A DNA stretch of 64,000 bases, from the IMG/VR virus record IMGVR_UViG_3300022217_000003, positions 32,001-96,000 of that record; one strand, written 5' to 3'. The DNA comes from a virus (Duplodnaviria; Caudoviricetes). This document shows positions 1-64,000 of this stretch, piece after piece (position 1 is the stretch's first letter; every line of letters begins with the position of its first letter). The notes below the pieces were generated by a model. It searched no databases. It had not been told where the DNA came from and saw only the letters and a program-made list of their open reading frames with translations. The position numbers were made by a program, and so were the translations under genes.

Positions 1-780
1 GCCTTGCATACACTCCAGAAATATAGGCGCAAAACAAGAGTCAAACCCAATTGAGATATTGTTATTCAAGGCTTTATCAATCAGGGCTTTTATCTTTTTT
101 CTATCTTTCATGGTCTTCATTTTCTTTGCCCTGCCCTGTGGCTTCAATAAAAGAAACACAATGGCATTCAGCTTACTCAACCGAGGATCATTCAATTTGT
201 CATCTAATAATTCCATACAGTTATCATAATTATCTTCCGATAATAACATATGGATATTTATTTGTTTCATGCCCAGATCAGTCAACTTTTTGACTGCATT
301 ATAGCAGGTGTCGGAAGGTTCATACCGAGACACTGCCACTGCGCCACAATATTTTTTTAACTTCTGGGCTATTTCATCTGTCAGTCCATAACCATTTATT
401 GTGATGTTACTTGCGACCCCTTTACTCCGACAATATTCAAATATTTTATACATATCTGGGTTTGATTCAATATCTCCATTACCGAAAGCGACTTGAGTTA
501 ATGTGGTCGGAAACGCATCCATTACTTTTTTAAATTTATCTAATGGCATATACTTACCATTAGAGCTATTGGATTTGTAGCACATAGGGCATGGCTTTCC
601 TAATCCATTACAAATAGTACTTATTTCCACATCAGCTATTAAATTCCCAAACTTGCAATAATCAGGGTCTTCCTCCGTGGTCTTACCCCATGTTAGGGTA
701 TTCCCATTTAGTTTGTTAAAGATCATATTAAAGTCATCGGACTTTATCATTTTGGCACGTTCATTCTCAAACAATTTCAT
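1..780 (-). CDS. Radical SAM protein with extended CX6CX2C motif (3' end runs off the window)
   Basis: Not in the ORF track. Hand translation from ATG at 780 (SD AAGGAGGG upstream) gave no stop through to base 1: ...ADVEISTICNGLGKPCPMCYKSN...QVAFG...NITING...GAVAVS...LLLKPQGRA...IGFDSCFAP, typical radical SAM barrel motifs. Confidence 0.8.
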   Translation of the reverse strand, partial: MKLFENERAKMIKSDDFNMIFNKLNGNTLTWGKTTEEDPDYCKFGNLIADVEISTICNGLGKPCPMCYKSNSSNGKYMPLDKFKKVMDAFPTTLTQVAFGNGDIESNPDMYKIFEYCRSKGVASNITINGYGLTDEIAQKLKKYCGAVAVSRYEPSDTCYNAVKKLTDLGMKQINIHMLLSEDNYDNCMELLDDKLNDPRLSKLNAIVFLLLKPQGRAKKMKTMKDRKKIKALIDKALNNNISIGFDSCFAPIFLECMQG

Positions 781-814
781 CTTTTAATCCCTCCTTGATA
801 TATATATTAACTAA

Positions 815-1177
815 CTAATCATACCACGCTTCTTGATATGTATCTAATTTTATATCATCGCCGAATAGTTCTTTTAATTGCTTGCTAATCTCGTCTTTAA
901 ACTGCCCGCCGGTTTGATTGTCTTCAATGCTATCCCAGCTCCGCCCCACATAAATACCACAACCGCCCTCGTAAGGATGCTTCACACTAAGCTTTGTTTT
1001 CTCATCTAAAGTATACCCTGCTGTATATTTATTAAATTCTCCTTCTATATACCCCTTTACCGCATCTGGATATTTCTTTTTTACTGCCTCAATAAATTTC
1101 TCATCCTCTATTGTAACCCCGTATATAAGAAAACTACTTGTTGAACTATTCGAGACAAATCCATTTCTAATTTTCAT
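815..1177 (-). CDS. Hypothetical protein with N-terminal MKIRNGFVSNSSTSSF motif
   Basis: First 16 aa nearly identical to those of ORF 1506-1970; the rest is dissimilar. Confidence 0.85.
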   Translation of the reverse strand: MKIRNGFVSNSSTSSFLIYGVTIEDEKFIEAVKKKYPDAVKGYIEGEFNKYTAGYTLDEKTKLSVKHPYEGGCGIYVGRSWDSIEDNQTGGQFKDEISKQLKELFGDDIKLDTYQEAWYD

Positions 1178-1203
1178 AACTTACTCCTAATTGTATTATT
1201 TAT

Positions 1204-1509
1204 TTAATTCTTCCAAGAACCCCTTTTGAAATAGTATACATGTGTAGTGCTATGAAATCCAGAATCAGCTACCCCCAATAATTCCCAATCGCCATTAATA
1301 TAGAAATAATTTAAATGAGAAGCATCTAAAAGTTTATATTCTATTTCAAGAGACCCATAACGACGATCGCAAGAATGCTCTAATTTTTTAAATAGATATT
1401 CATAGTCATCTTGCATCTTGGTTACTCTGAGTGCTTCTTTATCTTGTTTGATACTACCGCAGCTTACAATCACTATAAAAACTAAACTAATAATTATTAG
1501 ATATTTCAT
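1204..1509 (-). CDS. Putative lipoprotein
   Basis: MK + hydrophobic stretch + IVSC lipobox-like cysteine. Confidence 0.6.
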   Translation of the reverse strand: MKYLIIISLVFIVIVSCGSIKQDKEALRVTKMQDDYEYLFKKLEHSCDRRYGSLEIEYKLLDASHLNYFYINGDWELLGVADSGFHSTTHVYYFKRGSWKN

Positions 1510-1970
1510 AATTCAATTACCTCTTCATCCTCATCAAAGCTAAAATTACAGTTTGGACAAGTATGTTGCTTGCCTTTATTATCCTTTGGAAACCATACCC
1601 CGTTCCCTATTTCATAATATTCATCTACATCATACGGAACCCCATGTCCGCCGTTATGAAAATCTATTGAATTTGGATTATTACTGATATCACTATAATC
1701 ATCTCTTCCATCAGATACAAATTCCGTCATATATAATATATCATCTTCTGTAAGTGCGTCAATGGCCTTCCTCTGCTTCTTATATTTTTTTTCATGCCAA
1801 TAGTTATCCTCATTAAGATAAACACTTGTTTGCTTTAAGTGCTCAATAGCTTTTTTAACCTGCTCTTTATTGAGTTTGGCGTATTCTATAGTCCTGCATT
1901 TAGGTGGTTTGCCCACTACGATAAATGAGCTTGAGGAGCTGTTTGATACAAATCCTGTTCTTATCTTCAT
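1506..1970 (-). CDS. Hypothetical protein with N-terminal MKIRTGFVSNSSSSSF motif and C-terminal CPNC
   Basis: Strong SD (AAGGAGG); first gene after the promoter at 1992-2020. Confidence 0.85.
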   Translation of the reverse strand: MKIRTGFVSNSSSSSFIVVGKPPKCRTIEYAKLNKEQVKKAIEHLKQTSVYLNEDNYWHEKKYKKQRKAIDALTEDDILYMTEFVSDGRDDYSDISNNPNSIDFHNGGHGVPYDVDEYYEIGNGVWFPKDNKGKQHTCPNCNFSFDEDEEVIEL

Positions 1971-1991
1971 TTTAAATCCTCCTTTTTACCA

Positions 1992-2020
1992 AATATACTA
2001 AAAATAAAGACAGAAGTCAA
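1992..2020 (-). promoter_or_regulatory. sigma70-type phage promoter
   Basis: TTGACT-17 nt-TATATT; member of a recurring TTGAC..N17..TAGTATATTTG motif. Confidence 0.8.
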
Positions 2021-2206
2021 TAGTAATATTAATGAAGTTTGGGAGCATTACCTTTATTTAATTTAAATCCCAACTTATCCATTATTATCAATTGATTGTT
2101 TGCGATTATCTTTATAGCCAGGAACAATTCATCTATAACCCTGGAATTGATTTCACCCTGTGTCTTGGTATTTACTAATATTGACAACAATTCCATATCA
2201 ACATCA

Positions 2207-2389
2207 TCACTCCGGGGAATCTTCTTTTTTTTCTTCCACTTTTTTAAAAGCCCTGCTATAGCATTTGGGACATTGCCCATAATAACCCTCCGGTCTATCT
2301 TTCCATAACTTTGCGATATCTGTATACTTACAGTTCATACACCGCAAAACCTCTGATTCGTCGATATCTTTTAAACTGAGTATTTTCAA
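2207..2389 (-). CDS. Small zinc-ribbon protein
   Basis: CMNC...CPKC. Confidence 0.55.
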   Translation of the reverse strand: MKILSLKDIDESEVLRCMNCKYTDIAKLWKDRPEGYYGQCPKCYSRAFKKVEEKKEDSPE

Positions 2390-2661
2390 CTTAGTAGAAA
2401 CCCCCTGATCTTATCTTTGTTTTTTATTAATGTATCCAATAATATTTCATAATCGCCACAGTTCAACTGAATAGGATTACTGCAATTTTTAAGATCCCCA
2501 TCCTTGTAAAACATTTTATGTATTCGTAAATCTTTTTTGCCCATATACTCACAAAGATATATTTTAATGGGGTTATAATCATCTTCAATGGTTGTTAATT
2601 TAATTTCTTGCCCCATTATTTTAATTCTCCAAACTGAATAATTGTAGCACAGTTCTTGCAT
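2386..2661 (-). CDS. PC4/YdbC-like ssDNA-binding protein (true start probably the internal Met, MGQEIK)
   Basis: IYLCEYMGKKDLRIHKMFYKDGDLK...IQL resembles the PC4 pattern (EF/YxGK..IDIR..Y..DGE.KP..GI.L). Confidence 0.5.
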   Translation of the reverse strand: MQELCYNYSVWRIKIMGQEIKLTTIEDDYNPIKIYLCEYMGKKDLRIHKMFYKDGDLKNCSNPIQLNCGDYEILLDTLIKNKDKIRGFLLS

Positions 2662-2867
2662 TCAAACCCTACCAAAAAATATTCTGGTTCATCACATTTC
2701 ACCAATTTGTGATCTTTGTGTTTTTTTAATTCTTCTTCATACTTTTCTTTGTCATTAAATATCATTTTTCTTCCTCTTCATTAGGTTTAATAATTTGCAG
2801 TTCGCAATTAATATCTTCCCCGAACATTTCCTTAAACATTTCCTTCCAATATTCTTTTTCTGTCATA

Positions 2868-3194
2868 TTAGCTAAACTCCGTTGTATTAAATTCATATCC
2901 ATCTATTACTTTAGTTGTCTCGTCAAAATCTGTTTGGCTCAATTCTACATTTTCTTGTTTCCACTCTACCATACCCCAAAACCTTTTTTTAGTAATCTTC
3001 CTATCATATTCGTCCCATATTTGTTTCCCTTTTAAAAACTTTTTTAATGTTTTAATGTCTTTATATTTTTCATGGGACATATCAAACCCAAACTTCCACC
3101 CTGCAGAACTTTTACCTATATGAATTAACTCCTCACCCCTTTTGCAATATTTACAGTATTGGCTTTTATCTTTTACATAATAATTAGTTCCCAT
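2868..3194 (-). CDS. Conserved phage hypothetical protein (MGTNYY...CxxC...HIGKSSAGW)
   Basis: ORF track; internal Met start chosen; motif familiar from phage hypothetical proteins. Confidence 0.6.
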   Translation of the reverse strand: MGTNYYVKDKSQYCKYCKRGEELIHIGKSSAGWKFGFDMSHEKYKDIKTLKKFLKGKQIWDEYDRKITKKRFWGMVEWKQENVELSQTDFDETTKVIDGYEFNTTEFS

Positions 3195-3923
3195 ACTTAA
3201 CACCACTCGACTGTTGAATCAGGGAAAAGAAGCTTATACAAAGGTAATATATCCGAATAACCTTGCGCTTCCGCCACTCGTATTTCATAAAAATTTTTAG
3301 GATCAGCTTCTTCATCACCATGATAAAAAGATACATTGTCATTGTCTAATATAATACTTAATTTTGTTTTATCTATTTCCCCATTATTTACTTTATCTAC
3401 AAGCTCTTTAATTGTTTTTAATTCCATTTATATTCTCCTTCCAAAAATTATATATTTCAATTAATTCATTTGGTGTCATCGAAACATATGACAACCTATC
3501 TTTACAGTCTGGGCATTCACCTTTCATCCCTATATTTATTTCCTCTGCAACCCACCCGCAACTTTCACAATATAATATATCAAATTTTTTTCCAATAGGC
3601 TTACATTTTGTAGGTGGGGTATATACATGCATATTATTTAAAGTCCTTATAATTTAATTGTTTATGTATTTTAAGTAACCTTCTTTGATTTGTTATTACC
3701 TTATGCTGTGTCTCTATTAATTTAAACTGTATTTCATTTGATTTCATCCAGGCTTTATTCATAGAATTTAATCTTTTAATATCATCATACATAAAAATAA
3801 AAATATTGCCAAAAATAACTAAAACAAGGACACCAACCAGAACCGACAAAAAAATAACACTGCATAAATCCACCTTCTTTTCAAATACATAATGCTCGCA
3901 TTGTATATTATATTCTCTCATGA

Positions 3924-5114
3924 TTAATTATCCGCCTTAAAGTTATATATTGGTTTTACAAAATGCTGTATATCCACTGTTTCTTTTATTGAATTTATTA
4001 TAATATCCTTATCTTTATATGCCCCCTTAGCTTCATCTAAGGTATTTGCATTTAAAGAGTTGGTATAAACACCTTTATCTTTCATGGATTTTTGATATTC
4101 TTCTAAATTCAATTCCGCCCTTGCCCTCTTTCTTGATAATACACGTCCAGCCCCATGAGGCGCAGAACAATTCCATTTTTTACTGGATTTACCCTTTCCA
4201 ATTACCAATCCATCTTCCATATTAAAGGGAATAACTAATCTTTCATTTTTATAAGCTCTTATTGCGCCCTTTCTTATTATCCTATCTTCAAAATCAATAT
4301 AGTTATGAACCGATTCTATTTGTTCAACATCTTCCCAAAATCTATAACTATAACTTGCAAATTCTTCTACAAGGTATTCATATATTTTTAATGCCATTAA
4401 TTTCCTGTTAACAGTAGCATAATGTTGGGCAAATTTCATATCACATAAATAACCCTGTCCCTCTGGGCTTTCCTCTAATAAAAATTCCAAATTGTTATAT
4501 GCAGACCCAATAAACATCTTTTTCATCAGTTCTTTTGCTTTTTTTTGATAATATGTAGCTATATCCAAACCAAATTTTCTTGATCCCGAATGTACAGTTA
4601 ACCAATAATTGTCATCTTCATCAATTCCAATCTCAATAAAATGATTGCCCCCACCGAGACTTCCCAGTGCCAATACATTCCTATTTGCATCAGATTCTAT
4701 ATTATCCGAAACGCCTCTAATATCTGGTACATTTAATCCTCCCCTTGTCACTCCTATAGCAAAACCGTTATCGCAAGCAGGCTTAGAATTCACATGAAAT
4801 CCATGAGGGATATTATTTCTTATAAAATCATCCAATTTATCAAAATCAATATCTTTTAATGTTTCTGGCAACTTAACAGTTAATACTCCGCATCCGATAT
4901 CAACGCCAACTATATTAGGGATTACATATCCATTCATCTTCATTGTAAGCCCTATTACCGCACCCATTCCGGCATGGCAATCAGGCATAATAGCAATATA
5001 GGTCTTTGCGAAAGCGGGATGATTTAAAAAACCATATGTCTGCGATATAGTAGTCTGATCTAATTGGTCAATCATAATATTTGCTGAATTATATTTTGCT
5101 TTTAATGTTATCAT
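3924..5114 (-). CDS. rtcB: RNA 3'-phosphate/5'-OH ligase RtcB
   Basis: MPDCHAG, VGVDIGCG, LGSLGGGNHFIE, VHSGSR, HNY, RKGA, SAPHGAGR, DEA..AYK motifs. Confidence 0.97.
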   Translation of the reverse strand: MITLKAKYNSANIMIDQLDQTTISQTYGFLNHPAFAKTYIAIMPDCHAGMGAVIGLTMKMNGYVIPNIVGVDIGCGVLTVKLPETLKDIDFDKLDDFIRNNIPHGFHVNSKPACDNGFAIGVTRGGLNVPDIRGVSDNIESDANRNVLALGSLGGGNHFIEIGIDEDDNYWLTVHSGSRKFGLDIATYYQKKAKELMKKMFIGSAYNNLEFLLEESPEGQGYLCDMKFAQHYATVNRKLMALKIYEYLVEEFASYSYRFWEDVEQIESVHNYIDFEDRIIRKGAIRAYKNERLVIPFNMEDGLVIGKGKSSKKWNCSAPHGAGRVLSRKRARAELNLEEYQKSMKDKGVYTNSLNANTLDEAKGAYKDKDIIINSIKETVDIQHFVKPIYNFKADN

Positions 5115-5142
5115 AAATTTCCCTTTCTCTCATAAATAATAC

Positions 5143-6057
5143 TTACGCAATAACATATTTCCCAATTTTCTCATATCTCTCTATATCCTCCAATGTAATA
5201 ATTTCATAATCCATATCCATACATTGACAAAACATTTGTAATGTTTCAATCTTTAGTGGATTGTTATTGTAAGTCAATAAGTTTTTGGGCTTAATTTCTA
5301 CTAATTTATCTTCGCCATTAGAAAAAATTAACATAAAATCAACAATAAAATTCCTTAATACATCCTTATCATAATAAGGCAAGGAAATAGATTCTGGTAA
5401 AATTTGTACAACATTATCATCATCATCCCATATTTTCAACATTCTTAATTCATAACTGCTACGATAATAAATTAATTTGTGGTATTTATACGTAAGAAAC
5501 CACCCCCTTTTACTATTTTTATTAACTATTTTTTCAGGATTATTTTGAATATATTTAACCATTGCTAACGATTTATTAATTCTGGCTTTTTCTGATAATG
5601 GTTTTTTGTTCTTAATCCTAGATAGCCTAGCTTTTTCTTTTGATTCTGGCGATTGCAACGGATGACCAGATGCCCTTGAAACATCCGCATGATTTTTAGA
5701 CATTTTTATTTTTGTTTCTAAAGAGTGTTTTTTACCATAAAATGGATTGCCTGAACCTTTATTTTTCTCTCTTATTTTTTGTTTTCTTTCCTCCGACAAT
5801 CTCCTCCCTTTCATTGGACTTGGTCTTCCTATTAATGAATTCCTAATTTTTTCCTTATGTTCCTTAGTAAGCTTCCCGCCCCTATTAATATCTCCAATAA
5901 TTTCACCACGACTCTTAATTGGTATATTATATTTTTTTAAAATCTCCTTAGCTCTATTTCTTCCAATATGAAAATAAGTATGCGCATTACGACATCCTAC
6001 TCCAGGCTTAAGATAATATTCAATAAAAGCTTGTTCATCAATATCTTTCGTTTTCAT
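5143..6057 (-). CDS. Free-standing homing-type endonuclease: NUMOD3 DNA-binding repeats plus TnsA-like PD-(D/E)XK domain
   Basis: GNPFYGKKHSLETKIKMS and related repeats (NUMOD3); C-terminal YRSSYE...PESISLPY...VDF...LVEIKP. Confidence 0.8.
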   Translation of the reverse strand: MKTKDIDEQAFIEYYLKPGVGCRNAHTYFHIGRNRAKEILKKYNIPIKSRGEIIGDINRGGKLTKEHKEKIRNSLIGRPSPMKGRRLSEERKQKIREKNKGSGNPFYGKKHSLETKIKMSKNHADVSRASGHPLQSPESKEKARLSRIKNKKPLSEKARINKSLAMVKYIQNNPEKIVNKNSKRGWFLTYKYHKLIYYRSSYELRMLKIWDDDDNVVQILPESISLPYYDKDVLRNFIVDFMLIFSNGEDKLVEIKPKNLLTYNNNPLKIETLQMFCQCMDMDYEIITLEDIERYEKIGKYVIA

Positions 6058-7163
6058 TTATACCCTCTTGATGATTCTGTATGCAGCCCATACGCCCTTG
6101 ACCCTGATAATACTTTATAAATTAACCATTCGTCTTTATACATTTAGCTACCTCGTCTAACATTCTATGCTTCCCAGACATTCTCCCCTTTTTCAAATAA
6201 TGAATATTCCAATAATGGTTGTTATAAGGAATCATTTTTTCATACTTACCCGAATATCTCATCCACCCTAAACGATTCGCCCTTGAATCAATTACCATTG
6301 GCATAAATATATTGTAAAAGAGAATACACCCAAAAGCTAATCCACTTAAAAATATAAAAGCAACACCTATAATTTCGTCTTTATTTTTCATTTCAAATCC
6401 CTCCATCCTTTTTTTTTTCTAAATACGTAGTCAATCTATCGTAAACCTTTTTTTCACCTTCCATAATCCATTTGCGTTTACCTGCGTCCATACCATCTTG
6501 ATATCCCAACTGATATACTTCTCCTTCTCTATCATGTAACGTATCATCAAGTTTCTTTTCTGCCTTTGTATAATATCCGACCTGAAGAACTATCCATATT
6601 GTTCTTGCTAATTTAATAATTAAGTTAAGCGGAATAACATAATAATACCTACGCAGTTTCTCTGGTCTTGAATATGAATAACCCATATACCAAGGGAATT
6701 TTATGATATCCATATCTTTATATTTTACTTTCATTTCATTGCCTCTTTTATTTTGTTTATTAGATCTTCGGCTTCTTTTTTAGTAAGAAAAACATCGTGT
6801 ATGCCATAATTGTCTTCATCACTATCAGATATAGCTATCATAATATACTTATCGTGCCTCTTGCACCCAACACACTCTCTGCCATAAACATTTATTATAC
6901 TATTCTTTATTTCCATTTCATTCCCCCTTTTCAATAATAAGGCACAGGGTGGATAATTAAATCCACCCACGGTAACTATCACTGTCTCGGAGCCAATGAT
7001 GTTTGTGCCATTAAATCAATTACATATAGGTATAAGCTATATGCATCATACGCATAGTAACATAAACAAGCCCTCTTTGGCCGATATCCTCAAGGCAACT
7101 TATTCGTGCTATCATCGGTGGGTATTCCATCCAGCACATATATCACTATGCTTACTTGTTAAC

Positions 7164-7299
7164 AGTAATAAGACATGGGTAGGGATTTGCCGAGGCCTTA
7201 CTCGTAAAGTCACCCTACAAATGAGTGAGCCATTATGCTCTACTGCTTACCTATGGTGGGGACTTAGCGTCTACTCTTTTCGCCACCATGCTTATTACT
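7164..7299 (-). ncRNA. tRNA-like domain 4 (expanded arms)
   Basis: Closing stem, TGGCGAAAAGAGTAGACGC D-arm-like segment, and GTAGGG...CAAATCCCTAC T-arm-like stem with an insertion. Confidence 0.55.
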
Positions 7300-7320
7300 T
7301 ATATCATATCAAAGAACATT

Positions 7321-7397
7321 CGGAGAGCATGGGAATTGAACCCACAATCCGTCCTCCGCTTCATATTAAGGGTCGGATTACCCCTCACGGACTCTCC
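7321..7397 (-). ncRNA. tRNA-like domain 3 (acceptor and T arm; no canonical D or anticodon arm)
   Basis: GGAGAGT/GCTCTCC acceptor; GTGGG-TTCAATT-CCCAT T arm; AATCCG/CGGATT central stem. Confidence 0.6.
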
Positions 7398-7398
7398 A

Positions 7399-7496
7399 TG
7401 GGATGCGGACAGGACTCGAACCTGCGACAAGAGATGCCTATTCTTACTCTTATTGCTACGTAGACATTGCGTTTAACCAACTTCGCCACCGCATCC
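7399..7496 (-). tRNA. Non-canonical tRNA (His-like body, anticodon undetermined, enlarged anticodon loop)
   Basis: GGATGCGG/CCGCATCC 8-bp acceptor (G-1:C73-like); GCG-AAGTTGGTTAAA-CGC D arm; GCAGG-TTCGAGT-CCTGT T arm; ATGTCTA/TAGGCAT stem with a 20-nt loop. Confidence 0.6.
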
Positions 7497-7506
7497 ATAT
7501 TAACAA

Positions 7507-7595
7507 AGGGACGAGGGGGATTCTAACCCCCATAGGATACTGATCAGATTTACTCCGCCACATCATTGGTGCGTTTTAATTTTCGCCATCGTCCC
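7507..7595 (-). ncRNA. tRNA-like domain 1 (pseudo-tRNA)
   Basis: GGGACGA/TCGTCCC acceptor; GCG..CGC D stem with a G-less loop; GGGGG-TTAGAAT-CCCCC T arm; irregular anticodon region. Confidence 0.55.
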
Positions 7596-7610
7596 TCATT
7601 AGCAATATCA

Positions 7611-7639
7611 AATATACTAAATATCATCTCCTTTGTCAA
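7611..7639 (-). promoter_or_regulatory. sigma70-type promoter driving the large ncRNA
   Basis: TTGACA-17 nt-TATATT; predicted +1 near 7604. Confidence 0.85.
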
Positions 7640-7655
7640 GTGTTAATTTTATTTA

Positions 7656-8345
7656 TCAATCAAAATCACCAGAAGTCAAAATTTTCATTAGCTTTTTATC
7701 CGAACCCAATTGCTTTGCCATACCCTTCATCATTGATTTCATTGCCTCGGTATTGAACTTTTCAATAGTTTCTTTCTTCAATTCCTCCAAAGCTATTTCA
7801 ACCTTTGAATCTACTGCCTTAGAAATAATGCTATCAATATCTTCCTTAATATCGTTATTTCTGTAATTCTCCTTTTCACTAAAGAATTGTTTTGTTTTCT
7901 GTAAAAGCTTTTCTTGAATGGATGTTTTTATAAATGTGTCATCTGATTGCAATACGTCTATTTCGTCGGTTATTACTTTTTTAAACAATTCATCAAGTTG
8001 TTTTTTTAACTTACTCTCGAAATATTTAGAACACATGATTTGAACCTGAGCTTTTATTATCTCATTAAGATAGTTTACAGATACATCACAAATACTATTA
8101 TTAAAATCAGATAAAATTGGGTTCAGTTTATCATCTGAAATACTTAAAGATTTAGAAAGCTTATCCCTAACCTCTTTAATTAATTTAGAGTCAGACAAAC
8201 TTTTAAATTTTCTTTCTCTCTCTTCTCTTTTAGAAAGAAAAGCGCACTTAAAATTGTCGTGATCTGGATTGCCATCATAATGATCTTCCATACAATCATC
8301 ACAACTTTCATAGTCTACGTACTCTTCATTTTCTCCGCAATACAT
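7656..8345 (-). CDS. Hypothetical helical protein with Cys-rich N terminus
   Basis: 229-aa ORF with SD, overlapping the end of the CCA gene. Confidence 0.7.
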   Translation of the reverse strand: MYCGENEEYVDYESCDDCMEDHYDGNPDHDNFKCAFLSKREERERKFKSLSDSKLIKEVRDKLSKSLSISDDKLNPILSDFNNSICDVSVNYLNEIIKAQVQIMCSKYFESKLKKQLDELFKKVITDEIDVLQSDDTFIKTSIQEKLLQKTKQFFSEKENYRNNDIKEDIDSIISKAVDSKVEIALEELKKETIEKFNTEAMKSMMKGMAKQLGSDKKLMKILTSGDFD

Positions 8346-9688
8346 AGATTACCTCCCTCCTTAATTAATTTATTCATCATGTCATACGCATAAGATAACG
8401 CATCTTCTTGACATTCAAATTCTTCATTAAGCTGCATATCCATTACTTCTTTCAAAACCTTCCCGAAACTAGGACACGCCTTAAACCCCATATTGGCAAG
8501 ATCCCTCCCCATGACAAAGGGCTTGGGCAATTTAGATTTTTCTTCTACTTCTTCTCTGAATTTAACCAGTTTCTCTTTCATATAATCATATTTATCCAAT
8601 CCGCCATGAGAAGCCAGACAATCCGCCCTGTGCAATTCCATAAGATCCTCAAAGTGCGGACTTGCCATTAGTCTTTTTAGCTTGGACTTTTTCATCTCTT
8701 TAACAAACCTTGTCCGCATATGATTAGCCACGAGAAATACTATCTTATCTTTCTGGTCATTAGACAATTTAAACCTATCGCATATTTCCCCTGCCATTTT
8801 TGCCCCTACTTCATCATGTCCATTAAATCTTATCCTATCTTCAAATGTCTGGGTAGGGGGTTTGCCTATATCGTGTAATAATGTTGCAAATAATAATTCA
8901 GATGATGGACTTCTGTCTTTCAATGCGTCCAATGATAATATGATATGTTCTTCAAGGTATATTTCGGGATGAAATTCTTCTGGTTGTTTTATCTCAAATA
9001 TATTATCAGCTTCTGGCAATATATGATATAATAATTTACTGTCACGTAAGGTATGTAAGAGTTTTCTGGGATTATGCAATTCTAACATTTTAAATATTTC
9101 CTGTATTATTCTTTCATTAGAAACATTAGATATTAAATTTGAATATTTTTTTACAGTCTCCCAGTTACCAGACTCCATACCAAGATTATACTTTACTAAA
9201 AATCTAATCGCACGCAACATACGTAATTGGTCTTCATTTATTCTATCTGATGCATTCCCAACAAACCTTAATGTCTTGCAATACAAATCCCCTTTTCCAT
9301 CAAAAAAATCTATAACCATATCTTCTATAGGGTCATAAAACATAGCATTGATAGTAAAGTCCCTTCTTTTCGCATCTTCTTCCATAGATGTAAATTCAAC
9401 ACTATCTGGTCTTCTCCCATCACTATAATCCCCATCAGAGCGAAATGTGGCTACCTCAAAGCTATCCTCGCCATCTATTACTATTATAACCCCAAATGAT
9501 TTCCCTACAGGTATGGTCTTGTCAAATAGCTTTTCCACCTCATCAGGTGTGGCAGATGTTGCTATATCTATATCGTTATAATCTATTTCCAACAACATAT
9601 CCCTTACACACCCACCTGCGAATACTGCTTCATGTCCATTGTCTTTTAGTTTCCTTACTATCTCTACTGCTTTTTCTAACATATCCAT
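8315..9688 (-). CDS. cca: CCA tRNA nucleotidyltransferase / poly(A) polymerase family enzyme with HD domain
   Basis: GGCVRD, DIDIAT, EVATFR, DAKRRDFTINA, EDQLRMLRAIRF and LLHDIGKP motifs. Start placed at ATG 9688 because ATG 9706 lies inside the promoter. Confidence 0.93.
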   Translation of the reverse strand: MDMLEKAVEIVRKLKDNGHEAVFAGGCVRDMLLEIDYNDIDIATSATPDEVEKLFDKTIPVGKSFGVIIVIDGEDSFEVATFRSDGDYSDGRRPDSVEFTSMEEDAKRRDFTINAMFYDPIEDMVIDFFDGKGDLYCKTLRFVGNASDRINEDQLRMLRAIRFLVKYNLGMESGNWETVKKYSNLISNVSNERIIQEIFKMLELHNPRKLLHTLRDSKLLYHILPEADNIFEIKQPEEFHPEIYLEEHIILSLDALKDRSPSSELLFATLLHDIGKPPTQTFEDRIRFNGHDEVGAKMAGEICDRFKLSNDQKDKIVFLVANHMRTRFVKEMKKSKLKRLMASPHFEDLMELHRADCLASHGGLDKYDYMKEKLVKFREEVEEKSKLPKPFVMGRDLANMGFKACPSFGKVLKEVMDMQLNEEFECQEDALSYAYDMMNKLIKEGGNLCIAEKMKST

Positions 9689-9694
9689 ATTATA

Positions 9695-9723
9695 ATTATA
9701 CTCCATAAATCAATTTTTGTCAA
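9695..9723 (-). promoter_or_regulatory. Consensus sigma70 promoter
   Basis: TTGACA-17 nt-TATAAT. Confidence 0.85.
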
Positions 9724-10338
9724 GTGTTTTTTTATCCTTGCTTTGCAAATAAAATATTAACCAAAGGGGGTTCCATCTACCTAGATTAATTGGTATACCA
9801 CAAAACCACCACTCAACACCTGCTCCCCCACCAACTTCCCATAATTCATATGTCCAAAAAAGAAATCTGCCCCTACTTTTCGTAAAATTGCAAATTATTA
9901 CATTCATATTCCTTTATCCTTATATATTCTTTAGCCTTCTCCCAAAATATTTCTATTTTATCCCTATGCCTATTTCTCTTATCTATATGCAGCCATTCAT
10001 GGTTAAATTTACTATCAATATTACGTAACCAATCCACGCATGCGCCCACTAGTTTATACTTTTTAGTAAACGGGCATCCTTCACAGATCTTTTCCCCATG
10101 ACAATATTCTTTACACATAAGCCACCTATTAAATATTTGATGGTGTACCGATTTTACTATTTTGTTATTATTAAACACAGTAAACCTTGTTTCTATATCA
10201 TTGTAATATAATTCTGGAATAATTATATTCAAATCATCAAGTTTTTGAAACCAACTATCTCGGCTACCTGACCCATAAAACCTATGAATCCCCCATCTAT
10301 GATCCCATCCATATCTTTTAAGTGTTCCTTTATCCATA

Positions 10339-11754
10339 TTATATAAGTCCGCTTTCTAATATTAATTTACCTACTACTGCGACACATTGAGGTACAACAG
10401 CATTTCCCAGGCATTTTAGCCTATTAACCCTATTCTTCTTTTCTGTTGTCAATCTTGGTATATCATCTGGCTCTTTATGCCATCCATCAAATTCTCCTGT
10501 TTCTTTATCTATATCTGTCCAATATCTAGGGTAGCCCATTAGCCAACCCACCCAATCAGGATTTAAATTGCCCTGACCTTTATTTTTAACTTTATCAGGC
10601 AAACTATTATTTTCATTTCTACCACTTGCCTTTAATGTTTCAGATTTTCTTGCACCTTTATAATCTCTTGTGGTAGGAGTTGGGAACATTTTCTGTTTTT
10701 CCTTACCTTCTTTTTCAAGAATTCCAGATAACATACCCGGTTCTCCATTTTTACGAACTTGCCCTTTCCAATCTCCAGCTATAGGGGTAGGGAATTTCCT
10801 TTTCTCTTCTATACAACCAACCGCATCTTTTAACTTAACGCCCCACCTCACACCATCTTTATTAACCCTGCTAAAATTGCCGTCTTTTAATTCTACATTC
10901 TTTACTACCCCGCCTTCTGTATCTGATACCCTTGGGGTAGGAAACATCTTAACCGTATCTGCTAAATTAAGACTATGGCTATTATCCCCATCCTTTGTTT
11001 TCCTTCTTCCATTTTCATTTAATTCTAATTCAGGATGTTCTATTTCTTGAGTTGTTGGTGTTGGGAACATCTTAATAGTCTTGCTTAACCCTGCCCCCTT
11101 GCCTGTATTGGGATTTATACCACTTCTTTCCGTGGCTGTAGGAGTAGGAAACATTTTAACCGCTGCTTTGAGACCTATCCCCCTCTTGTTTGTTTCTCTC
11201 ATTTTCTTTATGGCTGATGGGCTTCTGCCCGTTGAACTTGCTTCTGGAGTTGGGAACATTTGATTAACTTCTTTATAAGGAGGTCTTTTAGAACTATGGT
11301 ATTTAGCCTGTATAAAATCACCCATTGTCATCATTGAGCTAGTGGGCGTTGGCCACATTTCTTTGGGGTATCCCCACTTCGTTGCTTGCTCTTCCCATTT
11401 ATCTATGGGTATATTATTAGATTCCAATCTTGCTTCAACCACAGCCTTACACATTTCGGGATTTACCTGCTCTCTTAAATTGCCTGGCTTAGATCTATTT
11501 TTCCTTGCCCCATTTGTTATCATTTTTTTCATTGCATCTTTACTTCTCATTCCCATGTGATCCATTGTATTGGGGGTAGCAAACAATCCACACTCTTTCC
11601 CTTTTATGCCAAGCCCCAACTTCTCAGTAGAATAAATTATACCATTTTTTAATTGCCCATATTTAGGGAATATATCAAATATTATATCAAACAATGTAAA
11701 GGACTTTATAATTGTATTTTTATTTTTTATTTCAGCTATTTGATTTTTTTTCAC
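10339..11754 (-). CDS. C5-cytosine DNA methyltransferase, C-terminal part (PTP-repeat variable region plus motifs IX-X)
   Basis: Eight (F/W)(P/A)TP-started repeats, then LNPDWVGWLMGYP..WT and RLKCLGNAVVPQ. Confidence 0.85.
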   Translation of the reverse strand: MKKNQIAEIKNKNTIIKSFTLFDIIFDIFPKYGQLKNGIIYSTEKLGLGIKGKECGLFATPNTMDHMGMRSKDAMKKMITNGARKNRSKPGNLREQVNPEMCKAVVEARLESNNIPIDKWEEQATKWGYPKEMWPTPTSSMMTMGDFIQAKYHSSKRPPYKEVNQMFPTPEASSTGRSPSAIKKMRETNKRGIGLKAAVKMFPTPTATERSGINPNTGKGAGLSKTIKMFPTPTTQEIEHPELELNENGRRKTKDGDNSHSLNLADTVKMFPTPRVSDTEGGVVKNVELKDGNFSRVNKDGVRWGVKLKDAVGCIEEKRKFPTPIAGDWKGQVRKNGEPGMLSGILEKEGKEKQKMFPTPTTRDYKGARKSETLKASGRNENNSLPDKVKNKGQGNLNPDWVGWLMGYPRYWTDIDKETGEFDGWHKEPDDIPRLTTEKKNRVNRLKCLGNAVVPQCVAVVGKLILESGLI

Positions 11755-12562
11755 AATATATTACCCACTCTTCCATAGTTTTATTGCTTTTCTGCCTATT
11801 GCACGAAAAGTGTGCTACTCCCAAATTATCATAGGCATTATCTCCCCCTCTTGATACGGGCTGTATATGTTCTATTGTGTCACTACTATCAACTATGGGT
11901 TCATTACACAATATACATGTTAATTGCCCATACTTTTTAATATTATCTTTTTTTATATTTCTTATAGTCCTCGCTGATAATTCTGAAACACTACACCTCC
12001 TTCTTATATGAGAAGCTTTATTAACTTCTTTACCCCGAGGAGTTTGTAGATACTCTTTAGCGTATCTCTTCCTTTCTTCTATATTATTTAAATAATATAT
12101 CTTTGCTTTCTTTAATATTTCATCTCTATTTTTATCATACCATATCCTTCTTTTTTCTTTTATTTCCTCTTTTTTTTCTTCTCTATAGCATTTCATTATT
12201 TTCTTCCCTTGCTCACTATTTCTATATACCCTTTGCTTCATATTTATTTTTTTCTTATTTTCATCATAATATTTCTTTTGCCTGAGAGAAATTCTCTCTT
12301 TATTCTTTTGATAATATCTTTTTTGAGACTTTTTACCATTTTTTGTTTGCCTATATTCTTTCTGCTTTTTATAAATTTCCTCTTTATTATCTTGGTAATA
12401 TTTTTTCTTTTGAATAGAATATGCATCTTTATTTTCAATGTATCTTAATTTAGAAAGCTCACTTTTTCTTTTTTTTACATGTGGCTGTTGCTCATAATGT
12501 TTCTCACAAAAACCATGCGCATAATGTGTTAATTCACAATCTTGCATTTTACATATCTTCAT
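11732..12562 (-). CDS. HNH homing endonuclease inserted between the two methyltransferase halves
   Basis: N-terminal C..C....HGFCEKHY zinc motif; K/R/Y-rich helical repeats; C-terminal CILC...TIEHIQPVSRGG.N..DNL..AHFSCNRQK. Confidence 0.9.
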   Translation of the reverse strand: MKICKMQDCELTHYAHGFCEKHYEQQPHVKKRKSELSKLRYIENKDAYSIQKKKYYQDNKEEIYKKQKEYRQTKNGKKSQKRYYQKNKERISLRQKKYYDENKKKINMKQRVYRNSEQGKKIMKCYREEKKEEIKEKRRIWYDKNRDEILKKAKIYYLNNIEERKRYAKEYLQTPRGKEVNKASHIRRRCSVSELSARTIRNIKKDNIKKYGQLTCILCNEPIVDSSDTIEHIQPVSRGGDNAYDNLGVAHFSCNRQKSNKTMEEWVIYCEKKSNS

Positions 12563-12566
12563 ATAA

Positions 12567-13088
12567 TTACCTAAATATATCGCCTAAAAAATCATTTTTA
12601 TAGGCAATAATCCATATTCTTTCGCGTTTATGCCAAGCTCCAACATCAGAAGCACTAATAATTTGCCATTCACAACTATATCCCATTGAATTAATTTCAA
12701 GGATAACCGTTTCCATCCATTTGCCATTTTCCCCAGATAAAAGATTTCTAACATTTTCAAGAAATAATAGCTTGGGCTTACATATATTTGCTATCCTTAT
12801 TATTTCAAAAAACAAGCCACTTCTTTCTGCATTGATACCTTTTTGCTTTCCTGCCACCGAAATATCTTGGCATGGGAATCCCGCCGTAATGATATCAACA
12901 TCCATTATATCTTTTGGATTTATTTTAGTAATATCCCCCAATGGTATTGCATCAGGATAATTTTTTGCATATACTTTATTTGCATATTTATCTATATCTG
13001 AATAATATACTTTGTCAAATTTAAACCCTGCCATTTCTAATCCATGGTGGAATCCTGAAATGCCCGAAAAAAGATCTAGTAATATCAA
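12567..13088 (-). CDS. C5-cytosine DNA methyltransferase, N-terminal catalytic part (motifs I-VIII)
   Basis: LDLFSGISG, GDI, AGFPCQD (catalytic Cys), LENV, HKRERIWI. Confidence 0.93.
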   Translation of the reverse strand: MILLDLFSGISGFHHGLEMAGFKFDKVYYSDIDKYANKVYAKNYPDAIPLGDITKINPKDIMDVDIITAGFPCQDISVAGKQKGINAERSGLFFEIIRIANICKPKLLFLENVRNLLSGENGKWMETVILEINSMGYSCEWQIISASDVGAWHKRERIWIIAYKNDFLGDIFR

Positions 13089-13343
13089 TTTATATACTAA
13101 TCCCCCATAGCATCCTTTATAGCCCTAATTAATTGATACGCTTTGTTTTTAGGTATCCCTATGATATTGCAACCATCATCTTGTATTATGGTAATTAAAT
13201 CGGAATCATCTTCTAACTCTATTTCAATATCACCATATTTTTTCAATTCAATGGTAGTTTTATGATTTAAATCGTTTTTGAGAATCTGCAATTCATTTTC
13301 CATATTTTCTATTCTTTTAATTAATTCTTTTTTGTTTTTCATA

Positions 13344-14033
13344 TTAATCTTCCCTCACATAAACATACTGTTCAATATAATTTCTATCCTTAGAAAATAT
13401 TGGTATTTCTTTATCCAGTCCATTATCTTTGGTTATGCAAAATCCTCTTTTTCTAATTATTGGATAATCATTAAAATTAATACCATGCGCTTGAAATAAC
13501 ATTTCCTGCACATCATTACATGTTTTTTGATGCATCTGTTTATGGCTGAAATATTCCCTTCCGGCCATTTGGATCGCATTTCGTGTAGCATCTAATTGTC
13601 TCCATAAAAAATAATTGCATACCTCATCTTGTGGTATGGAAAATACCCTGCTGTCAAAAGATACATTTTTACCAAATACCCTTGAGAATACAGAGCTCGC
13701 CAATGAAGCAGATATACTAATCATCTTGCGGGCATCATAATCAAACCACCCATCTGTATTTATAGTTTTATAATCAGTAAGAAGAAAACTGACCTCATCT
13801 GATTGGGAATAACATATATTACACCCCTGCATATCCGCCATAACAGTCTTTGCGACTTCTATCATCTGCTCTACGAATTCCATACACCAATTTTTACCAA
13901 ACCTTTTTCTGGTTATTGTATGAAAAGCCCTACCATCTATTCTAAGGATAACAGGTATTCTTTTAGGTAATACATATTCCGCCACCCTCTCATATTTCTT
14001 CATCCTCTTGCCTATATCTAAGTGTTCTGACAT
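13344..14033 (-). CDS. thg1: tRNA(His) guanylyltransferase / Thg1-like 3'-5' polymerase
   Basis: RMKKYE, RIDGRAFH, YSQSDE, FDSR, YFLWRQLDA.RN motifs. Confidence 0.93.
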   Translation of the reverse strand: MSEHLDIGKRMKKYERVAEYVLPKRIPVILRIDGRAFHTITRKRFGKNWCMEFVEQMIEVAKTVMADMQGCNICYSQSDEVSFLLTDYKTINTDGWFDYDARKMISISASLASSVFSRVFGKNVSFDSRVFSIPQDEVCNYFLWRQLDATRNAIQMAGREYFSHKQMHQKTCNDVQEMLFQAHGINFNDYPIIRKRGFCITKDNGLDKEIPIFSKDRNYIEQYVYVRED

Positions 14034-14273
14034 ATTTCCCTCTTTTTTTATATTATATCTATAATCTCTATACCTAATGCCTTATCTAATTGTTCACCCC
14101 ATGAAATAGCCTTCTTGCGACTAACCAAAATAGAAAATTCGCCTTTTCTTTCTTTATATTCCATACAAAATCGATCTCCATCATAATAATACGCTGCAAC
14201 ACATTCAGAGTCAACTCTGCAATTTTCCTTCTTAAATCTCAAAATCATATATAACCATCCTTCATATAATAAT

Positions 14274-14419
14274 AAGGCACGGGTGCTTGATTTCACACAA
14301 CATTATCGCATTGTTTTAAGAAGATTGAGCACCAATTAAAACAGATTGATGTATGGAAAATTGAGCTTCTATGAGAGGCTTCCATATAGCAATGTCAGGG
14401 TATCACCCCACCGTGTCTT
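14274..14419 (-). ncRNA. Candidate structured RNA with a tRNA-like multiway junction
   Basis: AAGACACGG/CCGTGCCTT closing stem; GGG-TGATA-CCC; GACATT/AATGTT enclosing TATGGAA/TTCCATA and TGTTTTAA/TTAAAACA; GTG-TGAAATCAAG-CAC. Confidence 0.5.
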
Positions 14420-14428
14420 TTATTGTTT

Positions 14429-14938
14429 TTAATGTAACGGAAATGGCGAAACCACTATTTCCGGTTCAATATAAACTGGCTTTGCCTTTCCTTTTGCATC
14501 AATCATCATTAACCATGTTGCACTTAGTCCATCCGGTACAAATATACCGTTAGGTTCAGGTTGAGGTAAACTACCATAACCATTATTATATCCGCCCTCA
14601 TATACAACTTTTTCAGGATTGCTAAATTGAGCAGAATACGGAATTCCATATCCAATACATTTTCCTATAAAAACAAGCTTTCCTTGATAATCACTTTTAA
14701 TATAAGCATAACATACCAAATCTGCCCTATCTCTAATTTCCAATAGCATTTTAACAAGTTTTCTTTCTTGAAAATTTTTAATTGCCGGCATGCCTATTTG
14801 ATCATTAGCCTCTACCATTGCTTTTTCTGTTGCTTCTGCCTGTTGTTTATCAGCTTGGTTATTAACTTCTTCAAATTCACAGGCCATAAAAGAAATAGAG
14901 AGAAGCACAACAAATAAAATAATAAATATTCTTTTCAT
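14429..14938 (-). CDS. Conserved phage lipoprotein
   Basis: Signal peptide ending FMAC; LPQPEPNG motif. Confidence 0.7.
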   Translation of the reverse strand: MKRIFIILFVVLLSISFMACEFEEVNNQADKQQAEATEKAMVEANDQIGMPAIKNFQERKLVKMLLEIRDRADLVCYAYIKSDYQGKLVFIGKCIGYGIPYSAQFSNPEKVVYEGGYNNGYGSLPQPEPNGIFVPDGLSATWLMMIDAKGKAKPVYIEPEIVVSPFPLH

Positions 14939-14948
14939 TTTTAACTCC

Positions 14949-15272
14949 TTAATACTTGTACTTAATTTCTGATAGAAATTGTTTTAATTCACTTGGCAAT
15001 TTGTTTTCGTCATATTCAGCAAATGTATGGCGTATAGTAAATGCCAGCGCTTTCTTGTCCTGATCACTTTCTGCTGTCATATATTCATGCCTATATTTAA
15101 TAAGCTCCTGCAATTTAGCTTCATTATATGATCGTGTCTCAAGAAATACCTTGCGCCTTACGGCTTGTCTTTTAGGCGAAATAAACCCTTCCCATAACAA
15201 AGAACTGTAATCAAGTAGAAGAACCAATCCTATACACACTGCAACCAATGCAATAACTCCCAATACTTTCAT
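14949..15272 (-). CDS. Membrane-anchored hypothetical protein
   Basis: N-terminal hydrophobic helix; SD present. Confidence 0.65.
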   Translation of the reverse strand: MKVLGVIALVAVCIGLVLLLDYSSLLWEGFISPKRQAVRRKVFLETRSYNEAKLQELIKYRHEYMTAESDQDKKALAFTIRHTFAEYDENKLPSELKQFLSEIKYKY

Positions 15273-15294
15273 TTACCTTTCTCCTTTCTTAGTT

Positions 15295-16020
15295 TTATTT
15301 ATTTAACGGACAATCCGTTTTATAAAAATTACATCTATCGCAAAATTTATTTCTTGTTGCGGGTAAATCATTTGCATTTTGTATGTTCTTTATTTTATCG
15401 AATAACATTGTTTTTGATTTTTCAAATTCCATCACTGGCGAATCTATTATATTCCCACTTCTCAAATAGTGAATTCTAAACTGGTGCTCTTCATACTGCG
15501 GATATTTCATTTGAATTAAATACGAATATATAATATACTGCAGGTCTTTTTCAAAATTTTCAATATTGGTTTCCCACTTATCTGTTTTCCAATCGGTTGC
15601 CCTTATAATTTTAGGATAATCAATTATGTCTATTCTATCAAATCTGCCAGATATATTTGTCTTCAACTCAGATACCCCCACCCTGGCAATGGTCTCAATA
15701 CTTGAAGCGGTATCTACATTTATATTAATACCTGACAATATTTGCCTGCCCTCTAATAACTGATCTTCTTTATACTTTTTCATTATAGTAGACCATATAG
15801 TATTAATAAAATTATTAAGGGCCAACTTATCTTCTTTCATTTCTTTTTTAATCAAGTGTATTTGATATTGTTTTAATACCTCATGGCAAAATGTCCCCAA
15901 GTCGCCCTCATACCCATAGTCATATTCAACTTTATCTATATAAAGTTTCCCAAACTTCCATGGGCATTCATTATAACAACTCATATTAGAATAATTGTAT
16001 GTATTATTTAGTAGCTGCAT
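15295..16020 (-). CDS. Cas4/RecB-like PD-(D/E)XK exonuclease
   Basis: CP near the N terminus, GTFCH, GRFDRID...DWKT, Q..IY, C-terminal CDRC......CP. Confidence 0.85.
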   Translation of the reverse strand: MQLLNNTYNYSNMSCYNECPWKFGKLYIDKVEYDYGYEGDLGTFCHEVLKQYQIHLIKKEMKEDKLALNNFINTIWSTIMKKYKEDQLLEGRQILSGININVDTASSIETIARVGVSELKTNISGRFDRIDIIDYPKIIRATDWKTDKWETNIENFEKDLQYIIYSYLIQMKYPQYEEHQFRIHYLRSGNIIDSPVMEFEKSKTMLFDKIKNIQNANDLPATRNKFCDRCNFYKTDCPLNK

Positions 16021-16590
16021 TTATTCCTCTTCTTCCTCATTCATTTCACTTTGTAGAATATGCATAACAGATGCATGCAATTCAGAAAATTTATACTTTT
16101 TATATAATTTTATTGGGTAATATTTACCGGAGGGGCTTTCTTTTACTTCACCGCCAAAATAAAACCTTTCTTTTTTAGAAAGGGGGAAATGGTTAAACCC
16201 GGTATATACCTCAAGTATCTTCTTATCCAGATCGATAACATACGCAAATTCACAAAACAAAGAATCTTTCGCAAAATCTAATGAATTTTTTAAAAATTTA
16301 ATATCTCTTTCTTGAACCGACCTCAGAATATTTGCGCCCATATTCCTATATAGGTGGGGATAAAATTCATCCCAATCTTCGGAATGTTCCCTGTTTATAT
16401 TATCAATATCCTCGTGAGTAATCCACCTCAGCTTCCTTAATTTTTTTTTGAACATCTTAATATCCATCTCATTAAGAATAAAATCCAAAACCGTTTGTCC
16501 CTGACCATCTGGATATCCATCCCATTGCCCATATTGAGCAATTTTATATTCCTTATCCAACACAACGCATATTAAATTTCTTGTACCCAT
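16021..16590 (-). CDS. Conserved phage hypothetical protein (MGTR...QYGQWDGYP)
   Basis: ORF track; recurrent phage motifs WDGYP and CEFAYVIDLD. Confidence 0.7.
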   Translation of the reverse strand: MGTRNLICVVLDKEYKIAQYGQWDGYPDGQGQTVLDFILNEMDIKMFKKKLRKLRWITHEDIDNINREHSEDWDEFYPHLYRNMGANILRSVQERDIKFLKNSLDFAKDSLFCEFAYVIDLDKKILEVYTGFNHFPLSKKERFYFGGEVKESPSGKYYPIKLYKKYKFSELHASVMHILQSEMNEEEEE

Positions 16591-16748
16591 ATCTAACCCT
16601 CCGCCAATATAACATCAGGGGGATAATCTATTCCCCACTGTATATGGTTTATAGTTTATGGTTTACTATAAACCAATAGAGATAGAAAACATCCCCCGAT
16701 GTTACAGAAATTTTATTTTCCTTCTATACGTTTTCGTATAGAGGTATA

Positions 16749-18830
16749 TTACTTTAAACCACCACCCTTAAATTCAATATACTGCATATCGTCATTGATT
16801 AGTTTCTTTTCCATCCTGTTTGAACAAAATATTACCTGACCAATCTTATGATCTAAATACAAACCCTCGATACCATTAATAATGTTTTGCCTCTCTTCCC
16901 TTGGATTTGCCAGGAATACTTCATCAATAAACATTACTGGAATTTCATTCGTAATAACGTTTATTTCTGGTTTTTTTGTCTTTTTAATAATCTTTTTAGA
17001 AATTAATAAACAACACGCTATAGAGAATGATAAATTTACAAGATGTTCATATGCATCACATATTAACTGTGCTTTTATAAACTTATCTGAGTCCGAGGAT
17101 TTGATATTCATTTCAAAATTCTCATTAATATCGACCTCCAATGTCTTATTTGATAACTTGTCCAATACGAGGTTCATATTCTTATTCAATTCTTTTATCT
17201 TTTTGGATGCCTCTATCTTGGGCAATTGTTTTTTACCAAAAAGGTCTATTAATGAATCAAATATTGCCTGCCTGGTTTCATACTTGTTTTTATCCTTCAG
17301 GTATTTCTGATATTTATCAAACTCTTCCAACTGTTCATTATATCGCTTTATATCAGCGTCCGCCTCAATAATATTTGCACGAAGTTTTTCCTTTTCATCT
17401 TTCGCATTTTGAATAAGATCCACAACGCCCTCATATTTCTTTTCACTATCGGCAAGTTCCTTCATAAGTTTTTCCCTCTTGGGAAATTCTTCCAACTGCT
17501 TACTTATTTTTTCAGCATCAATACTGTCATATGATTTCAGTTCTTCTTCAATTTCTTTCTTAGAATTGTTTAACGCTTCTAGTTCTGATTCTATCTTGAC
17601 TTTTTCTTCTGATAAAGCCGTAATTTTATCATTGTTTTCTTTTTCTTTATTATAGTCCTTCAATAAATCAATTCTTTGTTTTTCAAATTTTTCTATTTCG
17701 GGTTCAATCTTATCCTTATAAGCAACCAACTCATCACACTTCTTTTTTAATACAGGGCATTCAAGCGTCTTGATCATATCCTTCCTGGAATCCATTTCAT
17801 TTCTTGCGGACTCCCCTTTATATTTAATATCACCCAAGACACTATTTGATTTTGCAAGAAGAGTTTTCACATCCCCAATTTCCTCTATCCGTGCTTTCAG
17901 CTTAACTATAGATTCTTCAATATTTAATATTTTTTCCCTTTTTCCATCAACGCTCCCATTGATTTCCAACTTAGATTCAAGTTCTACAACCTTGTTGATC
18001 TTGTCTTTTATCGCATCTATTTTGTTTTTAATTTCTGTAGCATTGGGTTCCTTTATCTTGTCTATCTCTTTCTGTGTTTCGTCTTTTTCGGCATTTAAAT
18101 TATTTATCTTCTGCTGCACCTCTTCTTTTGTTTCGCTCTGTGCAGAAATATATCCGATTATCCCATCAATATTATCAAGTTTTTCCTTTTCTTCTTTTTT
18201 TGTATCCTTAACAAATTGCTGAAGCTCTAACCACGTATTAAGATTGGTAAGTTTAATAATATGTTCTTCAACTGGCGCAGATTGTTCTCGTGCAAACTGA
18301 AAAGACAACCTTGGGGAATAATAATATGTATCTAGCAATAACCTCAAATCAAACTTTAGCAATTTCCCCAATTCCATCATTACCCCATCATTGCCCTTTG
18401 CTATAGCATTATTATCACATATAAGTTCTACGGTATTAGTCGATTTCTTTCTTATCCTTTGAAGTGTGTATACCTTATCCTTTATTTCCAACTTGTAAGA
18501 AACCCTTACAGGTTTAGAAATATCCCCCGCAACGTCCGCTATGGTCCTGCACTTACCTGTAACAACCCATGGAAAGGTCTCCATAAAAAGGCTTTTCCCA
18601 CTACCCCTGTTCCCTGCGATAGCAACCATATCAGAAAGAGATACCTTAACATTACCCACAATACCAAAATTTTCCGCTTCTATTGATTTAACTTTATATG
18701 CAACGGCATTATTTCTCACACCTGCGGAAGAAACAAACTTATCAATGAGCTCCTCCGCAACCTTCAGTTCCTTACTATCTGTTATATATTTTTTTATAGT
18801 ATCTTTCATATTATGATCTTTCCCTGTCAC
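16749..18830 (-). CDS. SbcC/Rad50-like SMC ATPase
   Basis: ENF..., Walker A GNRGSGKS, long coiled coil with central CPVLKKKC hook, Walker B MFIDE; ABC signature degenerate. Confidence 0.85.
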   Translation of the reverse strand: MTGKDHNMKDTIKKYITDSKELKVAEELIDKFVSSAGVRNNAVAYKVKSIEAENFGIVGNVKVSLSDMVAIAGNRGSGKSLFMETFPWVVTGKCRTIADVAGDISKPVRVSYKLEIKDKVYTLQRIRKKSTNTVELICDNNAIAKGNDGVMMELGKLLKFDLRLLLDTYYYSPRLSFQFAREQSAPVEEHIIKLTNLNTWLELQQFVKDTKKEEKEKLDNIDGIIGYISAQSETKEEVQQKINNLNAEKDETQKEIDKIKEPNATEIKNKIDAIKDKINKVVELESKLEINGSVDGKREKILNIEESIVKLKARIEEIGDVKTLLAKSNSVLGDIKYKGESARNEMDSRKDMIKTLECPVLKKKCDELVAYKDKIEPEIEKFEKQRIDLLKDYNKEKENNDKITALSEEKVKIESELEALNNSKKEIEEELKSYDSIDAEKISKQLEEFPKREKLMKELADSEKKYEGVVDLIQNAKDEKEKLRANIIEADADIKRYNEQLEEFDKYQKYLKDKNKYETRQAIFDSLIDLFGKKQLPKIEASKKIKELNKNMNLVLDKLSNKTLEVDINENFEMNIKSSDSDKFIKAQLICDAYEHLVNLSFSIACCLLISKKIIKKTKKPEINVITNEIPVMFIDEVFLANPREERQNIINGIEGLYLDHKIGQVIFCSNRMEKKLINDDMQYIEFKGGGLK

Positions 18831-18997
18831 TTAATACCGTAGGGGTATTACTGGGCGGTGTAGTATAACCATGATACCTGGCCCTTATGGATTTTTTTCC
18901 TGTATATTTAAGCAAAAAATCATATCCTGCCAATATAACCCATGTGGAACATCCCAATATAAGGAACTTCCATATGTAACTTAAAATTATTTCCATA

Positions 18998-19210
18998 TTA
19001 TTTTTCTCCTTTTTTTAGTTTATTAATATACCTATCTAAATACCACCTTGCTTTTTCAAGGTCTTCGATAGGTTTATTTTTATGTTCATGTCTTAATATA
19101 TATTTAATAGTATTTCCTAAATGATATCCTAGCTTTGCGTCTTCTATTATATCTATTACTTCAAGATTCCCTACTGTGTAATGCTTGGGATGGTTTATAT
19201 TATCATCCAA
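18998..19210 (-). CDS. DUF3310-like protein
   Basis: DNINHPKHY...EVIDII...GNTIKY..R..HK...EDLEKARWY; TTG start after AGGAGG. Confidence 0.85.
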   Translation of the reverse strand: MDDNINHPKHYTVGNLEVIDIIEDAKLGYHLGNTIKYILRHEHKNKPIEDLEKARWYLDRYINKLKKGEK

Positions 19211-19233
19211 TATATGTATCCTCCTTTTTATCA

Positions 19234-19262
19234 AATATACTAAAATAATAACCAAAAGTCAA
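19234..19262 (-). promoter_or_regulatory. sigma70-type promoter
   Basis: TTGACT-17 nt-TATATT. Confidence 0.8.
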
Positions 19263-19274
19263 TGGTTATTTTTT

Positions 19275-19811
19275 TTAATATAATAATTTATCAATACGCC
19301 AAATGTACGTATTTATATTTCTCATCTTTTCCCATGTGATAAACGTTAATCCAAAATTATGAGTATTATCTTTATAGTGAGTAAGTATATCACATACCGG
19401 CCAAGACTTTCTATCTTTATAACACACTCTTATATATGTGAAGTAATCAATGTCTATCGCAATTGTAAAATTATATTTATTTTCTTTTAATTTATATTTT
19501 TTCATCTGTTTTTGAGAAGGGCTAAACCTGTAATTAATAACCACATATGCCAAGCCCAAATTCTGTTTTACCTTTTGAAGATAATATATCTGGTGGGGTT
19601 CAACGTTTTCAAAGGGAAAAGATTTACATTCCCTTATTTGCTTTAATTCTAATGCACAAAACTCTTTATTATAAAATACATAGCAATCATAGGGTCTTTT
19701 GGTCTCAAAGTCCCCCTTGGCATATACATCCGGTATTTTATGATAATGAGAATGCCCCATTAATGCGTCTATCGATCTTTTTATCTCTGATTGAAATATT
19801 GATTCTCTCAT
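19275..19811 (-). CDS. RecU-like Holliday junction resolvase
   Basis: KIPD...F..KRPYDC...ALELKQ....F....V.PHQI..L pattern; start at MRESIF. Confidence 0.7.
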   Translation of the reverse strand: MRESIFQSEIKRSIDALMGHSHYHKIPDVYAKGDFETKRPYDCYVFYNKEFCALELKQIRECKSFPFENVEPHQIYYLQKVKQNLGLAYVVINYRFSPSQKQMKKYKLKENKYNFTIAIDIDYFTYIRVCYKDRKSWPVCDILTHYKDNTHNFGLTFITWEKMRNINTYIWRIDKLLY

Positions 19812-19818
19812 AATTATT

Positions 19819-20439
19819 TTAAGAAACGCCCTTAGCAAAATCTATTGCCATTTGTTTTGCGTCTTCCATTGTTTTAGCTACCCATTCACCCTTGCCAAAC
19901 TTTTTGGGGTAGGGTGAAAACACACCGCCAATCTGGCCTCTAAGTTTTTCATTCCTAACCTTATCATTATATTTCCAATTAACCCATACGCCGGATTCGC
20001 CCCCATTTTTACCAAACCTACCCTTTGTTTCTAAATGATTTTCATCGTCCCAAAACCGTATACAGTCTTCCTTGAAATCCTTTTTGTTTTTTGGCCTATA
20101 ATGACAATGCCCTTTTTTACAGGTAGACCCAATAGTAAAACCATACATAGCTCGATGAGACCACCCATACCATTTCTTTTCTTCTGGATTAAACCCTATA
20201 TTAGTTGTACATTCACTTTTTCCTGATGCACTTTGTAGTTGATCTGTAATACCCTTCTTTAAAAGAAATTTTAAATGGTCCTCCATACCAACCCGTGTTA
20301 AATAACTACCATCAATCTTTGAAACATATATCTTGCTATCGCTGTTGAGTATAGTTGTTTCCTTGATATCTGCCACCTTTTCAATAAATTCGTTAAGCCT
20401 TTTCTTTGTTATTCTTTTCATTCTTATTTTCTCCCTCAT
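19819..20439 (-). CDS. Conserved phage hypothetical protein
   Basis: ORF with IGF...KWYGWSHRA..GF.IG motif. Confidence 0.7.
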   Translation of the reverse strand: MREKIRMKRITKKRLNEFIEKVADIKETTILNSDSKIYVSKIDGSYLTRVGMEDHLKFLLKKGITDQLQSASGKSECTTNIGFNPEEKKWYGWSHRAMYGFTIGSTCKKGHCHYRPKNKKDFKEDCIRFWDDENHLETKGRFGKNGGESGVWVNWKYNDKVRNEKLRGQIGGVFSPYPKKFGKGEWVAKTMEDAKQMAIDFAKGVS

Positions 20440-20635
20440 TCATTAAATCACTAACTGAACAGTTAAGTGCCTTGCATATTTTTTCCAGTGTTCCCATACA
20501 TGGTTTACTTTTTCTGTCTATAAGGTTGTACATAGTATGGTGATGTATACCTACCCTATGTGCTATTTCGTTCTTGTTATGTATTCCCATTAATGCAGCA
20601 ATACTACGCATTTTATCGGGATCAAATTCTTCCAT
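20393..20635 (-). CDS. XRE-family HTH transcriptional regulator
   Basis: EIAHRVGI...TMYNL...P...TLEKICKALNCSVSDL. Confidence 0.85.
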   Translation of the reverse strand: MEEFDPDKMRSIAALMGIHNKNEIAHRVGIHHHTMYNLIDRKSKPCMGTLEKICKALNCSVSDLMNEGENKNEKNNKEKA

Positions 20636-20647
20636 GAGTCCTCCTTA

Positions 20648-21295
20648 TTACTTTTGTAGTTGATTTAACATTTCAGCAGCATCAACAAATGTCTTGGGCT
20701 CTACATATTTCTTATTTTTCTCTTTACATAATTTCTTTAACATTTCTTTTTGTGTTGCATTGGCCGGTTTATCATTGTTATCACTTTCAATATTAACCTG
20801 CGGTTCTTCATCAAAGGCATTCTCGGTAAAAAACGGATCGGATACCAAATCAATTATACCCAATATATCTAATAATGCCCTTATCCTTGCCCTCTTACAT
20901 GCCATAAATGGAAGCTTAGATAAAAATTCTTTCCCAACATCCAATGGACTTGCCGTACCCATCCTGGTAATATATTGACCTTCATGCTTCATTGTAACAT
21001 TGCATATAATGGTATTATATACATACGCTTGGTACTGTTCTGTTGATAATGAAATATCAAAGTGCTTTTCTAATTGTTTTGAGACCTGCAGAGTTATAGA
21101 AAATGTATTGGGCTGTTCATCTTTTTTTCCAAACCCATACGCCCAGAATGCACAACCGCCGTGTTTAACCTTCTTGAACCAAACATCATCCTTTTTACTT
21201 AATCCCCTTTTAATACATTCCCCAAATTTCAATTTGTCTATTTTCTTTTGTGTATTTTCAGGTAATCCTTTTATTTCAAAATCTTTATTTGCCAT
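20648..21295 (-). CDS. Possible single-strand annealing / recombination protein
   Basis: G.A.....MACKRA..RAL helix and short C-terminal ATQKEMLKKL domain, as in phage annealing proteins; weak evidence. Confidence 0.4.
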   Translation of the reverse strand: MANKDFEIKGLPENTQKKIDKLKFGECIKRGLSKKDDVWFKKVKHGGCAFWAYGFGKKDEQPNTFSITLQVSKQLEKHFDISLSTEQYQAYVYNTIICNVTMKHEGQYITRMGTASPLDVGKEFLSKLPFMACKRARIRALLDILGIIDLVSDPFFTENAFDEEPQVNIESDNNDKPANATQKEMLKKLCKEKNKKYVEPKTFVDAAEMLNQLQK

Positions 21296-21433
21296 TTTTA
21301 TCTTCCTTTATAGCCTCTGATAAATTTACCATAGATTTTCTCATTGCTTTCTTATCACCTTCGTCCATGACAAAGCCTATACTATAAACTAAATAGTCTA
21401 TAGTTTCCAATATTCTTTTTCTACCTATCTCAT

Positions 21434-22153
21434 TCATTTTTTATACTCCAATAAATCTTTTTTAATATAGTATTCTTTATTATATTTCTTTAATTTGTTT
21501 TCTACCTGTATTAAAAACCACGACCAATCTATAGACTTGGCTTCGGGAACATAGTTGGCCTTTCCCACTTTAAATAAATCAACCAGATCGTATGTATGGT
21601 CTATCAACCTTAATGTTTCCGCAGGATCAATTACAGGCTCTAAGCTAACCCATGTCCTTATTCCCATCTCTTTAGCAGCTCTTAAATTTGCGACCCTGTC
21701 TAATGGCGTTGATGCATTAGGTTCATATTCCTTAGACTTATTTTCATCCAAAAATGTCAGCGTGGTCGCAAATTCACCCTTTCCTTCTGTTATCAAATCA
21801 AAATCTCTGCGAGCTAATGAACCACCCTTTGTTAAGATAGCAGGGGCAACGCCATTGTCCACTAATATCTGTATTGTTTTTCTTGTAATACCATATTTTT
21901 CTTCAATAGGCTGGTATGGGTCAGTAGTAAAACATAATAAAACCTTTTTCCCTGAATAAAGATGCGCTTCTTTCTTTACATTGTTAATAATATCTTTTCG
22001 AGGCATAGGATTATCATAAAATTCATTTCTTTTCATACGTAAAACAGCAGGCGAATAGCAATAGATGCATCCATGACCACATCCTCTATATATATTGAGG
22101 GCGAGTTCACAATATTCTAATGCTTTCCCACTAGGTTTATATATAACGCTCAT
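21434..22153 (-). CDS. Radical SAM protein (spore-photoproduct-lyase-like family)
   Basis: NIYRGCGHGCIYCY (CX3CX2C), TTDPYQP.E, ILTK, EP.A....R, WVSLEP; start at MSVIY after an SD. Confidence 0.88.
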   Translation of the reverse strand: MSVIYKPSGKALEYCELALNIYRGCGHGCIYCYSPAVLRMKRNEFYDNPMPRKDIINNVKKEAHLYSGKKVLLCFTTDPYQPIEEKYGITRKTIQILVDNGVAPAILTKGGSLARRDFDLITEGKGEFATTLTFLDENKSKEYEPNASTPLDRVANLRAAKEMGIRTWVSLEPVIDPAETLRLIDHTYDLVDLFKVGKANYVPEAKSIDWSWFLIQVENKLKKYNKEYYIKKDLLEYKK

Positions 22154-22524
22154 AAATACCTCCTTCTCATTATAGCTATAATCATCCAACTTATGCCCAT
22201 AAAGTCCCTCATCTACCACCACAAAGCCCTAAAATGCTCTCTAAACAAATCTAACCCCTCATCCACTTTTTTACACTTAGATTTGGGCATCATGTAATTG
22301 TCTTCAATAATCAATTCAAAGGCTTTTATCATTTTATTTAATTTACTATTCCATTGTTTCCATGTCATCCCATGGGGATAACCATTATTGATTTCTTTAA
22401 ACCTTTTTAATCTGGGTAATACAAATTTTGATATGGTATCATCAAGATTCCAAGTCTCGTCGTCAGAAAACCCCCTGAATATCTTTTGCAATAAAAACTT
22501 TATTTTTCTAATCATGATTTGTCA

Positions 22525-22553
22525 AATATAATATAATTCCCCCTATATTTCAA
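22525..22553 (-). promoter_or_regulatory. Possible sigma70 promoter overlapping a TTCCCCCT/AGGGGGAA hairpin
   Basis: TTGAAA-17 nt-TATATT. Confidence 0.5.
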
Positions 22554-22581
22554 GGGGGAACTACATCTTCACCTCAACCGC

Positions 22582-23502
22582 CTACCTGTTTTCTTTTTGT
22601 TTCTTTTTGATTTTTTCTAATTCTTCAAGAACATCATACTTTGTTGGATACCATATTTCTTCGTCTTTTTCTCTTTCCCAATTAATAGATCTGCTTTTCT
22701 TTGTAAGCTCCCTATTAATCTCACATTGATGTTCAGAAAGTTCTTCTTTCACCTTTTTCCTGCCAAGGGTCTTTATACCCTTTACCCCTGTTACTATCTC
22801 ATCTAAATTTTCACATATGCTTACTTCAAACATTTCTTCTTTTCTCCTTTCTATTTTATTTCCATCAAAATATTCCCCATATTCTTCTTTTGGCTTATCA
22901 ATATAGTCGCCTATTTTTATTTCTGTTTCTTCTTCAACCAATTCTAAGCATTCATTGTCATACGACCATGTACCCCCCATTGAATCACATAACCTTTCAT
23001 CATCCATCAATACGAAACAATAGAGGCTTCCTGCACGACGAACTGTACCCACTTTGCCTAATGTTGCGTCCATTTTGCCTGACAAATTCCATACCCACTC
23101 TTTTTCAACCTTTCTTACAACCTTAACCTTGTCCCCTTCTTTAAACTTTGTTTGTTTTGTTTCTTTGTCAGTTATTATTTTTAAATATTCATGGGGTGTT
23201 TCTTTAGAGAAATTCCAACAATGCCCCCTTTTGCCACATGCACCCCAACCTTCTCCAGCATGCCCACCAATATATTCATCAAACTCAACAGTATAACAAA
23301 AGGAGTTATTGTTTTTTATTATTTTCCCCCTTTTCCCCACCACATTTTCGTTATAATCTCTTGCCTTAATACACTCAACAACAGTATCTACCTTGAATTT
23401 ACTTGATTCAATACCCATCCTATCAACAGCCGTTCCTTCACCAAACCCTTCATGTATCACCCTATCACCTATTTCAATTTTTGTTTTACCCAATCGTATC
23501 AC
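22582..23502 (-). CDS. Hypothetical protein with tandem SH3/KOW-like beta-barrel repeats
   Basis: Repeated KFKxGDxVxV / IGD segments. Confidence 0.6.
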   Translation of the reverse strand: MIRLGKTKIEIGDRVIHEGFGEGTAVDRMGIESSKFKVDTVVECIKARDYNENVVGKRGKIIKNNNSFCYTVEFDEYIGGHAGEGWGACGKRGHCWNFSKETPHEYLKIITDKETKQTKFKEGDKVKVVRKVEKEWVWNLSGKMDATLGKVGTVRRAGSLYCFVLMDDERLCDSMGGTWSYDNECLELVEEETEIKIGDYIDKPKEEYGEYFDGNKIERRKEEMFEVSICENLDEIVTGVKGIKTLGRKKVKEELSEHQCEINRELTKKSRSINWEREKDEEIWYPTKYDVLEELEKIKKKQKENR

Positions 23503-23512
23503 CGCCTTCCTA

Positions 23513-24508
23513 TTATTTATTTATATTTTTAACATAAAGCCTATTATTTTTAGACTCTATAATGCGCCCCTTACATTCCATAGAAGATGTATCCTGATCC
23601 TCCAAGAATGTTTTAAATGTGTTTTTATAAGCATCTAATTTTGCATTAATTATCTTATTAGTGCTTTGCAGCTTGATATACTCATCTATATTTTTATCCA
23701 GACTGTTTTTCGTGAGCTTTATTACGGGATTTACTTTGATCTTATCAAGATCCTTCATTAATGGACATATCGGATAATATATACACTGCCCACAATAATA
23801 ATTATACCTGGGTTCAAATATCTTTTCCGCCATTATTACATTATAATAACCTTCAAGAAAGTCCTCCACGTCTCCCAACCATTCTTCTGTAGGTTCTATG
23901 GGCCCTATGAAATCATATTGGAGGGGGTCAAGCCCTATTAATACATTTTCTTCAAACCTATCCTTGATGCCCAAGTAATACATTTTCAATTGAAGACTAT
24001 TATCAAGTGTCTTCTCGTTCATAAATGTCGCACCGGACTTGTAGTCTATTATCATAATTGTTTTTTTGTCTATCCTGACAATCAAATCAATAGTACCCCT
24101 TACAGCAACGCCATTATCCAATATTTTCTTAAATTTATATTCAGTATTAATAACTTCATATTCTTGGTAATACCTTTTTAAGAATGTGTTGAATATCTTT
24201 TTACATTCGCCAAACTGTGCCAATGTTATCATAGGAAACTTTGCCAACTGTTGTTTGGCAATAGCCATTATATCCTTTTTCTTATCCTTCATATATACTT
24301 CATTTACTTTATGTACATATGTTCCCCTGTAATTATAATCCTGGTTAATCAGGTTTACGTATTCATCTGATTCTATCTTTAATGTCTTTTTAAGTTTCAG
24401 GTGTTGTTGTTCATATTGAAATGGGCATCTCAGATATGCCAATAATTCACTAGCTGATATATATTGTATTTTATCTTTTGACATTATCATCCTCCTGTTT
24501 ATTGCCAT
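23513..24508 (-). CDS. Second Cas4/RecB-like PD-(D/E)XK exonuclease
   Basis: SAS....Y.RCP, GTYVH, RGTIDL...IIDYKSG, QLKMY, CGQC.....CP. Confidence 0.9.
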   Translation of the reverse strand: MAINRRMIMSKDKIQYISASELLAYLRCPFQYEQQHLKLKKTLKIESDEYVNLINQDYNYRGTYVHKVNEVYMKDKKKDIMAIAKQQLAKFPMITLAQFGECKKIFNTFLKRYYQEYEVINTEYKFKKILDNGVAVRGTIDLIVRIDKKTIMIIDYKSGATFMNEKTLDNSLQLKMYYLGIKDRFEENVLIGLDPLQYDFIGPIEPTEEWLGDVEDFLEGYYNVIMAEKIFEPRYNYYCGQCIYYPICPLMKDLDKIKVNPVIKLTKNSLDKNIDEYIKLQSTNKIINAKLDAYKNTFKTFLEDQDTSSMECKGRIIESKNNRLYVKNINK

Positions 24509-25514
24509 AACTAGACACGGTTGACATTTTCAGTTTCCTATTCATATTATCTATATCCATACCTAATTCCATACAATCTTTTTTAAGATTAATATTCTCC
24601 TTTATTAATATTTTGTTACATATAAAAAGCCCTACGGAGATAACAATTAAACTCAATATAAGTATATCTTTAATCATTTTAAAAACGATGGGCAATTGCC
24701 GACTACCTTTCTCAATGGTCTCAGGTCTTTAACGGGCATACCAAATATATGTTTCCTTATCCTTTTGCAAAATATCATCCGCCAATCTTTATCTCTAGGC
24801 TTAACCAATCTTGGAGGTATAGACATATCATAAAACTTACCCATCCCAAGATGTTTGGAAAGCTGTTTTAATGATTTATACTTCTTATTACAGTGTTTGC
24901 ATGGAATCATTTATGCCTCCCTGTTATTTTATTTGCTTCTTCCCAATTTGATTTAAAAAACTCTTTTATTTCATATTCTTTATTGCTATAAATACACATT
25001 GAAACAAGGGTTATTACCAATGATAATACACTACCTGTCACTAATCTTTCCCATATCACAAATTTTGTAAATATAAAATATCCTGGCAATGCTCCCCACA
25101 AAAAAACAACACAAAAAACAGGCACAGCCCAACTCCATTTAATTACAAACCATACTCCCTTTAAACTATACATACCAAATTCCCATATCTTCAATCCTAT
25201 AAATACACATATAGTACATATTAATTTCATATTACTTCACCTTTTTATCTTTCTTCTTATTTTAATTTCTAAACCAAAATTTCCACATTATTAAATAAAT
25301 AGCGGTTACAAAAATAAATGAGAATATAGCAGATCCTAAGCAAAGTGTATGGTTAATAATCTTGAAAAGGCTAACAATTAACCATCCCAATACTGTGGCT
25401 GAATATAAAATCCAAAAATTCATTTAACCTCCTTTATTATAATAAAAGAAAGACCTGCCAGCCTTGCGGATACCAATGGTCATATATATCATTACCTAAA
25501 ACCTTTGCCAAGGA

Positions 25515-25612
25515 TTTAATCTATCTTTAAGATTTAACGTTTTAATACTTAAACTTTAACAGCTTAATCTTTGAACTCTATAACTTTAATCTTTAAGTCC
25601 TAAACTTTAAAG
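25515..25612 (-). repeat. Imperfect tandem 7-8-nt repeats (consensus NTTAAAG)
   Basis: CTTTAAAG TTTAGGA CTTAAAG ATTAAAG TTATAGAG TTCAAAG ATTAAGC TGTTAAAG TTTAAGT ATTAAAA CGTTAAAT CTTAAAG ATAG ATTAAAT. Confidence 0.85.
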
Positions 25613-25656
25613 TTGGTGGATAATAAACCCTACCCTTGGGTGGATCTTATAGATCC

Positions 25657-25729
25657 AATAAGTAACGGGACTCGAACCCGAAACACTTGGTTTTCAAGAC
25701 CAATGCTCTACCAATTGAGCTATACTTGT
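25657..25729 (-). tRNA. tRNA with TGA anticodon (nominal Ser) but short variable loop; no encoded CCA
   Basis: ACAAGTA/TACTTAT acceptor (1 mismatch); GCTC-AATTGGTA-GAGC; TTGGT-CTTGAAA-ACCAA; CGGG-TTCGAGT-CCCG. Confidence 0.8.
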
Positions 25730-25808
25730 TAATTTTCAGTGGGAATATTAACCCAAATCCCCAGGGAGACATATGTTTATGATTTTCGGCAGATCCTCCT
25801 TATTTATT

Positions 25809-26441
25809 TTATACTTCTATATCTGTTTTTGAATTACTTTCGCTTAATGCGAAATCAATTTCATTAATAAATATATCAATTTCCTTTTCCATTTTTTCGA
25901 GCTTGTCCTTAACGCCTATAGGATCAATCTGGTTGAAACTATTGTTTTTGAAAAATGGGTCGGCAACATTGCTATATGTTTTTTCGTCTACTTTTTTATC
26001 CCCGCCAAGATTTTCAGATACCATTCTTTGGATATCTTCATCTAATTTTTTATTTTGCGTATCTTCTTTGGTTCTTACATCAGTATAATTTTCCAACATA
26101 CGGGTGTATAGCAATCTGTCATACTGTATTGAGTCTTTTCTGTCAATTGATTCTGCTACGGTATAGGTTTTTCCGCCTACTTTAATTTTTGTTTTGGCAT
26201 TCGATTCCATAATAGCAGCTTTAATATTTTTCCTGCGGGCAATAAGGTCAACGATAGAATCATATTTCGCTTTCGCATCCGTATTAAATTTTTCCTTGGT
26301 AACGCCCTCAATAATTGTCTGGTTCTTGCGTTCTTGATAAACATCAATAAACGTAGATCCTCCAACTTCTTTTCTGATTCTTGAGTCAAGTAGCTTTAAT
26401 TCACTCAAAGCCCTTGTTACACTCATCTTTTGTTTTTCCAT
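25809..26441 (-). CDS. Coiled-coil protein, possibly DIP1984/DUF6847-like
   Basis: MSVTRALSELKLLDSRI...IMESNAKTKIKVGG.TYTVAESI...IDFALSESNSKTDIEV (two related SNxxT.I motifs). Family resemblance is from memory. Confidence 0.7.
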   Translation of the reverse strand: MEKQKMSVTRALSELKLLDSRIRKEVGGSTFIDVYQERKNQTIIEGVTKEKFNTDAKAKYDSIVDLIARRKNIKAAIMESNAKTKIKVGGKTYTVAESIDRKDSIQYDRLLYTRMLENYTDVRTKEDTQNKKLDEDIQRMVSENLGGDKKVDEKTYSNVADPFFKNNSFNQIDPIGVKDKLEKMEKEIDIFINEIDFALSESNSKTDIEV

Positions 26442-26674
26442 TTTTAAATTCCTCCTTTTATATATTATATTTTTCTCATATCTTTTTTATTAACTTTAAT
26501 ATATCTAAATTCATTTCTTTTTAAAAATTCCCATTTAGGATCGCAATAATAATTTACCAAATCTTCAACTTCGGACAAGGTTGAGCAGGCATCAATATCG
26601 CCTTCTGATTCTATATTTCCCTTTTTATCTACAATAAATAATATATACATATCCCATCCTTTTTCATTTTATCA

Positions 26675-26703
26675 AATATACTAAAATATTTAGTAAAAGT
26701 CAA
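26675..26703 (-). promoter_or_regulatory. sigma70-type promoter upstream of the coiled-coil/ncRNA unit
   Basis: TTGACT-17 nt-TATATT. Confidence 0.8.
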
Positions 26704-28808
26704 GAGTTATTTTTAATATTCTCCCCTTTCTTTAATAAGTCGTAGCCCCCATAGAGGATGCGCCGATATTTAATTCCATATCATAACACAACAAATCAAA
26801 AACATCAACCTCTATGTGCGCCAATTTGTCATGCGACAATAGGTTAATATCAAGGACATAGTCTGTGTCCATATTTCTTATTTTAGAAACATGTGTTTCT
26901 TCATCATCATGCCCTATATCAATTGTCACTTGATATTCTCTTTTGTTTTCATAATATTTAACAAATCTTTTCTCTTTACTGTCCATATTTACCTCCTTTT
27001 ATTTATCCAATGGCAACATAACTCCGCATATAGGACATACACCATCATATATATCCTGTTCACTTAATAATTGTCCACACTCTTTACAGATATCAGGATA
27101 AAATTTATCAACTAAATTCATATCTAACTCCCATTCTTTAGCTTGGTGATTTCGGCTTCGGATTGGCTTAGTTTGTTTTCTAGCCAGTCAGCCCAATCTA
27201 TTGAAATATATCTAACTTCATTATCATCCATTATTACTGGTATTGGCTTTCCTGTTTGTTTTGTGTATTCTTCTCTAAGTTTATTAGCCATTATTTACGC
27301 TCCTCCTTAAAATCTTTACATGCTTTTTTATGTTTTGGTAAATATTTATTATATTCAACTTTATAATCGCTTTTACAGATAAGATAATCTTGGCATTCTC
27401 CGCATTTTCTATTTAATGACCGAAGTGTATCACACATTTGTTTCATGTGATTTTGTATATACTTACTCATCACTTCTCTCCTCTCAGATGTTTGAGTTCT
27501 TTTTTGAGCTGTTCAATATCACATTTTTCATCACACCCATCACATATAGTGCCTTGATTTAGGCACGACAATGTAGCTTCTATTGCATCCTCAAGCAATC
27601 TTATAGCATTTTCACAATACATTAGCTTTGCTCCTTTATTTCATGAACTACTAATTCACATTCTGCCGGTTTTTGCACCCTACCATTTGGTTTGTTTTTT
27701 TCTATCATAATCAATATCCATCCCTTATCTTCATATACTTTCTGCAAATCATAATTATTTAAATCAACCCATCCTTTTATTTCCATAACCTCATCCCTCC
27801 TTATTAATTTCTTTTATCAACTCTTTAAGTTTTTTGATTTGTTTACGTCGCATCTTTATCTTGTCTGCCGCCCTGTATATTATATCTCCCAACATACCTG
27901 CGAAATTACCGAAGCAATGCTGGTAATTAAATAAGTCCTTCTCCTTTAATTCTTCTGGGGAATATTCATATCCCCCGTGCCTTGATAATATATCATCCCA
28001 AAAGAAGCCATCTTCCATAACTATATCTTTCACCTTATTAATTCTTTTTAATGTCATCCCGTGATTCCAATATTTCTTTAGTGTTAAGAAGTGATCCCAA
28101 TATTGCTGTTTTTTATATAGTTGGTATTCCATAATATCATGCTCCTTTAAAAAATTCTCATATTCTAATCGTTTTATTCTAAAACAACCATTAAGATATT
28201 TCATTTGTGATTTATGATGTGCATTTAAAAATTGTGTCAAAAGAAAAGTAACATATATCATACCCAATCCAAAGGTTACTAAAAATATTATTCCTCCAGC
28301 CATATTATCATCTACCTCCAAACTATCCATTTTATTGTTTTCCAAATCAATTTAAATACTTTAACAATGTCGTGTTTACAATCCTTAAATTGTAATTCAA
28401 ACCATTCATTATTAAAAGAAATTTTTGGATTTAACAATATATAAAAAAGACTACATAAACACAGGAAAATGACTACTGCAAAACAAGTAGCCAAGTACGA
28501 TAACAAACAAAAAATACCAACCAACGCACATACAAACCTTATAGGCAATCCTATTATAAATCTTATTTTATTCATCATGATTTACCACTTATATCGGTAA
28601 ACCTTAAAAAAAATACTACCGTTAAAAACAAATCTAGGGACATGTATATTAATAATTTTTGCCATTTTAAAAACACGTAGCCATCGTCGTCCGAATCAAT
28701 CGCCCCTGTAAGTAAAAATAAGAAAACAAAGATACCGACAATTGCTAATCCCAAGCATACATACCTATTATCCCATATTATTTTTCTCATATCATTACCT
28801 CCAATGTT

Positions 28809-28949
28809 GTTATGTTTTCAAAGCAGGGTGCGTGACCAAGCTTATATCGACATACTTGATCACGCTACCCAATATCAATGGGGATCTTAATGTTTACTGT
28901 CAATTCAGCCTTCCTAACTCCTCCCTAGTCCCCGAAGGAATTACATAAC
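28809..28949 (-). ncRNA. Candidate structured leader or small RNA
   Basis: Starts at the predicted +1; GTTATGT/ACATAAC closing stem, cTTCGg tetraloop hairpin, and GCGTGATCAAG/CTTGGTCACGC hairpin on GGGT/ACCC. Confidence 0.5.
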
Positions 28950-28955
28950 TCTTTA

Positions 28956-28984
28956 AATATACTCTATTTTTTAAGTTTTGTCAA
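28956..28984 (-). promoter_or_regulatory. sigma70-type promoter
   Basis: TTGACA-17 nt-TATATT. Confidence 0.8.
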
Positions 28985-29151
28985 GTGGTTTTTTTCATTA
29001 TACAAAAATATCCCTAATTAATCGTATAACTAAAGATATAAAACCATTGGGCTTAAATGCAAAAAACAGAATTAATACCCAATATATAACATGGACAAAA
29101 AAGGGAACTAACTTTCTTGCAAATATATAACCCAATATAAAATATATTATA

Positions 29152-29937
29152 TTATTTTTTCCCATTTTTTGAATCATTTTTTGCCCCCTTTAAACTTTTC
29201 TCCAAGCTATCAATCATTGCCTCCATCAATGACTTTACCCTTGAAGCCAATGCCCCATGCAAGAAAAAATGGTCAATTAGAATAACTATACCTAAAGTAA
29301 ATATAGTATCCTCATGTCTTTGAAATATCTTTTTTACATTTTCCCAAATATTCATTTTTATTTCTCCTTTCTTTTTTAATTTAAGGTATTTAAGGTTTTC
29401 ATTTTTCAGCTTTTCTATAAGCCCAACTTGGAAATTGCTTCCAGAACTTATTATTTTCAAAATTTTAACCTTTGCCCACGCGCTATCATCATCTGACTCA
29501 TTTCCAGTGCTTACTATTTCACCCTCAAAAATATCAGTAGTACTAAACCAGCCCCTGGAATCATCATACCTAACATACGCCCCCACAGGAACACATACTT
29601 GCTTATACCCATCATCATTCTTGGTATAAATGTCACCCATGCCTATACCACCTCCTTTATTTTTTAATTTTAAATAATTAACCCAATCTCTATCCACCTT
29701 CTTAATGTCGCCTACGCTCTGACCGCGACACCCTCTTATTATCTTACCCAACTTAACCGTTAACCATGGATACCCGCTATATGTTTCATCACTAACAGCT
29801 ATAACTTCGCCCTCAAATATATCAGAGTGACTATTTTGTCCAGAACCCCTTTTCGAATCATCATAAATCACATACGCACCTGCGCATATAGAAAATCTTT
29901 TATATTTCTCCTCATCCAAGTAATAAATGTCACCCAT
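29152..29937 (-). CDS. Hypothetical protein with a tandem-duplicated beta domain and a C-terminal hydrophobic segment
   Basis: MGDIY...GAYV.YDDS...DIFEGE occurs twice; internal SD+ATG sites. Confidence 0.75.
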   Translation of the reverse strand: MGDIYYLDEEKYKRFSICAGAYVIYDDSKRGSGQNSHSDIFEGEVIAVSDETYSGYPWLTVKLGKIIRGCRGQSVGDIKKVDRDWVNYLKLKNKGGGIGMGDIYTKNDDGYKQVCVPVGAYVRYDDSRGWFSTTDIFEGEIVSTGNESDDDSAWAKVKILKIISSGSNFQVGLIEKLKNENLKYLKLKKKGEIKMNIWENVKKIFQRHEDTIFTLGIVILIDHFFLHGALASRVKSLMEAMIDSLEKSLKGAKNDSKNGKK

Positions 29938-29955
29938 GCCTATACCACCTCCTTT
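29626..29955. repeat. 33-bp exact direct repeat (29626-29658 and 29923-29955) containing an SD and start codon
   Basis: ataaatgtcacccatgcctataccacctccttt occurs twice, 297 bp apart. Confidence 0.9.
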
Positions 29956-29963
29956 CTAACAAG

Positions 29964-29992
29964 AATATACTACATTTTTTAATGTTTGTCAA
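29964..29992 (-). promoter_or_regulatory. sigma70-type promoter
   Basis: TTGACA-17 nt-TATATT. Confidence 0.8.
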
Positions 29993-30357
29993 GTGCTATT
30001 TTTACTGTAACTTGGTGGCAGTAGCATTATTTTTACTTTGTCATATATACTCTTAGTATTAATATAATATGTATATAATATATATATGAGGAGAGAGAAA
30101 AAGGCTTACTGCCACAGAGCGAAGGTTTGTTATATTGTTATTAAATGATAGATTGGGTTTACTGCATATAGGTGTCAGTAAAAAACGTCAATAAAAAGTC
30201 GCAAATATTATCTTTACGGCTGTTTATTGACGCTACATTGCATCTTTATAGATAAAAGGTAGTTTGCTATGGATTTAAATTTTGAGGGGGTATATGAGCC
30301 ATTTTTGAGGGCTTATATGGGGCTATGCTGTAGTTAATGAGAGGCAGGGTGTCTTTA
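29993..30357. other. Candidate replication origin
   Basis: Non-coding gap just downstream of the DnaC-like gene, with an AT tract flanked by inverted repeats and a local reversal of G/C strand bias. Confidence 0.4.
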
Positions 30358-31233
30358 TTATATTCTTTTATCTTCTTTTTGTGACATTCCTATTGTGAAA
30401 CACATTGATTGTATCCTGGACATTATGCGATAGCCTAATTTTTGAGATAACATACTTGGGTGGCAGTTTGAAGATATTATTAATCCGCCCCTGCCCCTTA
30501 CATATCGTCCATCAATTATTTCATATATTTTTTCTAAAACATATTCCGTTGGTTTTTCAACTCCTATATCATCCAAGTATAAAAATGGAACACTTATTAA
30601 ATAATCAATTAGTGCAGTGGTACTCATGTATTTTTTTTCTATCTGATCCTTATCAAATTTTCTCTTAATATTTCTCATTAACTCAGGGACATTCTCATAA
30701 TGACATATTCTTAATGAGTTTGTAGCTATTGCATTTTGAATAGCAACTCCTGTATGGCTCTTGCCGGTTCCTGATATGCCATGAAGATAAAAACCCACAT
30801 ATTTTTTTTCTTTTATTTGGAATTTAAGTTTATCTATAAATTCAATTACTCTCTTTTTCTCAATTATTTTAGTTTTTAATATAGGGGGGAGATTATCTAT
30901 ACAATATTTTTTATACGCCGGTGGAATGTTCATATGGTTTTGTATTTTAACCAAGACCTTAATATCGTTTACAGTATTTTCGTAAGCGACATAATTCGGA
31001 TTAACGCAATCACATGTCTTTAGTTTGCGCCCCTGCTGAACAAACTTAAATTCACCATACTTTTCTAAAGCCATTTGTATATCTGGGGAAAGAGAATCCA
31101 ACTCTTCCTGTGTCCTCTTACACATACCCGTGCCATGACACTGAATACAATCAGGCTTATGAAAACTAGGCATATCCCCCAGTAGTCCACTTTTTAAAGA
31201 TTCCAGTTTTTCATAAATAGTAAGTTCGTACAT
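30358..31233 (-). CDS. DnaC/IstB-like AAA+ helicase loader
   Basis: N-terminal C..C.GTG...CDC; Walker A GISGTGKS; LYLDDIGVE; IIDGRY; ISSN; RIMSRI. Confidence 0.9.
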   Translation of the reverse strand: MYELTIYEKLESLKSGLLGDMPSFHKPDCIQCHGTGMCKRTQEELDSLSPDIQMALEKYGEFKFVQQGRKLKTCDCVNPNYVAYENTVNDIKVLVKIQNHMNIPPAYKKYCIDNLPPILKTKIIEKKRVIEFIDKLKFQIKEKKYVGFYLHGISGTGKSHTGVAIQNAIATNSLRICHYENVPELMRNIKRKFDKDQIEKKYMSTTALIDYLISVPFLYLDDIGVEKPTEYVLEKIYEIIDGRYVRGRGGLIISSNCHPSMLSQKLGYRIMSRIQSMCFTIGMSQKEDKRI

Positions 31234-31244
31234 TCCCCCTCCTG

Positions 31245-32210
31245 TCAGCTTGAATCTAACTCTTCTAAGTTATCTATATCAACAGATTTTGCGTCATATT
31301 GGTTATGCACATCGTCTGGAACAAAGTTATTAAGGTCTTCTTTTTTCTTTAATGTTTTTACTATAATTTCAACTTGACTGCCTATAAATCCAGGTTGAGA
31401 TTTATGTTTATAAAATTTCTCGTCTTTATAAACATAATCCAATATTTCCTTATTTTTTTCAAAAGTATATAGCCTTCTCATTTTTTTTATTCCATTTTGA
31501 TCTTTAACCGCAAGTGCAGATGACACAGAGCCATCCTTTTTCTTTCTTTCACATAATATATGACCGAAAGCTTCTTTATTTTTCTTATTCCAATATTCTA
31601 ATAGCTCCCTATACTTATCATCTACAGAATCAGCCTCTCCCAACCGCTGCATAAGCTCGTTTATTCTCTTCTTTTGATTTTTAATAACGGTGTCTTTCTT
31701 TGAGTTTTCGTCTTGAAGCCTTTTAACCTCTCTTTTTAAAAAATCATTCTCAGATAAAGCGGTTTTTTCGCTGTCCTGAGACTTCAATAATTGATTTTCT
31801 TTCTGTAAATAGGCTTTCCTGAGCTCAAACGGATGCATATCACGTATTTCATTATCAACCTTATCTACTTTGTCTTTTCTATCTTTGGTTTCGGGAGTTG
31901 ATTCGGTTAAATAATCGTTTCTTATTATTCTCCACGTTATATCTGGCACATTAATTAATTCACACAGCCCATTATAATCATATTTGCTCCGGAATCCATA
32001 TATATACCATAATTCTCTCTCTGACACGCCTATATCGACTGCCACTTGTGGCAGGATCTTGGTTATACCGTTACTTTTTTCTTTATATAGCCTTACCCCT
32101 ATCTCCCATTTAAATTTAATGAATTCTATATTTGACTTTTTCCAATAACTATCACTCATCTCCTTTATATCTGATATTATATTTTTATAACTACTGTCTC
32201 TTACTTGCAT
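31245..32210 (-). CDS. Hypothetical protein (helical N domain plus coiled coil), replication module
   Basis: 321-aa ORF between the initiator-like and loader genes. Confidence 0.65.
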   Translation of the reverse strand: MQVRDSSYKNIISDIKEMSDSYWKKSNIEFIKFKWEIGVRLYKEKSNGITKILPQVAVDIGVSERELWYIYGFRSKYDYNGLCELINVPDITWRIIRNDYLTESTPETKDRKDKVDKVDNEIRDMHPFELRKAYLQKENQLLKSQDSEKTALSENDFLKREVKRLQDENSKKDTVIKNQKKRINELMQRLGEADSVDDKYRELLEYWNKKNKEAFGHILCERKKKDGSVSSALAVKDQNGIKKMRRLYTFEKNKEILDYVYKDEKFYKHKSQPGFIGSQVEIIVKTLKKKEDLNNFVPDDVHNQYDAKSVDIDNLEELDSS

Positions 32211-32222
32211 TTTTTATCCTTT

Positions 32223-32912
32223 TTATAATTGGAGGTTAACGCCTTTTTTAAATAAGTTTTTAATAGACAATCTCATATTAATGCTTTTCTTTTTTTTAAG
32301 GTAGTTACAGATAACGATCAGCATATTAGCCGTATCGATGTGATTATAATTATCTAATATGTGATTTACCAATTTTATATCCTTCACAATATTAAACCTA
32401 TAGGATTCTAACAATAATAATATTTTTAAATGCTTAATAACATCATTGGGGTCTTTATCAGACAGGGCTTTTATGGTAGGTGTGACAAAGTCATTGTCGC
32501 CGTGATTTAGCTTGCTTATAAATCTTTCAGTTGCCAATTCATAAGCATCCCTACTTTTATGCTCTTCCTTATATAATAAAGGGATAAATGATATAGGGAT
32601 AGATTTAATATTATTTACAGGTCTCTTCCCCCTATTTGTCCATTGTGTATGGTCAGGATTAAAATAATATTGATACTCTCCCCAATCATTATTTCGGGTT
32701 ATATAATTATTCTTAATAAGAAAGTTAACAGCTCTTGATACCTGGGAAATACACAGGTTTGTCATTTTAATAAGTTCACCATAAGAAATAGTGCAAAACT
32801 GATTATCCTTTAATATGGTTTCTTTTAAAATAGCCCACATTACCTTTCTGCATGGCTCTGAATGCATTTTGCACAATATAATAGAGTCCAATATATCTTC
32901 GGGGATATCCAT
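32223..32912 (-). CDS. Phage replication initiator-like winged-HTH protein
   Basis: KVMWAILKET...ISYGELIKMTNL...VSRAVNFLIKNNYI...Y.FN.D..QW resembles the lambda O N-terminal domain. Confidence 0.6.
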   Translation of the reverse strand: MDIPEDILDSIILCKMHSEPCRKVMWAILKETILKDNQFCTISYGELIKMTNLCISQVSRAVNFLIKNNYITRNNDWGEYQYYFNPDHTQWTNRGKRPVNNIKSIPISFIPLLYKEEHKSRDAYELATERFISKLNHGDNDFVTPTIKALSDKDPNDVIKHLKILLLLESYRFNIVKDIKLVNHILDNYNHIDTANMLIVICNYLKKKKSINMRLSIKNLFKKGVNLQL

Positions 32913-32913
32913 T

Positions 32914-33480
32914 CTATTCGGAATTATTGTTGTATAGCTCTGCCCTATATTCCATTGTCCGAAGATAGGTTAAGTTTCTGATAAGATCAATATAGCTATC
33001 CAATATAGGCAACATATTTTCCCATGTACTCTGCAGTGCCTTTGAAGCGGCAATAGAACATTTCTTCAAAAACAGTAATTTATTTTCTTCCATAATTTTA
33101 TTTTCTGTCTGCTTTTCTGACGTGGTTTTATTGATTAACATTTTAATCCTGGGCTTTTCCTTCTCGGCAAAAATATCCATTTGGTATCTAACTTCTTGAT
33201 CAACTTTGGTAAATGCCTCCCTGCGAGATATTTGAAAAGTCAAATACCCCTTAAAATTAATAAGACAATGCCTGTACTTATTTAGTTTAATAATATCCTT
33301 TTCTTCACAAAGCTTATCCTTACTCATATTCAGAATCTTTGTAATATCTGGATCAAAGGAATCTGGATTTAGCCCTATACCCTTATAGAAGTCATCTATA
33401 TTCTTGACTACCGCAGATCCCTTGGGTATTTTTTTTTGTTCCTCAACTACCTTGTTGTATTCTGTCTGTGTTATTCTCAT
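32914..33480 (-). CDS. Hypothetical helical protein
   Basis: 188-aa ORF packed in the operon. Confidence 0.6.
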   Translation of the reverse strand: MRITQTEYNKVVEEQKKIPKGSAVVKNIDDFYKGIGLNPDSFDPDITKILNMSKDKLCEEKDIIKLNKYRHCLINFKGYLTFQISRREAFTKVDQEVRYQMDIFAEKEKPRIKMLINKTTSEKQTENKIMEENKLLFLKKCSIAASKALQSTWENMLPILDSYIDLIRNLTYLRTMEYRAELYNNNSE

Positions 33481-34555
33481 TTGTCCCCCTTTTATCTAAT
33501 ATACATGATAATATAACAAAAATACCGGACAAAATCAAGGATAAAATTGCCCATAAATAGCTTTGTTTTAATATCATATTGAACATAAAAATTATATTCA
33601 TTCCTACTACTACAACCTGTAGTAGTATAATTACTGTTGCCATGCTAACAATCCCTGTTTTTTCTTTTTCATATATATCTTTTTAAACATTTTGATATCA
33701 CACTTGTAAGGCGTAACATCCTTAGCTTTTTTGCCAGTAACCTTAGCCTGCATTTCTTTTATTTCTTGTTTTATTTTCTTTACCCTTGTTCCTCTCATTT
33801 TTACTCCTTTCTATAAAGTTTTCACAATCTATTTTTATACAAGTAAAGCTACCTATAAATACTTGTCCATCTCCATGGTAAACCCCCATAAAAATATCTT
33901 GTTTTTTCCAAAACGCCCACCATGGTTTCTTTTTATAAGGTCTTGCTTTACCTATTCTTTTATCTATGGTTATAACATCCCCTATTTCTATTTCTTTATC
34001 CATATTATATATTAACCACCTTTTTTAATGCATCCACGGAGAGTAGATACAAGTAGCCTTGTATTAAAATCCTCTCTAGTTATTTTTTCTTTTATTGATT
34101 TTTTCCAACCTCCTGATGTTCTATCCCACCCATCAGGGTCTAATACAATAATATTACAATCTTCCCACTTTGTCTTATCTGATATACCATGTATATTTAA
34201 TTCTTCTGCCCATTGTACAGAACTCTTTTTTATACCTTTATGCATATTGCTTACTCCTTGTGAGGGATAGGGGCAGGACATTATAAAAAATCCCCCTTGA
34301 CCAAAGACAAAATGTTATTACTACTAAATCATAGTTTTACTACGACCCACCCCCTGCTTATTTCCACCATCAAAAGTGGAAAAACAAGAATTACTCAATT
34401 TCGAGCAATTCTTTTAATTTCTTAATCTGTTCCTCTTTTAACTTTATCATTTACTCTCCCTAACCCATTGCTTCGCATTGCAATTACTGCACTTTTTTAA
34501 TTTAGATACTTTCATATCCGTATCTATTGTTGCGCCACACTTTTTGCATGTGTAT

Positions 34556-34948
34556 TTATATATCATCTTCTATCCCCTCTTGTATTTTTTTATTCATTTC
34601 ATTTAAAAAATCGTCTTCATCAAAATTATCACCGTCTATAGCTAAATACAATATGTCATTCATTTCGCAAAATTCTTTTTTTATCTTATCGTTCTCCTGC
34701 GCTTTTTTAAATCCTGCTTCTGTCTTATGAAAATGGGGAACAAATTTATGGTGCTGCTTACCCTGTATCTCAATAATCATTTGAAAGGGAGATTGGATAT
34801 ATATATCTGCAAACAGTGTCTTTCCATCAATATTTATCTGTTTTTCCTGCCATATAGTCCACGCAGGATATTCTTTTTTTAAACACCTAAATGCTTTTTT
34901 GTGCGCCTTACTGGCTTTTGCTTGGAAGGTATTATTATATATTACCAT
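34556..34948 (-). CDS. Vsr/DUF559-like endonuclease
   Basis: ADIYI....IIEIQGKQHH.FVPHFH...DKIKKEFC..NDI. Confidence 0.75.
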   Translation of the reverse strand: MVIYNNTFQAKASKAHKKAFRCLKKEYPAWTIWQEKQINIDGKTLFADIYIQSPFQMIIEIQGKQHHKFVPHFHKTEAGFKKAQENDKIKKEFCEMNDILYLAIDGDNFDEDDFLNEMNKKIQEGIEDDI

Positions 34949-35218
34949 TATTATATTTTTCCTTTAAAAGAATTAAGGGGACAATAACGACTATCAATGG
35001 ATAACCACTGATCAAGTTGCTCTACAGTAAACCATCCATACGCCCCATCTGTCCCTCCACCATTAATCCAATATCTTATATTATAATCAGTTATATATTT
35101 ATGTTCTTTTTTTTGCATAGGTGTAATATATTCCGCAAGTATACAAGAAGCTTTTCTATGCTTATGTTTATTAATTCTATCTATAATTTTAACTTTGTTA
35201 TCTATTTCCCTGGCTTTA

Positions 35219-36310
35219 TCACTCTCTATTATTATTTTCATCAAGCCCCCATCTTTCTTTTACGTGTTTTTCTAACCTGTTAAACATATCCTTATCTTCT
35301 TCTATGGCTTTTCTTAAATTATTCTGTCCCTGAAACTTTAAGCCTGTTTCAACTTCTTCATACCATGACCCTGCAAGAACTATCAATGGGGGGAGGTCTT
35401 TTTCTTTCTGCATTGAGATTTGCATTATCTCTTCTTCTTTCCAAAAACCATGTCCGTCCTTTATGCACAACCTTCTCTTTTCACTTGGAGACGCTGTCTG
35501 TATTTTTTTAAAATCACAGGTTACGTGCGCCCCCAATCCATTTCCCTCATCATCCCTTATTCTATCACTCGGTTGCATATCTAATTTTATTCTTATTGTA
35601 GCAAAATAAGGTATAGAATTACCACCAGTTGTAGTTTTGTAAGCCATGCCTGTTCCCATACCCGCATCCCGATATTGATTTATCATTATAATATTACTAT
35701 GAGAATCGGATATCCTCCCTGAATTTCTTTGGAAGAATTCACTTAACTGCGCTGCTCTAAGGGCAATCTTTTTTTTCTCATACCATTGTTTTTGCAAGTG
35801 TGCGGAGGTAACAATAGCAGCTACAGAATCTATTATCATAAAATATCTATCCCCGGTAGTTAATAGATTTTCTATAGTCTCATACATCATATCGCTATGG
35901 TCTACGGGGCAATATAAAAAGCCCTTTTCAATATTAACTCCCAATTTTTGAACATAGGCAGGACTGGTTTTTCTTTCCAAATCAAAATCAACCACGATAC
36001 AGCCATCCCTTTGAGCATCAGCACCCAAACAAAAAGCTAAAGTGCTTTTATACCTATCTTCTCTGCCTGCTATTTCTATTGTTTTTCCGGTGGGCATACC
36101 ACCAATACCTGTCATCCTGTTAAATGAAAGGCTACCGGTAGGTATATAATTATATTCAGTTATATAATTTTTAAGTATATCTTTTTCGCTACCTTTTATA
36201 AACTTTGTATTACCAAATTTCTTTTTCATATTGGCAATAACAACATCTACTGCGTTTATCTTGGGTTTATCTTTTTTCTTTTCAGTTTGTTTTTTTTCAG
36301 CCTTGGACAT
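35219..36310 (-). CDS. recA: RecA/UvsX recombinase
   Basis: IPTGSL.F....GIGGMP.GK.IEI.G, DLE, IIDSVAA, INQYR, TTGGN...YFATIRI. Confidence 0.93.
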   Translation of the reverse strand: MSKAEKKQTEKKKDKPKINAVDVVIANMKKKFGNTKFIKGSEKDILKNYITEYNYIPTGSLSFNRMTGIGGMPTGKTIEIAGREDRYKSTLAFCLGADAQRDGCIVVDFDLERKTSPAYVQKLGVNIEKGFLYCPVDHSDMMYETIENLLTTGDRYFMIIDSVAAIVTSAHLQKQWYEKKKIALRAAQLSEFFQRNSGRISDSHSNIIMINQYRDAGMGTGMAYKTTTGGNSIPYFATIRIKLDMQPSDRIRDDEGNGLGAHVTCDFKKIQTASPSEKRRLCIKDGHGFWKEEEIMQISMQKEKDLPPLIVLAGSWYEEVETGLKFQGQNNLRKAIEEDKDMFNRLEKHVKERWGLDENNNRE

Positions 36311-36324
36311 ATATCATCCTTTTC

Positions 36325-36996
36325 TTATAATATTTTCATTCCTTTTTCTTTACAAAGTGCCTTAAATAATTGCATATCATTCATTTTGGGATTACCAGGT
36401 TTCCATAATTCCTTATTTTCAACAAACCAGAAATCCCTAACTATATTATCTCCAAATGGACATTCCCCACCGTTTATAGCCCATGCAGTCATTTTTTCTT
36501 CACCACATATTATTGCATCACGTTTCATTAATTCCAATGTTAGTTTATCAGATAAATTACCCCAATTAATATTATGTAATAAATTAGAAATTTGAAATTT
36601 TATTCCTGTTAAATTTTTGGCGTTGCACAGGTCGGCGTTGCGCAGGTTGGCGTTGCGCAGGTCGGCGTTGCGCAGGTCGGCGTTGCACAGGTTGGCGTTG
36701 CGCAGGTTGGCGTTGTACAGGTTGGCGTTGTACAGGTCGGCGTTGTACAGGTTGGCGTTGCACAGGTTGGCGTTGCACAGGTCGGCGTTGCACAGGTCGG
36801 CGTTGCGCAGGTCGGCGTTGTACAGGTCGGCGTTGTACAGGTTGGCGTTGTACAGGTTGGCGTTGCACAGGTTGGCGTTGCACAGGTCGGCGTTGTATTC
36901 ACCTTCTTTATATAGGTCTTGCCTATATTTATTAAATTGATCTACTTTGCCTTCTGTCAACATCTTAACTAAAGTTTGCTTGGTTTTCTTTCTCAT
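36325..36996 (-). CDS. Pentapeptide-repeat protein
   Basis: About 18 consecutive (C/Y/R)NA(N/D)L units; start at MRKK after an SD, downstream of a promoter. Confidence 0.92.
   Translation of the reverse strand: MRKKTKQTLVKMLTEGKVDQFNKYRQDLYKEGEYNADLCNANLCNANLYNANLYNADLYNADLRNADLCNADLCNANLCNANLYNADLYNANLYNANLRNANLCNADLRNADLRNANLRNADLCNAKNLTGIKFQISNLLHNINWGNLSDKLTLELMKRDAIICGEEKMTAWAINGGECPFGDNIVRDFWFVENKELWKPGNPKMNDMQLFKALCKEKGMKIL
36618..36897. repeat. GC-rich 15-bp tandem repeat encoding the pentapeptides
   Basis: Minus-strand unit YRCAACGCCRACCTG, about 18-19 copies. Confidence 0.95.
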
Positions 36997-37019
36997 AAAT
37001 CCCTCCTTTATAATATCCA

Positions 37020-37048
37020 AATATACTAAAATTTTATGTAAAAGTCAA
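37020..37048 (-). promoter_or_regulatory. sigma70-type promoter
   Basis: TTGACT-17 nt-TATATT. Confidence 0.8.
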
Positions 37049-37644
37049 GAGCTGTTCTATTCTTTATACTCCCTTACCTTGATTACAATATCTTTGAAAT
37101 AAGAAGCCACTTTATCCTGGCATTCTTTTAAATCACCGAATAGCCATTCTTCTAAAATAGGGTTGTCTTTATCTTTTATCATATAAGTTGTAGTGGTTTC
37201 TATTGAATCGGAAATCAATACACTTTTGATAATTATTGCCCTGATAACAGTTTTCTTTATGCAACTTTCTTCGTTATCAAAGTGGTATACTTCATCCCCT
37301 ATATTATATTTTGTTTTTATTTCCATTTGCTTCTCCCTACTTTGAATTTAATCCAAGTTTGTTAGCCTCGTCCAATATATCTCTTTTCTTTAATGCCAAT
37401 TCTATTTTTTCCTCTATCATTTTTTCAAGACCTTCTGGGGTATATTCTACTGTTACTAACGATGGTCGAGATTTTTTTCTTTCCCCGTTTTCCGTTTCAA
37501 AAACATCAAGATGGTTCACCCTTGGATTTTCCAATTGCTCTTTAATCATCTCTATTGCCTTTTCCGGTTCAGAAAAATCTAATTCCATCATCTCCCCTAA
37601 TTCGCCATTATCATATACACTTTGTGCCATATTATATACCTCCT

Positions 37645-38475
37645 TTATTTCCCTTTCTTTTTTTGCAGTTCTAATTCCTGATAATATTTCTTTCTTGCTA
37701 TATGCACATCTTTTTCTGGCAAGTCCTCTATATATATTATATTACCAGTATCTCTTTCAACCTTTGCCTTCATTTTAAGGTAGCCCCAATAATAAGTCAT
37801 TGCACCTTTAGGCACTCCTCCTTTTCTTGTCCATTTAACTAGTTTAGTTGGTCCGCATCCAAAAGCAATTAGGGCCTTTTTCATTCCAAATCTTTTTTTC
37901 ATGTCATAATAAAATTGGATTCCCATAGTTGTATTTTTAAAGGGATCCTTTAGTGTTTTAAAACCTTCCCATTTAATACCCATGGCAGGGGCAATATATT
38001 TTCCTGTCATATACATGATCTGCATTAATCCAGTAGCCTCTGTATCTTTATTCTGGGCATTGGGGTTTCCCCTGCTCTCATAGGCAATCAATACCCCCAC
38101 TTCTTCTATCTGGAGGTGTTTTTCCATTACTGCCTTTTGATATATATGTTCAGCCAATCTGCTTAGTTTGTTAGCGTCCCAATAGGGATGATAGGTCAAT
38201 AGAACATTTGCTATCCATTTAGTTTCCAATGATTTACGAGTTTTTTTAAATTCCGCTGATTGATTAAGGCTGTATAGCTGTTGATGTAATAACTTTTGTT
38301 GTTTTTGATAAAACTTTGATTGACTCATATTTATTATAAGAACAGCAATTAATGCCACGACTGCCACACCGAATGCCACTATTATTATTTTAAATATGTG
38401 GTTACTGTGGACAAGTCTTGCTATGAATGGGTCTTTAATTAACTCTCCATCCAATTCTTCTACATCTTTACTCAT
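37645..38475 (-). CDS. Membrane-anchored lytic transglycosylase (SLT family)
   Basis: TM helix, then IAYESRGNPNA...ATGLMQIM..T, L.DP..N..MG motifs. Confidence 0.9.
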   Translation of the reverse strand: MSKDVEELDGELIKDPFIARLVHSNHIFKIIIVAFGVAVVALIAVLIINMSQSKFYQKQQKLLHQQLYSLNQSAEFKKTRKSLETKWIANVLLTYHPYWDANKLSRLAEHIYQKAVMEKHLQIEEVGVLIAYESRGNPNAQNKDTEATGLMQIMYMTGKYIAPAMGIKWEGFKTLKDPFKNTTMGIQFYYDMKKRFGMKKALIAFGCGPTKLVKWTRKGGVPKGAMTYYWGYLKMKAKVERDTGNIIYIEDLPEKDVHIARKKYYQELELQKKKGK

Positions 38476-39193
38476 GAATTAACTCCTTTGCGATATTTAT
38501 AATTTGATTTGAGAACCTACAGTGTGGGTTTGATATAATTGCGGGAGTTCTCATATTTATATATTTATTAATATCGTTACACTTATCTATGTTGCCTAAA
38601 TACTTTACCTCTTTATCAAGAAATTTCTTAAAGTTATTATACAGTCTGTCGAATTGTTTGTGTGCTAAACAGGTGTCTGCCATATTCACTATAATATTTA
38701 TTCCAACTTGTTTATTGTTTAAAACGACTAATTTTCCAACATGATATGCCGCCAAAACACCTTCCCTGTTATCACCTTGGGCAATAACTATAACTCTATT
38801 GGATATAAATAAAAAGGACGTTACTGCTCGTGATACACCCGCAGACATATCACAAATAATATAATCATAATCATCATATATCTGCATAATAGCATTTGTA
38901 ATTTTATCAAGTTTGCCTATTTCTAAATTTGCCATTGTGGTACTGCATGGTAGGTTGTCAATAAAATCTATTCCATGAATGGGTTCTATTATATTTTTTA
39001 TATCCTCTCCCTGTAAGATATGGGATAGATTCTTAGCATTATATTTATTAAGATATCCATGTAGCCTGGCTGATCCCATATCGGCATCTATTAATAATAC
39101 TTTCTTTCCCAATTGAGACAATGCTAAAGATATATTAAGTGAGCACAGGCTCTTGCCAATACCACCATTTTTGCCAGTTGTAGATATTATCAT
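38468..39193 (-). CDS. MinD/FlhG(FleN)-like P-loop ATPase
   Basis: GKNGGIGKS, N.SLALSQLGKKVLLIDADMG, YDYIICDMSAG, IIVNMA, F....V.YLG.I. Confidence 0.85.
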   Translation of the reverse strand: MIISTTGKNGGIGKSLCSLNISLALSQLGKKVLLIDADMGSARLHGYLNKYNAKNLSHILQGEDIKNIIEPIHGIDFIDNLPCSTTMANLEIGKLDKITNAIMQIYDDYDYIICDMSAGVSRAVTSFLFISNRVIVIAQGDNREGVLAAYHVGKLVVLNNKQVGINIIVNMADTCLAHKQFDRLYNNFKKFLDKEVKYLGNIDKCNDINKYINMRTPAIISNPHCRFSNQIINIAKELIHE

Positions 39194-39225
39194 TGTTTGC
39201 CCCTTTTATTAACCATAATGTATCA

Positions 39226-39254
39226 AATATACTAAATATTTAGAAGAAAGTCAA
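39226..39254 (-). promoter_or_regulatory. sigma70-type promoter
   Basis: TTGACT-17 nt-TATATT. Confidence 0.8.
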
Positions 39255-39257
39255 GTA

Positions 39258-39296
39258 CAAAAAGCCCTATTATAAAATCAATCATAATAGGGCTTT
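39258..39296 (-). terminator. Intrinsic terminator after the GH5 gene
   Basis: AAAGCCCTATTAT/ATAATAGGGCTTT hairpin ending in a T run on the minus strand. Confidence 0.65.
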
Positions 39297-39325
39297 ATGA
39301 AAATAATTTAATGAATTATTTATTA

Positions 39326-40606
39326 TTAATAAGTTCCTGTATCAATTACCTTTAAGGATAAAATACAGTCATCAAATCCGATACTCGACAGAGAAGCTTT
39401 TGTTTTCGTAAATATTTCCGAGCCTCCTGAAAAGTCACCGTTTTTGTAAACCTTTACCTTGAAACCCCAAGGGACCATAAGAGATGAAATCTTGTCTGCG
39501 AGTCCTAAGTCTTCCAGATCAGACATTCTATATTTTCCTACACCCAATCTGACACCTTTTCCTCCATAGCCACTTTCAGTATAAAAAGAAGCTTGGTTGG
39601 GATTTACAATAATATCTCTTACCGGCATACCACCTAACGTTCCACCAGAATTGTTTTCATACCATTCCTTTTTTTCGCGGTCATATAATTTGCTAATAGT
39701 ATTCACGCAAAAAGGAACATTCAATCTGTTCAATTCTCTGGTAAAGAAAGTTGCAAATTTTACTTGGTTAGGGATATTTAGTCTGGGATCGTCAGCATTA
39801 TAGTTGCCCGGCATCCATGCTCCAACCCATGTTTTGCACCCAGGGTTGTCATTAATCCATTGTTCAGCATCACCTAAGATATTCAGAACCCGATTTCTAT
39901 CTTCCAATGTTCCGGTAGTCCAATACTTCTTACTGGTTGGGCGATTATTCGGACCCGCAGCATAGATGTGCCATTCAATAATAATGTAATCATCGTACCA
40001 CATATTTAAATCAAGATCGCATAGTGAACCCGGCTGTGAACCAGAAGGTGCTGCTGGAATAAGAATGCGGTAAGGATTTGTTATTCGGATTTCATCAATC
40101 GTTTGTTTGTAAATAGTATTTATCAAGTCAACATCTTTAAGCCGTCCACTGGGTTCAATCAACAGGTTAAACACGAGTTTATATGAGTCGTTCTTGTAAC
40201 GACTAGCAACTTTTGACCACCAGTTTCGAACAATTCTTTTTGCTTCACCGTCTGTACTAGCCAGTTCAGCGTCTTTCGCCCCGAAGGCAAGTACAACAAC
40301 AAGTTTTTCAGCTATCGCTGTATCAATATGAGTATCCAAAGTGCTGAATAAAGTGTTGTCTGCGGGTAACTGAGTGCGTATTCGAACTGTATTGTACCCA
40401 GCGGCTTTCAAGTCCCGTGGTATCAAATAGCTAAAGGTCCTTGTCGCTATACCTGTTCCAGACCAATCACAATCAAACCCCACACTAAGTTTTTTTACCA
40501 TATTATGGGGGGTTACAGGATTACCAATAGGTAGACTATGCACTTGAAAAACAAAAAAACATGTTATCAGTGCGACAGTCCATAAAAAACATTTTAAACG
40601 TTTCAT
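39326..40606 (-). CDS. Secreted glycoside hydrolase (GH5-like) with C-terminal beta/gamma-crystallin-like domain
   Basis: Signal peptide; LKAAGYNTVRI, W..VA.RYK, FNLLIEP, EWHIY; C-terminal YTESGYGG...DKISSLMVP.G.KV.VY...DFSG. Confidence 0.8.
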   Translation of the reverse strand: MKRLKCFLWTVALITCFFVFQVHSLPIGNPVTPHNMVKKLSVGFDCDWSGTGIATRTFSYLIPRDLKAAGYNTVRIRTQLPADNTLFSTLDTHIDTAIAEKLVVVLAFGAKDAELASTDGEAKRIVRNWWSKVASRYKNDSYKLVFNLLIEPSGRLKDVDLINTIYKQTIDEIRITNPYRILIPAAPSGSQPGSLCDLDLNMWYDDYIIIEWHIYAAGPNNRPTSKKYWTTGTLEDRNRVLNILGDAEQWINDNPGCKTWVGAWMPGNYNADDPRLNIPNQVKFATFFTRELNRLNVPFCVNTISKLYDREKKEWYENNSGGTLGGMPVRDIIVNPNQASFYTESGYGGKGVRLGVGKYRMSDLEDLGLADKISSLMVPWGFKVKVYKNGDFSGGSEIFTKTKASLSSIGFDDCILSLKVIDTGTY

Positions 40607-40693
40607 TTCAATTCCTCCTATACTTATTTTAAGGCTAAGTTTTTTATTTTACTAAATGCGTTTGATCTCATATATCCTCCTTACCATATTCAC

Positions 40694-41140
40694 TCACTCT
40701 TTGAATTCAATAAAACAATCAAATGATTTATTGGTATTATTAAAATGGGTACTCATTATTGAATTTGTATCCAATGAATTCTTATCATCTAAATACAAAA
40801 AATGTCCAAATTCATGAGCTAATATAATTTTATTATATATTCTTATATATATGTGTGCGGGTCTTATTGCTTTTACCCATCTAATACCAAGATAATCCCA
40901 TGAATACCATTTTGTTAATGCAAGTTCATTATTGGGTAACTTGTTTGTTTTTTTGATAATAATGTCTGGATTTTTATCTAATTCAACGTATTCAATATCC
41001 TTATTCCATATCTCTATGCCTTCTTTAGATATTTCTTTATCAATATTAATTCTTATTGGCTCTTGATTAACTCCTTTTTCACAAGATACTAATACTATTA
41101 TTATAAATACAAACAACAAAATAGTATTTTTCATAATCAA
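40694..41140 (-). CDS. Lipoprotein zinc metallopeptidase (matrixin-like)
   Basis: LVSC lipobox; HEFGHFLYLDD and SIM Met-turn. Confidence 0.75.
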   Translation of the reverse strand: MIMKNTILLFVFIIIVLVSCEKGVNQEPIRINIDKEISKEGIEIWNKDIEYVELDKNPDIIIKKTNKLPNNELALTKWYSWDYLGIRWVKAIRPAHIYIRIYNKIILAHEFGHFLYLDDKNSLDTNSIMSTHFNNTNKSFDCFIEFKE

Positions 41141-41152
41141 CCTCCTTTTTAA

Positions 41153-41605
41153 TTAAAATGCGAAATGCAATTCTACCTTAGCCTTAGCATTAATAACCTC
41201 TTCATCTTTCCAAGTGGATATGGCATACATCTCAGCTATACTTATAATAACCAAGTATAATTTTCTAAATACCATTGCATGCCTTTTTGGAATAGTGCTA
41301 TCCCAATACCACCATGATGCAATAAAATACAAACCTGCATTTAATATTGCGCTACATACATATAGTCCATTATAATATCCCCTAGAGGTAAACCACCGAG
41401 CAATATCATTATTCTCTTCATACCTGCCATCTCGTAAACCTATCTTTGTACAATCATATATATCTACCCTTACAAGGTTTAACACTTGTAAAAACCAATA
41501 GCTATCAAGGGCATATTGCCATATTTGAGCCTGAGAAAAGGTATATGCATTAGCAATTGTAGTCATTATAAACAGTAAGATTAAAATTAAAACCATTCTT
41601 TTCAT
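41153..41605 (-). CDS. Membrane protein
   Basis: Signal peptide and hydrophobic helices. Confidence 0.6.
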   Translation of the reverse strand: MKRMVLILILLFIMTTIANAYTFSQAQIWQYALDSYWFLQVLNLVRVDIYDCTKIGLRDGRYEENNDIARWFTSRGYYNGLYVCSAILNAGLYFIASWWYWDSTIPKRHAMVFRKLYLVIISIAEMYAISTWKDEEVINAKAKVELHFAF

Positions 41606-41791
41606 AAAACCCTCCTATAATATTAATTATTGGTTGACCAATCTACAGTTGGCTCAGTAGGAAGAATAATACTCTTCCTTACAGAAGTAGTGCATCCCAT
41701 AGCTACCATTGTTATAACTATAACAATCATTATGATAACAGTTAGTTTGGCTTTCATTTTGGTTTCTCCTTTCTTTTTAGTGTATAATATA

Positions 41792-41820
41792 ATTATACTC
41801 CATTTATCGTCATTTGTCAA
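41792..41820 (-). promoter_or_regulatory. Consensus sigma70 promoter
   Basis: TTGACA-17 nt-TATAAT. Confidence 0.8.
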
Positions 41821-41828
41821 GGAAAACT

Positions 41829-42620
41829 TTAATTAATTTCTAAACTAATCATGGGGACTTCCATAATTTTAGGATGATAAAATCCATGCCCGAAGCAGTC
41901 GTCTTCTCCCATGCAATCACCGTGATCTCCCATTATGAATATATGTGCAGGCTTGGGTATAAAATCAATAACTTTCATAATATGCTTATCAATATATTCT
42001 AAACAATTGGCCTGTCCCCTTATTGTTTTATCCTCCCCTCTATATGGCAAGTGAGTCGAAGATACATTCATAAAAAAGAACAATGGTTTATCATTAGGAA
42101 TATTTATAGATTCTATCTTTTTAATCTGATTTTCCAATCCATCAAAATACCTTTCTGAAAAACATTCTTCCCAATAAAATTCAGAAAAATAATTACTCCA
42201 AAATTCTGATGTCTCTGTATCTGCCCTAAACCATTGAACCCCTCCTATACCCAATGTATAATACCCATCTTTTTCAAAGCCGTTGGGCAAAGACTTCGCC
42301 TCTGGAACAGAGTACAGAGAATCATTGTAATATTTTAATTTATTTGAAGGGATATACAAATTAGGAGTTCTTAAAGTAAAAACCCTCCTTTTTTTAGAAA
42401 ATGGGAACTTTAAATTTGGATAACTTGGCAATATACCAGCTTTCAAAATAGCAATGTGGGAAGGAAGAGTATAAGTTGCATTTGAACCAACTTTTACCCA
42501 ATTATTATATTGATCTTGATAGTTATAAATTAATTCTTTAAAATTAGGAACTGATGCTTCAATAGAAGAATCATATCTTAAAGAATCCAAAGTTATTATT
42601 GCTATATTTTTATTCTTCAC
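41829..42620 (-). CDS. Alkaline phosphatase/sulfatase-superfamily hydrolase (STM4013-like)
   Basis: ITLDSLRYD, YTLPSH, IGGVQWF, N...THLP, GDHG...GED...GHG...V.VP. Confidence 0.8.
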   Translation of the reverse strand: MKNKNIAIITLDSLRYDSSIEASVPNFKELIYNYQDQYNNWVKVGSNATYTLPSHIAILKAGILPSYPNLKFPFSKKRRVFTLRTPNLYIPSNKLKYYNDSLYSVPEAKSLPNGFEKDGYYTLGIGGVQWFRADTETSEFWSNYFSEFYWEECFSERYFDGLENQIKKIESINIPNDKPLFFFMNVSSTHLPYRGEDKTIRGQANCLEYIDKHIMKVIDFIPKPAHIFIMGDHGDCMGEDDCFGHGFYHPKIMEVPMISLEIN

Positions 42621-42822
42621 CTAATATTTCTTTTCTTTTGGCTTTTATCTCCTTAGACAACCCCACTCGCACTTTTGAATCTTCTTCAATATTTCCTGTA
42701 GATCTAAGCCTTAAACTTTTTTTTTGCTTTACTAACGGGACAACCTCTTTATATAATCTATGCCTTTTTTTAATAAATTTTATTTCATCTTGTGTTAATT
42801 CTAACATATTTTTTACCTTTCA

Positions 42823-44997
42823 TTATATTAATGTTTTTTTTATTACTATTCTATAATAATAGAAGCCACTATCTAGGAAGGATTCAGTTCCAGCATCAGA
42901 TAAATAATGTATTCCGCCCTCCGCCGTTTGTATTTTTAATGAATTATTATTAACTTGATAAATTTGTATTCCATAGTTGTATTCTCCGCCCCCCCCATAA
43001 TATGTGGACCACGAATAATAAGAACTACTATCAATTTCTATAGAATTATTATCCGTTGCGTCGCTTGATATATAGGTATAAACATTTAAATCTGACATAT
43101 TAGTCCTAAAATTATGCAAAATATCTACATCTTGATTTATAGTATTCCCATTAACATCAGCAGTAGCTCCAGAAGTTCCACCAGTTATCTGCCTTCCGTT
43201 AGTAAAAATACCTAAACCCGTAACGCTTTCTAAATATAAATTAGCTCCATCGTCTTCTGTAACGATACCAGTGATACCGCTAATAGCTTCTGTTATAATT
43301 TCCCCACTTTGGAATGTTCCTACTAAATTATTATATATAACCTTAACAGAGCCTAAATGCACATTTGTCCAATCACTTCTTCTAATCCAACCTGTATCAT
43401 ACTTATCATGTCGTATATCGTTCGTCTTCCACTCAGAAGAATTCCCATATAAAGCTATTTTGCTATTAATTCTAGGAAGTATAACATTTGTCTGTCCATT
43501 AATAGTTCCAGTCGCCGTAACCACTCCTGTGCCACGGTCAATTTTAATAATAGAAATTTCTCTTTTTAGATTATTGGCTAATGAGGGAAGCGTTATTATT
43601 CTATCCGTATCGCCCGTTGTGACTTCAACGATACTATAATAATCATTATCTAAAATGGTATAATTATCATTGGCTACCGTAAGAATATTATTTATATCAT
43701 GTCTAATATCTATATCAACTAACAATACAGTAGTAGAATATGCGCCCCCTATTCTGATATGTGTTTGGGTAGTTGTAAGATTTCCAGATGAATCCATATA
43801 ATATACGGAATTCGCAGTTAAGCCAGAAAGTCCTGTTTTTTGTCCAAATAAAGTAACTTCCCCGCTACTAGTCAATATACCTCGTGGTAAATTTGTATAA
43901 CTCGCCTTTTCCCATCTTGAATTAGTGTTATTATAATAGACACAATCTTTTATAGATAAGCCTGATTGAACTGTCTCGCCTGTTAATAATACATTTTTAT
44001 TTATATATGCGTCCCAAAGAGAACTTCTTCCGGGAATAAATACTCTTAAATCCGCTATGATCAATGGGAAAGCCCCAGTATGAGCAGTAGATGATACAGA
44101 TTCTTCATCACTTGCTATAGATGCCAACGATGTCCTTACGACTACTTCAAAGTCATCTTGTATCCTACTGTATTCAGGCGTACCTAGCCTTGGATTTGTT
44201 TCTTGATCGGTTAGCGTCTCTTTATATTTTAAAGTAATATAATTAGTTACGCCAGATGTATCCGCCAGATTAACTTTTCTCTGGACTGTATTTACTTCTA
44301 TTGGATCTCCATTTTTATAAGCAATACCCGTAGCTATTTGAACCGCATCGGTAAATACCTTAATATAGAGATCCCTTGTAAGATAATTAGTATAAGTATC
44401 ACTTGGGAAATCATAATATCTTACATATCCATTATCATATTGATTAGAAGTAGAATATCTTATATCTATACTACCAACCACACTGTCCCTTGCGAATGCT
44501 ACCGCATAATAATTGCCTACCGTTAAACGCCCTGCATCAGCAACTGCCGCCTGTGCGGAAAAATCAAAAGTGACTTCTCCAAACATTGCTCCTATAGAAC
44601 CTGAACTAACTACTGCCTGGGCAATAGCGGTTGAACTTAATGCTGAAGTTGGGTCAGTGGGGGTGGCTAATGTATAAATGGAGGCAGTAACATTTCCAGT
44701 GGCATCAACATTACGCATTCGGGCAATAACACTTTGTAAATTATCCGCCGTTGCCAAAAATATTTGTATTACCTGATTGCCAAGTGTATCTATCTGACTG
44801 GTCTCTGTAGCATTACTACTGTCCTGAAATACCATTTGGCTATCATCTGTTACCAATAGCCCTGACGTTACACCGTCCCCCAGTAGTCTATCAAATATAT
44901 TTTTTGTCCTTGTGATATGGTATTCTTGTTCGGTAGTTTGATCAGTAAGGTCTACCTGCTGTCTATCATACCATTTTACTCTTTTGTCACCTGCCAT
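42823..44997 (-). CDS. Tail fibre / baseplate-attached receptor-binding protein
   Basis: Follows the baseplate genes; N-terminal W.D.Q.V...D...EQ.Y baseplate-binding pattern; beta-rich modules. Confidence 0.7.
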   Translation of the reverse strand: MAGDKRVKWYDRQQVDLTDQTTEQEYHITRTKNIFDRLLGDGVTSGLLVTDDSQMVFQDSSNATETSQIDTLGNQVIQIFLATADNLQSVIARMRNVDATGNVTASIYTLATPTDPTSALSSTAIAQAVVSSGSIGAMFGEVTFDFSAQAAVADAGRLTVGNYYAVAFARDSVVGSIDIRYSTSNQYDNGYVRYYDFPSDTYTNYLTRDLYIKVFTDAVQIATGIAYKNGDPIEVNTVQRKVNLADTSGVTNYITLKYKETLTDQETNPRLGTPEYSRIQDDFEVVVRTSLASIASDEESVSSTAHTGAFPLIIADLRVFIPGRSSLWDAYINKNVLLTGETVQSGLSIKDCVYYNNTNSRWEKASYTNLPRGILTSSGEVTLFGQKTGLSGLTANSVYYMDSSGNLTTTQTHIRIGGAYSTTVLLVDIDIRHDINNILTVANDNYTILDNDYYSIVEVTTGDTDRIITLPSLANNLKREISIIKIDRGTGVVTATGTINGQTNVILPRINSKIALYGNSSEWKTNDIRHDKYDTGWIRRSDWTNVHLGSVKVIYNNLVGTFQSGEIITEAISGITGIVTEDDGANLYLESVTGLGIFTNGRQITGGTSGATADVNGNTINQDVDILHNFRTNMSDLNVYTYISSDATDNNSIEIDSSSYYSWSTYYGGGGEYNYGIQIYQVNNNSLKIQTAEGGIHYLSDAGTESFLDSGFYYYRIVIKKTLI

Positions 44998-45015
44998 AAT
45001 ATTTTTATTCTCCTT

Positions 45016-46017
45016 TTATGTGGTTTCTAAAAATGTAACGAAAGCTCTTGTATGAGCCGGTTTCATTAAATTTATTAAATCTTCCAATAATGTCCTCACT
45101 ACAGTAGATAGCGTGGACGCAAAATGGAAGCGGACTTCAAATTCATAAAATCCTGTTTGCTCACTTAATAATAATGTACCATCTGTTGTATCTATTAGAG
45201 GGTTATTCCAATCATCTTCTGTATATAATATACTTTCACCCAAAATCCACCCTGTTCTAAAACCTTCTATTATTTCTATAAAATCTCTTGGGTGAAAAAC
45301 AGATAAGGCATCTTTAATACTGTCTATTGTTGGACCTGCCAAAAAAGCTAATACCAATGCCTTAATTGCCTTTCTGTATTCAACATAAGACTGCTCATCT
45401 ATTTTTTGTAATTGTGTTAATATTCCAAAATTATCATATAGCTTACTGTCCCTACATCCATATCTGTATGTTACATAATAAGTTACGCCCTCTTGAGGTT
45501 CTTTTCTACCATAAGGATAGTAGGGGTTGTTCTGATAACATGTTTCCTCTGTTCCTGGAACATCTATTATAGTAGAAGTATCTCTTTGTCCATATGGATA
45601 TAACGGTGCGTAAGAGGGATAATAAACAGGATATGTTGGATAATAACAATATTCCGTTGGGTCTACTGTCCAGCATACACCCCTCGTCCACCTGGTAAAA
45701 TCTACAGTTTCTGTATAGTCCGATGCGCCAGGGGTATCCCCAATACTTATGATTTCAACTACTTCCCAATTCTGAAAACAATCACACCCGTTTAGTGACC
45801 CTTTAACAACTGGCTCATCAACTACATCTACCCATAAATAGTTGTCATTTTTAATATATGTTTGGTCAACGTAAGCTTCACATAATTCATTATTTATCAT
45901 TTTTAATATTTGGTATAAATTAGTATTTGTATCTATTTTATTATAGATAGCTTCATCTAGCTTGGCCAACATTTTTGGAGTATATATGTTACATTCACAA
46001 TCATACGGGAAACTCAT
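45016..46017 (-). CDS. Baseplate wedge protein (P2 gpI-like)
   Basis: Directly after baseplate J; LYDNFG.L...YR..I..L...GPT...I and C-terminal MKPAHT. Confidence 0.75.
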   Translation of the reverse strand: MSFPYDCECNIYTPKMLAKLDEAIYNKIDTNTNLYQILKMINNELCEAYVDQTYIKNDNYLWVDVVDEPVVKGSLNGCDCFQNWEVVEIISIGDTPGASDYTETVDFTRWTRGVCWTVDPTEYCYYPTYPVYYPSYAPLYPYGQRDTSTIIDVPGTEETCYQNNPYYPYGRKEPQEGVTYYVTYRYGCRDSKLYDNFGILTQLQKIDEQSYVEYRKAIKALVLAFLAGPTIDSIKDALSVFHPRDFIEIIEGFRTGWILGESILYTEDDWNNPLIDTTDGTLLLSEQTGFYEFEVRFHFASTLSTVVRTLLEDLINLMKPAHTRAFVTFLETT

Positions 46018-46030
46018 TGTCTGTCCTTTC

Positions 46031-47512
46031 CTATGATGTTAATACGGGGTTAACAGTAATAGTCCCCGCAGATGAATACTCATTTGAACCAAATGTAATT
46101 TTATCATTAGTCCCTGTTTCATAACCGGATTTAGTTGGGGCGTTCAGTGCAGTAAATGGTATTGCCGTCCGGTCTACACCAGAAACATTTGTATATAAAG
46201 TATTTACTATGTCTGACTGTTCAACTACATTCGCCAGGGTCTGGGAATTTAAATATTCATTAATATAAGTTTCGCAATTACCCTTAAACGTATCCGAATC
46301 TGTAATTGTGCTGTCTGCATATACAGTAAGTGTAACATTTACGGGGATATCAATACCAAGTTTAACCAATACGTCTGCGGTAACATTTCTATTAGCGTCT
46401 ATAAGTGCGTCTAGTTCTGTCAATAGGGTATAATAAGAATAATTTATGGTAATCTGTTCACCTAATATTGGGGCATTTGTTTTCCAATGTAATTTATCTA
46501 GGGCAGAACTACTCCCGGCATAAGCCGAAGAAGTATCTGGGACTAATTCATAGTGTACGTCTTGTGTGAATGTACCAGAAACCGTTCCGACCACGGAAGT
46601 GATCTGTTTAACTGGCTGACTATTTAGTATAACATCATTTAAAGGATCGGTTGCGCCATTTCCGCCTGATAAATCGTTATAAACATATGATTGCGGTGAA
46701 GCGTTTGCAAACGATGTGCTTGCCGTTAGGTTGGCATGTACATATATATCTACCTTACCGCCCAGGCCACTATCCCTTGTCATCAAATCATCGCCTGGAC
46801 CAACTAATTCTGCGTCATTGACCCTTTCATCTTCTAATAGAGTTGATATATATCCCGATTCTGTTCCTACATTATTTCCTGTTAATGCCAATAGAACTCT
46901 TGTTGCAAGGGCTTCATTTGCTTCCTGTGCAGTCCCTCCTGTTGTTGCAGCACTATTATTTACTGCGTCTATACCATTTATACTATCAGTTAATACTGTT
47001 ATCTTACCCGTGGTTACATTCCCAGAAGTCCCCGCAACATCAGCCTCTACCGTTACATCAATTTCCCAAAATCCAGTAGTAGAATTATAATATGTAGATG
47101 CCAACGAAGCAGACATAGTTTGACTCTCGGTAGTTATAAAATCCACACTGTCTTCATCGGCATCTCTTCTGGTAGATACCTTCAGTCCAGAAGATATAAC
47201 AACGTCTTCTGTAGGGGCGGTGTTTCTTCTAAACTGAACCGTTCCTGTCGCCTTATCCGCAGGATGCCTTGTTATACCAAAATTATATGCCCATCGGTCT
47301 AATTCATCTGTTGACATTTGTGCAAAATGAAATAAACTATGCAAAAAACTTATGTGTTCATTATCAGAATATATACCTTCTATTTCATTTGAGGGCGGAT
47401 CTATTACAACGTCCCTTAAAACACTACCGACTGATGTATCCTTTGAAGCATCCACAGATGCTATATAGGATATCATATCCGCAACTATTTCTTCAAATGT
47501 TTTCTTAGCCAT
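46031..47512 (-). CDS. Baseplate J-like wedge protein
   Basis: KTFEEI, GSV.R, LD..A..FGITR..A.KATG.V.F, A..AGTSGN, N....GG...E....L..R. Confidence 0.92.
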   Translation of the reverse strand: MAKKTFEEIVADMISYIASVDASKDTSVGSVLRDVVIDPPSNEIEGIYSDNEHISFLHSLFHFAQMSTDELDRWAYNFGITRHPADKATGTVQFRRNTAPTEDVVISSGLKVSTRRDADEDSVDFITTESQTMSASLASTYYNSTTGFWEIDVTVEADVAGTSGNVTTGKITVLTDSINGIDAVNNSAATTGGTAQEANEALATRVLLALTGNNVGTESGYISTLLEDERVNDAELVGPGDDLMTRDSGLGGKVDIYVHANLTASTSFANASPQSYVYNDLSGGNGATDPLNDVILNSQPVKQITSVVGTVSGTFTQDVHYELVPDTSSAYAGSSSALDKLHWKTNAPILGEQITINYSYYTLLTELDALIDANRNVTADVLVKLGIDIPVNVTLTVYADSTITDSDTFKGNCETYINEYLNSQTLANVVEQSDIVNTLYTNVSGVDRTAIPFTALNAPTKSGYETGTNDKITFGSNEYSSAGTITVNPVLTS

Positions 47513-47515
47513 TAT

Positions 47516-47941
47516 TTATCTCCTTGAAACCACGGGGACATTCAATTTTTCTCCCAGTCTGTTTAACATAGATATATTTATTATAAAATGAGTTATACTT
47601 ATTTCACTTACTTCTACATTTAATACCCTGTATAACACTTCCGCATCAGTCATTTCCTGTTTTAATTCCTGATTAGCCTGTATCCTCTGGTAATATTTTA
47701 ATGTATTATCTATTTCTTCCGAAGATAAAGAATTCAACGCCTCTTCATCTTGAAATCTTCCTATCAAAGAATAAAGGCTAGATCCATAAACAGTATGAAA
47801 TACATTTCCGCCCTTTAATGATAGTAATATTTTCAACCCCTGTTGTGACAATTTCTCGTCATTATCAATTACCTTAATACTGCCATTATCAAAGTATATA
47901 TCACCCTGATATAATTTTAATTCATTACTCACTACTTCCAC
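47516..47941 (-). CDS. gp25/GPW-like baseplate wedge protein
   Basis: KL.Q...KILL..KG.N.FH..YGS.L..LIG; upstream of J. Confidence 0.8.
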   Translation of the reverse strand: MEVVSNELKLYQGDIYFDNGSIKVIDNDEKLSQQGLKILLSLKGGNVFHTVYGSSLYSLIGRFQDEEALNSLSSEEIDNTLKYYQRIQANQELKQEMTDAEVLYRVLNVEVSEISITHFIINISMLNRLGEKLNVPVVSRR

Positions 47942-48872
47942 CTACTTTTACAGTACTACTTGCTTTTGTTATTTTACCCGTCAATGATGATGGGACTGGA
48001 CTCGTTGCTATATATGCAACCACGGCGGCTTTTAACGCTGCTCCTCCATCAGCAGGAACAACAGTCCATGTCATTAAAATATTTACAAGACCAGATAACC
48101 ATGTCCAATACGTAGAATCCTCAGAACTTGTTGATTTTATTTCATCATCTTTTCTGGCAGACCCCTTTGCCCCATCTCCAATATTAATATTATTATCTTC
48201 ATTTATACTTACCAATGTCTTTGTAGCAGATTTGATTTGAACTTTTACTTTTTTATCATCTACATCTGTTAATTCTTCGCCATCATCATCTACAATTCTA
48301 CCAAAAGACACCGTGAGCTCAGGGGAGGTTATCTTATTATCATCGTCCCTATCACCTATTTTAAAAGTTATTTGCTTGGGGGATTCCAATAATATTCTGC
48401 CAATATAATCAATAAATATATCAGCAAGTCCTGAACTTCTAAAGAACAATTCCCCCCATTTTAATATATCATCATCTAATTTATCATCACGCTTATCATC
48501 GTCCTTAATTGGCAACCGATTCATTTTTAGCTTGCTTTCATTGCGCCAATTAGATATTAAATCTGCAGTTGATGGAGGCAATGTGGTTATAATATATGTC
48601 AATCCATTTTGAATAGTGGCTGTTAATACCAATGAATTTTTACTGATTGTTCCAAACACACCCCATGCATAATGCTTATAATCTTCTGGCGTGCTACTTG
48701 ATTGATCACCTATATTAGGGAACACCTGATTCATCTTGGCCTCTACAGGTGTTCCTATAAATGAATAAACAACATAAGCAATATTTTTAGTAGTATCTAT
48801 ACTATCTACCAATCCAATTTTAAGATTAATATCATGGTCTTCATATAATTCTGGGAATCTTTCATCTTTCAT
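47925..48872 (-). CDS. Baseplate central spike (gpV/gp5-like)
   Basis: N-terminal OB-like region, AR..D motif, C-terminal G.IT..S..VKVG; synteny. Confidence 0.65.
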   Translation of the reverse strand: MKDERFPELYEDHDINLKIGLVDSIDTTKNIAYVVYSFIGTPVEAKMNQVFPNIGDQSSSTPEDYKHYAWGVFGTISKNSLVLTATIQNGLTYIITTLPPSTADLISNWRNESKLKMNRLPIKDDDKRDDKLDDDILKWGELFFRSSGLADIFIDYIGRILLESPKQITFKIGDRDDDNKITSPELTVSFGRIVDDDGEELTDVDDKKVKVQIKSATKTLVSINEDNNINIGDGAKGSARKDDEIKSTSSEDSTYWTWLSGLVNILMTWTVVPADGGAALKAAVVAYIATSPVPSSLTGKITKASSTVKVGGSSE

Positions 48873-51454
48873 GATATACTACTATCTATCCCTTCATATA
48901 CATCATCTACTAATTCTTCTATCTTAGTGCCACCTTCATCTATTCTTTTTATACCCGATTCTGATCCCTTAGCCCATTCTAATGTTATTGATTTTGGAGG
49001 TAGATTATTATCATTATTTTCATATTCTGTTAAAACATATGTTGCTATTTTTCTTTTTATAGCATTTTCTTTAGCTCTTTTTCTTTGATCTTCATAATCT
49101 TTTTTATATCCATCTAATTTAGATTCAAAATTAGACCTAGTTGTTCCTGAAAAATTATTCAAATTTGTTTTAAATAGTTGATTGTTATATTGCGCATTAA
49201 GCTCTTGTGCCTTAGCATAAAACTTACTAAATTCAGAATTATAAGATTTTATCTTGAGTTGTAATGCTTGAATTATATCATCTGTCTGGTCTATTATATA
49301 TGCATCGGGATTAGAAAAGTTCAATAATCCAAAATATTGTTCCCAATATCTGCCATGTGTAAGACTTATAGTTGTTATAGTATTTGTTCCAACTTTCCAA
49401 GTATGGGTTATTGAATTTATATAATATACCAATACATTACTTATGTCTTCTTTTACGCCTTGCTTAGGCTTTACTTTTTTACCATCATCTGTGGTTGCCC
49501 CAGATGCCGTTGTATATTGATCAAAAGACAAAAATAATGAATTCAACAATGTACACAGTGTATTATCTTTGAATTTATATGGATTAAAATCTTCTATGCT
49601 TAAATATTTTTTTACATCCCCTGGAATAATAGCGATTGTTTTACCTAGAGATAATTCTGGTCGAAGTGTTATGGATATTGAACCAGATTTGTATTTTGAA
49701 TTCTTCCTATTCATATAACTTTTGGCATAATCTTCTCTAGATTCTTTTTTTTCAGGTCGCCCGAATAAAGGTATTGTTTTTTGCTGTGCTCTATACCCAA
49801 ACCTTTGAGCCAATTTAACATCGGATACATAAGTGGTATTTGCAACCATTCCAACGCTTCCGAATATATCATAATCAACTTTCCCCTCTACCCAAAATAC
49901 AGTGCATATTCCTGAATCATCTTCAGTAAAAGTATATTTTTTTAATTCTTCTTCAAATATTAAATATTGATCTCCATTAATTACTTCATATTCATCTGCA
50001 GTTATATTATTTCTTTCTTTTACCCTATATCTTACACCGGGATTAATATTATAATAAGGTGGTTTATACACCAATTGCCCATTTGAATCCATAAAAAATT
50101 CACATTCTAGTGGAGCAATTATATCATTCTTAATGATATCCCATCTATTTTTATATTGATGATTCCATAATTCAAAAACATTTTTGAACATTCTCAAAAC
50201 AGGCGGAAAATCCTTTACATTGGGATCTATATATAAAGTTTCATTATTAAAATCAGTTTGTTGTTGTATTTCTTTCACTGTTTTATTTTGATCTTTGGTT
50301 TCTTTGCCATTTTCTGAAGGAGATAATTTTAAAAATCCACACCCAGAAGTTTTAGGAGTCTCTACAAAGTATTTTGTCTCAACACTTTGTTCTGCTTGTT
50401 TGGGTACTCCTGTTTTTCTATCGCTAGAAGGCACTATTCCATCTGTATTATAATTATCTATTGCACTTGTTCCAGATATATAAAATAATCTATTTCTATA
50501 TCCATCAAATGAATATAAATATTGATATCTTTCAGGGGTTAACTCCAATATACCCTCTTCCGAACCCAAAACAATATTTTTAATGATTTCTGTCGATAAC
50601 TGAGAGGCTAAGTTAGATTGAAACGGAGTAACTTTTCCATCGCCTGTTATATCATCAAATAATGCCTTGCTTAATGCGGGATTAAAATTATATATAGAAT
50701 TTAATAACCATTTAGCTATATCAGAACATTGAATAGTTATAGTAATTCCGCCGTTATTATAATTCACAGTAGATTTATCAATTAATCCCTCAAACACTTT
50801 GCTATATTTAAGATCGCCATTGGGATTATCAAATCTATTTTGCATAAATACCTTCACTTTATCCATTGGCTTAAAAAAGCATTGTGTTTTTGTGGCATCT
50901 AATATTGGATAATATTTTATTGCATTACTATTAAGATCAATGTCTGTATATGTTAAACTAGCATTATTTTCTATGGCATTATCCGATGCTACTGCTATCC
51001 TCTCTTTTAACGAAGATATTTTAATTGGTAATATACTAATTTTCTGTCCTATAGTTACAGAACTAATATTATTATTTCTTTTGCTTATTTTATCAGTGGT
51101 TGTCCCATATTTCTGGGCAATGCTCTGTAATGTATCATCTTTTTGAACGGTATAAACTATAGGTTGTTTGCCATCTGCTATATCATCCCCAAACCTTGAA
51201 TCATATTTTCTTTCTATTAAAATATTGTGGTTAACCGCAGATATACCCTGTTGTGAAATGTCCACAGGAGGTATAATAATAATATTTGCGCTACCCCTTC
51301 CATCTATAGATACTGTAGTTGTAACCGATTGAAGTCCATTAAATATTTCATAGTATTTTTCAGTATCATATAAGGTTTCATTTGAATCAGAATTACCTAT
51401 ATATTTAGAAATATAAACTATACAATCATATTGTCTTGGTATTACTGTTGACAT
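48869..51454 (-). CDS. Baseplate hub protein with LysM domain
   Basis: YTVQKDDTLQSIAQKYGTT...I.IGQKI LysM; EFF.D.NG.LV.KPP.YN, RFG.R, RPEL.LG, YYI.SITH hub motifs. Confidence 0.8.
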   Translation of the reverse strand: MSTVIPRQYDCIVYISKYIGNSDSNETLYDTEKYYEIFNGLQSVTTTVSIDGRGSANIIIIPPVDISQQGISAVNHNILIERKYDSRFGDDIADGKQPIVYTVQKDDTLQSIAQKYGTTTDKISKRNNNISSVTIGQKISILPIKISSLKERIAVASDNAIENNASLTYTDIDLNSNAIKYYPILDATKTQCFFKPMDKVKVFMQNRFDNPNGDLKYSKVFEGLIDKSTVNYNNGGITITIQCSDIAKWLLNSIYNFNPALSKALFDDITGDGKVTPFQSNLASQLSTEIIKNIVLGSEEGILELTPERYQYLYSFDGYRNRLFYISGTSAIDNYNTDGIVPSSDRKTGVPKQAEQSVETKYFVETPKTSGCGFLKLSPSENGKETKDQNKTVKEIQQQTDFNNETLYIDPNVKDFPPVLRMFKNVFELWNHQYKNRWDIIKNDIIAPLECEFFMDSNGQLVYKPPYYNINPGVRYRVKERNNITADEYEVINGDQYLIFEEELKKYTFTEDDSGICTVFWVEGKVDYDIFGSVGMVANTTYVSDVKLAQRFGYRAQQKTIPLFGRPEKKESREDYAKSYMNRKNSKYKSGSISITLRPELSLGKTIAIIPGDVKKYLSIEDFNPYKFKDNTLCTLLNSLFLSFDQYTTASGATTDDGKKVKPKQGVKEDISNVLVYYINSITHTWKVGTNTITTISLTHGRYWEQYFGLLNFSNPDAYIIDQTDDIIQALQLKIKSYNSEFSKFYAKAQELNAQYNNQLFKTNLNNFSGTTRSNFESKLDGYKKDYEDQRKRAKENAIKRKIATYVLTEYENNDNNLPPKSITLEWAKGSESGIKRIDEGGTKIEELVDDVYEGIDSSIS

Positions 51455-51455
51455 A

Positions 51456-52319
51456 TTATCTTAAAACAACCTTCGAAGGAGTGGTATCAACATAATCTTG
51501 AATACCAATCTTTTTAGTAAATGCATTAACTCCATCTTGTGCCAATTGAGAACTTTTATTAAGGGCTGCATCTGAAAACTTAGTAATAGACCCAGATGGG
51601 TTGGTAAATGTCTCTGCCAAAACCCCAGGAACATTTTTAGAAGTAATGTCCTGTACATTAACATCAACAGGCAATATATTGAATTTAAATCCATAGTTTA
51701 TTATAAATGGAGTGCTTGCATCTAAAGAATAATCAAAACTATCAAAATACCCCCTGTAAGCGGTTCCTTCGTATACAAGAGTGATAATAGGTTTTCCTCG
51801 ATATGGCAAGTCCCCATCAAACCTGCGGTTATAAACATTTTCTTTTATCTTTTCAAATACCTTTAAGGGGTCTTTGGATACACCGGAACCAGTATTGGTC
51901 TTACTTGATTCCCCCGTAAAAATATTTGATTTATTGCCCTTATGGACTCCATAATATCCAGAGGTTGCACTTACTGTTAATACAGTCAGGTCATGTCCCC
52001 AGAATTGAACGACCCACCCACCCTTTGTAAGTGTCTTTCTATTAAATGTTTTTTTACTAACATTTATACTTTGTGGGTCAATATACATTTCCACATCGGG
52101 CAGGCTATATACCCTTTCTGAAAGGCTACCCTCGGAAGAAACAACTTCCGTTGCTTGCAAGGATGTAAATAACATCCTTTTATTTTTTCTGCCATATAAA
52201 CCACTATTTTTTATTTTGAAAGATGGGACTAAGTCTTTTACGGTATTTTTTATAGTATCAAGTGCGCCTTTATCTAAGCTAGATTGAAAAGGCTTATAAT
52301 TTTCATAATCTATAGGCAT
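51456..52319 (-). CDS. Tail tube initiator / baseplate protein
   Basis: MYIDPQSI...TKGGW..QFWG...Y.G..YRGYF.SF.Y...PF...Y.F; lies between tape measure and hub. Confidence 0.65.
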   Translation of the reverse strand: MPIDYENYKPFQSSLDKGALDTIKNTVKDLVPSFKIKNSGLYGRKNKRMLFTSLQATEVVSSEGSLSERVYSLPDVEMYIDPQSINVSKKTFNRKTLTKGGWVVQFWGHDLTVLTVSATSGYYGVHKGNKSNIFTGESSKTNTGSGVSKDPLKVFEKIKENVYNRRFDGDLPYRGKPIITLVYEGTAYRGYFDSFDYSLDASTPFIINYGFKFNILPVDVNVQDITSKNVPGVLAETFTNPSGSITKFSDAALNKSSQLAQDGVNAFTKKIGIQDYVDTTPSKVVLR

Positions 52320-52331
52320 AATTTTTATTCC

Positions 52332-53930
52332 TTAATCTTGTTCCTGAATTTTATTCTTTCTTTCGTAGTCAATTTGCTCTACCTTGCTTTGTATACTTTC
52401 TCCAGTTATTTCAAGTTCAAGTTTACCTTTAATTACTTCTTCTTTTTTACCTGATATAAATGTAGGCATTGCCCCCAAGCCAGGCATTGATACTGAGCCC
52501 GTCCTCCGCATTTCCCTTACGGTTGCAGTCCTTTCTGCAGCCCTTTTTTCTTCTTCTTTTTTAATTGTCTCATCAAACTGCTTTATAGTTTCATTTAATT
52601 CTACTGTATTTCCACTAATTAAAATTATCTGTTTATACCATGCACTTAAGGCATCTGATGTTTTTTTAAGGTCAGAGCGGGCTACGGAGAATTCCTTTAC
52701 AGCCTCTTTTGTTGCAATATTATATTCTTTTGTTGAGCCAGGGACATCTTTTAATGAATCCACTTGCTGTTTTATCATTTTACCGCCTAATGCCCATGTT
52801 TTTGCCGTTTCTGGATCTAAGCCATATGTTTTTGCAAACATAGCGAATTGAATAGGTTCACCACGTTCATATCCACCTTTTGGTCTTTCGCCCAAACCGG
52901 CAAGCCTTGCTATTGATTCCATCATTCCTCGCCCTTGGTCAGTTATTGGTTTACCAGTTCTTAAATCTTTCATTATACCTTGAACTTGAGCTATTTGTTC
53001 ATATACATTACCCCCAAGCCCCATTTGTTGTGCTAAAAAAGCCTGTTTTCCATAATCCATTTGTCTAACACCCGTTGTCAATGCTTCAACCTGTCTTTGT
53101 GCTTGTGCAAATGAAAGACCCCTTTTGGCAGCATCATCAAAATATACTCCTATTTCTTTTATACCTAATCCGAAATCTTGTCCTTTTTTCATCAAATCAG
53201 ATAATATTTCTATACGTTCTTTATTTGTTATATTGTATCCCTTAAGTTGCTTAGACAATTTAAATAATGTTACCTGAGAATCAGTAAGTCCCATTTTATA
53301 CTCAGTCCTAAGTGTTTTGCTAAACTTACCTACTTCCGCAGAAGTTAAAGACAGTGCCTTGCTAGTCCCAAGACTTAATGCCCATAAGTCTTGGGATGAC
53401 GCTTCTTCTGATTTAAATCCCGCTAAACGCATAGATCCTATACGCTTTCGGACTTCTTCTTCTTCTTCGCCTAATAGTTTTGCGCCCTTAACTATAGCCT
53501 GAAAAGTCGATTTCGTTTCTTTTTCCAATGATACATTAAAGTCACCTAATGCATAACTCGTAGATAAAATAACTTTATGTGTTTCATCTAATGCCTTTTG
53601 ATGATCTTTAAACATTTTCCATGTTATTTTTCCAATAGCTATTGCCATTTGTGCGGCTGGATGAGTAACAACCTTATCAAGTTGATCCCCTATTTTCTTA
53701 CCGCCTATGCCCTTAATTCCGCCCTCTATAACACCGGCAATAGATTTACCTAATTTGTCTATGTCTCCCTGAGATATAGAATCAGCAATTCCTTCAATCC
53801 CACTAGCTATTTTTTTACTAGCAGTTTGAGACATTTTTTGTACGGCTTTTTCTATACGTTGAAACTTTTTTATGAATTGTTCTTCTGTCAGACCTTCTAT
53901 ATCAGTTGGATCATACGGATCATCTGGCAT
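52332..53930 (-). CDS. Tape measure protein (short)
   Basis: Helical, A/G/K-rich; follows the frameshifting chaperone. Confidence 0.7.
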   Translation of the reverse strand: MPDDPYDPTDIEGLTEEQFIKKFQRIEKAVQKMSQTASKKIASGIEGIADSISQGDIDKLGKSIAGVIEGGIKGIGGKKIGDQLDKVVTHPAAQMAIAIGKITWKMFKDHQKALDETHKVILSTSYALGDFNVSLEKETKSTFQAIVKGAKLLGEEEEEVRKRIGSMRLAGFKSEEASSQDLWALSLGTSKALSLTSAEVGKFSKTLRTEYKMGLTDSQVTLFKLSKQLKGYNITNKERIEILSDLMKKGQDFGLGIKEIGVYFDDAAKRGLSFAQAQRQVEALTTGVRQMDYGKQAFLAQQMGLGGNVYEQIAQVQGIMKDLRTGKPITDQGRGMMESIARLAGLGERPKGGYERGEPIQFAMFAKTYGLDPETAKTWALGGKMIKQQVDSLKDVPGSTKEYNIATKEAVKEFSVARSDLKKTSDALSAWYKQIILISGNTVELNETIKQFDETIKKEEEKRAAERTATVREMRRTGSVSMPGLGAMPTFISGKKEEVIKGKLELEITGESIQSKVEQIDYERKNKIQEQD

Positions 53931-54093
53931 AATTTATTGTCTCCATTCGCTACATACTCCATTTATATTTTTCTGACCATTCCAGCGTGTACAGTATATC
54001 CAACCACTTGGGGTCTTTACATCTTGTAGATCATACCTATTGGCATACGCACATGTTCCACATTTTTTAACCCTGGCTTTTGTTATTATAACC

Positions 54094-54800
54094 TTATCCA
54101 TTATTAAATTTTTCACCATCTCTTGATAATTGTTGTAATTGTTTAGAGTATTCATCATCAGAAATTGAATGATGTCCGTGGGTCTCTTTTTTTAATTCAT
54201 AAGAAGTTTCAGGTCTTAATCGCATGTTCAGAATTTTCATCCATCCGTCTACTTCTTTGTATTTTTCTTTTTTATCTTCTAAGATATTATACATACACCA
54301 TAGATATTGGGGAGGGTTTATCCCTCCCTCAATATTAATTACTTGATGAATGCCTATTTCTTTTCCGATTCTCCATCTTGTTCTTGACCAGATTTCTCTG
54401 ATTTTTTTTTTAGTTCCCCAACCATAGTTTCTTGTTCTTTAACTAATTGTAAATACTCATTGTATAGTCCATCCATAACTGGCTGAGAAACTTTTTTAAG
54501 AATTCTTAAATTCTGATTAATTAATTCCTGTTTTCTAATCTTCCGACCTTCATCTTCGTCAGGAACACTGACAATAATTTTTTGTCCATCAATTGCCTTA
54601 ATGGATCTTGCCATGGTTTCATGTTGCAAGGCCCTCATTCTGGCTATTGCATCCATATCGCCAGTATTTTCTAATACATCTTTTTGTTCCCCACTGTTTA
54701 ATACCTGCATCCTAAACTTATGCCCCAAAAACACTCTTTCTGCAGATAATCTCCCAATGGCTATCAAAGACTCTAGCGGATTATCAAATCCAAATTGCAT
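54094..54800 (-). CDS. Tail assembly chaperone, extended form produced by -1 frameshift
   Basis: A10 run at 54402-54411; the -1 frame is open from there into ORF 54094-54294. Confidence 0.75.
54354..54800 (-). CDS. Tail assembly chaperone (short form)
   Basis: Between tube and tape measure; ends ELKKKS... Confidence 0.8.
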   Translation of the reverse strand: MQFGFDNPLESLIAIGRLSAERVFLGHKFRMQVLNSGEQKDVLENTGDMDAIARMRALQHETMARSIKAIDGQKIIVSVPDEDEGRKIRKQELINQNLRILKKVSQPVMDGLYNEYLQLVKEQETMVGELKKKSEKSGQEQDGESEKK

Positions 54801-54834
54801 ATTAAGTTCCTCCTATTTTTTTAGTTATTTTGTA

Positions 54835-55380
54835 TTAGCCGTTAAGTATATCCCTAACTTCTATATTACATGTTTCTGTAATTGTTAAATTCCCTGTTGC
54901 GTCAATCGGTCTTGTATAGTTAGTAATAAAACAGTCTATATATTTTGTTACTGATACAGAATCATCAAACGGATCTGTTTCAAATACCTGTATGTTGAAC
55001 GGTATTGGCATTTCTACTATTACAGACCATGCCGATGTTGCTTCATTGACCCCTACTTCCTGTAATTTTGATTTAATGGTTTCATAAAGGTCATTTTCCT
55101 GAACACCTTGACCTGCAAAGATACGTAATAAATTGTATTTATATATAGCAACTTTATTAGCCGTCAAGTTATAGGCAGGCTGTCCAGGAACAAGTTCTAT
55201 ACGACCAGTAGATCCGACTTCATGTATAGGATTAGCGGGTCTTGATTGTGTTTCAGTAAGAGACTGTATATACCCCATAGTAACACCATTGATAACAATA
55301 GTAATCGCAGGAGATACTACAGACTTACCGATCTGAGTTAAGGCGTGGCTATCAGCAGTTTTTTCATAAGGATTTGCCAT
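54835..55380 (-). CDS. Tail tube protein
   Basis: Follows the sheath; G.IQSL...SR....HEVG...ELVPG...Y.DC.I..Y pattern. Confidence 0.8.
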   Translation of the reverse strand: MANPYEKTADSHALTQIGKSVVSPAITIVINGVTMGYIQSLTETQSRPANPIHEVGSTGRIELVPGQPAYNLTANKVAIYKYNLLRIFAGQGVQENDLYETIKSKLQEVGVNEATSAWSVIVEMPIPFNIQVFETDPFDDSVSVTKYIDCFITNYTRPIDATGNLTITETCNIEVRDILNG

Positions 55381-55397
55381 TATCTATATCTCCTTTC

Positions 55398-56726
55398 TTA
55401 TAAATTAGGATTAATTGTAAATGTTACAATAATTGTATTAATAGGATATGCTGGTTTGATGCTGAAACTTACATCTATCTGAGTAGGGGTAGTTGTATTT
55501 TGCGTAGCTGTAATATCGCCAAATGCCGTAATAGCCCCTTCTTCAAATATTTTTGTTAACGTTGCCTGAGTTGTAATTACAATATTCTTTTCAGTTCGTG
55601 GTGTCATTGGCGTAGCAATATAAATTCTGTCAAGAACTTTTCTTACATTCTGAATACAATAGTCCCTGATTAACATAACAGATATTTCTTGATTATCTGC
55701 AGACGAAGCGTCTGTAGTTATACCATGACGTACATCAATGATCCCTGACTTGATATCAAATACCGTAACACTACTACTGGCTAATGAATCCTTTTCGGTC
55801 TCAAGCCAATTAGGTGATTTGTTAAGGTCTGAAAAACCATTAACATTTTTACGTGTCATTGGTTCTTGGACAGGGAACGCAGTCATCATGCCCGCCAAAG
55901 CACATGATATAAAACCACTGTCTAATGTCCTTTCGGTATATGTCCCATCATCATTAATAACTTCTCTCTTTGGTTCATCATAGGGCAGTATCATCCTGTT
56001 ATAGTCCAATGCCTCTGCCTTGGACTTGACAGCAGAGTCAGTGGACCCTACGGCCATAGCTATAAGCCCATAGCGTTCTTTTCTCTGTGTAGAAGAAGAC
56101 ATATACTGAACGTGCGTTTTAAGATAAGTATGTACAGTTGCTGATGTTGACAGTGGAACAATTATTGTAGCATCTAAGCTAGATATCTGATATTTTAATT
56201 TATCAATAGCTGCGGTAAACCCAGCCGAATTGTCGGCTTCTACTTGGACAAGTATTAATTGCTTTGCGCCATTTTCAAAACATATCTTTGCCCCAAGTGA
56301 TAATGTATTAGCATAAGTAGGTGCTCCATATTCGGCTTCAACATCACTCATCCGTGTAAATACCTGTGCATTATAATCGGCTGCAACCTTGGCATATTGA
56401 TAACTTACATAGTAAGTTTCACCCAATGAAGGCTCATCCCCACCTGGTGACCAATCCACCTGACCACTTGTTAAAAGATAATCGGTTGTCACAGAATAAT
56501 TAGACATACCAGGAGCATCACCAACCCTGATAATAGAAGTCGCAGTATTAGCTAACGCATCTGCCGTATTGGCATATACTGAACTTCTATCTACTGCTTC
56601 ATCTGTAATAGTAAAACTAGTTGGTGCAACCCCAATGATTGCCGGTATTCTTGTACCAGCCCCTAAAATAATTGTCCCAGGGTTATTGATAAAATTACTG
56701 TAAACTCCTGGTTTTCTATAAGGCAT
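55398..56726 (-). CDS. Contractile tail sheath protein
   Basis: Y.KPGVY, F.NGA, HV..MS....RKER, P.T.K...GF, VRHGITT, EISV..I.D, P.YPIN.I. Confidence 0.92.
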   Translation of the reverse strand: MPYRKPGVYSNFINNPGTIILGAGTRIPAIIGVAPTSFTITDEAVDRSSVYANTADALANTATSIIRVGDAPGMSNYSVTTDYLLTSGQVDWSPGGDEPSLGETYYVSYQYAKVAADYNAQVFTRMSDVEAEYGAPTYANTLSLGAKICFENGAKQLILVQVEADNSAGFTAAIDKLKYQISSLDATIIVPLSTSATVHTYLKTHVQYMSSSTQRKERYGLIAMAVGSTDSAVKSKAEALDYNRMILPYDEPKREVINDDGTYTERTLDSGFISCALAGMMTAFPVQEPMTRKNVNGFSDLNKSPNWLETEKDSLASSSVTVFDIKSGIIDVRHGITTDASSADNQEISVMLIRDYCIQNVRKVLDRIYIATPMTPRTEKNIVITTQATLTKIFEEGAITAFGDITATQNTTTPTQIDVSFSIKPAYPINTIIVTFTINPNL

Positions 56727-56742
56727 TTTCTAACCTCCTTTA

Positions 56743-57627
56743 TTATTCTTGTATAGTTTGTTCATAATTAAGTTTTGATATTTCTGTATCATATAAGTCT
56801 CTCAAAAACCACTGTGTCGCCAATGAAAGATTAATACTCGCCGCATATAATAATCTGGAACCATAGGGTTCCGTTATTTCTCCGCCACCTGAAACGCCTA
56901 ATACTACTATATTCTTTTTTAATAAATTCCAACGTTGTTTTGCCCATATAGCAGATGTGCATTTATCAACTAGCGATTCCTGCGTACCTTTATCTTCTGC
57001 TATCGCCGTTAAATTAAGGGTCAGGTCATGCCATCCGCCACGATCCTGATAATTCCCATCATCACTATAATAATCCCCTATATAATGATCTCCTATTGAT
57101 ACCATTCTGGGATTTATTGAGCTTCCTGATACTATTATCTGAGGGAAGTCCCTCGTGGTATAGGAAAATCCATTTAAATAAATGGGTCTATCCGTTGCGC
57201 CTGTTGATGGATAGAGATCCTGATCATTATCCAATTCAAATTTCAAAGCATTTAATATATCTTGTCTTAAACGCTTAACGCCTGTGAGTAGTTCCGTACC
57301 CCTATCTATATAATCAGTAGGGGGGTCTTGGACTACTACCTCAACTGTCTTTGTTCCCGTGGTCAATGATGCTTTGGATGCGACAAAGACTATATTATAA
57401 GTCCCTGTTACGGAAGATGTTGGTGTAAATATAGTTCTAAATACGCCATTTACATCACTAACACCAGAAGATGGATTAAATGTTCCACCTTCTGCACAGG
57501 TTACGGTAACGGAAGAATTGTTTATATCAATTCCCTTGGCAGTAATATCCGCTATCATTTCTAGCTTCTCACTCGTAGTAATAGTATTTTGCTTTACCGT
57601 AACATATATCTTTAATTGCGCTGCCAT
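56743..57627 (-). CDS. Tail completion/terminator-like protein with N-terminal Ig-like domain
   Basis: Upstream of the sheath; SDVNGVF.T.FT Ig-like segment; FPQIIV. Confidence 0.55.
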   Translation of the reverse strand: MAAQLKIYVTVKQNTITTSEKLEMIADITAKGIDINNSSVTVTCAEGGTFNPSSGVSDVNGVFRTIFTPTSSVTGTYNIVFVASKASLTTGTKTVEVVVQDPPTDYIDRGTELLTGVKRLRQDILNALKFELDNDQDLYPSTGATDRPIYLNGFSYTTRDFPQIIVSGSSINPRMVSIGDHYIGDYYSDDGNYQDRGGWHDLTLNLTAIAEDKGTQESLVDKCTSAIWAKQRWNLLKKNIVVLGVSGGGEITEPYGSRLLYAASINLSLATQWFLRDLYDTEISKLNYEQTIQE

Positions 57628-57629
57628 TA

Positions 57630-58529
57630 TTATTCTCTACTAAACCAATCCGAAACAGGGAATGGATACTGTTGTCTAGTATCGTCAAAGCTCCTTAATG
57701 TAATATGGTCATAAACCGGATGATTAATATCCAATTCAGTTATTTCTAAATCCTGATGGAGTATAACACCTCTCCAGGTTGACCTTGTTACACTATTGAC
57801 CTCAAACATCCTGTAGTTACTCTTTGAGACCAGATATGTAACAAAGTATGAGTCCAGCGAATCTGGACTACTGCCGAATGATGTCCATAATATACCATTA
57901 TTGGACAATGTATAATCTATATTCTCTTTATAATTCGCTTCTGAATTTGCAGTATCAGATATTTTTTCAATCCTCAGTATATCCTCATTTGATAATGAGT
58001 CAAACTGTATACCACTAACGTCTTCGTCTGTCCTTCTTACTAATTCTTCATCTACAACCCTTTTGTCTTGGACTAAAACATCCCTATCAACCGCCACTAA
58101 TATATCATGTGACAGAAGCTCTGGTTCAGGCATTGTCCATGTTTTGGGATTTGAAATTTTCGCCATACCCGATGGAGTTATCGTAAACTGTAAAACATTT
58201 GGGTTTACTGAAATTAAAGCTTCCCCCTGATATATATACCCACCTGTGAAGCCAGTTGATTTGCACCGCGGACAATTCGCTGAAGGAGCTTGCCTGTGAT
58301 CTTTATAAATCGCACAACTTGGATTATCGCAAATGGTTCCTGCTTTTGGGAATTTCCACGCTTGGAAAGTTTCACCCAAATCTTCTAACAAAAGTCTGTT
58401 TCGATAAAGAATTTGCTCATAAATATAATCAATATCATTTATTTCGCCAGGAACAAGAATGTCCTGATTCCCTCTCGCATCATCTATTAAAGGATGCTTA
58501 TATCTATCTTCATAATCTATTATTCCCAT
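57630..58529 (-). CDS. Neck / head-closure protein
   Basis: LE..GE, C...C....CPRC.STGF.GGY zinc-finger pattern; synteny. Confidence 0.6.
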   Translation of the reverse strand: MGIIDYEDRYKHPLIDDARGNQDILVPGEINDIDYIYEQILYRNRLLLEDLGETFQAWKFPKAGTICDNPSCAIYKDHRQAPSANCPRCKSTGFTGGYIYQGEALISVNPNVLQFTITPSGMAKISNPKTWTMPEPELLSHDILVAVDRDVLVQDKRVVDEELVRRTDEDVSGIQFDSLSNEDILRIEKISDTANSEANYKENIDYTLSNNGILWTSFGSSPDSLDSYFVTYLVSKSNYRMFEVNSVTRSTWRGVILHQDLEITELDINHPVYDHITLRSFDDTRQQYPFPVSDWFSRE

Positions 58530-58559
58530 ATATAATCAACTTTAAGTACTTTAACTATC

Positions 58560-59342
58560 TTAGCGAATTAAGGTTTGATGGGGACTCATCGTACGAATTC
58601 TCATCGAAAGTTGCTCACTAAGAATTATTGAGGGTGCAGTATTCTCCATCCAATGCTGTTTTTTTATGTCTTCTTTCTTTGACTGGTATGATTGCATAAG
58701 CATTTGCGCTATGCTATTATATTTTCCGCTACGGTCTATATTTAAACTTATTCCCGCATTGGAATATGAAAAGGTCTTGCCTACTTCGATAATACCAATA
58801 TTAATTAATGCAAATATTAGTGCGCCCTCAAGAAATATTCCCCTGAACTGAGGGACGCTTGCTTCAAAATTCTCAGGCGTATAAGCTGTAAATCCCGGTG
58901 GTGTCGAATTGAAGTCCCAAAATGCATTCTCAATGAACGTTCCGAGTTCGGAATCTGTCCACTTCTTCTTTGTTGAACTTGGGTGGACATCTCCAAGCCT
59001 CCTCCTTAATTCTACCAACATTGTTGATACAGAAGCAGATGATACATAAAAGTCCTGGAGAACATTCGTTTCTGTTTCCCCACTTTTCCACGTGAAATAA
59101 ACTTTATCATACCATGTAGTAATTGTAGATAAAATATTCGCAGGGATTGTTATATAATATACACCCGTTGATTCCTTTGTTGGTGTATATGATGTTACAG
59201 GGGAACTCTCATCTGGATTTGCATTATATATTTCAACCGTCCTAACCTCATAGGGATCATATACTATTCCTTCAATCCTGAAAGTGGTTTTTAATGTCAC
59301 AGGCTGATTATAAACAGCATTTCCTCTGTTGTAGGTAGCCAT
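58560..59342 (-). CDS. Head-tail adaptor / neck protein
   Basis: LRRRLGD...WTD.EL...A..DFN.TPP...FSYS..GISL..DRS..Y. Confidence 0.65.
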   Translation of the reverse strand: MATYNRGNAVYNQPVTLKTTFRIEGIVYDPYEVRTVEIYNANPDESSPVTSYTPTKESTGVYYITIPANILSTITTWYDKVYFTWKSGETETNVLQDFYVSSASVSTMLVELRRRLGDVHPSSTKKKWTDSELGTFIENAFWDFNSTPPGFTAYTPENFEASVPQFRGIFLEGALIFALINIGIIEVGKTFSYSNAGISLNIDRSGKYNSIAQMLMQSYQSKKEDIKKQHWMENTAPSIILSEQLSMRIRTMSPHQTLIR

Positions 59343-59426
59343 ATTATAAATACTCCATTTTACTAATTATATCTTGTGGTTTAAAATTATTATATTTTAA
59401 TTTTTTGATATTAAATTCCAAATATT

Positions 59427-60899
59427 TTATCCCTCTGAAACATTTCTTATCTCACCAGATTTTGCAAATATCAAATTTTGCTTTTCTTCCGTTGCAGGAT
59501 TCGTGGGAACACGGCTATCGAGTGCCGCAGTATCCGCCAAAATAGCATCAATCTCATCATCCTTATCGGTTTTAACGGAGCTTCCCATAATATTATTTGT
59601 CGGGAGTTTCCCTTGTATTTCATTTGTATCTACCAAGACTGCATCAACAACAGTATCTATAGTATCAATTTTTGTTTCATTTGCGTTGATTTCTGTTATA
59701 ATATCATAAAAATTAACTGTTGTCCCTCCGGTATTATTAGTCACTACTGCATTTCCATATATATTTATCGTTCCGGCTGTACAAGAATTAGCAATGGTAA
59801 TCGCACATCCTTTTGCAGAATGGATATTCACCGCCCCCCCGGTCATCGTTGCTAATGTAAAATGCCCTCCAACCCCTGAAAATTCACACCTTGAAGGAGA
59901 ATTAACTGTTATAATTGTATCAGCTAAAATGCTAAATTCTACATCATCAAAAGTAATATATCCATTATTTTTAAGGCTTAATGTATTTCCAACTTGGCAC
60001 GTCCTTGCAATGCCATTAAATGAACTTAGTGAATATAAAAGACAATTAGTAGCCATTATACAGTCCGTAAGGGATGACCCTCCAGCTTGAGCACCAGTTA
60101 AGATCAAGTCTCTAAAAGAACTGTGGTCAACATCCTGATTATTAATATTAAAAAGAAAAGTAGTATTAATATGTCCATTGCCCGTAAAGGCATAATATTG
60201 CATTGCTGCCGGAGTAACCCAATCCCCCTCAACATGGATGATCCGTATATTATTATTATCTGCTATTGTCTTAGCATTTGCTTCATCATTTACTGGATGT
60301 AATATTGTACCTAATGGATAAGCTGTCCCCGCTGCCCCCAAAACATTATCAAAATGAACACCTAATGGAAAACACGCCTCTTGAGAACGGAGTGTGGCTT
60401 CATCTAAAATCAAGTCTAATCTACCTCCATCTGCCCAATCCGCATCAAGTGCCGCAGTATCTTCCAAAATATCATCTACGATCCCATCTACGGTATCTAA
60501 TTTGCCGTCGTGAGTCGCCAATGCCGCTGATGTAGCTAAAGCACTTACATCCGCTTTATAAGAAGCCGCATTGTATGCAAAATAAGTATCTTCTTCAGAT
60601 GTCGCATTTCCATCTACTGTCCATTCCCATAATACCCTATAAAAGTTTCCTGCGGTAAATAAAGATTTGTCAACTAACACTCCATAATTACCGACTTTGG
60701 CATTGATTATTGCACAGGTAAAAGGACTTCCAGCTATTTCACTATTATCAAAAGTATTATCTGCCCCACCTTCTTCATATATAGAAACCGTGGGTGTAGC
60801 TGTAGGATTTGTTTTCACCCCCGCAGCAGTATTTGAAACTTTCTCAAAAGGAATATATGCCGGTAATAAATCTAATGGTAATGCTATTAATACACCCAT
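59427..60899 (-). CDS. Virion structural protein (fibre/decoration-like)
   Basis: Repeated K(L/I)DT(V/I)D..VD.IL.DT segments flanking a G/T/N-rich beta region. Confidence 0.55.
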   Translation of the reverse strand: MGVLIALPLDLLPAYIPFEKVSNTAAGVKTNPTATPTVSIYEEGGADNTFDNSEIAGSPFTCAIINAKVGNYGVLVDKSLFTAGNFYRVLWEWTVDGNATSEEDTYFAYNAASYKADVSALATSAALATHDGKLDTVDGIVDDILEDTAALDADWADGGRLDLILDEATLRSQEACFPLGVHFDNVLGAAGTAYPLGTILHPVNDEANAKTIADNNNIRIIHVEGDWVTPAAMQYYAFTGNGHINTTFLFNINNQDVDHSSFRDLILTGAQAGGSSLTDCIMATNCLLYSLSSFNGIARTCQVGNTLSLKNNGYITFDDVEFSILADTIITVNSPSRCEFSGVGGHFTLATMTGGAVNIHSAKGCAITIANSCTAGTINIYGNAVVTNNTGGTTVNFYDIITEINANETKIDTIDTVVDAVLVDTNEIQGKLPTNNIMGSSVKTDKDDEIDAILADTAALDSRVPTNPATEEKQNLIFAKSGEIRNVSEG

Positions 60900-61657
60900 T
60901 ACATTAATCCTCCACTAAGCAAAGGCGAATGAATACTTCCATCTAATAATCCAAATCCCCCGGCTATTACTGGCGGGCCTTCATTATCGTTATCAACTAT
61001 ATCCGATAAGAAAGGAATAGCATTCTCATTGTATACTAGTATATCGTCAATAACTACATTGACACAAGATTGTTGATACACACCACCACCCGCAGCAATA
61101 GCAGCCAGAAATGCGTAGTTTGGATTAAGAACAGTAAAATTAAAAACTTTATTTCCCGAAAACAATTCAACCTTATTCCTATATACTGCCCATGTCTTAG
61201 CCCCATCAAATGTAGCATTAGCATCTACTATGACAACAAAATGATCAATGTCATTAGCGGCAAAAGTTAAGACAGCAGAACTGTACCCATCATCCCCTGC
61301 CGTATCCTTCAACACAACTCTAATCTCCCCCGTATTAAGCATTCCTAATAATAATCCATGATATACACCAGACCTTCGATCCCCCAAAAACCATTCAAAT
61401 GTGTTCCACGACGTGCTTGCTTTTTTCCATTTTGTCCAAAAATCAAGTACATACCGATTCGGATTTGGTGCTACATTGGACCTTCCGTATCCAAGTCCAG
61501 ATATAACATTACCAGGTCTTGCTCCATTATTAAATTTTGCTGATTCATGATTGATAGTACCCGTAATAGTTCCAGAAAAAGCCCCGATATCTGGGGTTAC
61601 TAAGTTAGCGTTATTTTCTGCCTTAGTATATAAAACTACTTCATCTGCTGCTGCCAT
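60899..61657 (-). CDS. LamG/concanavalin-like lectin-fold virion protein
   Basis: AKF..G, DFW.K, HFV.V, IDD..VYN. Confidence 0.6.
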   Translation of the reverse strand: MAAADEVVLYTKAENNANLVTPDIGAFSGTITGTINHESAKFNNGARPGNVISGLGYGRSNVAPNPNRYVLDFWTKWKKASTSWNTFEWFLGDRRSGVYHGLLLGMLNTGEIRVVLKDTAGDDGYSSAVLTFAANDIDHFVVIVDANATFDGAKTWAVYRNKVELFSGNKVFNFTVLNPNYAFLAAIAAGGGVYQQSCVNVVIDDILVYNENAIPFLSDIVDNDNEGPPVIAGGFGLLDGSIHSPLLSGGLM

Positions 61658-62009
61658 TTATTATTCCTTATACTTTGGTCGATTAGCCTCTATAAAATCT
61701 ATTATAGTTTGGAATTTCTCTAAATCAGTTACGATAATATCAATATCAAGGTTTTCTGAAGTAAGTCCATTTTTAATCAGATTCTTTTCTGTTGGATCTC
61801 CTGATTTGATTATTCCCTGATATTTACTAACCATTATATTGACACTCTGTACAACAGATCTCAAGGCAGAGTCTGCTTGAAGCAATTCCTGTACAAATAC
61901 CTTAGCCTTTTCCTTTTCTTTTATTGTTGCCATATTTTACCTCTTTTTTTATTAAAAAGTATAGTTCTCTTTCTACTAATAGTGGTTTTATGAACTTTTT
62001 AAGATACAT

Positions 62010-62852
62010 TTAATCGTTTATTTTGACTATATGATACATGGGGTGAGACTTCATTACTTCTGGATGGTCTTTATCAAACTTTTTAACTGTAACAGGATCA
62101 CAATTAACCCCTTTTAGCCACTGGGGGTCAAACCAACCAGCCTCTTTTATTCTTTCTTCATACTTCTCTTTTGGGACTTCGGGTTCGTCCTGCCCTAAAA
62201 AAAACTCTATTTTTCTTTTCATCCTTTCAGATGTCCTGGCATGACCATAATGATAACATACCAACTCATCTTTATTAAATAATTTGAAAAACCCCTTCCA
62301 ATATTCCATAAAATATACATCATTAACAAATAGCGTGTGATCGCCTAATTTAGGTTCATAATCCTGATAATGCATATGTCCTTCAATATTTCTAAAGACC
62401 TTGGGCATTAAATATGAATTTTCAAAGGCATCATTAATAGATACATGCCAGAAGTCATGCCAAAAATGATGACTTCTGACCTGAAGACAGGATAATTTGG
62501 GGTTTTGTATATAAGTATCTCTAATATTTATTAAATGTTCTAATTTATATACTTCATCAGCGTCAATATAGTGTATCCAATCTGTCTGGCTCTCTTCCAA
62601 GTAAATATTTCGTTGATTATTCAAATGTTCAAACTTATTATGTATAAGTAGCACATCGTCTTCTCTGCCATACTGATGTATTTTATCTCTTATTATATCG
62701 AGTGTTGAATCTGTGCTTCCTCCATCAACCACAATTAAAGAATCGTAAATTTGCAATGGACCATCTATAGAATATTCTATCCATTTTTCTTCATCCTGTA
62801 CGATCATACAACCAGTTATAGTTTGTTTATTCACTTTTACCCTCCCCATCAA
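62010..62852 (-). CDS. Glycosyltransferase family 2
   Basis: CMIVQDEE..I, VVDGGSTDST, QRN, DWI.YIDADE, HYG. Confidence 0.92.
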   Translation of the reverse strand: MMGRVKVNKQTITGCMIVQDEEKWIEYSIDGPLQIYDSLIVVDGGSTDSTLDIIRDKIHQYGREDDVLLIHNKFEHLNNQRNIYLEESQTDWIHYIDADEVYKLEHLINIRDTYIQNPKLSCLQVRSHHFWHDFWHVSINDAFENSYLMPKVFRNIEGHMHYQDYEPKLGDHTLFVNDVYFMEYWKGFFKLFNKDELVCYHYGHARTSERMKRKIEFFLGQDEPEVPKEKYEERIKEAGWFDPQWLKGVNCDPVTVKKFDKDHPEVMKSHPMYHIVKIND

Positions 62853-63014
62853 CTATGTCAAAATAATCTTCCCCGTCATCAATCATCCACTGTCTCGCTT
62901 GTTCTATAGTATAAATACTACCTTGAGTATAATAATCTATTATTCCCCATAAAACTTCTTTATCTGTCATTGAGGCAACCATATTTTCTAAATCTTCATA
63001 TGTTATTTTTTCTT

Positions 63015-63305
63015 TCATAAAACCTTTATCACCTTCCCATAAACTTGTTTTGTCCATCCGTTTACGTAATTGTGATTATTAGATATTTGACATCCTTTTT
63101 CATTATTCTTTGCCGTTACCAAGTGAGTTGTTATCATTCCTCTCACCTTACAGAATACAGCATCCCCAACCTTGGCTTTTTCCCATGTGCAAGGAGTTAA
63201 TAGTACTTTTTGCCCAGATTTTATTCTTGGAGTCATAGAATTTCCTTTACCCCTGTGTATTACATCTTCACCCCTTTGTAATTTTTCTATAACCATTCTT
63301 TTCAT
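63015..63305 (-). CDS. S24/S26 peptidase-like small protein
   Basis: GNSMTP.IKSG...KVGD.V...HLV...V.GKVI. Confidence 0.65.
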   Translation of the reverse strand: MKRMVIEKLQRGEDVIHRGKGNSMTPRIKSGQKVLLTPCTWEKAKVGDAVFCKVRGMITTHLVTAKNNEKGCQISNNHNYVNGWTKQVYGKVIKVL

Positions 63306-63428
63306 TTAATAAAACCACTCACAAATAGAGTTATTATTAACAAGATACACATAAACACCATAATATACCACAACCAATTAGGCACTCCATCGTAATAAAA
63401 TTGTGGTTTTAATATTGGTTTTACCATT

Positions 63429-64000
63429 CTATTCTCCCTTAACCATTAATTTAACTAACTCTTCAAACTTAACAGTTGGCTCCCATCCCAATATATTTTT
63501 TGCTTTAGACGCATCGCCTATTAATAAGTCAACTTCCGCTGGCCTAAAATGTTTTTCGTTAATCTCTACTAAAACTCTATTGGTTTTTTTATCAATTCCC
63601 TTTTCTAATATCCCCTTACCTTCCCATGTTATGTTTATATTAATCTCTCTAAATGCTAATTCTACAAATTTCCTAACAGAATGAGTCTCACCTGTTGCGA
63701 CAACATAATCATCTGGATTATCTTGCTGTAACATCAAATACATTGCATTGCAATATTCTGGAGCATATCCCCAATCTCTTTGAGCTTCAAGGTTCCCTAA
63801 TTGCAATGGCTCGCTACCATCGGAACGATTTATATAATCCGTTATTTTTTTTGTTACAAATGTTCCGCCCCTTCTAGGTGAATTACCAATAATAGATGTG
63901 CCAATACCTGCATTCAAACAACCCGATTCCGTTTCTATGTCATAAACATAATTACTAGGCTGTATTTTCATTATTTTTTTTATAATTTTAGGATCCCTTT
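63429..64000 (-). CDS. gmd: GDP-mannose 4,6-dehydratase, C-terminal part, intein-containing (5' end outside the window)
   Basis: SPRRG.TFVT.KI, LGNLEA.RDWGYA.EY..AM..MLQQD.PDDYVVATGETHSVR.F, FRPAEVD.LIGD.SKA...LGW. Confidence 0.95.
   Translation of the reverse strand, partial: RDPKIIKKIMKIQPSNYVYDIETESGCLNAGIGTSIIGNSPRRGGTFVTKKITDYINRSDGSEPLQLGNLEAQRDWGYAPEYCNAMYLMLQQDNPDDYVVATGETHSVRKFVELAFREININITWEGKGILEKGIDKKTNRVLVEINEKHFRPAEVDLLIGDASKAKNILGWEPTVKFEELVKLMVKGE
63882..64000 (-). mobile_element. Intein C-terminal splicing region in gmd
   Basis: YVYDIETE (block F) ... IIGN|S (block G) directly before SPRRG, i.e. inside the conserved GMD NHE-SPRRG motif. Confidence 0.85.

What the first reader, a model, noticed from the sequence alone, without database searches (positions are those of the whole stretch)
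7164..7595. Four tandem tRNA-shaped modules with intact acceptor and T stems but abnormal anticodon arms
Seen: modules at 7507-7595, 7399-7496, 7321-7397 and 7164-7299 each keep a well-paired acceptor-like stem and T-like stem with different sequences, and three keep a GCG/CGC D stem. None has a canonical 5-bp/7-nt anticodon arm. Random decay should also damage the stems, so selective loss of the decoding arm suggests selection on shape only. Inference: tRNA mimics acting as decoys for tRNA-cleaving defences, as ligands for T-box, RelA or EF-Tu, or as modular building blocks and processing signals of the large RNA.
Basis: partly seen in the sequence, partly recalled or inferred. Interest (0 to 1): 0.75.

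Follow-up and report, generated by a model that had tools for sequence, protein, structure and literature searches.

The report
Four non-decoding tRNA look-alikes in phage
A large uncultured phage transcribes four tandem RNAs that keep the upper half of a tRNA but cannot read codons; they are variants of a widespread, barely described class of phage tRNA look-alikes (phage T5 RNA1 is one) whose function is still unknown.

Summary
On the minus strand, behind a near-consensus promoter, lie four tandem tRNA-shaped modules (7595-7507, 7495-7401, 7397-7321, 7299-7164), followed by a strongly folded 3' domain of about 225 nt. Modules 1, 2 and 4 are built on a class II (leucine-type) tRNA frame. Module 3 keeps only the acceptor and T arms. 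All acceptor and T helices are paired, none encodes CCA, and none has an anticodon arm fit for decoding. Module 2 comes closest: a CUACGUA loop, but with a stem mismatch and a pyrimidine at position 37.

The frames are 56-60% G+C and the middles 37-41%, in a 34% genome. The middles fold no better than shuffles.

I found no orthologue of this array. The same leucine-type frame with a non-canonical middle recurs in at least 74 viral contigs, with covarying stems, and phage T5 RNA1 matches it. This scan has reported the class before on other DNA (at least 19 genomes).

A CCA-adding enzyme, RtcB and a Thg1-like enzyme are encoded nearby.

Best reading: non-decoding tRNA top-half mimics, matured like tRNAs. 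A decoy role is inferred, not shown. Decay of old tRNA genes is not excluded.

The parts
7611..7639 (-). Sigma-70-type promoter: TTGACA, 17 nt, TATATT. The -10 hexamer ends 15 nt before the 5' end of module 1.
   Evidence: 11 of 12 consensus matches, the best site in 6700-7900; sequence read.
7507..7595 (-). Module 1, 89 nt. Acceptor GGGACGA/UCGUCCC, U8 G9, D stem GCG/CGC, a 10-nt D loop without G18 G19, a 39-nt non-canonical middle, T arm GGGGG-UUAGAAU-CCCCC (A instead of C56), discriminator U, no CCA.
   Evidence: Rfam tRNA 33.5 bits; frame model R1 49.1 bits; this sequence was in the training set.
7401..7495 (-). Module 2, 95 nt, the most tRNA-like. Acceptor GAUGCGG/CCGCAUC with G at -1 and discriminator C. 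Leucine-type D arm with G18 G19. Arm AAUGU-CUACGUA-GCAAU (A-A mismatch, U37). 25-nt variable arm with a 13-nt loop. Canonical T arm GCAGG-UUCGAGU-CCUGU. No CCA.
   Evidence: 38.8 bits; ARAGORN drawing, 'Arg ACG'; R1 60.5 bits; in the training set.
7321..7397 (-). Module 3, 77 nt. Acceptor GGAGAGU/GCUCUCC and T arm GUGGG-UUCAAUU-CCCAU are intact. No U8, no leucine-type D arm. The middle can be forced into a poor cloverleaf (loop AAUAUGA with A33).
   Evidence: seen only at -ps80; R1 12.6 bits, acceptor and T arm only. No Rfam tRNA hit at E up to 10.
7164..7299 (-). Module 4. Leucine-type 5' part (UG-GCG-AAAAGAGUAGA-CGC), a 50-nt middle, and a 6-bp stem GUAGGG/CCCUAC closing a loop of about 28-30 nt that holds a small hairpin. 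Closed by a long stem, AAUAAGCAUGG with CCAUGUCUUAUU, with one bulged U.
   Evidence: 23.3 bits, E 1.2e-3 genome-wide; 28.6 bits at 7171-7292, independent of the training set.
6941..7163 (-). Co-transcribed structured 3' domain ending in a GGGUGGAU-UUAA-UUAUCCACCC hairpin, a GGCACA/UGUGCC closing stem and a U-rich tail. It probably marks the end of the transcript.
   Evidence: folding 6941-7170 (MFE -71.5 against -54.0 +/- 4.0 for shuffles, z -4.4, 0 of 200). No Rfam family. Pieces 6924-7074 and 7145-7194 are 100% identical in a second sediment run.
8315..9706 (-). Context: CCA-adding enzyme with an HD domain, one gene upstream of the array.
   Evidence: PolyA_pol 1.9e-37, PolyA_pol_RNAbd, HD; phrog_2244 6e-74.
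3924..5114 (-). Context: RtcB RNA ligase, about 2 kb downstream of the array.
   Evidence: RtcB 9.8e-72; phrog_1075 2e-125.
13344..14033 (-). Context: Thg1-like 3'-5' nucleotidyltransferase.
   Evidence: Thg1 1.2e-23; Thg1C 5.5e-5, 23.8 bits, below the 26.3-bit cut-off.

Best explanation
One promoter drives a minus-strand transcript of about 660 nt. It carries four tandem tRNA-derived modules and then a structured 3' domain. Modules 1, 2 and 4 are built on the frame of a class II (leucine-type) tRNA. Module 3 keeps only the acceptor and T arms.

None can decode. I read them as tRNA 'top-half' mimics that work as follows:
1. Host RNase P and RNase Z cut them out of the precursor, as they do tRNAs.
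2. They receive CCA, which none of them encodes. The phage's own CCA-adding enzyme, encoded one gene upstream, is the likely source.
3. They then persist as stable RNAs that present the acceptor and T-arm surface without entering translation.

Their most likely use is as competitor substrates (decoys or sinks) for proteins that recognise or attack tRNA ends. This would sit beside the phage's end-repair enzymes: the CCA/HD enzyme, the Thg1-like enzyme and RtcB.

Shown: the shape, the promoter, the composition contrast between frame and middle, the unstructured middles, and the existence of a large phage class with the same frame.
Inferred: processing, CCA addition, stability and the decoy role.
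For: - Shape and detection.
- Leucine-type D arm in modules 1, 2 and 4, including an independent model hit on module 4.
- Promoter at 11 of 12 consensus positions just upstream, and a structured terminal domain.
- Composition: modules are 49-55% G+C in a 34% genome (top 1% of 90-nt windows) and a spacer is 18%. Frames are 56-60% and middles 37-41%.
- All four middles fold like shuffles, z between -0.35 and +0.14.
- No intron-containing tRNA reading from ARAGORN's intron search.
- Decoding is unlikely. Module 2 has U37 and a stem mismatch. Module 3 has A33, no U8 and no Rfam hit. CGU, CGC and CGA together make up 5.9 codons per 1000 in long open frames.
- Class level: 74 of 116 pattern matches in viral contigs have 7/7 acceptor pairs. 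All 7 acceptor pairs and 3 T-stem pairs covary; the covariation score is 0.77 against 0.18 for shuffles.
- In the class, 47 of 61 members with A73 have U at -1. By my own knowledge this is the nucleotide RNase P prefers.
- T5 RNA1, annotated 'tRNA-like stable RNA with unknown functions', matches the frame at 39.4 bits. A 128-nt 'tRNA-OTHER' in a 164-kb Klebsiella phage scores 57.8 bits.
- No recurrent neighbouring protein in the class, so these look like stand-alone RNAs that rely on host machinery.
- CCA/HD, RtcB and Thg1-like genes lie within about 7 kb.
Against: - There are no expression or end-mapping data for these RNAs.
- No orthologue of this array was found, so there is no covariation evidence for these four sequences themselves. 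The class-level set was chosen by a pattern derived from module 2 and filtered for paired stems.
- Modules 1 and 4 lack elbow nucleotides that over 90% of the class keeps: G18 and G19 in module 1, G18 in module 4, and C56 or a normal T loop.
- The discriminators are U, C, G and U, whereas most class members have A.
- Class members are not linked to CCA-adding or RtcB genes. Among 115 loci, one had RtcB, three had Thg1 and none had a CCA enzyme.
- A middle near background composition is also what simple decay of the anticodon arm would give.
- Nothing here points to a particular protein target.
Confidence: 0.45

Rival explanations
1. Decaying tRNA genes. The array is the remnant of a phage tRNA cluster, mostly class II tRNA-Leu copies. 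The anticodon arms have degenerated. The remaining stems survive by chance, by recent origin, or only because they still act as RNase P/Z cutting signals.
For: The middles are near genomic G+C and fold like shuffles. Modules 1 and 4 have also lost elbow nucleotides. Module scores fall from 2 to 1 to 4 to 3. A distant jumbo phage has an ordinary tRNA-Leu(UAA) right after its CCA-enzyme gene. A related population in another sample diverges inside module 4.
Against: Every acceptor and T helix is still paired, and the frames hold 56-60% G+C in a 34% genome with 18% spacers. An 11-of-12 promoter serves the array alone. The same architecture recurs in many unrelated phages with covarying stems, which is not expected of pseudogenes.
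Confidence: 0.2
2. Carriers or processing modules. The tRNA frame serves as a stable, self-processing scaffold. It either displays the variable middle (a single-stranded or weakly folded segment that binds an RNA or protein), or it punctuates and stabilises the co-transcribed structured 3' domain.
For: The 3' domain is strongly structured (z -4.4) and 100% conserved in a second sample, while the sequence upstream of 7194 differs there. In the class, identical frames (AGUCAGG acceptor) carry unrelated middles, sometimes two per phage. The class has no partner protein.
Against: The middles here show no excess structure. They have no complementary target in the phage genome beyond chance: the longest match is 14 nt. 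Four modules are more than punctuation needs. The three leucine-type frames differ in sequence, unlike a constant scaffold.
Confidence: 0.2
3. Real but odd decoding tRNAs. Module 2 would be a class II tRNA reading CGN (anticodon ACG, deaminated to ICG) and module 3 a tRNA-Ile(UAU) reading AUA.
For: ARAGORN assigns Arg(ACG) to module 2, and Ile(UAU) to module 3 at relaxed settings. Module 2 has C32, U33 and a canonical elbow. AUA is the commonest Ile codon in the phage's long open frames, 48.7 per 1000.
Against: Module 2 has U at position 37 (a purine in functional tRNAs, by my own knowledge), an A-A stem mismatch and a 13-nt variable-arm loop. Its codons are rare in the phage, 5.9 per 1000. 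Module 3 has A33, no U8, mismatched D and anticodon stems, and no Rfam tRNA hit at E up to 10. Modules 1 and 4 have no usable loop at all.
Confidence: 0.07
4. Intron-containing or split tRNAs. An endonuclease cuts them and the neighbouring RtcB reseals them, restoring normal anticodon arms.
For: RtcB lies about 2 kb away. Some phage tRNA-Leu genes in the comparison set do carry 18-39-nt hairpins inside a recognisable CUUAA or CUUAG loop (L057, L081, L131). Lak megaphages have unexplained tRNA introns (PMC6784885).
Against: ARAGORN with introns allowed returns no intron-containing tRNA for any module. My own reading found no excision that gives a 5-bp stem with a 7-nt loop and a leucine anticodon. 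No bulge-helix-bulge motif was seen. The insertions are far too short for group I introns.
Confidence: 0.03
5. Y-RNA-like (YrlA-type) tRNA mimics that tether a Ro60/Rsr protein in an RNA repair particle, as in the rsr-yrlA-rtcBA operon.
For: RtcB is nearby. Module 2 contains GGCGAAG, which fits the YrlA motif GNCGAA-N(0-1)-G (PMC4201824). There is a weak Rfam YrlA hit at 7364-7452.
Against: The YrlA hit scores 14 bits against a gathering score of 69, E 9.5, and spans two modules. There is no TROVE/Ro60 gene in the 175.8-kb record, which is estimated 77% complete. GGCGAA is simply the leucine-type D arm. YrlA is closed at the acceptor end and opens at the anticodon side, the reverse of modules 1-3.
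Confidence: 0.02

Closest known systems
Phage T5 RNA1 (NC_005859 30501-30644, annotated 'tRNA-like stable RNA with unknown functions'), with its neighbours RNAI and RNAIII
   Same: Phage-encoded, in tandem with other stable RNAs and tRNA genes. Leucine-type D arm (UG-CCG-GAAUUGGUAGA-CGG), a T arm, and a long non-canonical middle. It matches my frame model at 39.4 bits, E 3e-9. Function unknown.
   Different: T5 RNA1 has a much longer middle (the match is 131 nt). The modules here are shorter (77-136 nt), and modules 1 and 4 have lost elbow nucleotides. This array is also followed by a structured 3' domain.
Phage T4 species 1 and species 2 RNAs (rnaC, rnaD)
   Same: Small stable RNAs of unknown function encoded in the tRNA cluster next to tRNA-Arg. 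rnaC ends in a canonical T arm with an acceptor-like 3' strand.
   Different: rnaC matches the leucine-type frame only weakly (23.1 bits) and its acceptor pairs at 5 of 7 positions. It has no GCG/CGC leucine-type D arm.
Class II bacterial and phage tRNA-Leu (Rfam RF00005), for example the tRNA-Leu(UAA) after the CCA-enzyme gene of a related jumbo phage (L024 9482-9566)
   Same: 7-bp acceptor, U8 G9, 3-bp D stem with a long D loop, a long extra arm and a 5-bp T arm. It scores about the same on the frame model (46-48 bits).
   Different: The modules have no leucine anticodon, no regular anticodon stem-loop, no A73 and no encoded CCA.
YrlA / bacterial Y RNAs (Rfam RF02553; Chen et al. 2014, PMC4201824)
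   Same: tRNA mimics that carry D and T arms. That paper reports them as substrates of tRNA enzymes (RNase P, CCA addition, modification) and as genetically linked to RtcB in some bacteria.
   Different: No Ro60 gene, no significant model match, and a different topology.
The anticodon-less tRNA-Leu-shaped phage RNA class noted earlier in this scan (for example e1-3375269, e1-5840199)
   Same: Same leucine-type frame with a hypervariable middle. I reached the same class independently through a pattern scan before reading those notes.
   Different: Those notes describe longer, often structured inserts, and mostly frames with A73. Here the middles are short and unstructured, the discriminators differ, and four modules stand in one transcript beside tRNA end-repair genes.

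Membership tests
Canonical decoding tRNA (Rfam RF00005) | Score at or above the family's gathering score (29 bits) | tested here: inconclusive
   Modules 2 and 1 pass (38.8 and 33.5 bits). Modules 3 and 4 give no hit even at E up to 10.
Canonical decoding tRNA (Rfam RF00005) | 5-bp anticodon stem with a 7-nt loop carrying U33 and a purine at 37 | tested here: not met
   Module 2: CUACGUA with U37 and an A-A stem mismatch. Module 3: forced loop AAUAUGA with A33. Modules 1 and 4: no such arm.
Class II tRNA-Leu | U8, a 3-bp D stem with a long D loop (GCG ... CGC), and a long variable arm | tested here: met
   Modules 1, 2 and 4. Module 3 does not have it.
Class II tRNA-Leu | Leucine anticodon (NAG or YAA) and discriminator A73 | tested here: not met
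   No leucine anticodon loop in any module. The discriminators are U, C, G and U.
Phage leucine-frame tRNA-like RNAs (T5 RNA1 type) | Paired 7-bp acceptor, leucine-type D arm, 5-bp T stem, and a non-canonical middle longer than in a tRNA-Leu | tested here: met
   Modules 1 and 2 meet it (middles of 39 and 43 nt). Module 4 meets it apart from its expanded T loop. Frame model R1 scores 49.1, 60.5 and 28.6 bits. The class is defined, and T5 RNA1 matches it.
Phage leucine-frame tRNA-like RNAs (T5 RNA1 type) | Elbow nucleotides G18 G19 and a UUCRANY T loop (over 90% conserved in the class; the T loop was fixed by the search pattern) | tested here: inconclusive
   Module 2 keeps them. Module 1 lacks G18 and G19 and has A56. 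Module 4 has A18 and a loop of about 28-30 nt.
YrlA / Y RNA | Rfam RF02553 gathering score, and a Ro60 (TROVE) gene nearby | tested here: not met
   14.1 bits against 69. No TROVE match in the record at E up to 1; the record is estimated 77% complete.
Intron-containing tRNA (archaeal bulge-helix-bulge type or group I) | Removing an internal segment restores a standard anticodon arm | tested here: not met
   ARAGORN with introns allowed finds none. The insertions are 4-40 nt longer than a tRNA-Leu, too short for group I introns.
tmRNA; GOLLD and ROOL large RNAs | Match to the family model | tested here: not met
   ARAGORN's tmRNA search finds nothing. No Rfam GOLLD or ROOL hit at gathering score, or at E up to 10.

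The most novel reading that the evidence does not exclude
The four modules are counter-defence RNAs: CCA-tailed tRNA top halves that cannot enter translation. They would soak up host enzymes that attack or tag tRNA acceptor ends. They would work together with the phage's own 3'-end (CCA/HD), 5'-end (Thg1-like) and break-sealing (RtcB) repair enzymes. That would give a first function to the fifty-year-old class of phage 'tRNA-like stable RNAs'.
Probability: 0.15. Interest if true: 0.8.

Novelty: new variant of a known kind. Interest (0 to 1): 0.55.

Why it matters
Phage tRNA-like stable RNAs have been known in T4 and T5 for decades, by my recollection, without a function. The pattern scan here shows that a leucine-tRNA frame with a replaced anticodon arm is common in uncultured phages. 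Genome records annotate it poorly: 'tRNA-OTHER', a wrong isotype, or nothing at all.

This locus adds an unusual case. Four such modules sit in one promoter-driven transcript, with short and unstructured middles. They lie beside a CCA-adding enzyme, RtcB and a Thg1-like enzyme. That points to the acceptor and T-arm surface, rather than an inserted cargo, as the selected part, and it suggests concrete assays.

Practically, it warns annotators that ARAGORN's 'tRNA-Arg(ACG)' and 'tRNA-Ile(AAU)' calls here should not be read as decoding capacity.

Tried and rejected
Searches for orthologues of the array all failed:
- blastn of 6900-7700 against 50,697 phage records: no match.
- The 229-aa neighbour has two homologues, both in unrelated recombination modules with no tRNA-like RNA.
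- The closest CCA-enzyme homologues are at most 52% identical.
- 19 RtcB-bearing viral loci hold only ordinary tRNAs.
- Metagenome scan with a 27-mer from module 4: nothing.
- Metagenome scan with module 2's acceptor plus D strand: at least 119 hits, none called a tRNA by ARAGORN, read as chance matches in G+C-rich (apparently coding) DNA.
- Viral scan with module 1's frame: one chance hit.
- Genome scan with module 2's D arm: two matches with no tRNA called.

Other family assignments rejected: Ro60/TROVE, YrlA, tmRNA and intron-containing tRNA, GOLLD and ROOL.

Other tests with negative results:
- Antisense targets in the phage genome: longest complement 14 nt, about what chance gives.
- Recurrent protein neighbour of the class: none; the largest cluster covers 4 of 78 loci.
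- Plus-strand ORFs 6996-7463 and 7225-7476 have no Pfam or PHROG match and run against the coding strand used in this part of the window.

Expression: no RNA holder is listed for this stretch. The second DNA run covers the region only in 151-nt pieces, so uncovered parts say nothing.

Complex prediction and the structure tools were not used, because no protein partner is proposed.

Full report
WHERE AND WHAT. The window is part of a 175.8-kb IMG/VR virus record that is about 77% complete and 34% G+C, from a sediment sample. ORFs in the part I listed and the base skew across the whole window point to the minus strand as coding. The finding lies in a gap of about 700 nt with no minus-strand ORF, between 6983 and 7655. 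The two plus-strand ORFs over it have no Pfam or PHROG match. Read on the minus strand, the gap starts with a near-consensus promoter: TTGACA, 17 nt, TATATT at 7639-7611 (11 of 12 positions). The four modules follow. A 225-nt domain ends the gap. It folds far better than shuffles (-71.5 against -54.0 +/- 4.0 kcal/mol, z -4.4) and finishes in a hairpin with a U-rich tail.

THE OBSERVATION.
- ARAGORN calls modules 2 and 1 as overlong 'tRNA-Arg(ACG)' (96 nt) and 'tRNA-Ile(AAU)' (91 nt). Rfam tRNA scores them 38.8 and 33.5 bits.
- Module 3 is seen only at relaxed ARAGORN settings.
- My own scan for a 7-bp acceptor directly following a 5-bp T arm with a U54-U55-A58 loop finds modules 1-3. It gives two other hits in the whole genome (the one inspected lies inside an ORF); Markov shuffles gave 0-3.
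- Module 4 is recovered independently by a covariance model of the leucine-type frame: 28.6 bits, E 2.7e-7 locally and 1.2e-3 genome-wide.
- Two refinements. Module 2 has a 7-nt loop CUACGUA on a five-position stem with one A-A mismatch, then a 25-nt variable arm. Module 4's 'T arm' is a 6-bp stem around a loop of about 28-30 nt, and its acceptor runs on into an 11-14-bp stem with one bulged U.

WHAT THE FRAMES ARE. Modules 1, 2 and 4 share U8, G9, a 3-bp GCG/CGC D stem and a long A-rich D loop (module 2: AAGUUGGUUAAA). By my own knowledge, this is the signature of class II tRNA-Leu. A distantly related jumbo phage, whose CCA enzyme is 50% identical, has an ordinary tRNA-Leu(UAA) with A73 and encoded CCA right after its CCA-enzyme gene. 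Module 3 has no U8 and no leucine-type D arm; only its acceptor and T arm match (12.6 bits). None of the four encodes CCA. The discriminators are U, C, G and U.

SELECTION ON THE FRAME.
- The modules are 49-55% G+C. Only about 1% of 90-nt windows in this genome reach 49%. The spacer between modules 3 and 4 is 18%.
- Within modules 1 and 2 the frame is 56-60% G+C and the middle 37-41%, close to background.
- The middles of all four modules, and module 4's large loop, fold no better than dinucleotide shuffles, with z between -0.35 and +0.14.
- So the acceptor, D and T parts look maintained and the middles do not. It would also fit a cluster in which only the cutting signals are still needed.
- Module 1 has lost both partners of the G19-C56 elbow pair (no G18 G19; T loop UUAGAAU). 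Module 4 has no normal T loop. Only module 2 keeps a canonical elbow.

RELATIVES.
- I found no orthologue of this array.
- One other sediment run holds 100%-identical pieces of 6924-7074 and 7145-7194, then runs on unlike the window from 7194, inside module 4. A piece at 9704-9854 differs at 2 bases. This hints that the array upstream of 7194 is exchanged rather than slowly mutated. The cover is only 2-3 fold and in 151-nt pieces.

A CLASS, NOT A ONE-OFF.
- A pattern taken from module 2 (TGGCGAA, 6-14 nt, CGC, 44-74 nt, GGTTCRANTCC) is too long between D stem and T loop for a normal tRNA-Leu.
- Of 116 matches with flanks, 74 have 7 of 7 acceptor pairs and 7 have 6 of 7. Chance would give about one in a thousand.
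- In 78 aligned sequences all seven acceptor pairs and three T-stem pairs change on both sides. The covariation score is 0.77 against 0.18 for shuffles and 0.11-0.14 for slid partners. The D stem and T loop were fixed by the pattern, and I had filtered for paired stems, so the raw 74 of 116 is the fairer figure.
- ARAGORN with introns allowed assigns these sequences scattered, inconsistent anticodons or none. Rfam scores them 30-45 bits, like the modules here.
- Their middles are hypervariable. About two dozen members share an identical or near-identical frame (acceptor AGUCAGG) around unrelated middles, sometimes twice in one phage.
- Most middles show little excess structure: median z -0.64, and 15% below -2.
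- The nucleotide at -1 is U in 47 of 61 members with A73. By my own knowledge this is what RNase P substrates prefer.
- No protein family recurs next to them. RtcB, Thg1 and CCA genes are rare in their flanks.
- After this I read the scan's earlier notes. The same class had been reported at least 21 times in at least 19 other genomes. I checked two of their leads. T5 RNA1, annotated 'tRNA-like stable RNA with unknown functions' and standing in tandem with RNAI, RNAIII and tRNA-His, matches my frame model at 39.4 bits. T4 rnaC matches only weakly, 23.1 bits. A 164-kb Klebsiella phage carries a 128-nt member annotated 'tRNA-OTHER' (57.8 bits).

HOW IT PROBABLY WORKS. The surroundings encode a CCA-adding enzyme with an HD domain one gene upstream, RtcB about 2 kb downstream, and a Thg1-like enzyme about 6 kb upstream. 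Iyer et al. describe these as sporadic tRNA-repair genes of jumbo phages (PMC7824862). The modules keep the parts that, by established tRNA biology, RNase P, RNase Z and CCA-adding enzymes recognise: the acceptor and T-arm helix. They encode no CCA and cannot decode. My best reading, at about even odds, is that they are matured like tRNAs and act through the tRNA top half. The most likely role is as competitor substrates for proteins that bind or attack tRNA ends. That last step is inference only.

Decoding is unlikely:
- Module 2 has U37, a mismatch and a 13-nt variable-arm loop, and its codons are rare (5.9 per 1000).
- Module 3's 'UAU' reading would suit the phage's very frequent AUA codon (48.7 per 1000). 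But it needs A33, has no U8 and mismatched stems, and gets no Rfam hit.

The other readings:
- Splicing has no support.
- A Y-RNA reading fails on the model score and on the absence of Ro60. The YrlA motif GNCGAA (PMC4201824) is here just the leucine-type D arm.
- A scaffold or punctuation role for the structured 3' domain stays open.
- So does plain decay.

NOVELTY. This is a new variant of a known but unexplained kind, the phage tRNA-like stable RNAs. Its special points are four modules in one transcript, short unstructured middles, varied discriminators, and a position among tRNA end-repair genes.

Noticed in passing
window 25656-25730 (-): The phage's only clean tRNA (Rfam 61.6 bits) is a 75-nt class I body with a short variable loop and anticodon UGA (serine codon UCA). 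Bacterial tRNA-Ser is class II, so its amino-acid identity is unclear.
   Followed up: no
window 6941-7170 (-): The co-transcribed 3' domain folds far better than shuffles (z -4.4) and has no Rfam family. In a second sediment run, pieces 6924-7074 and 7145-7194 are 100% identical, and that contig departs from the window at 7194, inside module 4.
   Followed up: partly
window 14274-14419 (-): A second orphan RNA. It has a 9-bp closing stem, then UG and GGG-UGAUA-CCC as in a tRNA 5' part, and a 6-bp stem around a large loop as in module 4. Its 3' tail, CACCC-GUGCCUUAUUAUU, is nearly identical to the end of the 3' domain at 6941-6960. No Rfam hit and no frame-model hit.
   Followed up: partly
G000:C1:7135-7245 (-), outside the window: Another tRNA-like element, with two T-arm-like hairpins (ACGG-UUCGAUU-CCGU and CAGGG-UUCGAAU-CCCUG) and a paired acceptor. 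The frame model gives 19.6 bits.
   Followed up: partly
L057 2764-2865, L081 597-718, L131 2782-2899: Phage tRNA-Leu(UAG/UAA) genes with an 18-39-nt hairpin inserted in an otherwise recognisable anticodon loop (fold z -4.7 to -6.2). They resemble the unexplained short tRNA introns of Lak megaphages.
   Followed up: no
L035, L075, L111, L116, L124 (viral contigs): Class II tRNA bodies with discriminator G and regular anticodon arms that carry GUU or GUC (Asn or Asp codons). They are possible serine-identity tRNAs that read non-serine codons.
   Followed up: no
L142 1102-1229 (Klebsiella phage PV402692 30317-30444): A 128-nt leucine-frame tRNA-like RNA stands at the head of a tRNA cluster. The matching site in similar ~164-168-kb Klebsiella/Raoultella phage records is annotated 'tRNA-OTHER', 'tRNA-Ser', 'tRNA-Thr' or not at all.
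   Followed up: partly
window 5143-6057 (-): A NUMOD3 plus TnsA-like endonuclease gene sits between the array and RtcB. It is probably a homing endonuclease. An HNH gene splits a C5 methyltransferase at 10339-13088.
   Followed up: no

Follow-up and report, generated by a model that had tools for sequence, protein, structure and literature searches.

The locus under study lies on the minus strand of the window (the whole 64-kb stretch of viral DNA that was analysed), where a gene for a 210-residue protein, hereafter the partner protein, is followed at once by a structured RNA (Table 1). The initial annotation had started an RNA just past the stop codon of this gene and closed it with a 13-bp stem (25788-25800 with 25447-25459); the start position holds, and the stem falls within a longer helix, P1, that forms 14 contiguous pairs in the window, or 17 if one mismatch is allowed. 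Neither a promoter nor a terminator was found between the partner gene and the RNA. Family searches found no family for the 61-aa open reading frame (ORF) upstream of the gene, and this ORF was rejected as a third component of the module, since it lacks similarity to T5.086 and no upstream gene is conserved among bacterial loci. The promoter proposed in front of it does come close to the sigma-70 consensus, but is weak evidence because the AT-rich region holds 21 such sites against 13.5 expected.

Table 1. Features of the module in the window, in the direction of transcription
Feature	Position	Strand	Remarks
Sigma-70-like promoter candidate TTGACT-17-TATATT	26675-26703	minus	10 of 12 positions match the consensus
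61-aa ORF	26465-26650	minus	upstream of the partner gene; not conserved in the module
Partner protein gene	25809-26441	minus	210 aa; PHROG 1491 / T5.085 family
Whole structured RNA, about 360 nt	25444-25803	minus	begins 5-9 nt past the stop codon of the 210-aa gene
P1 closing stem, 5' strand	25787-25803	minus	ends in an invariant G, a G-U pair before AAAA
J1 AAAAUC, 5' strand of the long-range pseudoknot	25781-25786	minus	pairs with GGUUUU
5' H-type pseudoknot: CCC, GGGGAU, loop with GGGUUAA, UUCCC	25741-25768	minus	per-sequence variation
tRNA insert, variable region	25657-25729	minus	Rfam tRNA model (RF00005), 61.6 bits against a cutoff of 29
Local hairpin GGAUCU-AUA-AGAUCC (GGAUCUAUAAGAUCC), variable region	25642-25656	minus	single-sequence fold only
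Heptad array, 13 units (CUUUAAAG, UUUAGG, ACUUAAAG, AUUAAAG, ...)	25514-25612	minus	units of 6-11 nt, mostly 7-8
Invariant UUAAAUCC and P7 5' strand CCUUG	25509-25519	minus	conservation, covariation
GGUUUU, 3' strand of the long-range pseudoknot	25498-25503	minus	pairs with J1 AAAAUC
P8 hairpin, GGU/ACC stem, 13-nt loop	25478-25496	minus	equivalent hairpin covaries in the sister subtype
P7 3' strand CAAGG, then invariant C-U junction	25462-25466	minus	pairs with CCUUG 25509-25513
P1 closing stem, 3' strand (UGGCAGGUCU...)	25444-25460	minus	after the invariant GGC-U junction

The partner protein matches the profile of PHROG 1491 almost end to end (E 3.1e-63; residues 3-210, profile positions 2-209 of 211). 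The PHROG 1491 / T5.085 family comprises 3,801 clusters at 50% identity and is present in 745 sequenced phage records; its IMG/VR homologues were gathered by an alignment-based scan, a single-protein scan having given no matches. PHROG 1491 is labelled 'tail fiber protein', which is without support here, and the protein is listed as hypothetical in most database records. A Pfam search with the partner protein returned no domain, no recognised RNA-binding domain was found, and a PADLOC search gave no match. The AlphaFold2 model (pLDDT 91.8) shows a helical bundle that carries a small head of beta-sheet, and the overall charge of the protein is close to neutral (pI 6.5, against a family median of 6.1), with a basic stretch at residues 49-95 (net charge +7). 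Homodimer prediction gave an ipSAE of 0.62 as compared to 0.00 for the best control. Among solved structures, 20 of 30 homodimers and 1 of 23 single chains attain this mark; runs shared at least 94% of their contacts, with a partner pLDDT of 87 or more. These predictions suggest that the protein is probably dimeric. A likeness to DIP1984 and DUF6847 had been put forward at the outset, and it stands at the level of fold: the top match with both aligners is 3kdq, a member of the DIP1984 family (NCBIfam NF038048), with a VIA-align Z of 10.1 (next-best 7.8), 151 of 152 residues aligned, a Foldseek probability of 0.98 and an E of 0.023. The high rmsd (7.5 Å over 151 residues) marks the relationship as distant, and 3kdq is about 60 residues shorter and uncharacterised. 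At the level of sequence the signal is sub-threshold (NCBIfam DIP1984_fam, 14.2 bits and E 0.035 against a curated cutoff of 70; profile E-value 0.072), and for DUF6847 there is just an Atlas lead (0.87).

The RNA contains CCGAAAAUCAUAAAC and, after it, a CCC/GGGUUAA pseudoknot, and its single-sequence fold scores z = -3.29 over the whole length. The helix flanking this pseudoknot has a different sequence in more than 12 relatives, and the CCC/GGG pairs of the pseudoknot were recovered as well. For pseudoknot stem S2 the evidence is per-sequence, because variable loop lengths defeat column-wise covariation in MAFFT alignments for both S2 and P8. The CCUUG/CAAGG domain of the initial annotation corresponds to P7, which covaries across relatives, and the pseudoknot suggested there between GGUUUU and the 5' GAAAA shows compensatory variants in other lineages. 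Within the 64 kb, a covariance model of the 3' domain has a sole match, at 25446-25530 (71.6 bits). The tRNA insert was likewise confirmed; it has the anticodon UGA (ARAGORN) on a short-variable-arm body, and a standard tRNA occupies this position in 2 of 60 relatives. The proposed AUAAAC/GUUUAU pairing around the tRNA can form in the window, but covariation does not set it apart from chance in this A/U-rich repeat context. Beyond the tRNA insert, an Rfam scan of the window found no family that matches the RNA. Among listed sequencing runs, one DNA run carried the sequence, a sediment metagenome that may be the source sample, and no RNA run did.

The tract of about 13 short repeats that had been noted between these elements resolves into 13 units with the consensus W-U-Y-A-A-A-G, and RNAs of the family carry about 10-15 heptads each. 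Across 57 RNAs the lag-7 autocorrelation is 0.41 as compared to 0.29 after shuffling. Among minus-strand ORFs of at least 30 aa none crosses the tract, in agreement with the earlier view that it is unlikely to code. The heptads are unpaired in the consensus fold of the sister subtype (RNAalifold), in which P1, P7 and P8 are recovered; in a single-sequence fold the window heptads can pair with one another. The heptad array is a single-stranded loop between the 5' pseudoknot and the 3' domain, clamped by P1 and the J1-GUUUU pseudoknot. The motif drifts with lineage (UCAAAG, UCAAU, UCAGGAC), which fits a co-evolving reader encoded in the module better than a universal host factor.

A P1 of at least 12 pairs with its fixed junction signature was found at 72 of 83 homologous loci, as compared to 0 of 83 shuffled sequences and 1 of 79 upstream controls, and these stems comprise 51 distinct sequences. 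The 3'-domain covariance model recovers most of the homologous loci missed by this test; it has matches in 50 of 63 sources, most of them outside its building set, and every match lies downstream of the gene and in its orientation. When 16 type-A RNAs including that of the window were compared, 98.7% of cells were paired, a value that none of 500 shuffles reached (67%) and that fell to 32-43% in the slid control; cells with a double change numbered 116 versus 35. The RNA fold is kept by selection. Linkage was also followed in the opposite direction. All 26 copies found by an RNA-only pattern together with P1 have the partner gene 3-103 nt upstream, and none of the 35 pattern matches without P1 has one. 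The median distance from the stop codon to the start of the RNA is 10 nt. Among homologues in bacterial genomes P1 is present in 23 of 28, to which the 3'-domain model adds 3; neighbouring genes are otherwise unrelated, and a TOTE conflict-system gene adjoins once. The linkage of gene and RNA is thus nearly absolute both ways, in phages of Gram-negative and Gram-positive hosts as well as on bacterial chromosomes. This upholds the coupling of the protein gene to a dedicated structured RNA proposed at the outset, and the closing stem and repeat tract expected downstream of homologous genes are indeed there. The pair recurs across hundreds of phages, T5 among them, and is also present in some bacteria, with an RNA of 250-600 nt that contains two pseudoknots. 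Phage copies of the module are embedded in tRNA arrays of the same orientation: of 80 loci, 49 have tRNAs within 1.5 kb, 163 in total and without exception on the strand of the module, and at 7 of 54 loci a tRNA begins 0-10 nt past the 3' end of the RNA.

As a correction to the initial view, one part of this RNA class is already in Rfam. RAGATH-27 (RF03100) corresponds to the 5' domain of a sister subtype, type B: its model of 86 positions spans the P1 5' strand, the motifs CGAAAAC and UAAAC, and the pseudoknot near the 5' end, and it matches type-B RNAs at full length and at the very start of the RNA (L077, 73.9 bits; L026, 53.8; L033, 45.6; L053, 39.8; L076, 38.7; L024, 38.5), all below the gathering score of 76.1. 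It does not match the type-A RNA of the window at E up to 10, which has the same layout (CGAAAAC ... UAAAC, then a pseudoknotted hairpin) with a pseudoknot of a different sequence type. The Rfam entry describes an orphan candidate sRNA, with the P1 strand as unpaired and without heptads, 3' domain or partner protein.

Other systems resemble the pair in part. Ro60/Rsr and its Y RNA (YrlA, RF02553) likewise combine a protein gene with an adjacent same-strand noncoding RNA that has a terminal stem; YrlA can carry a tRNA-like module, and the pair also occurs in phages. However, the partner protein has no TROVE domain (Pfam) and Y RNAs have no heptad array; the YrlA model has no match in the window and reaches weakly the tRNA-like part of one other locus, L007 (28.9 bits; gathering score 69). 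TRAP and HutP, oligomers that read periodic RNA triplets, engage each unit with one subunit, and HutP sites repeat every 7 nt, but their folds are unrelated: they are beta-rich rings on mRNA leaders as opposed to a helical, probably dimeric protein with a dedicated RNA. The omega and reRNAs of IscB and TnpB are structured RNAs immediately 3' of their partner gene, as in the case of RAGATH-18, an orphan motif that proved to be the guide RNA (IS607 TnpB reRNA) of the TnpB encoded just upstream (PMC11061315). Unlike these nucleases, the partner protein has no RuvC or other nuclease domain or fold, and no guide-like variable 3' end is evident in the RNA. That a protein gene with a dedicated structured RNA in this arrangement corresponds to no named system is strongly supported. 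Literature searches found no description of T5.085, of the heptad RNA or of a function for DIP1984/DUF6847, and no mention of 3kdq; the 10,006 unnamed candidate viral RNAs of Fremin et al. 2023 (PMC10690425) may include the heptad RNA.

The gene and the RNA probably form a protein-RNA particle, and the RAGATH-18/TnpB precedent supports reading their adjacency in this way. In its fuller form, to which we give about an even chance, the proposal is of a widespread two-part module in which a helical, probably dimeric protein of about 210 residues and a co-transcribed RNA are bound as a ribonucleoprotein particle. The protein made from the same transcript would bind the heptads, each unit taking up one protomer or dimer, so that the RNA would set the size and stoichiometry of the particle. 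The RNA may be cut from a polycistronic transcript, in part by tRNA-processing enzymes, and the particle may act on RNA or tRNA metabolism during infection; that it counters attacks of the host on tRNAs is a guess. The basic stretch of the protein and its predicted homodimer count in favour of this reading; its near-neutral overall charge, the absence of a recognised RNA-binding domain and the ability of the window heptads to pair with one another in a single-sequence fold count against it. A more detailed and less probable version is offered tentatively, namely an RNA-templated protein assembly of a new class in which about a dozen DIP1984-like dimers would sit on the heptads of a doubly knotted scaffold released from tRNA-array transcripts, in large phages and some Bacillota, and would act on tRNA or RNA metabolism or blunt defences that target tRNAs.

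Several other explanations were weighed against the ribonucleoprotein. The RNA might act alone, possibly self-assembling, with the gene linked to it by shared transcription or co-regulation only. GOLLD (RF01998) and ROOL (RF03087) are also large, intricate RNAs of phages and prophages that lie next to tRNAs or enclose them, and they are reported to form RNA-only assemblies (PMC12286853). The UUAA and CUUAAG of the window heptads are self-complementary as well, but the heptads CUCAAAG and UCAGGAC of other lineages are not. Neither model matches the window, loci L001-L003 or 19 further loci, and whereas GOLLD and ROOL form multimers of RNA with no dedicated protein, the window RNA is a smaller molecule with its heptads in a single-stranded array. 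A near-absolute two-way linkage to one protein family across phages and bacterial chromosomes, and a start so close behind the stop codon, leave an RNA that works alone unlikely, if the least so of the alternatives. Slightly less credible to us is a toxin-antitoxin-like pair or a sponge, in which the repeat RNA would sequester either the adjacent protein or a host single-strand RNA binder or nuclease. Type III systems (ToxIN, CptIN, TenpIN) do couple a tandem-repeat RNA to one adjoining protein gene in phages, plasmids and chromosomes, the module stands alone in variable chromosomal contexts, including the one beside the TOTE gene, and the heptad end, G followed by (A/U/C)U, resembles the preferences of RNase E and RNase Y. 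Their repeats, however, are about 36 nt long and lie upstream behind a terminator, as opposed to 7-nt units downstream within a closed fold; the partner protein resembles no nuclease in fold, ToxN/AbiQ included, and went unmatched in PADLOC, and the heptad motif drifts between lineages that share hosts.

Marginally lower again in our estimation, and improbable, is a cis-acting 3' UTR element that stabilises or autoregulates the upstream mRNA, for example through binding of the protein to its own message. The RNA invariably follows the 3' end of the gene at once and shares its strand, neither a promoter nor a terminator intervenes, and such adjacency by itself also fits a regulator or stabiliser. 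Nevertheless, a length of some 360 nt, two pseudoknots and repeats that span 100 nt far exceed the needs of known 3' stabilisers, whole tRNAs are tolerated in the variable region, and the tRNA that abuts the 3' end at several loci predicts excision. Short, periodic, A/T-rich repeats could also be iterons or binding sites for a protein on double-stranded DNA, as in an origin or partition site. This reading is scarcely conceivable: the covarying helices include G-U pairs that are valid on one strand only, by which we rule it out, strand and position are fixed relative to the gene, and P1 spans the repeats.

The family extends to the model phage T5, yet its gene carries the annotation 'hypothetical' or, without basis, 'tail fiber', and no annotation exists for the RNA that follows. 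Should the gene product and the RNA form a ribonucleoprotein, the pair would be a common and unstudied part of the biology of large phages, would supply a function for the orphan RAGATH-27 and would give a first lead for the DIP1984/DUF6847 fold. The module sits in tRNA regions that are now known for counter-defence functions. As a separate matter, identity of the partner protein with Rad, an anti-retron factor of the T5 family, was considered and rejected: Rad is SP15 ORF75, of 189 aa, and the partner protein has as its homologue E0157_083, encoded past the ORF70-75 stretch in which the anti-defence fragments F6-F8 are located.

The window comes from a 175,779-bp IMG/VR virus record; it has a low G+C content, and its large ORFs lie nearly all on the minus strand. 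Within the flagged stretch, 385 nt contain no ORF of at least 30 aa on the strand of the gene, save one that overlaps a tRNA, and the features of this interval and of the upstream gene are listed in the table. The promoter-like element is a consensus match of a kind that is common in the region. A minimum-free-energy fold of the RNA recovers the closing stem, P1, together with the local hairpins (z = -3.29). Elsewhere in the window, at 7400-7596 (minus), ARAGORN predicts a pair of tRNAs of unusual length, Arg(acg) (96 nt) and Ile(aat) (91 nt), which may contain introns or be of non-canonical form.

Features of the partner protein gene and its RNA in the window
Feature	Position	Strand	Remarks
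Promoter-like TTGACT-17-TATATT	26703-26675	minus	
61-aa ORF	flagged stretch	minus	
210-aa ORF (partner protein)	25809-26441	minus	
P1, closing stem	25803-25787 with 25460-25444	minus	14 contiguous pairs, 17 with one mismatch
J1, AAAAUC-AUAAAC	25786-25775	minus	AAAAUC pairs with GGUUUU in the long-range pseudoknot
5' H-type pseudoknot	25768-25741	minus	CCC, GGGGAU, loop containing GGGUUAA, UUCCC
tRNA, anticodon UGA	25729-25657	minus	variable region; Rfam tRNA model, 61.6 bits
Local hairpin	beside tRNA	minus	variable region
Heptad array	25612-25514	minus	thirteen units
Invariant UUAAAUCC	3' domain	minus	
P7, CCUUG/CAAGG	25513-25509 with 25466-25462	minus	encloses GGUUUU and P8
GGUUUU	25503-25498	minus	inside P7
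P8, hairpin	inside P7	minus	13-nt loop
C-U junction, then P1 3' strand	after P7	minus	

The initial annotation described a coiled-coil protein gene followed by a structured repeat RNA, and comparison across relatives, for which 80 IMG/VR loci were gathered, confirmed this observation. A closing-stem search anchored on the junction signature (5' ...G/AA..., 3' ...GC/U...) found 12 or more pairs at 72 of 83 loci; among the controls, no shuffled sequence (0 of 83) and a single upstream region (1 of 79) reached this length. The median distance from the stop codon to the RNA is 10 nt. RNA length ranges over 256-606 nt with a median of 356, and the 60 unique RNAs carry 51 different P1 sequences. In the 16 RNAs of the window's subtype (type A, window included), 98.7% of cells in P1, CCC/GGG and P7 are paired, as compared to 67% after shuffling (0 of 500 shuffles reached the observed value) and 32-43% in slid controls; double-change cells numbered 116 versus 35. 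The sister subtype, type B, recovered P1, P7 and P8 and left the heptads unpaired. Among more than 12 RNAs, the stem flanking GGGUUAA is wholly different in sequence. The proposed pseudoknot between J1 and GUUUU was likewise supported by compensatory variants across lineages (CGAUA/UAUUG, CUGUA/UAUGG, CUAU/AUAG, ACGCU/GGUGU and UAAACU/GGUUUA, with UC/GG in the window).

Built on the 3' domain, a covariance model matched 50 of 63 sources, mostly outside its seed, and also recovered several loci with a weak stem-search result; all matches lie on the strand of the gene and downstream of it, with exactly one in the window. With the stem search and this model combined, the RNA is found in almost all homologues whose downstream sequence is long enough. 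The same layout occupies an unannotated gap of 380-500 nt after the homologous gene in T5-like AKFV33, Bacillus phage Hobo and Lactococcus phage AM3. In T5-like SP15 (L085, AP019559), the gap at 41821-42262 follows E0157_083, and the RNA is unannotated in the record. RNAs with the same P1 and 3' domain were also seen at L059, L061, L079 and L129, IMG/VR contigs that bear a giant-virus bin (GVMAG) label.

The expectation that homologues would share the stem and repeats, with no counterpart in Rfam, held as well: the stem or 3' domain follows most homologues, and Rfam 15 gave no match to the window's RNA. Autocorrelation over 57 RNAs peaks at lags 7 (0.41) and 14 (0.38), as compared to 0.29 for shuffled sequences, and AARG motif spacings cluster at 7, 14 and 21 nt. 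The heptad consensus is W-U-Y-A-A-A-G, with UCAAU in some lineages and UCAGGAC or CUCAACG in G+C-rich ones.

Few of the RNAs (2 of 60) enclose a standard tRNA. That of the window has a Ser anticodon yet a short variable arm, totalling about 73-75 nt, and in relatives its slot holds plain hairpins or tRNA-like pieces. L006:2121-2469, L007:2139-2496, L077:1215-1585 and L150:1989-2330 seem to carry a circularly permuted tRNA-like module here (T-arm, 3' acceptor strand, 5' acceptor strand, D-arm, anticodon-like arm), with CCA on the 3' acceptor strand in L006 and L007; L007 also gave a weak YrlA match (28.9 bits). In L005 and L015, a single T-arm-like hairpin immediately precedes the heptads.

An RNA-only pattern (TTCGATAAAATCC, 45-75 nt, GGCTG) occurred at 64 places in IMG/VR. 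All 26 places whose P1 reaches 12 pairs or more had the gene 3-103 nt upstream, and three more had the gene with a shorter P1; the remaining 35 had neither gene nor P1 and are therefore chance matches. Both the RNA and its link to the gene are as secure as sequence comparison allows. Phage copies sit in tRNA arrays: 49 of 80 loci have tRNAs no more than 1.5 kb away, 163 in total, and every one shares the strand of the module. At 7 of 54 loci the RNA 3' end is followed after 0-10 nt by the start of a tRNA, and tRNA-processing enzymes therefore probably help to release the RNA. Bacterial-genome assemblies yielded 28 homologues, and long contigs of Bacillaceae carry many of them. P1 is present in 23, and three more were added by the 3'-domain model. 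Their neighbouring genes are ordinary and mutually unrelated, so that the constant unit is one protein and one RNA. In Pseudobacteroides cellulosolvens (L153:4037-5611), a primase-helicase gene of the TOTE conflict system (PF22548, E = 2e-105) lies ∼0.9 kb from the chromosomal module, with a SUKH-1 family gene upstream of the module.

The 210-aa protein is matched over its full length by PHROG 1491 (E = 3.1e-63), while Pfam and PADLOC searches returned no family match. tblastn found homologues in 745 phage records, including T5-like Demerecviridae (T5.085), Bacillus Bastillevirinae, Lactococcus 949-like phages, phages of Vibrio, Pseudomonas and Klebsiella, and Erwinia jumbo phages. When 1.84 billion representative proteins were searched with a profile, 3,801 clusters passed E ≤ 1e-3, with lengths that almost all fall at 200-220 aa. 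A candidate identity as Rad, the T5-family anti-retron factor, was rejected. AlphaFold2 confidently predicts an elongated bundle of helices that bears a small beta-sheet (pLDDT 91.8), against which the sole solved structure to stand out is the uncharacterised DIP1984 protein 3kdq (Foldseek probability 0.98; VIA-align Z 10.1, next match 7.8). The NCBIfam DIP1984 model scores 14.2 bits against a cutoff of 70, and the likeness to DUF6847 is an Atlas lead (0.87). Two-copy prediction gave an ipSAE of 0.62 (best control, 0.00); among solved structures, 20 of 30 homodimers and 1 of 23 single chains attain that mark. Three runs share at least 94% of contacts with pLDDT of at least 87. These models lend support to a putative dimer. 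The pI of the protein is 6.5, and its stretch of residues 49-95 is basic. One family member (P0123, 474 aa) has two profile-matching stretches, the second at residues 269-474, which suggests a tandem duplication or two-copy fusion. The proposed ribonucleoprotein, in which protein dimers would sit on the heptads, is the best-supported mechanism, and we would give it about an even chance of being right.

Part of the sister subtype is already known. RAGATH-27 (RF03100) aligns over its full model length with the opening ∼85 nt of type-B RNAs (L077, 73.9 bits, just below the gathering score of 76.1; five others, 38.5-53.8 bits), and the 5' third of the type-B RNA is therefore already in Rfam as an orphan motif. 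The closing stem, the heptads, the 3' domain and the partner protein of the module are all absent from that entry. Literature searches returned no account of the gene-RNA pair; the RNA may figure among the 10,006 viral RNA candidates that Fremin et al. 2023 (PMC10690425) list without names. RAGATH-18, an orphan of the same series, turned out to be the guide RNA of an upstream TnpB (PMC11061315), a useful precedent for the module. A RAGATH-18 RNA lies ∼330 nt downstream of the module at L077:1912-1985 (71.5 bits, gathering score 44.9), and a truncated RAGATH-36 match lies upstream in another locus, at L076:1-65; the module thus shares neighbourhoods with other orphan RAGATH RNAs.
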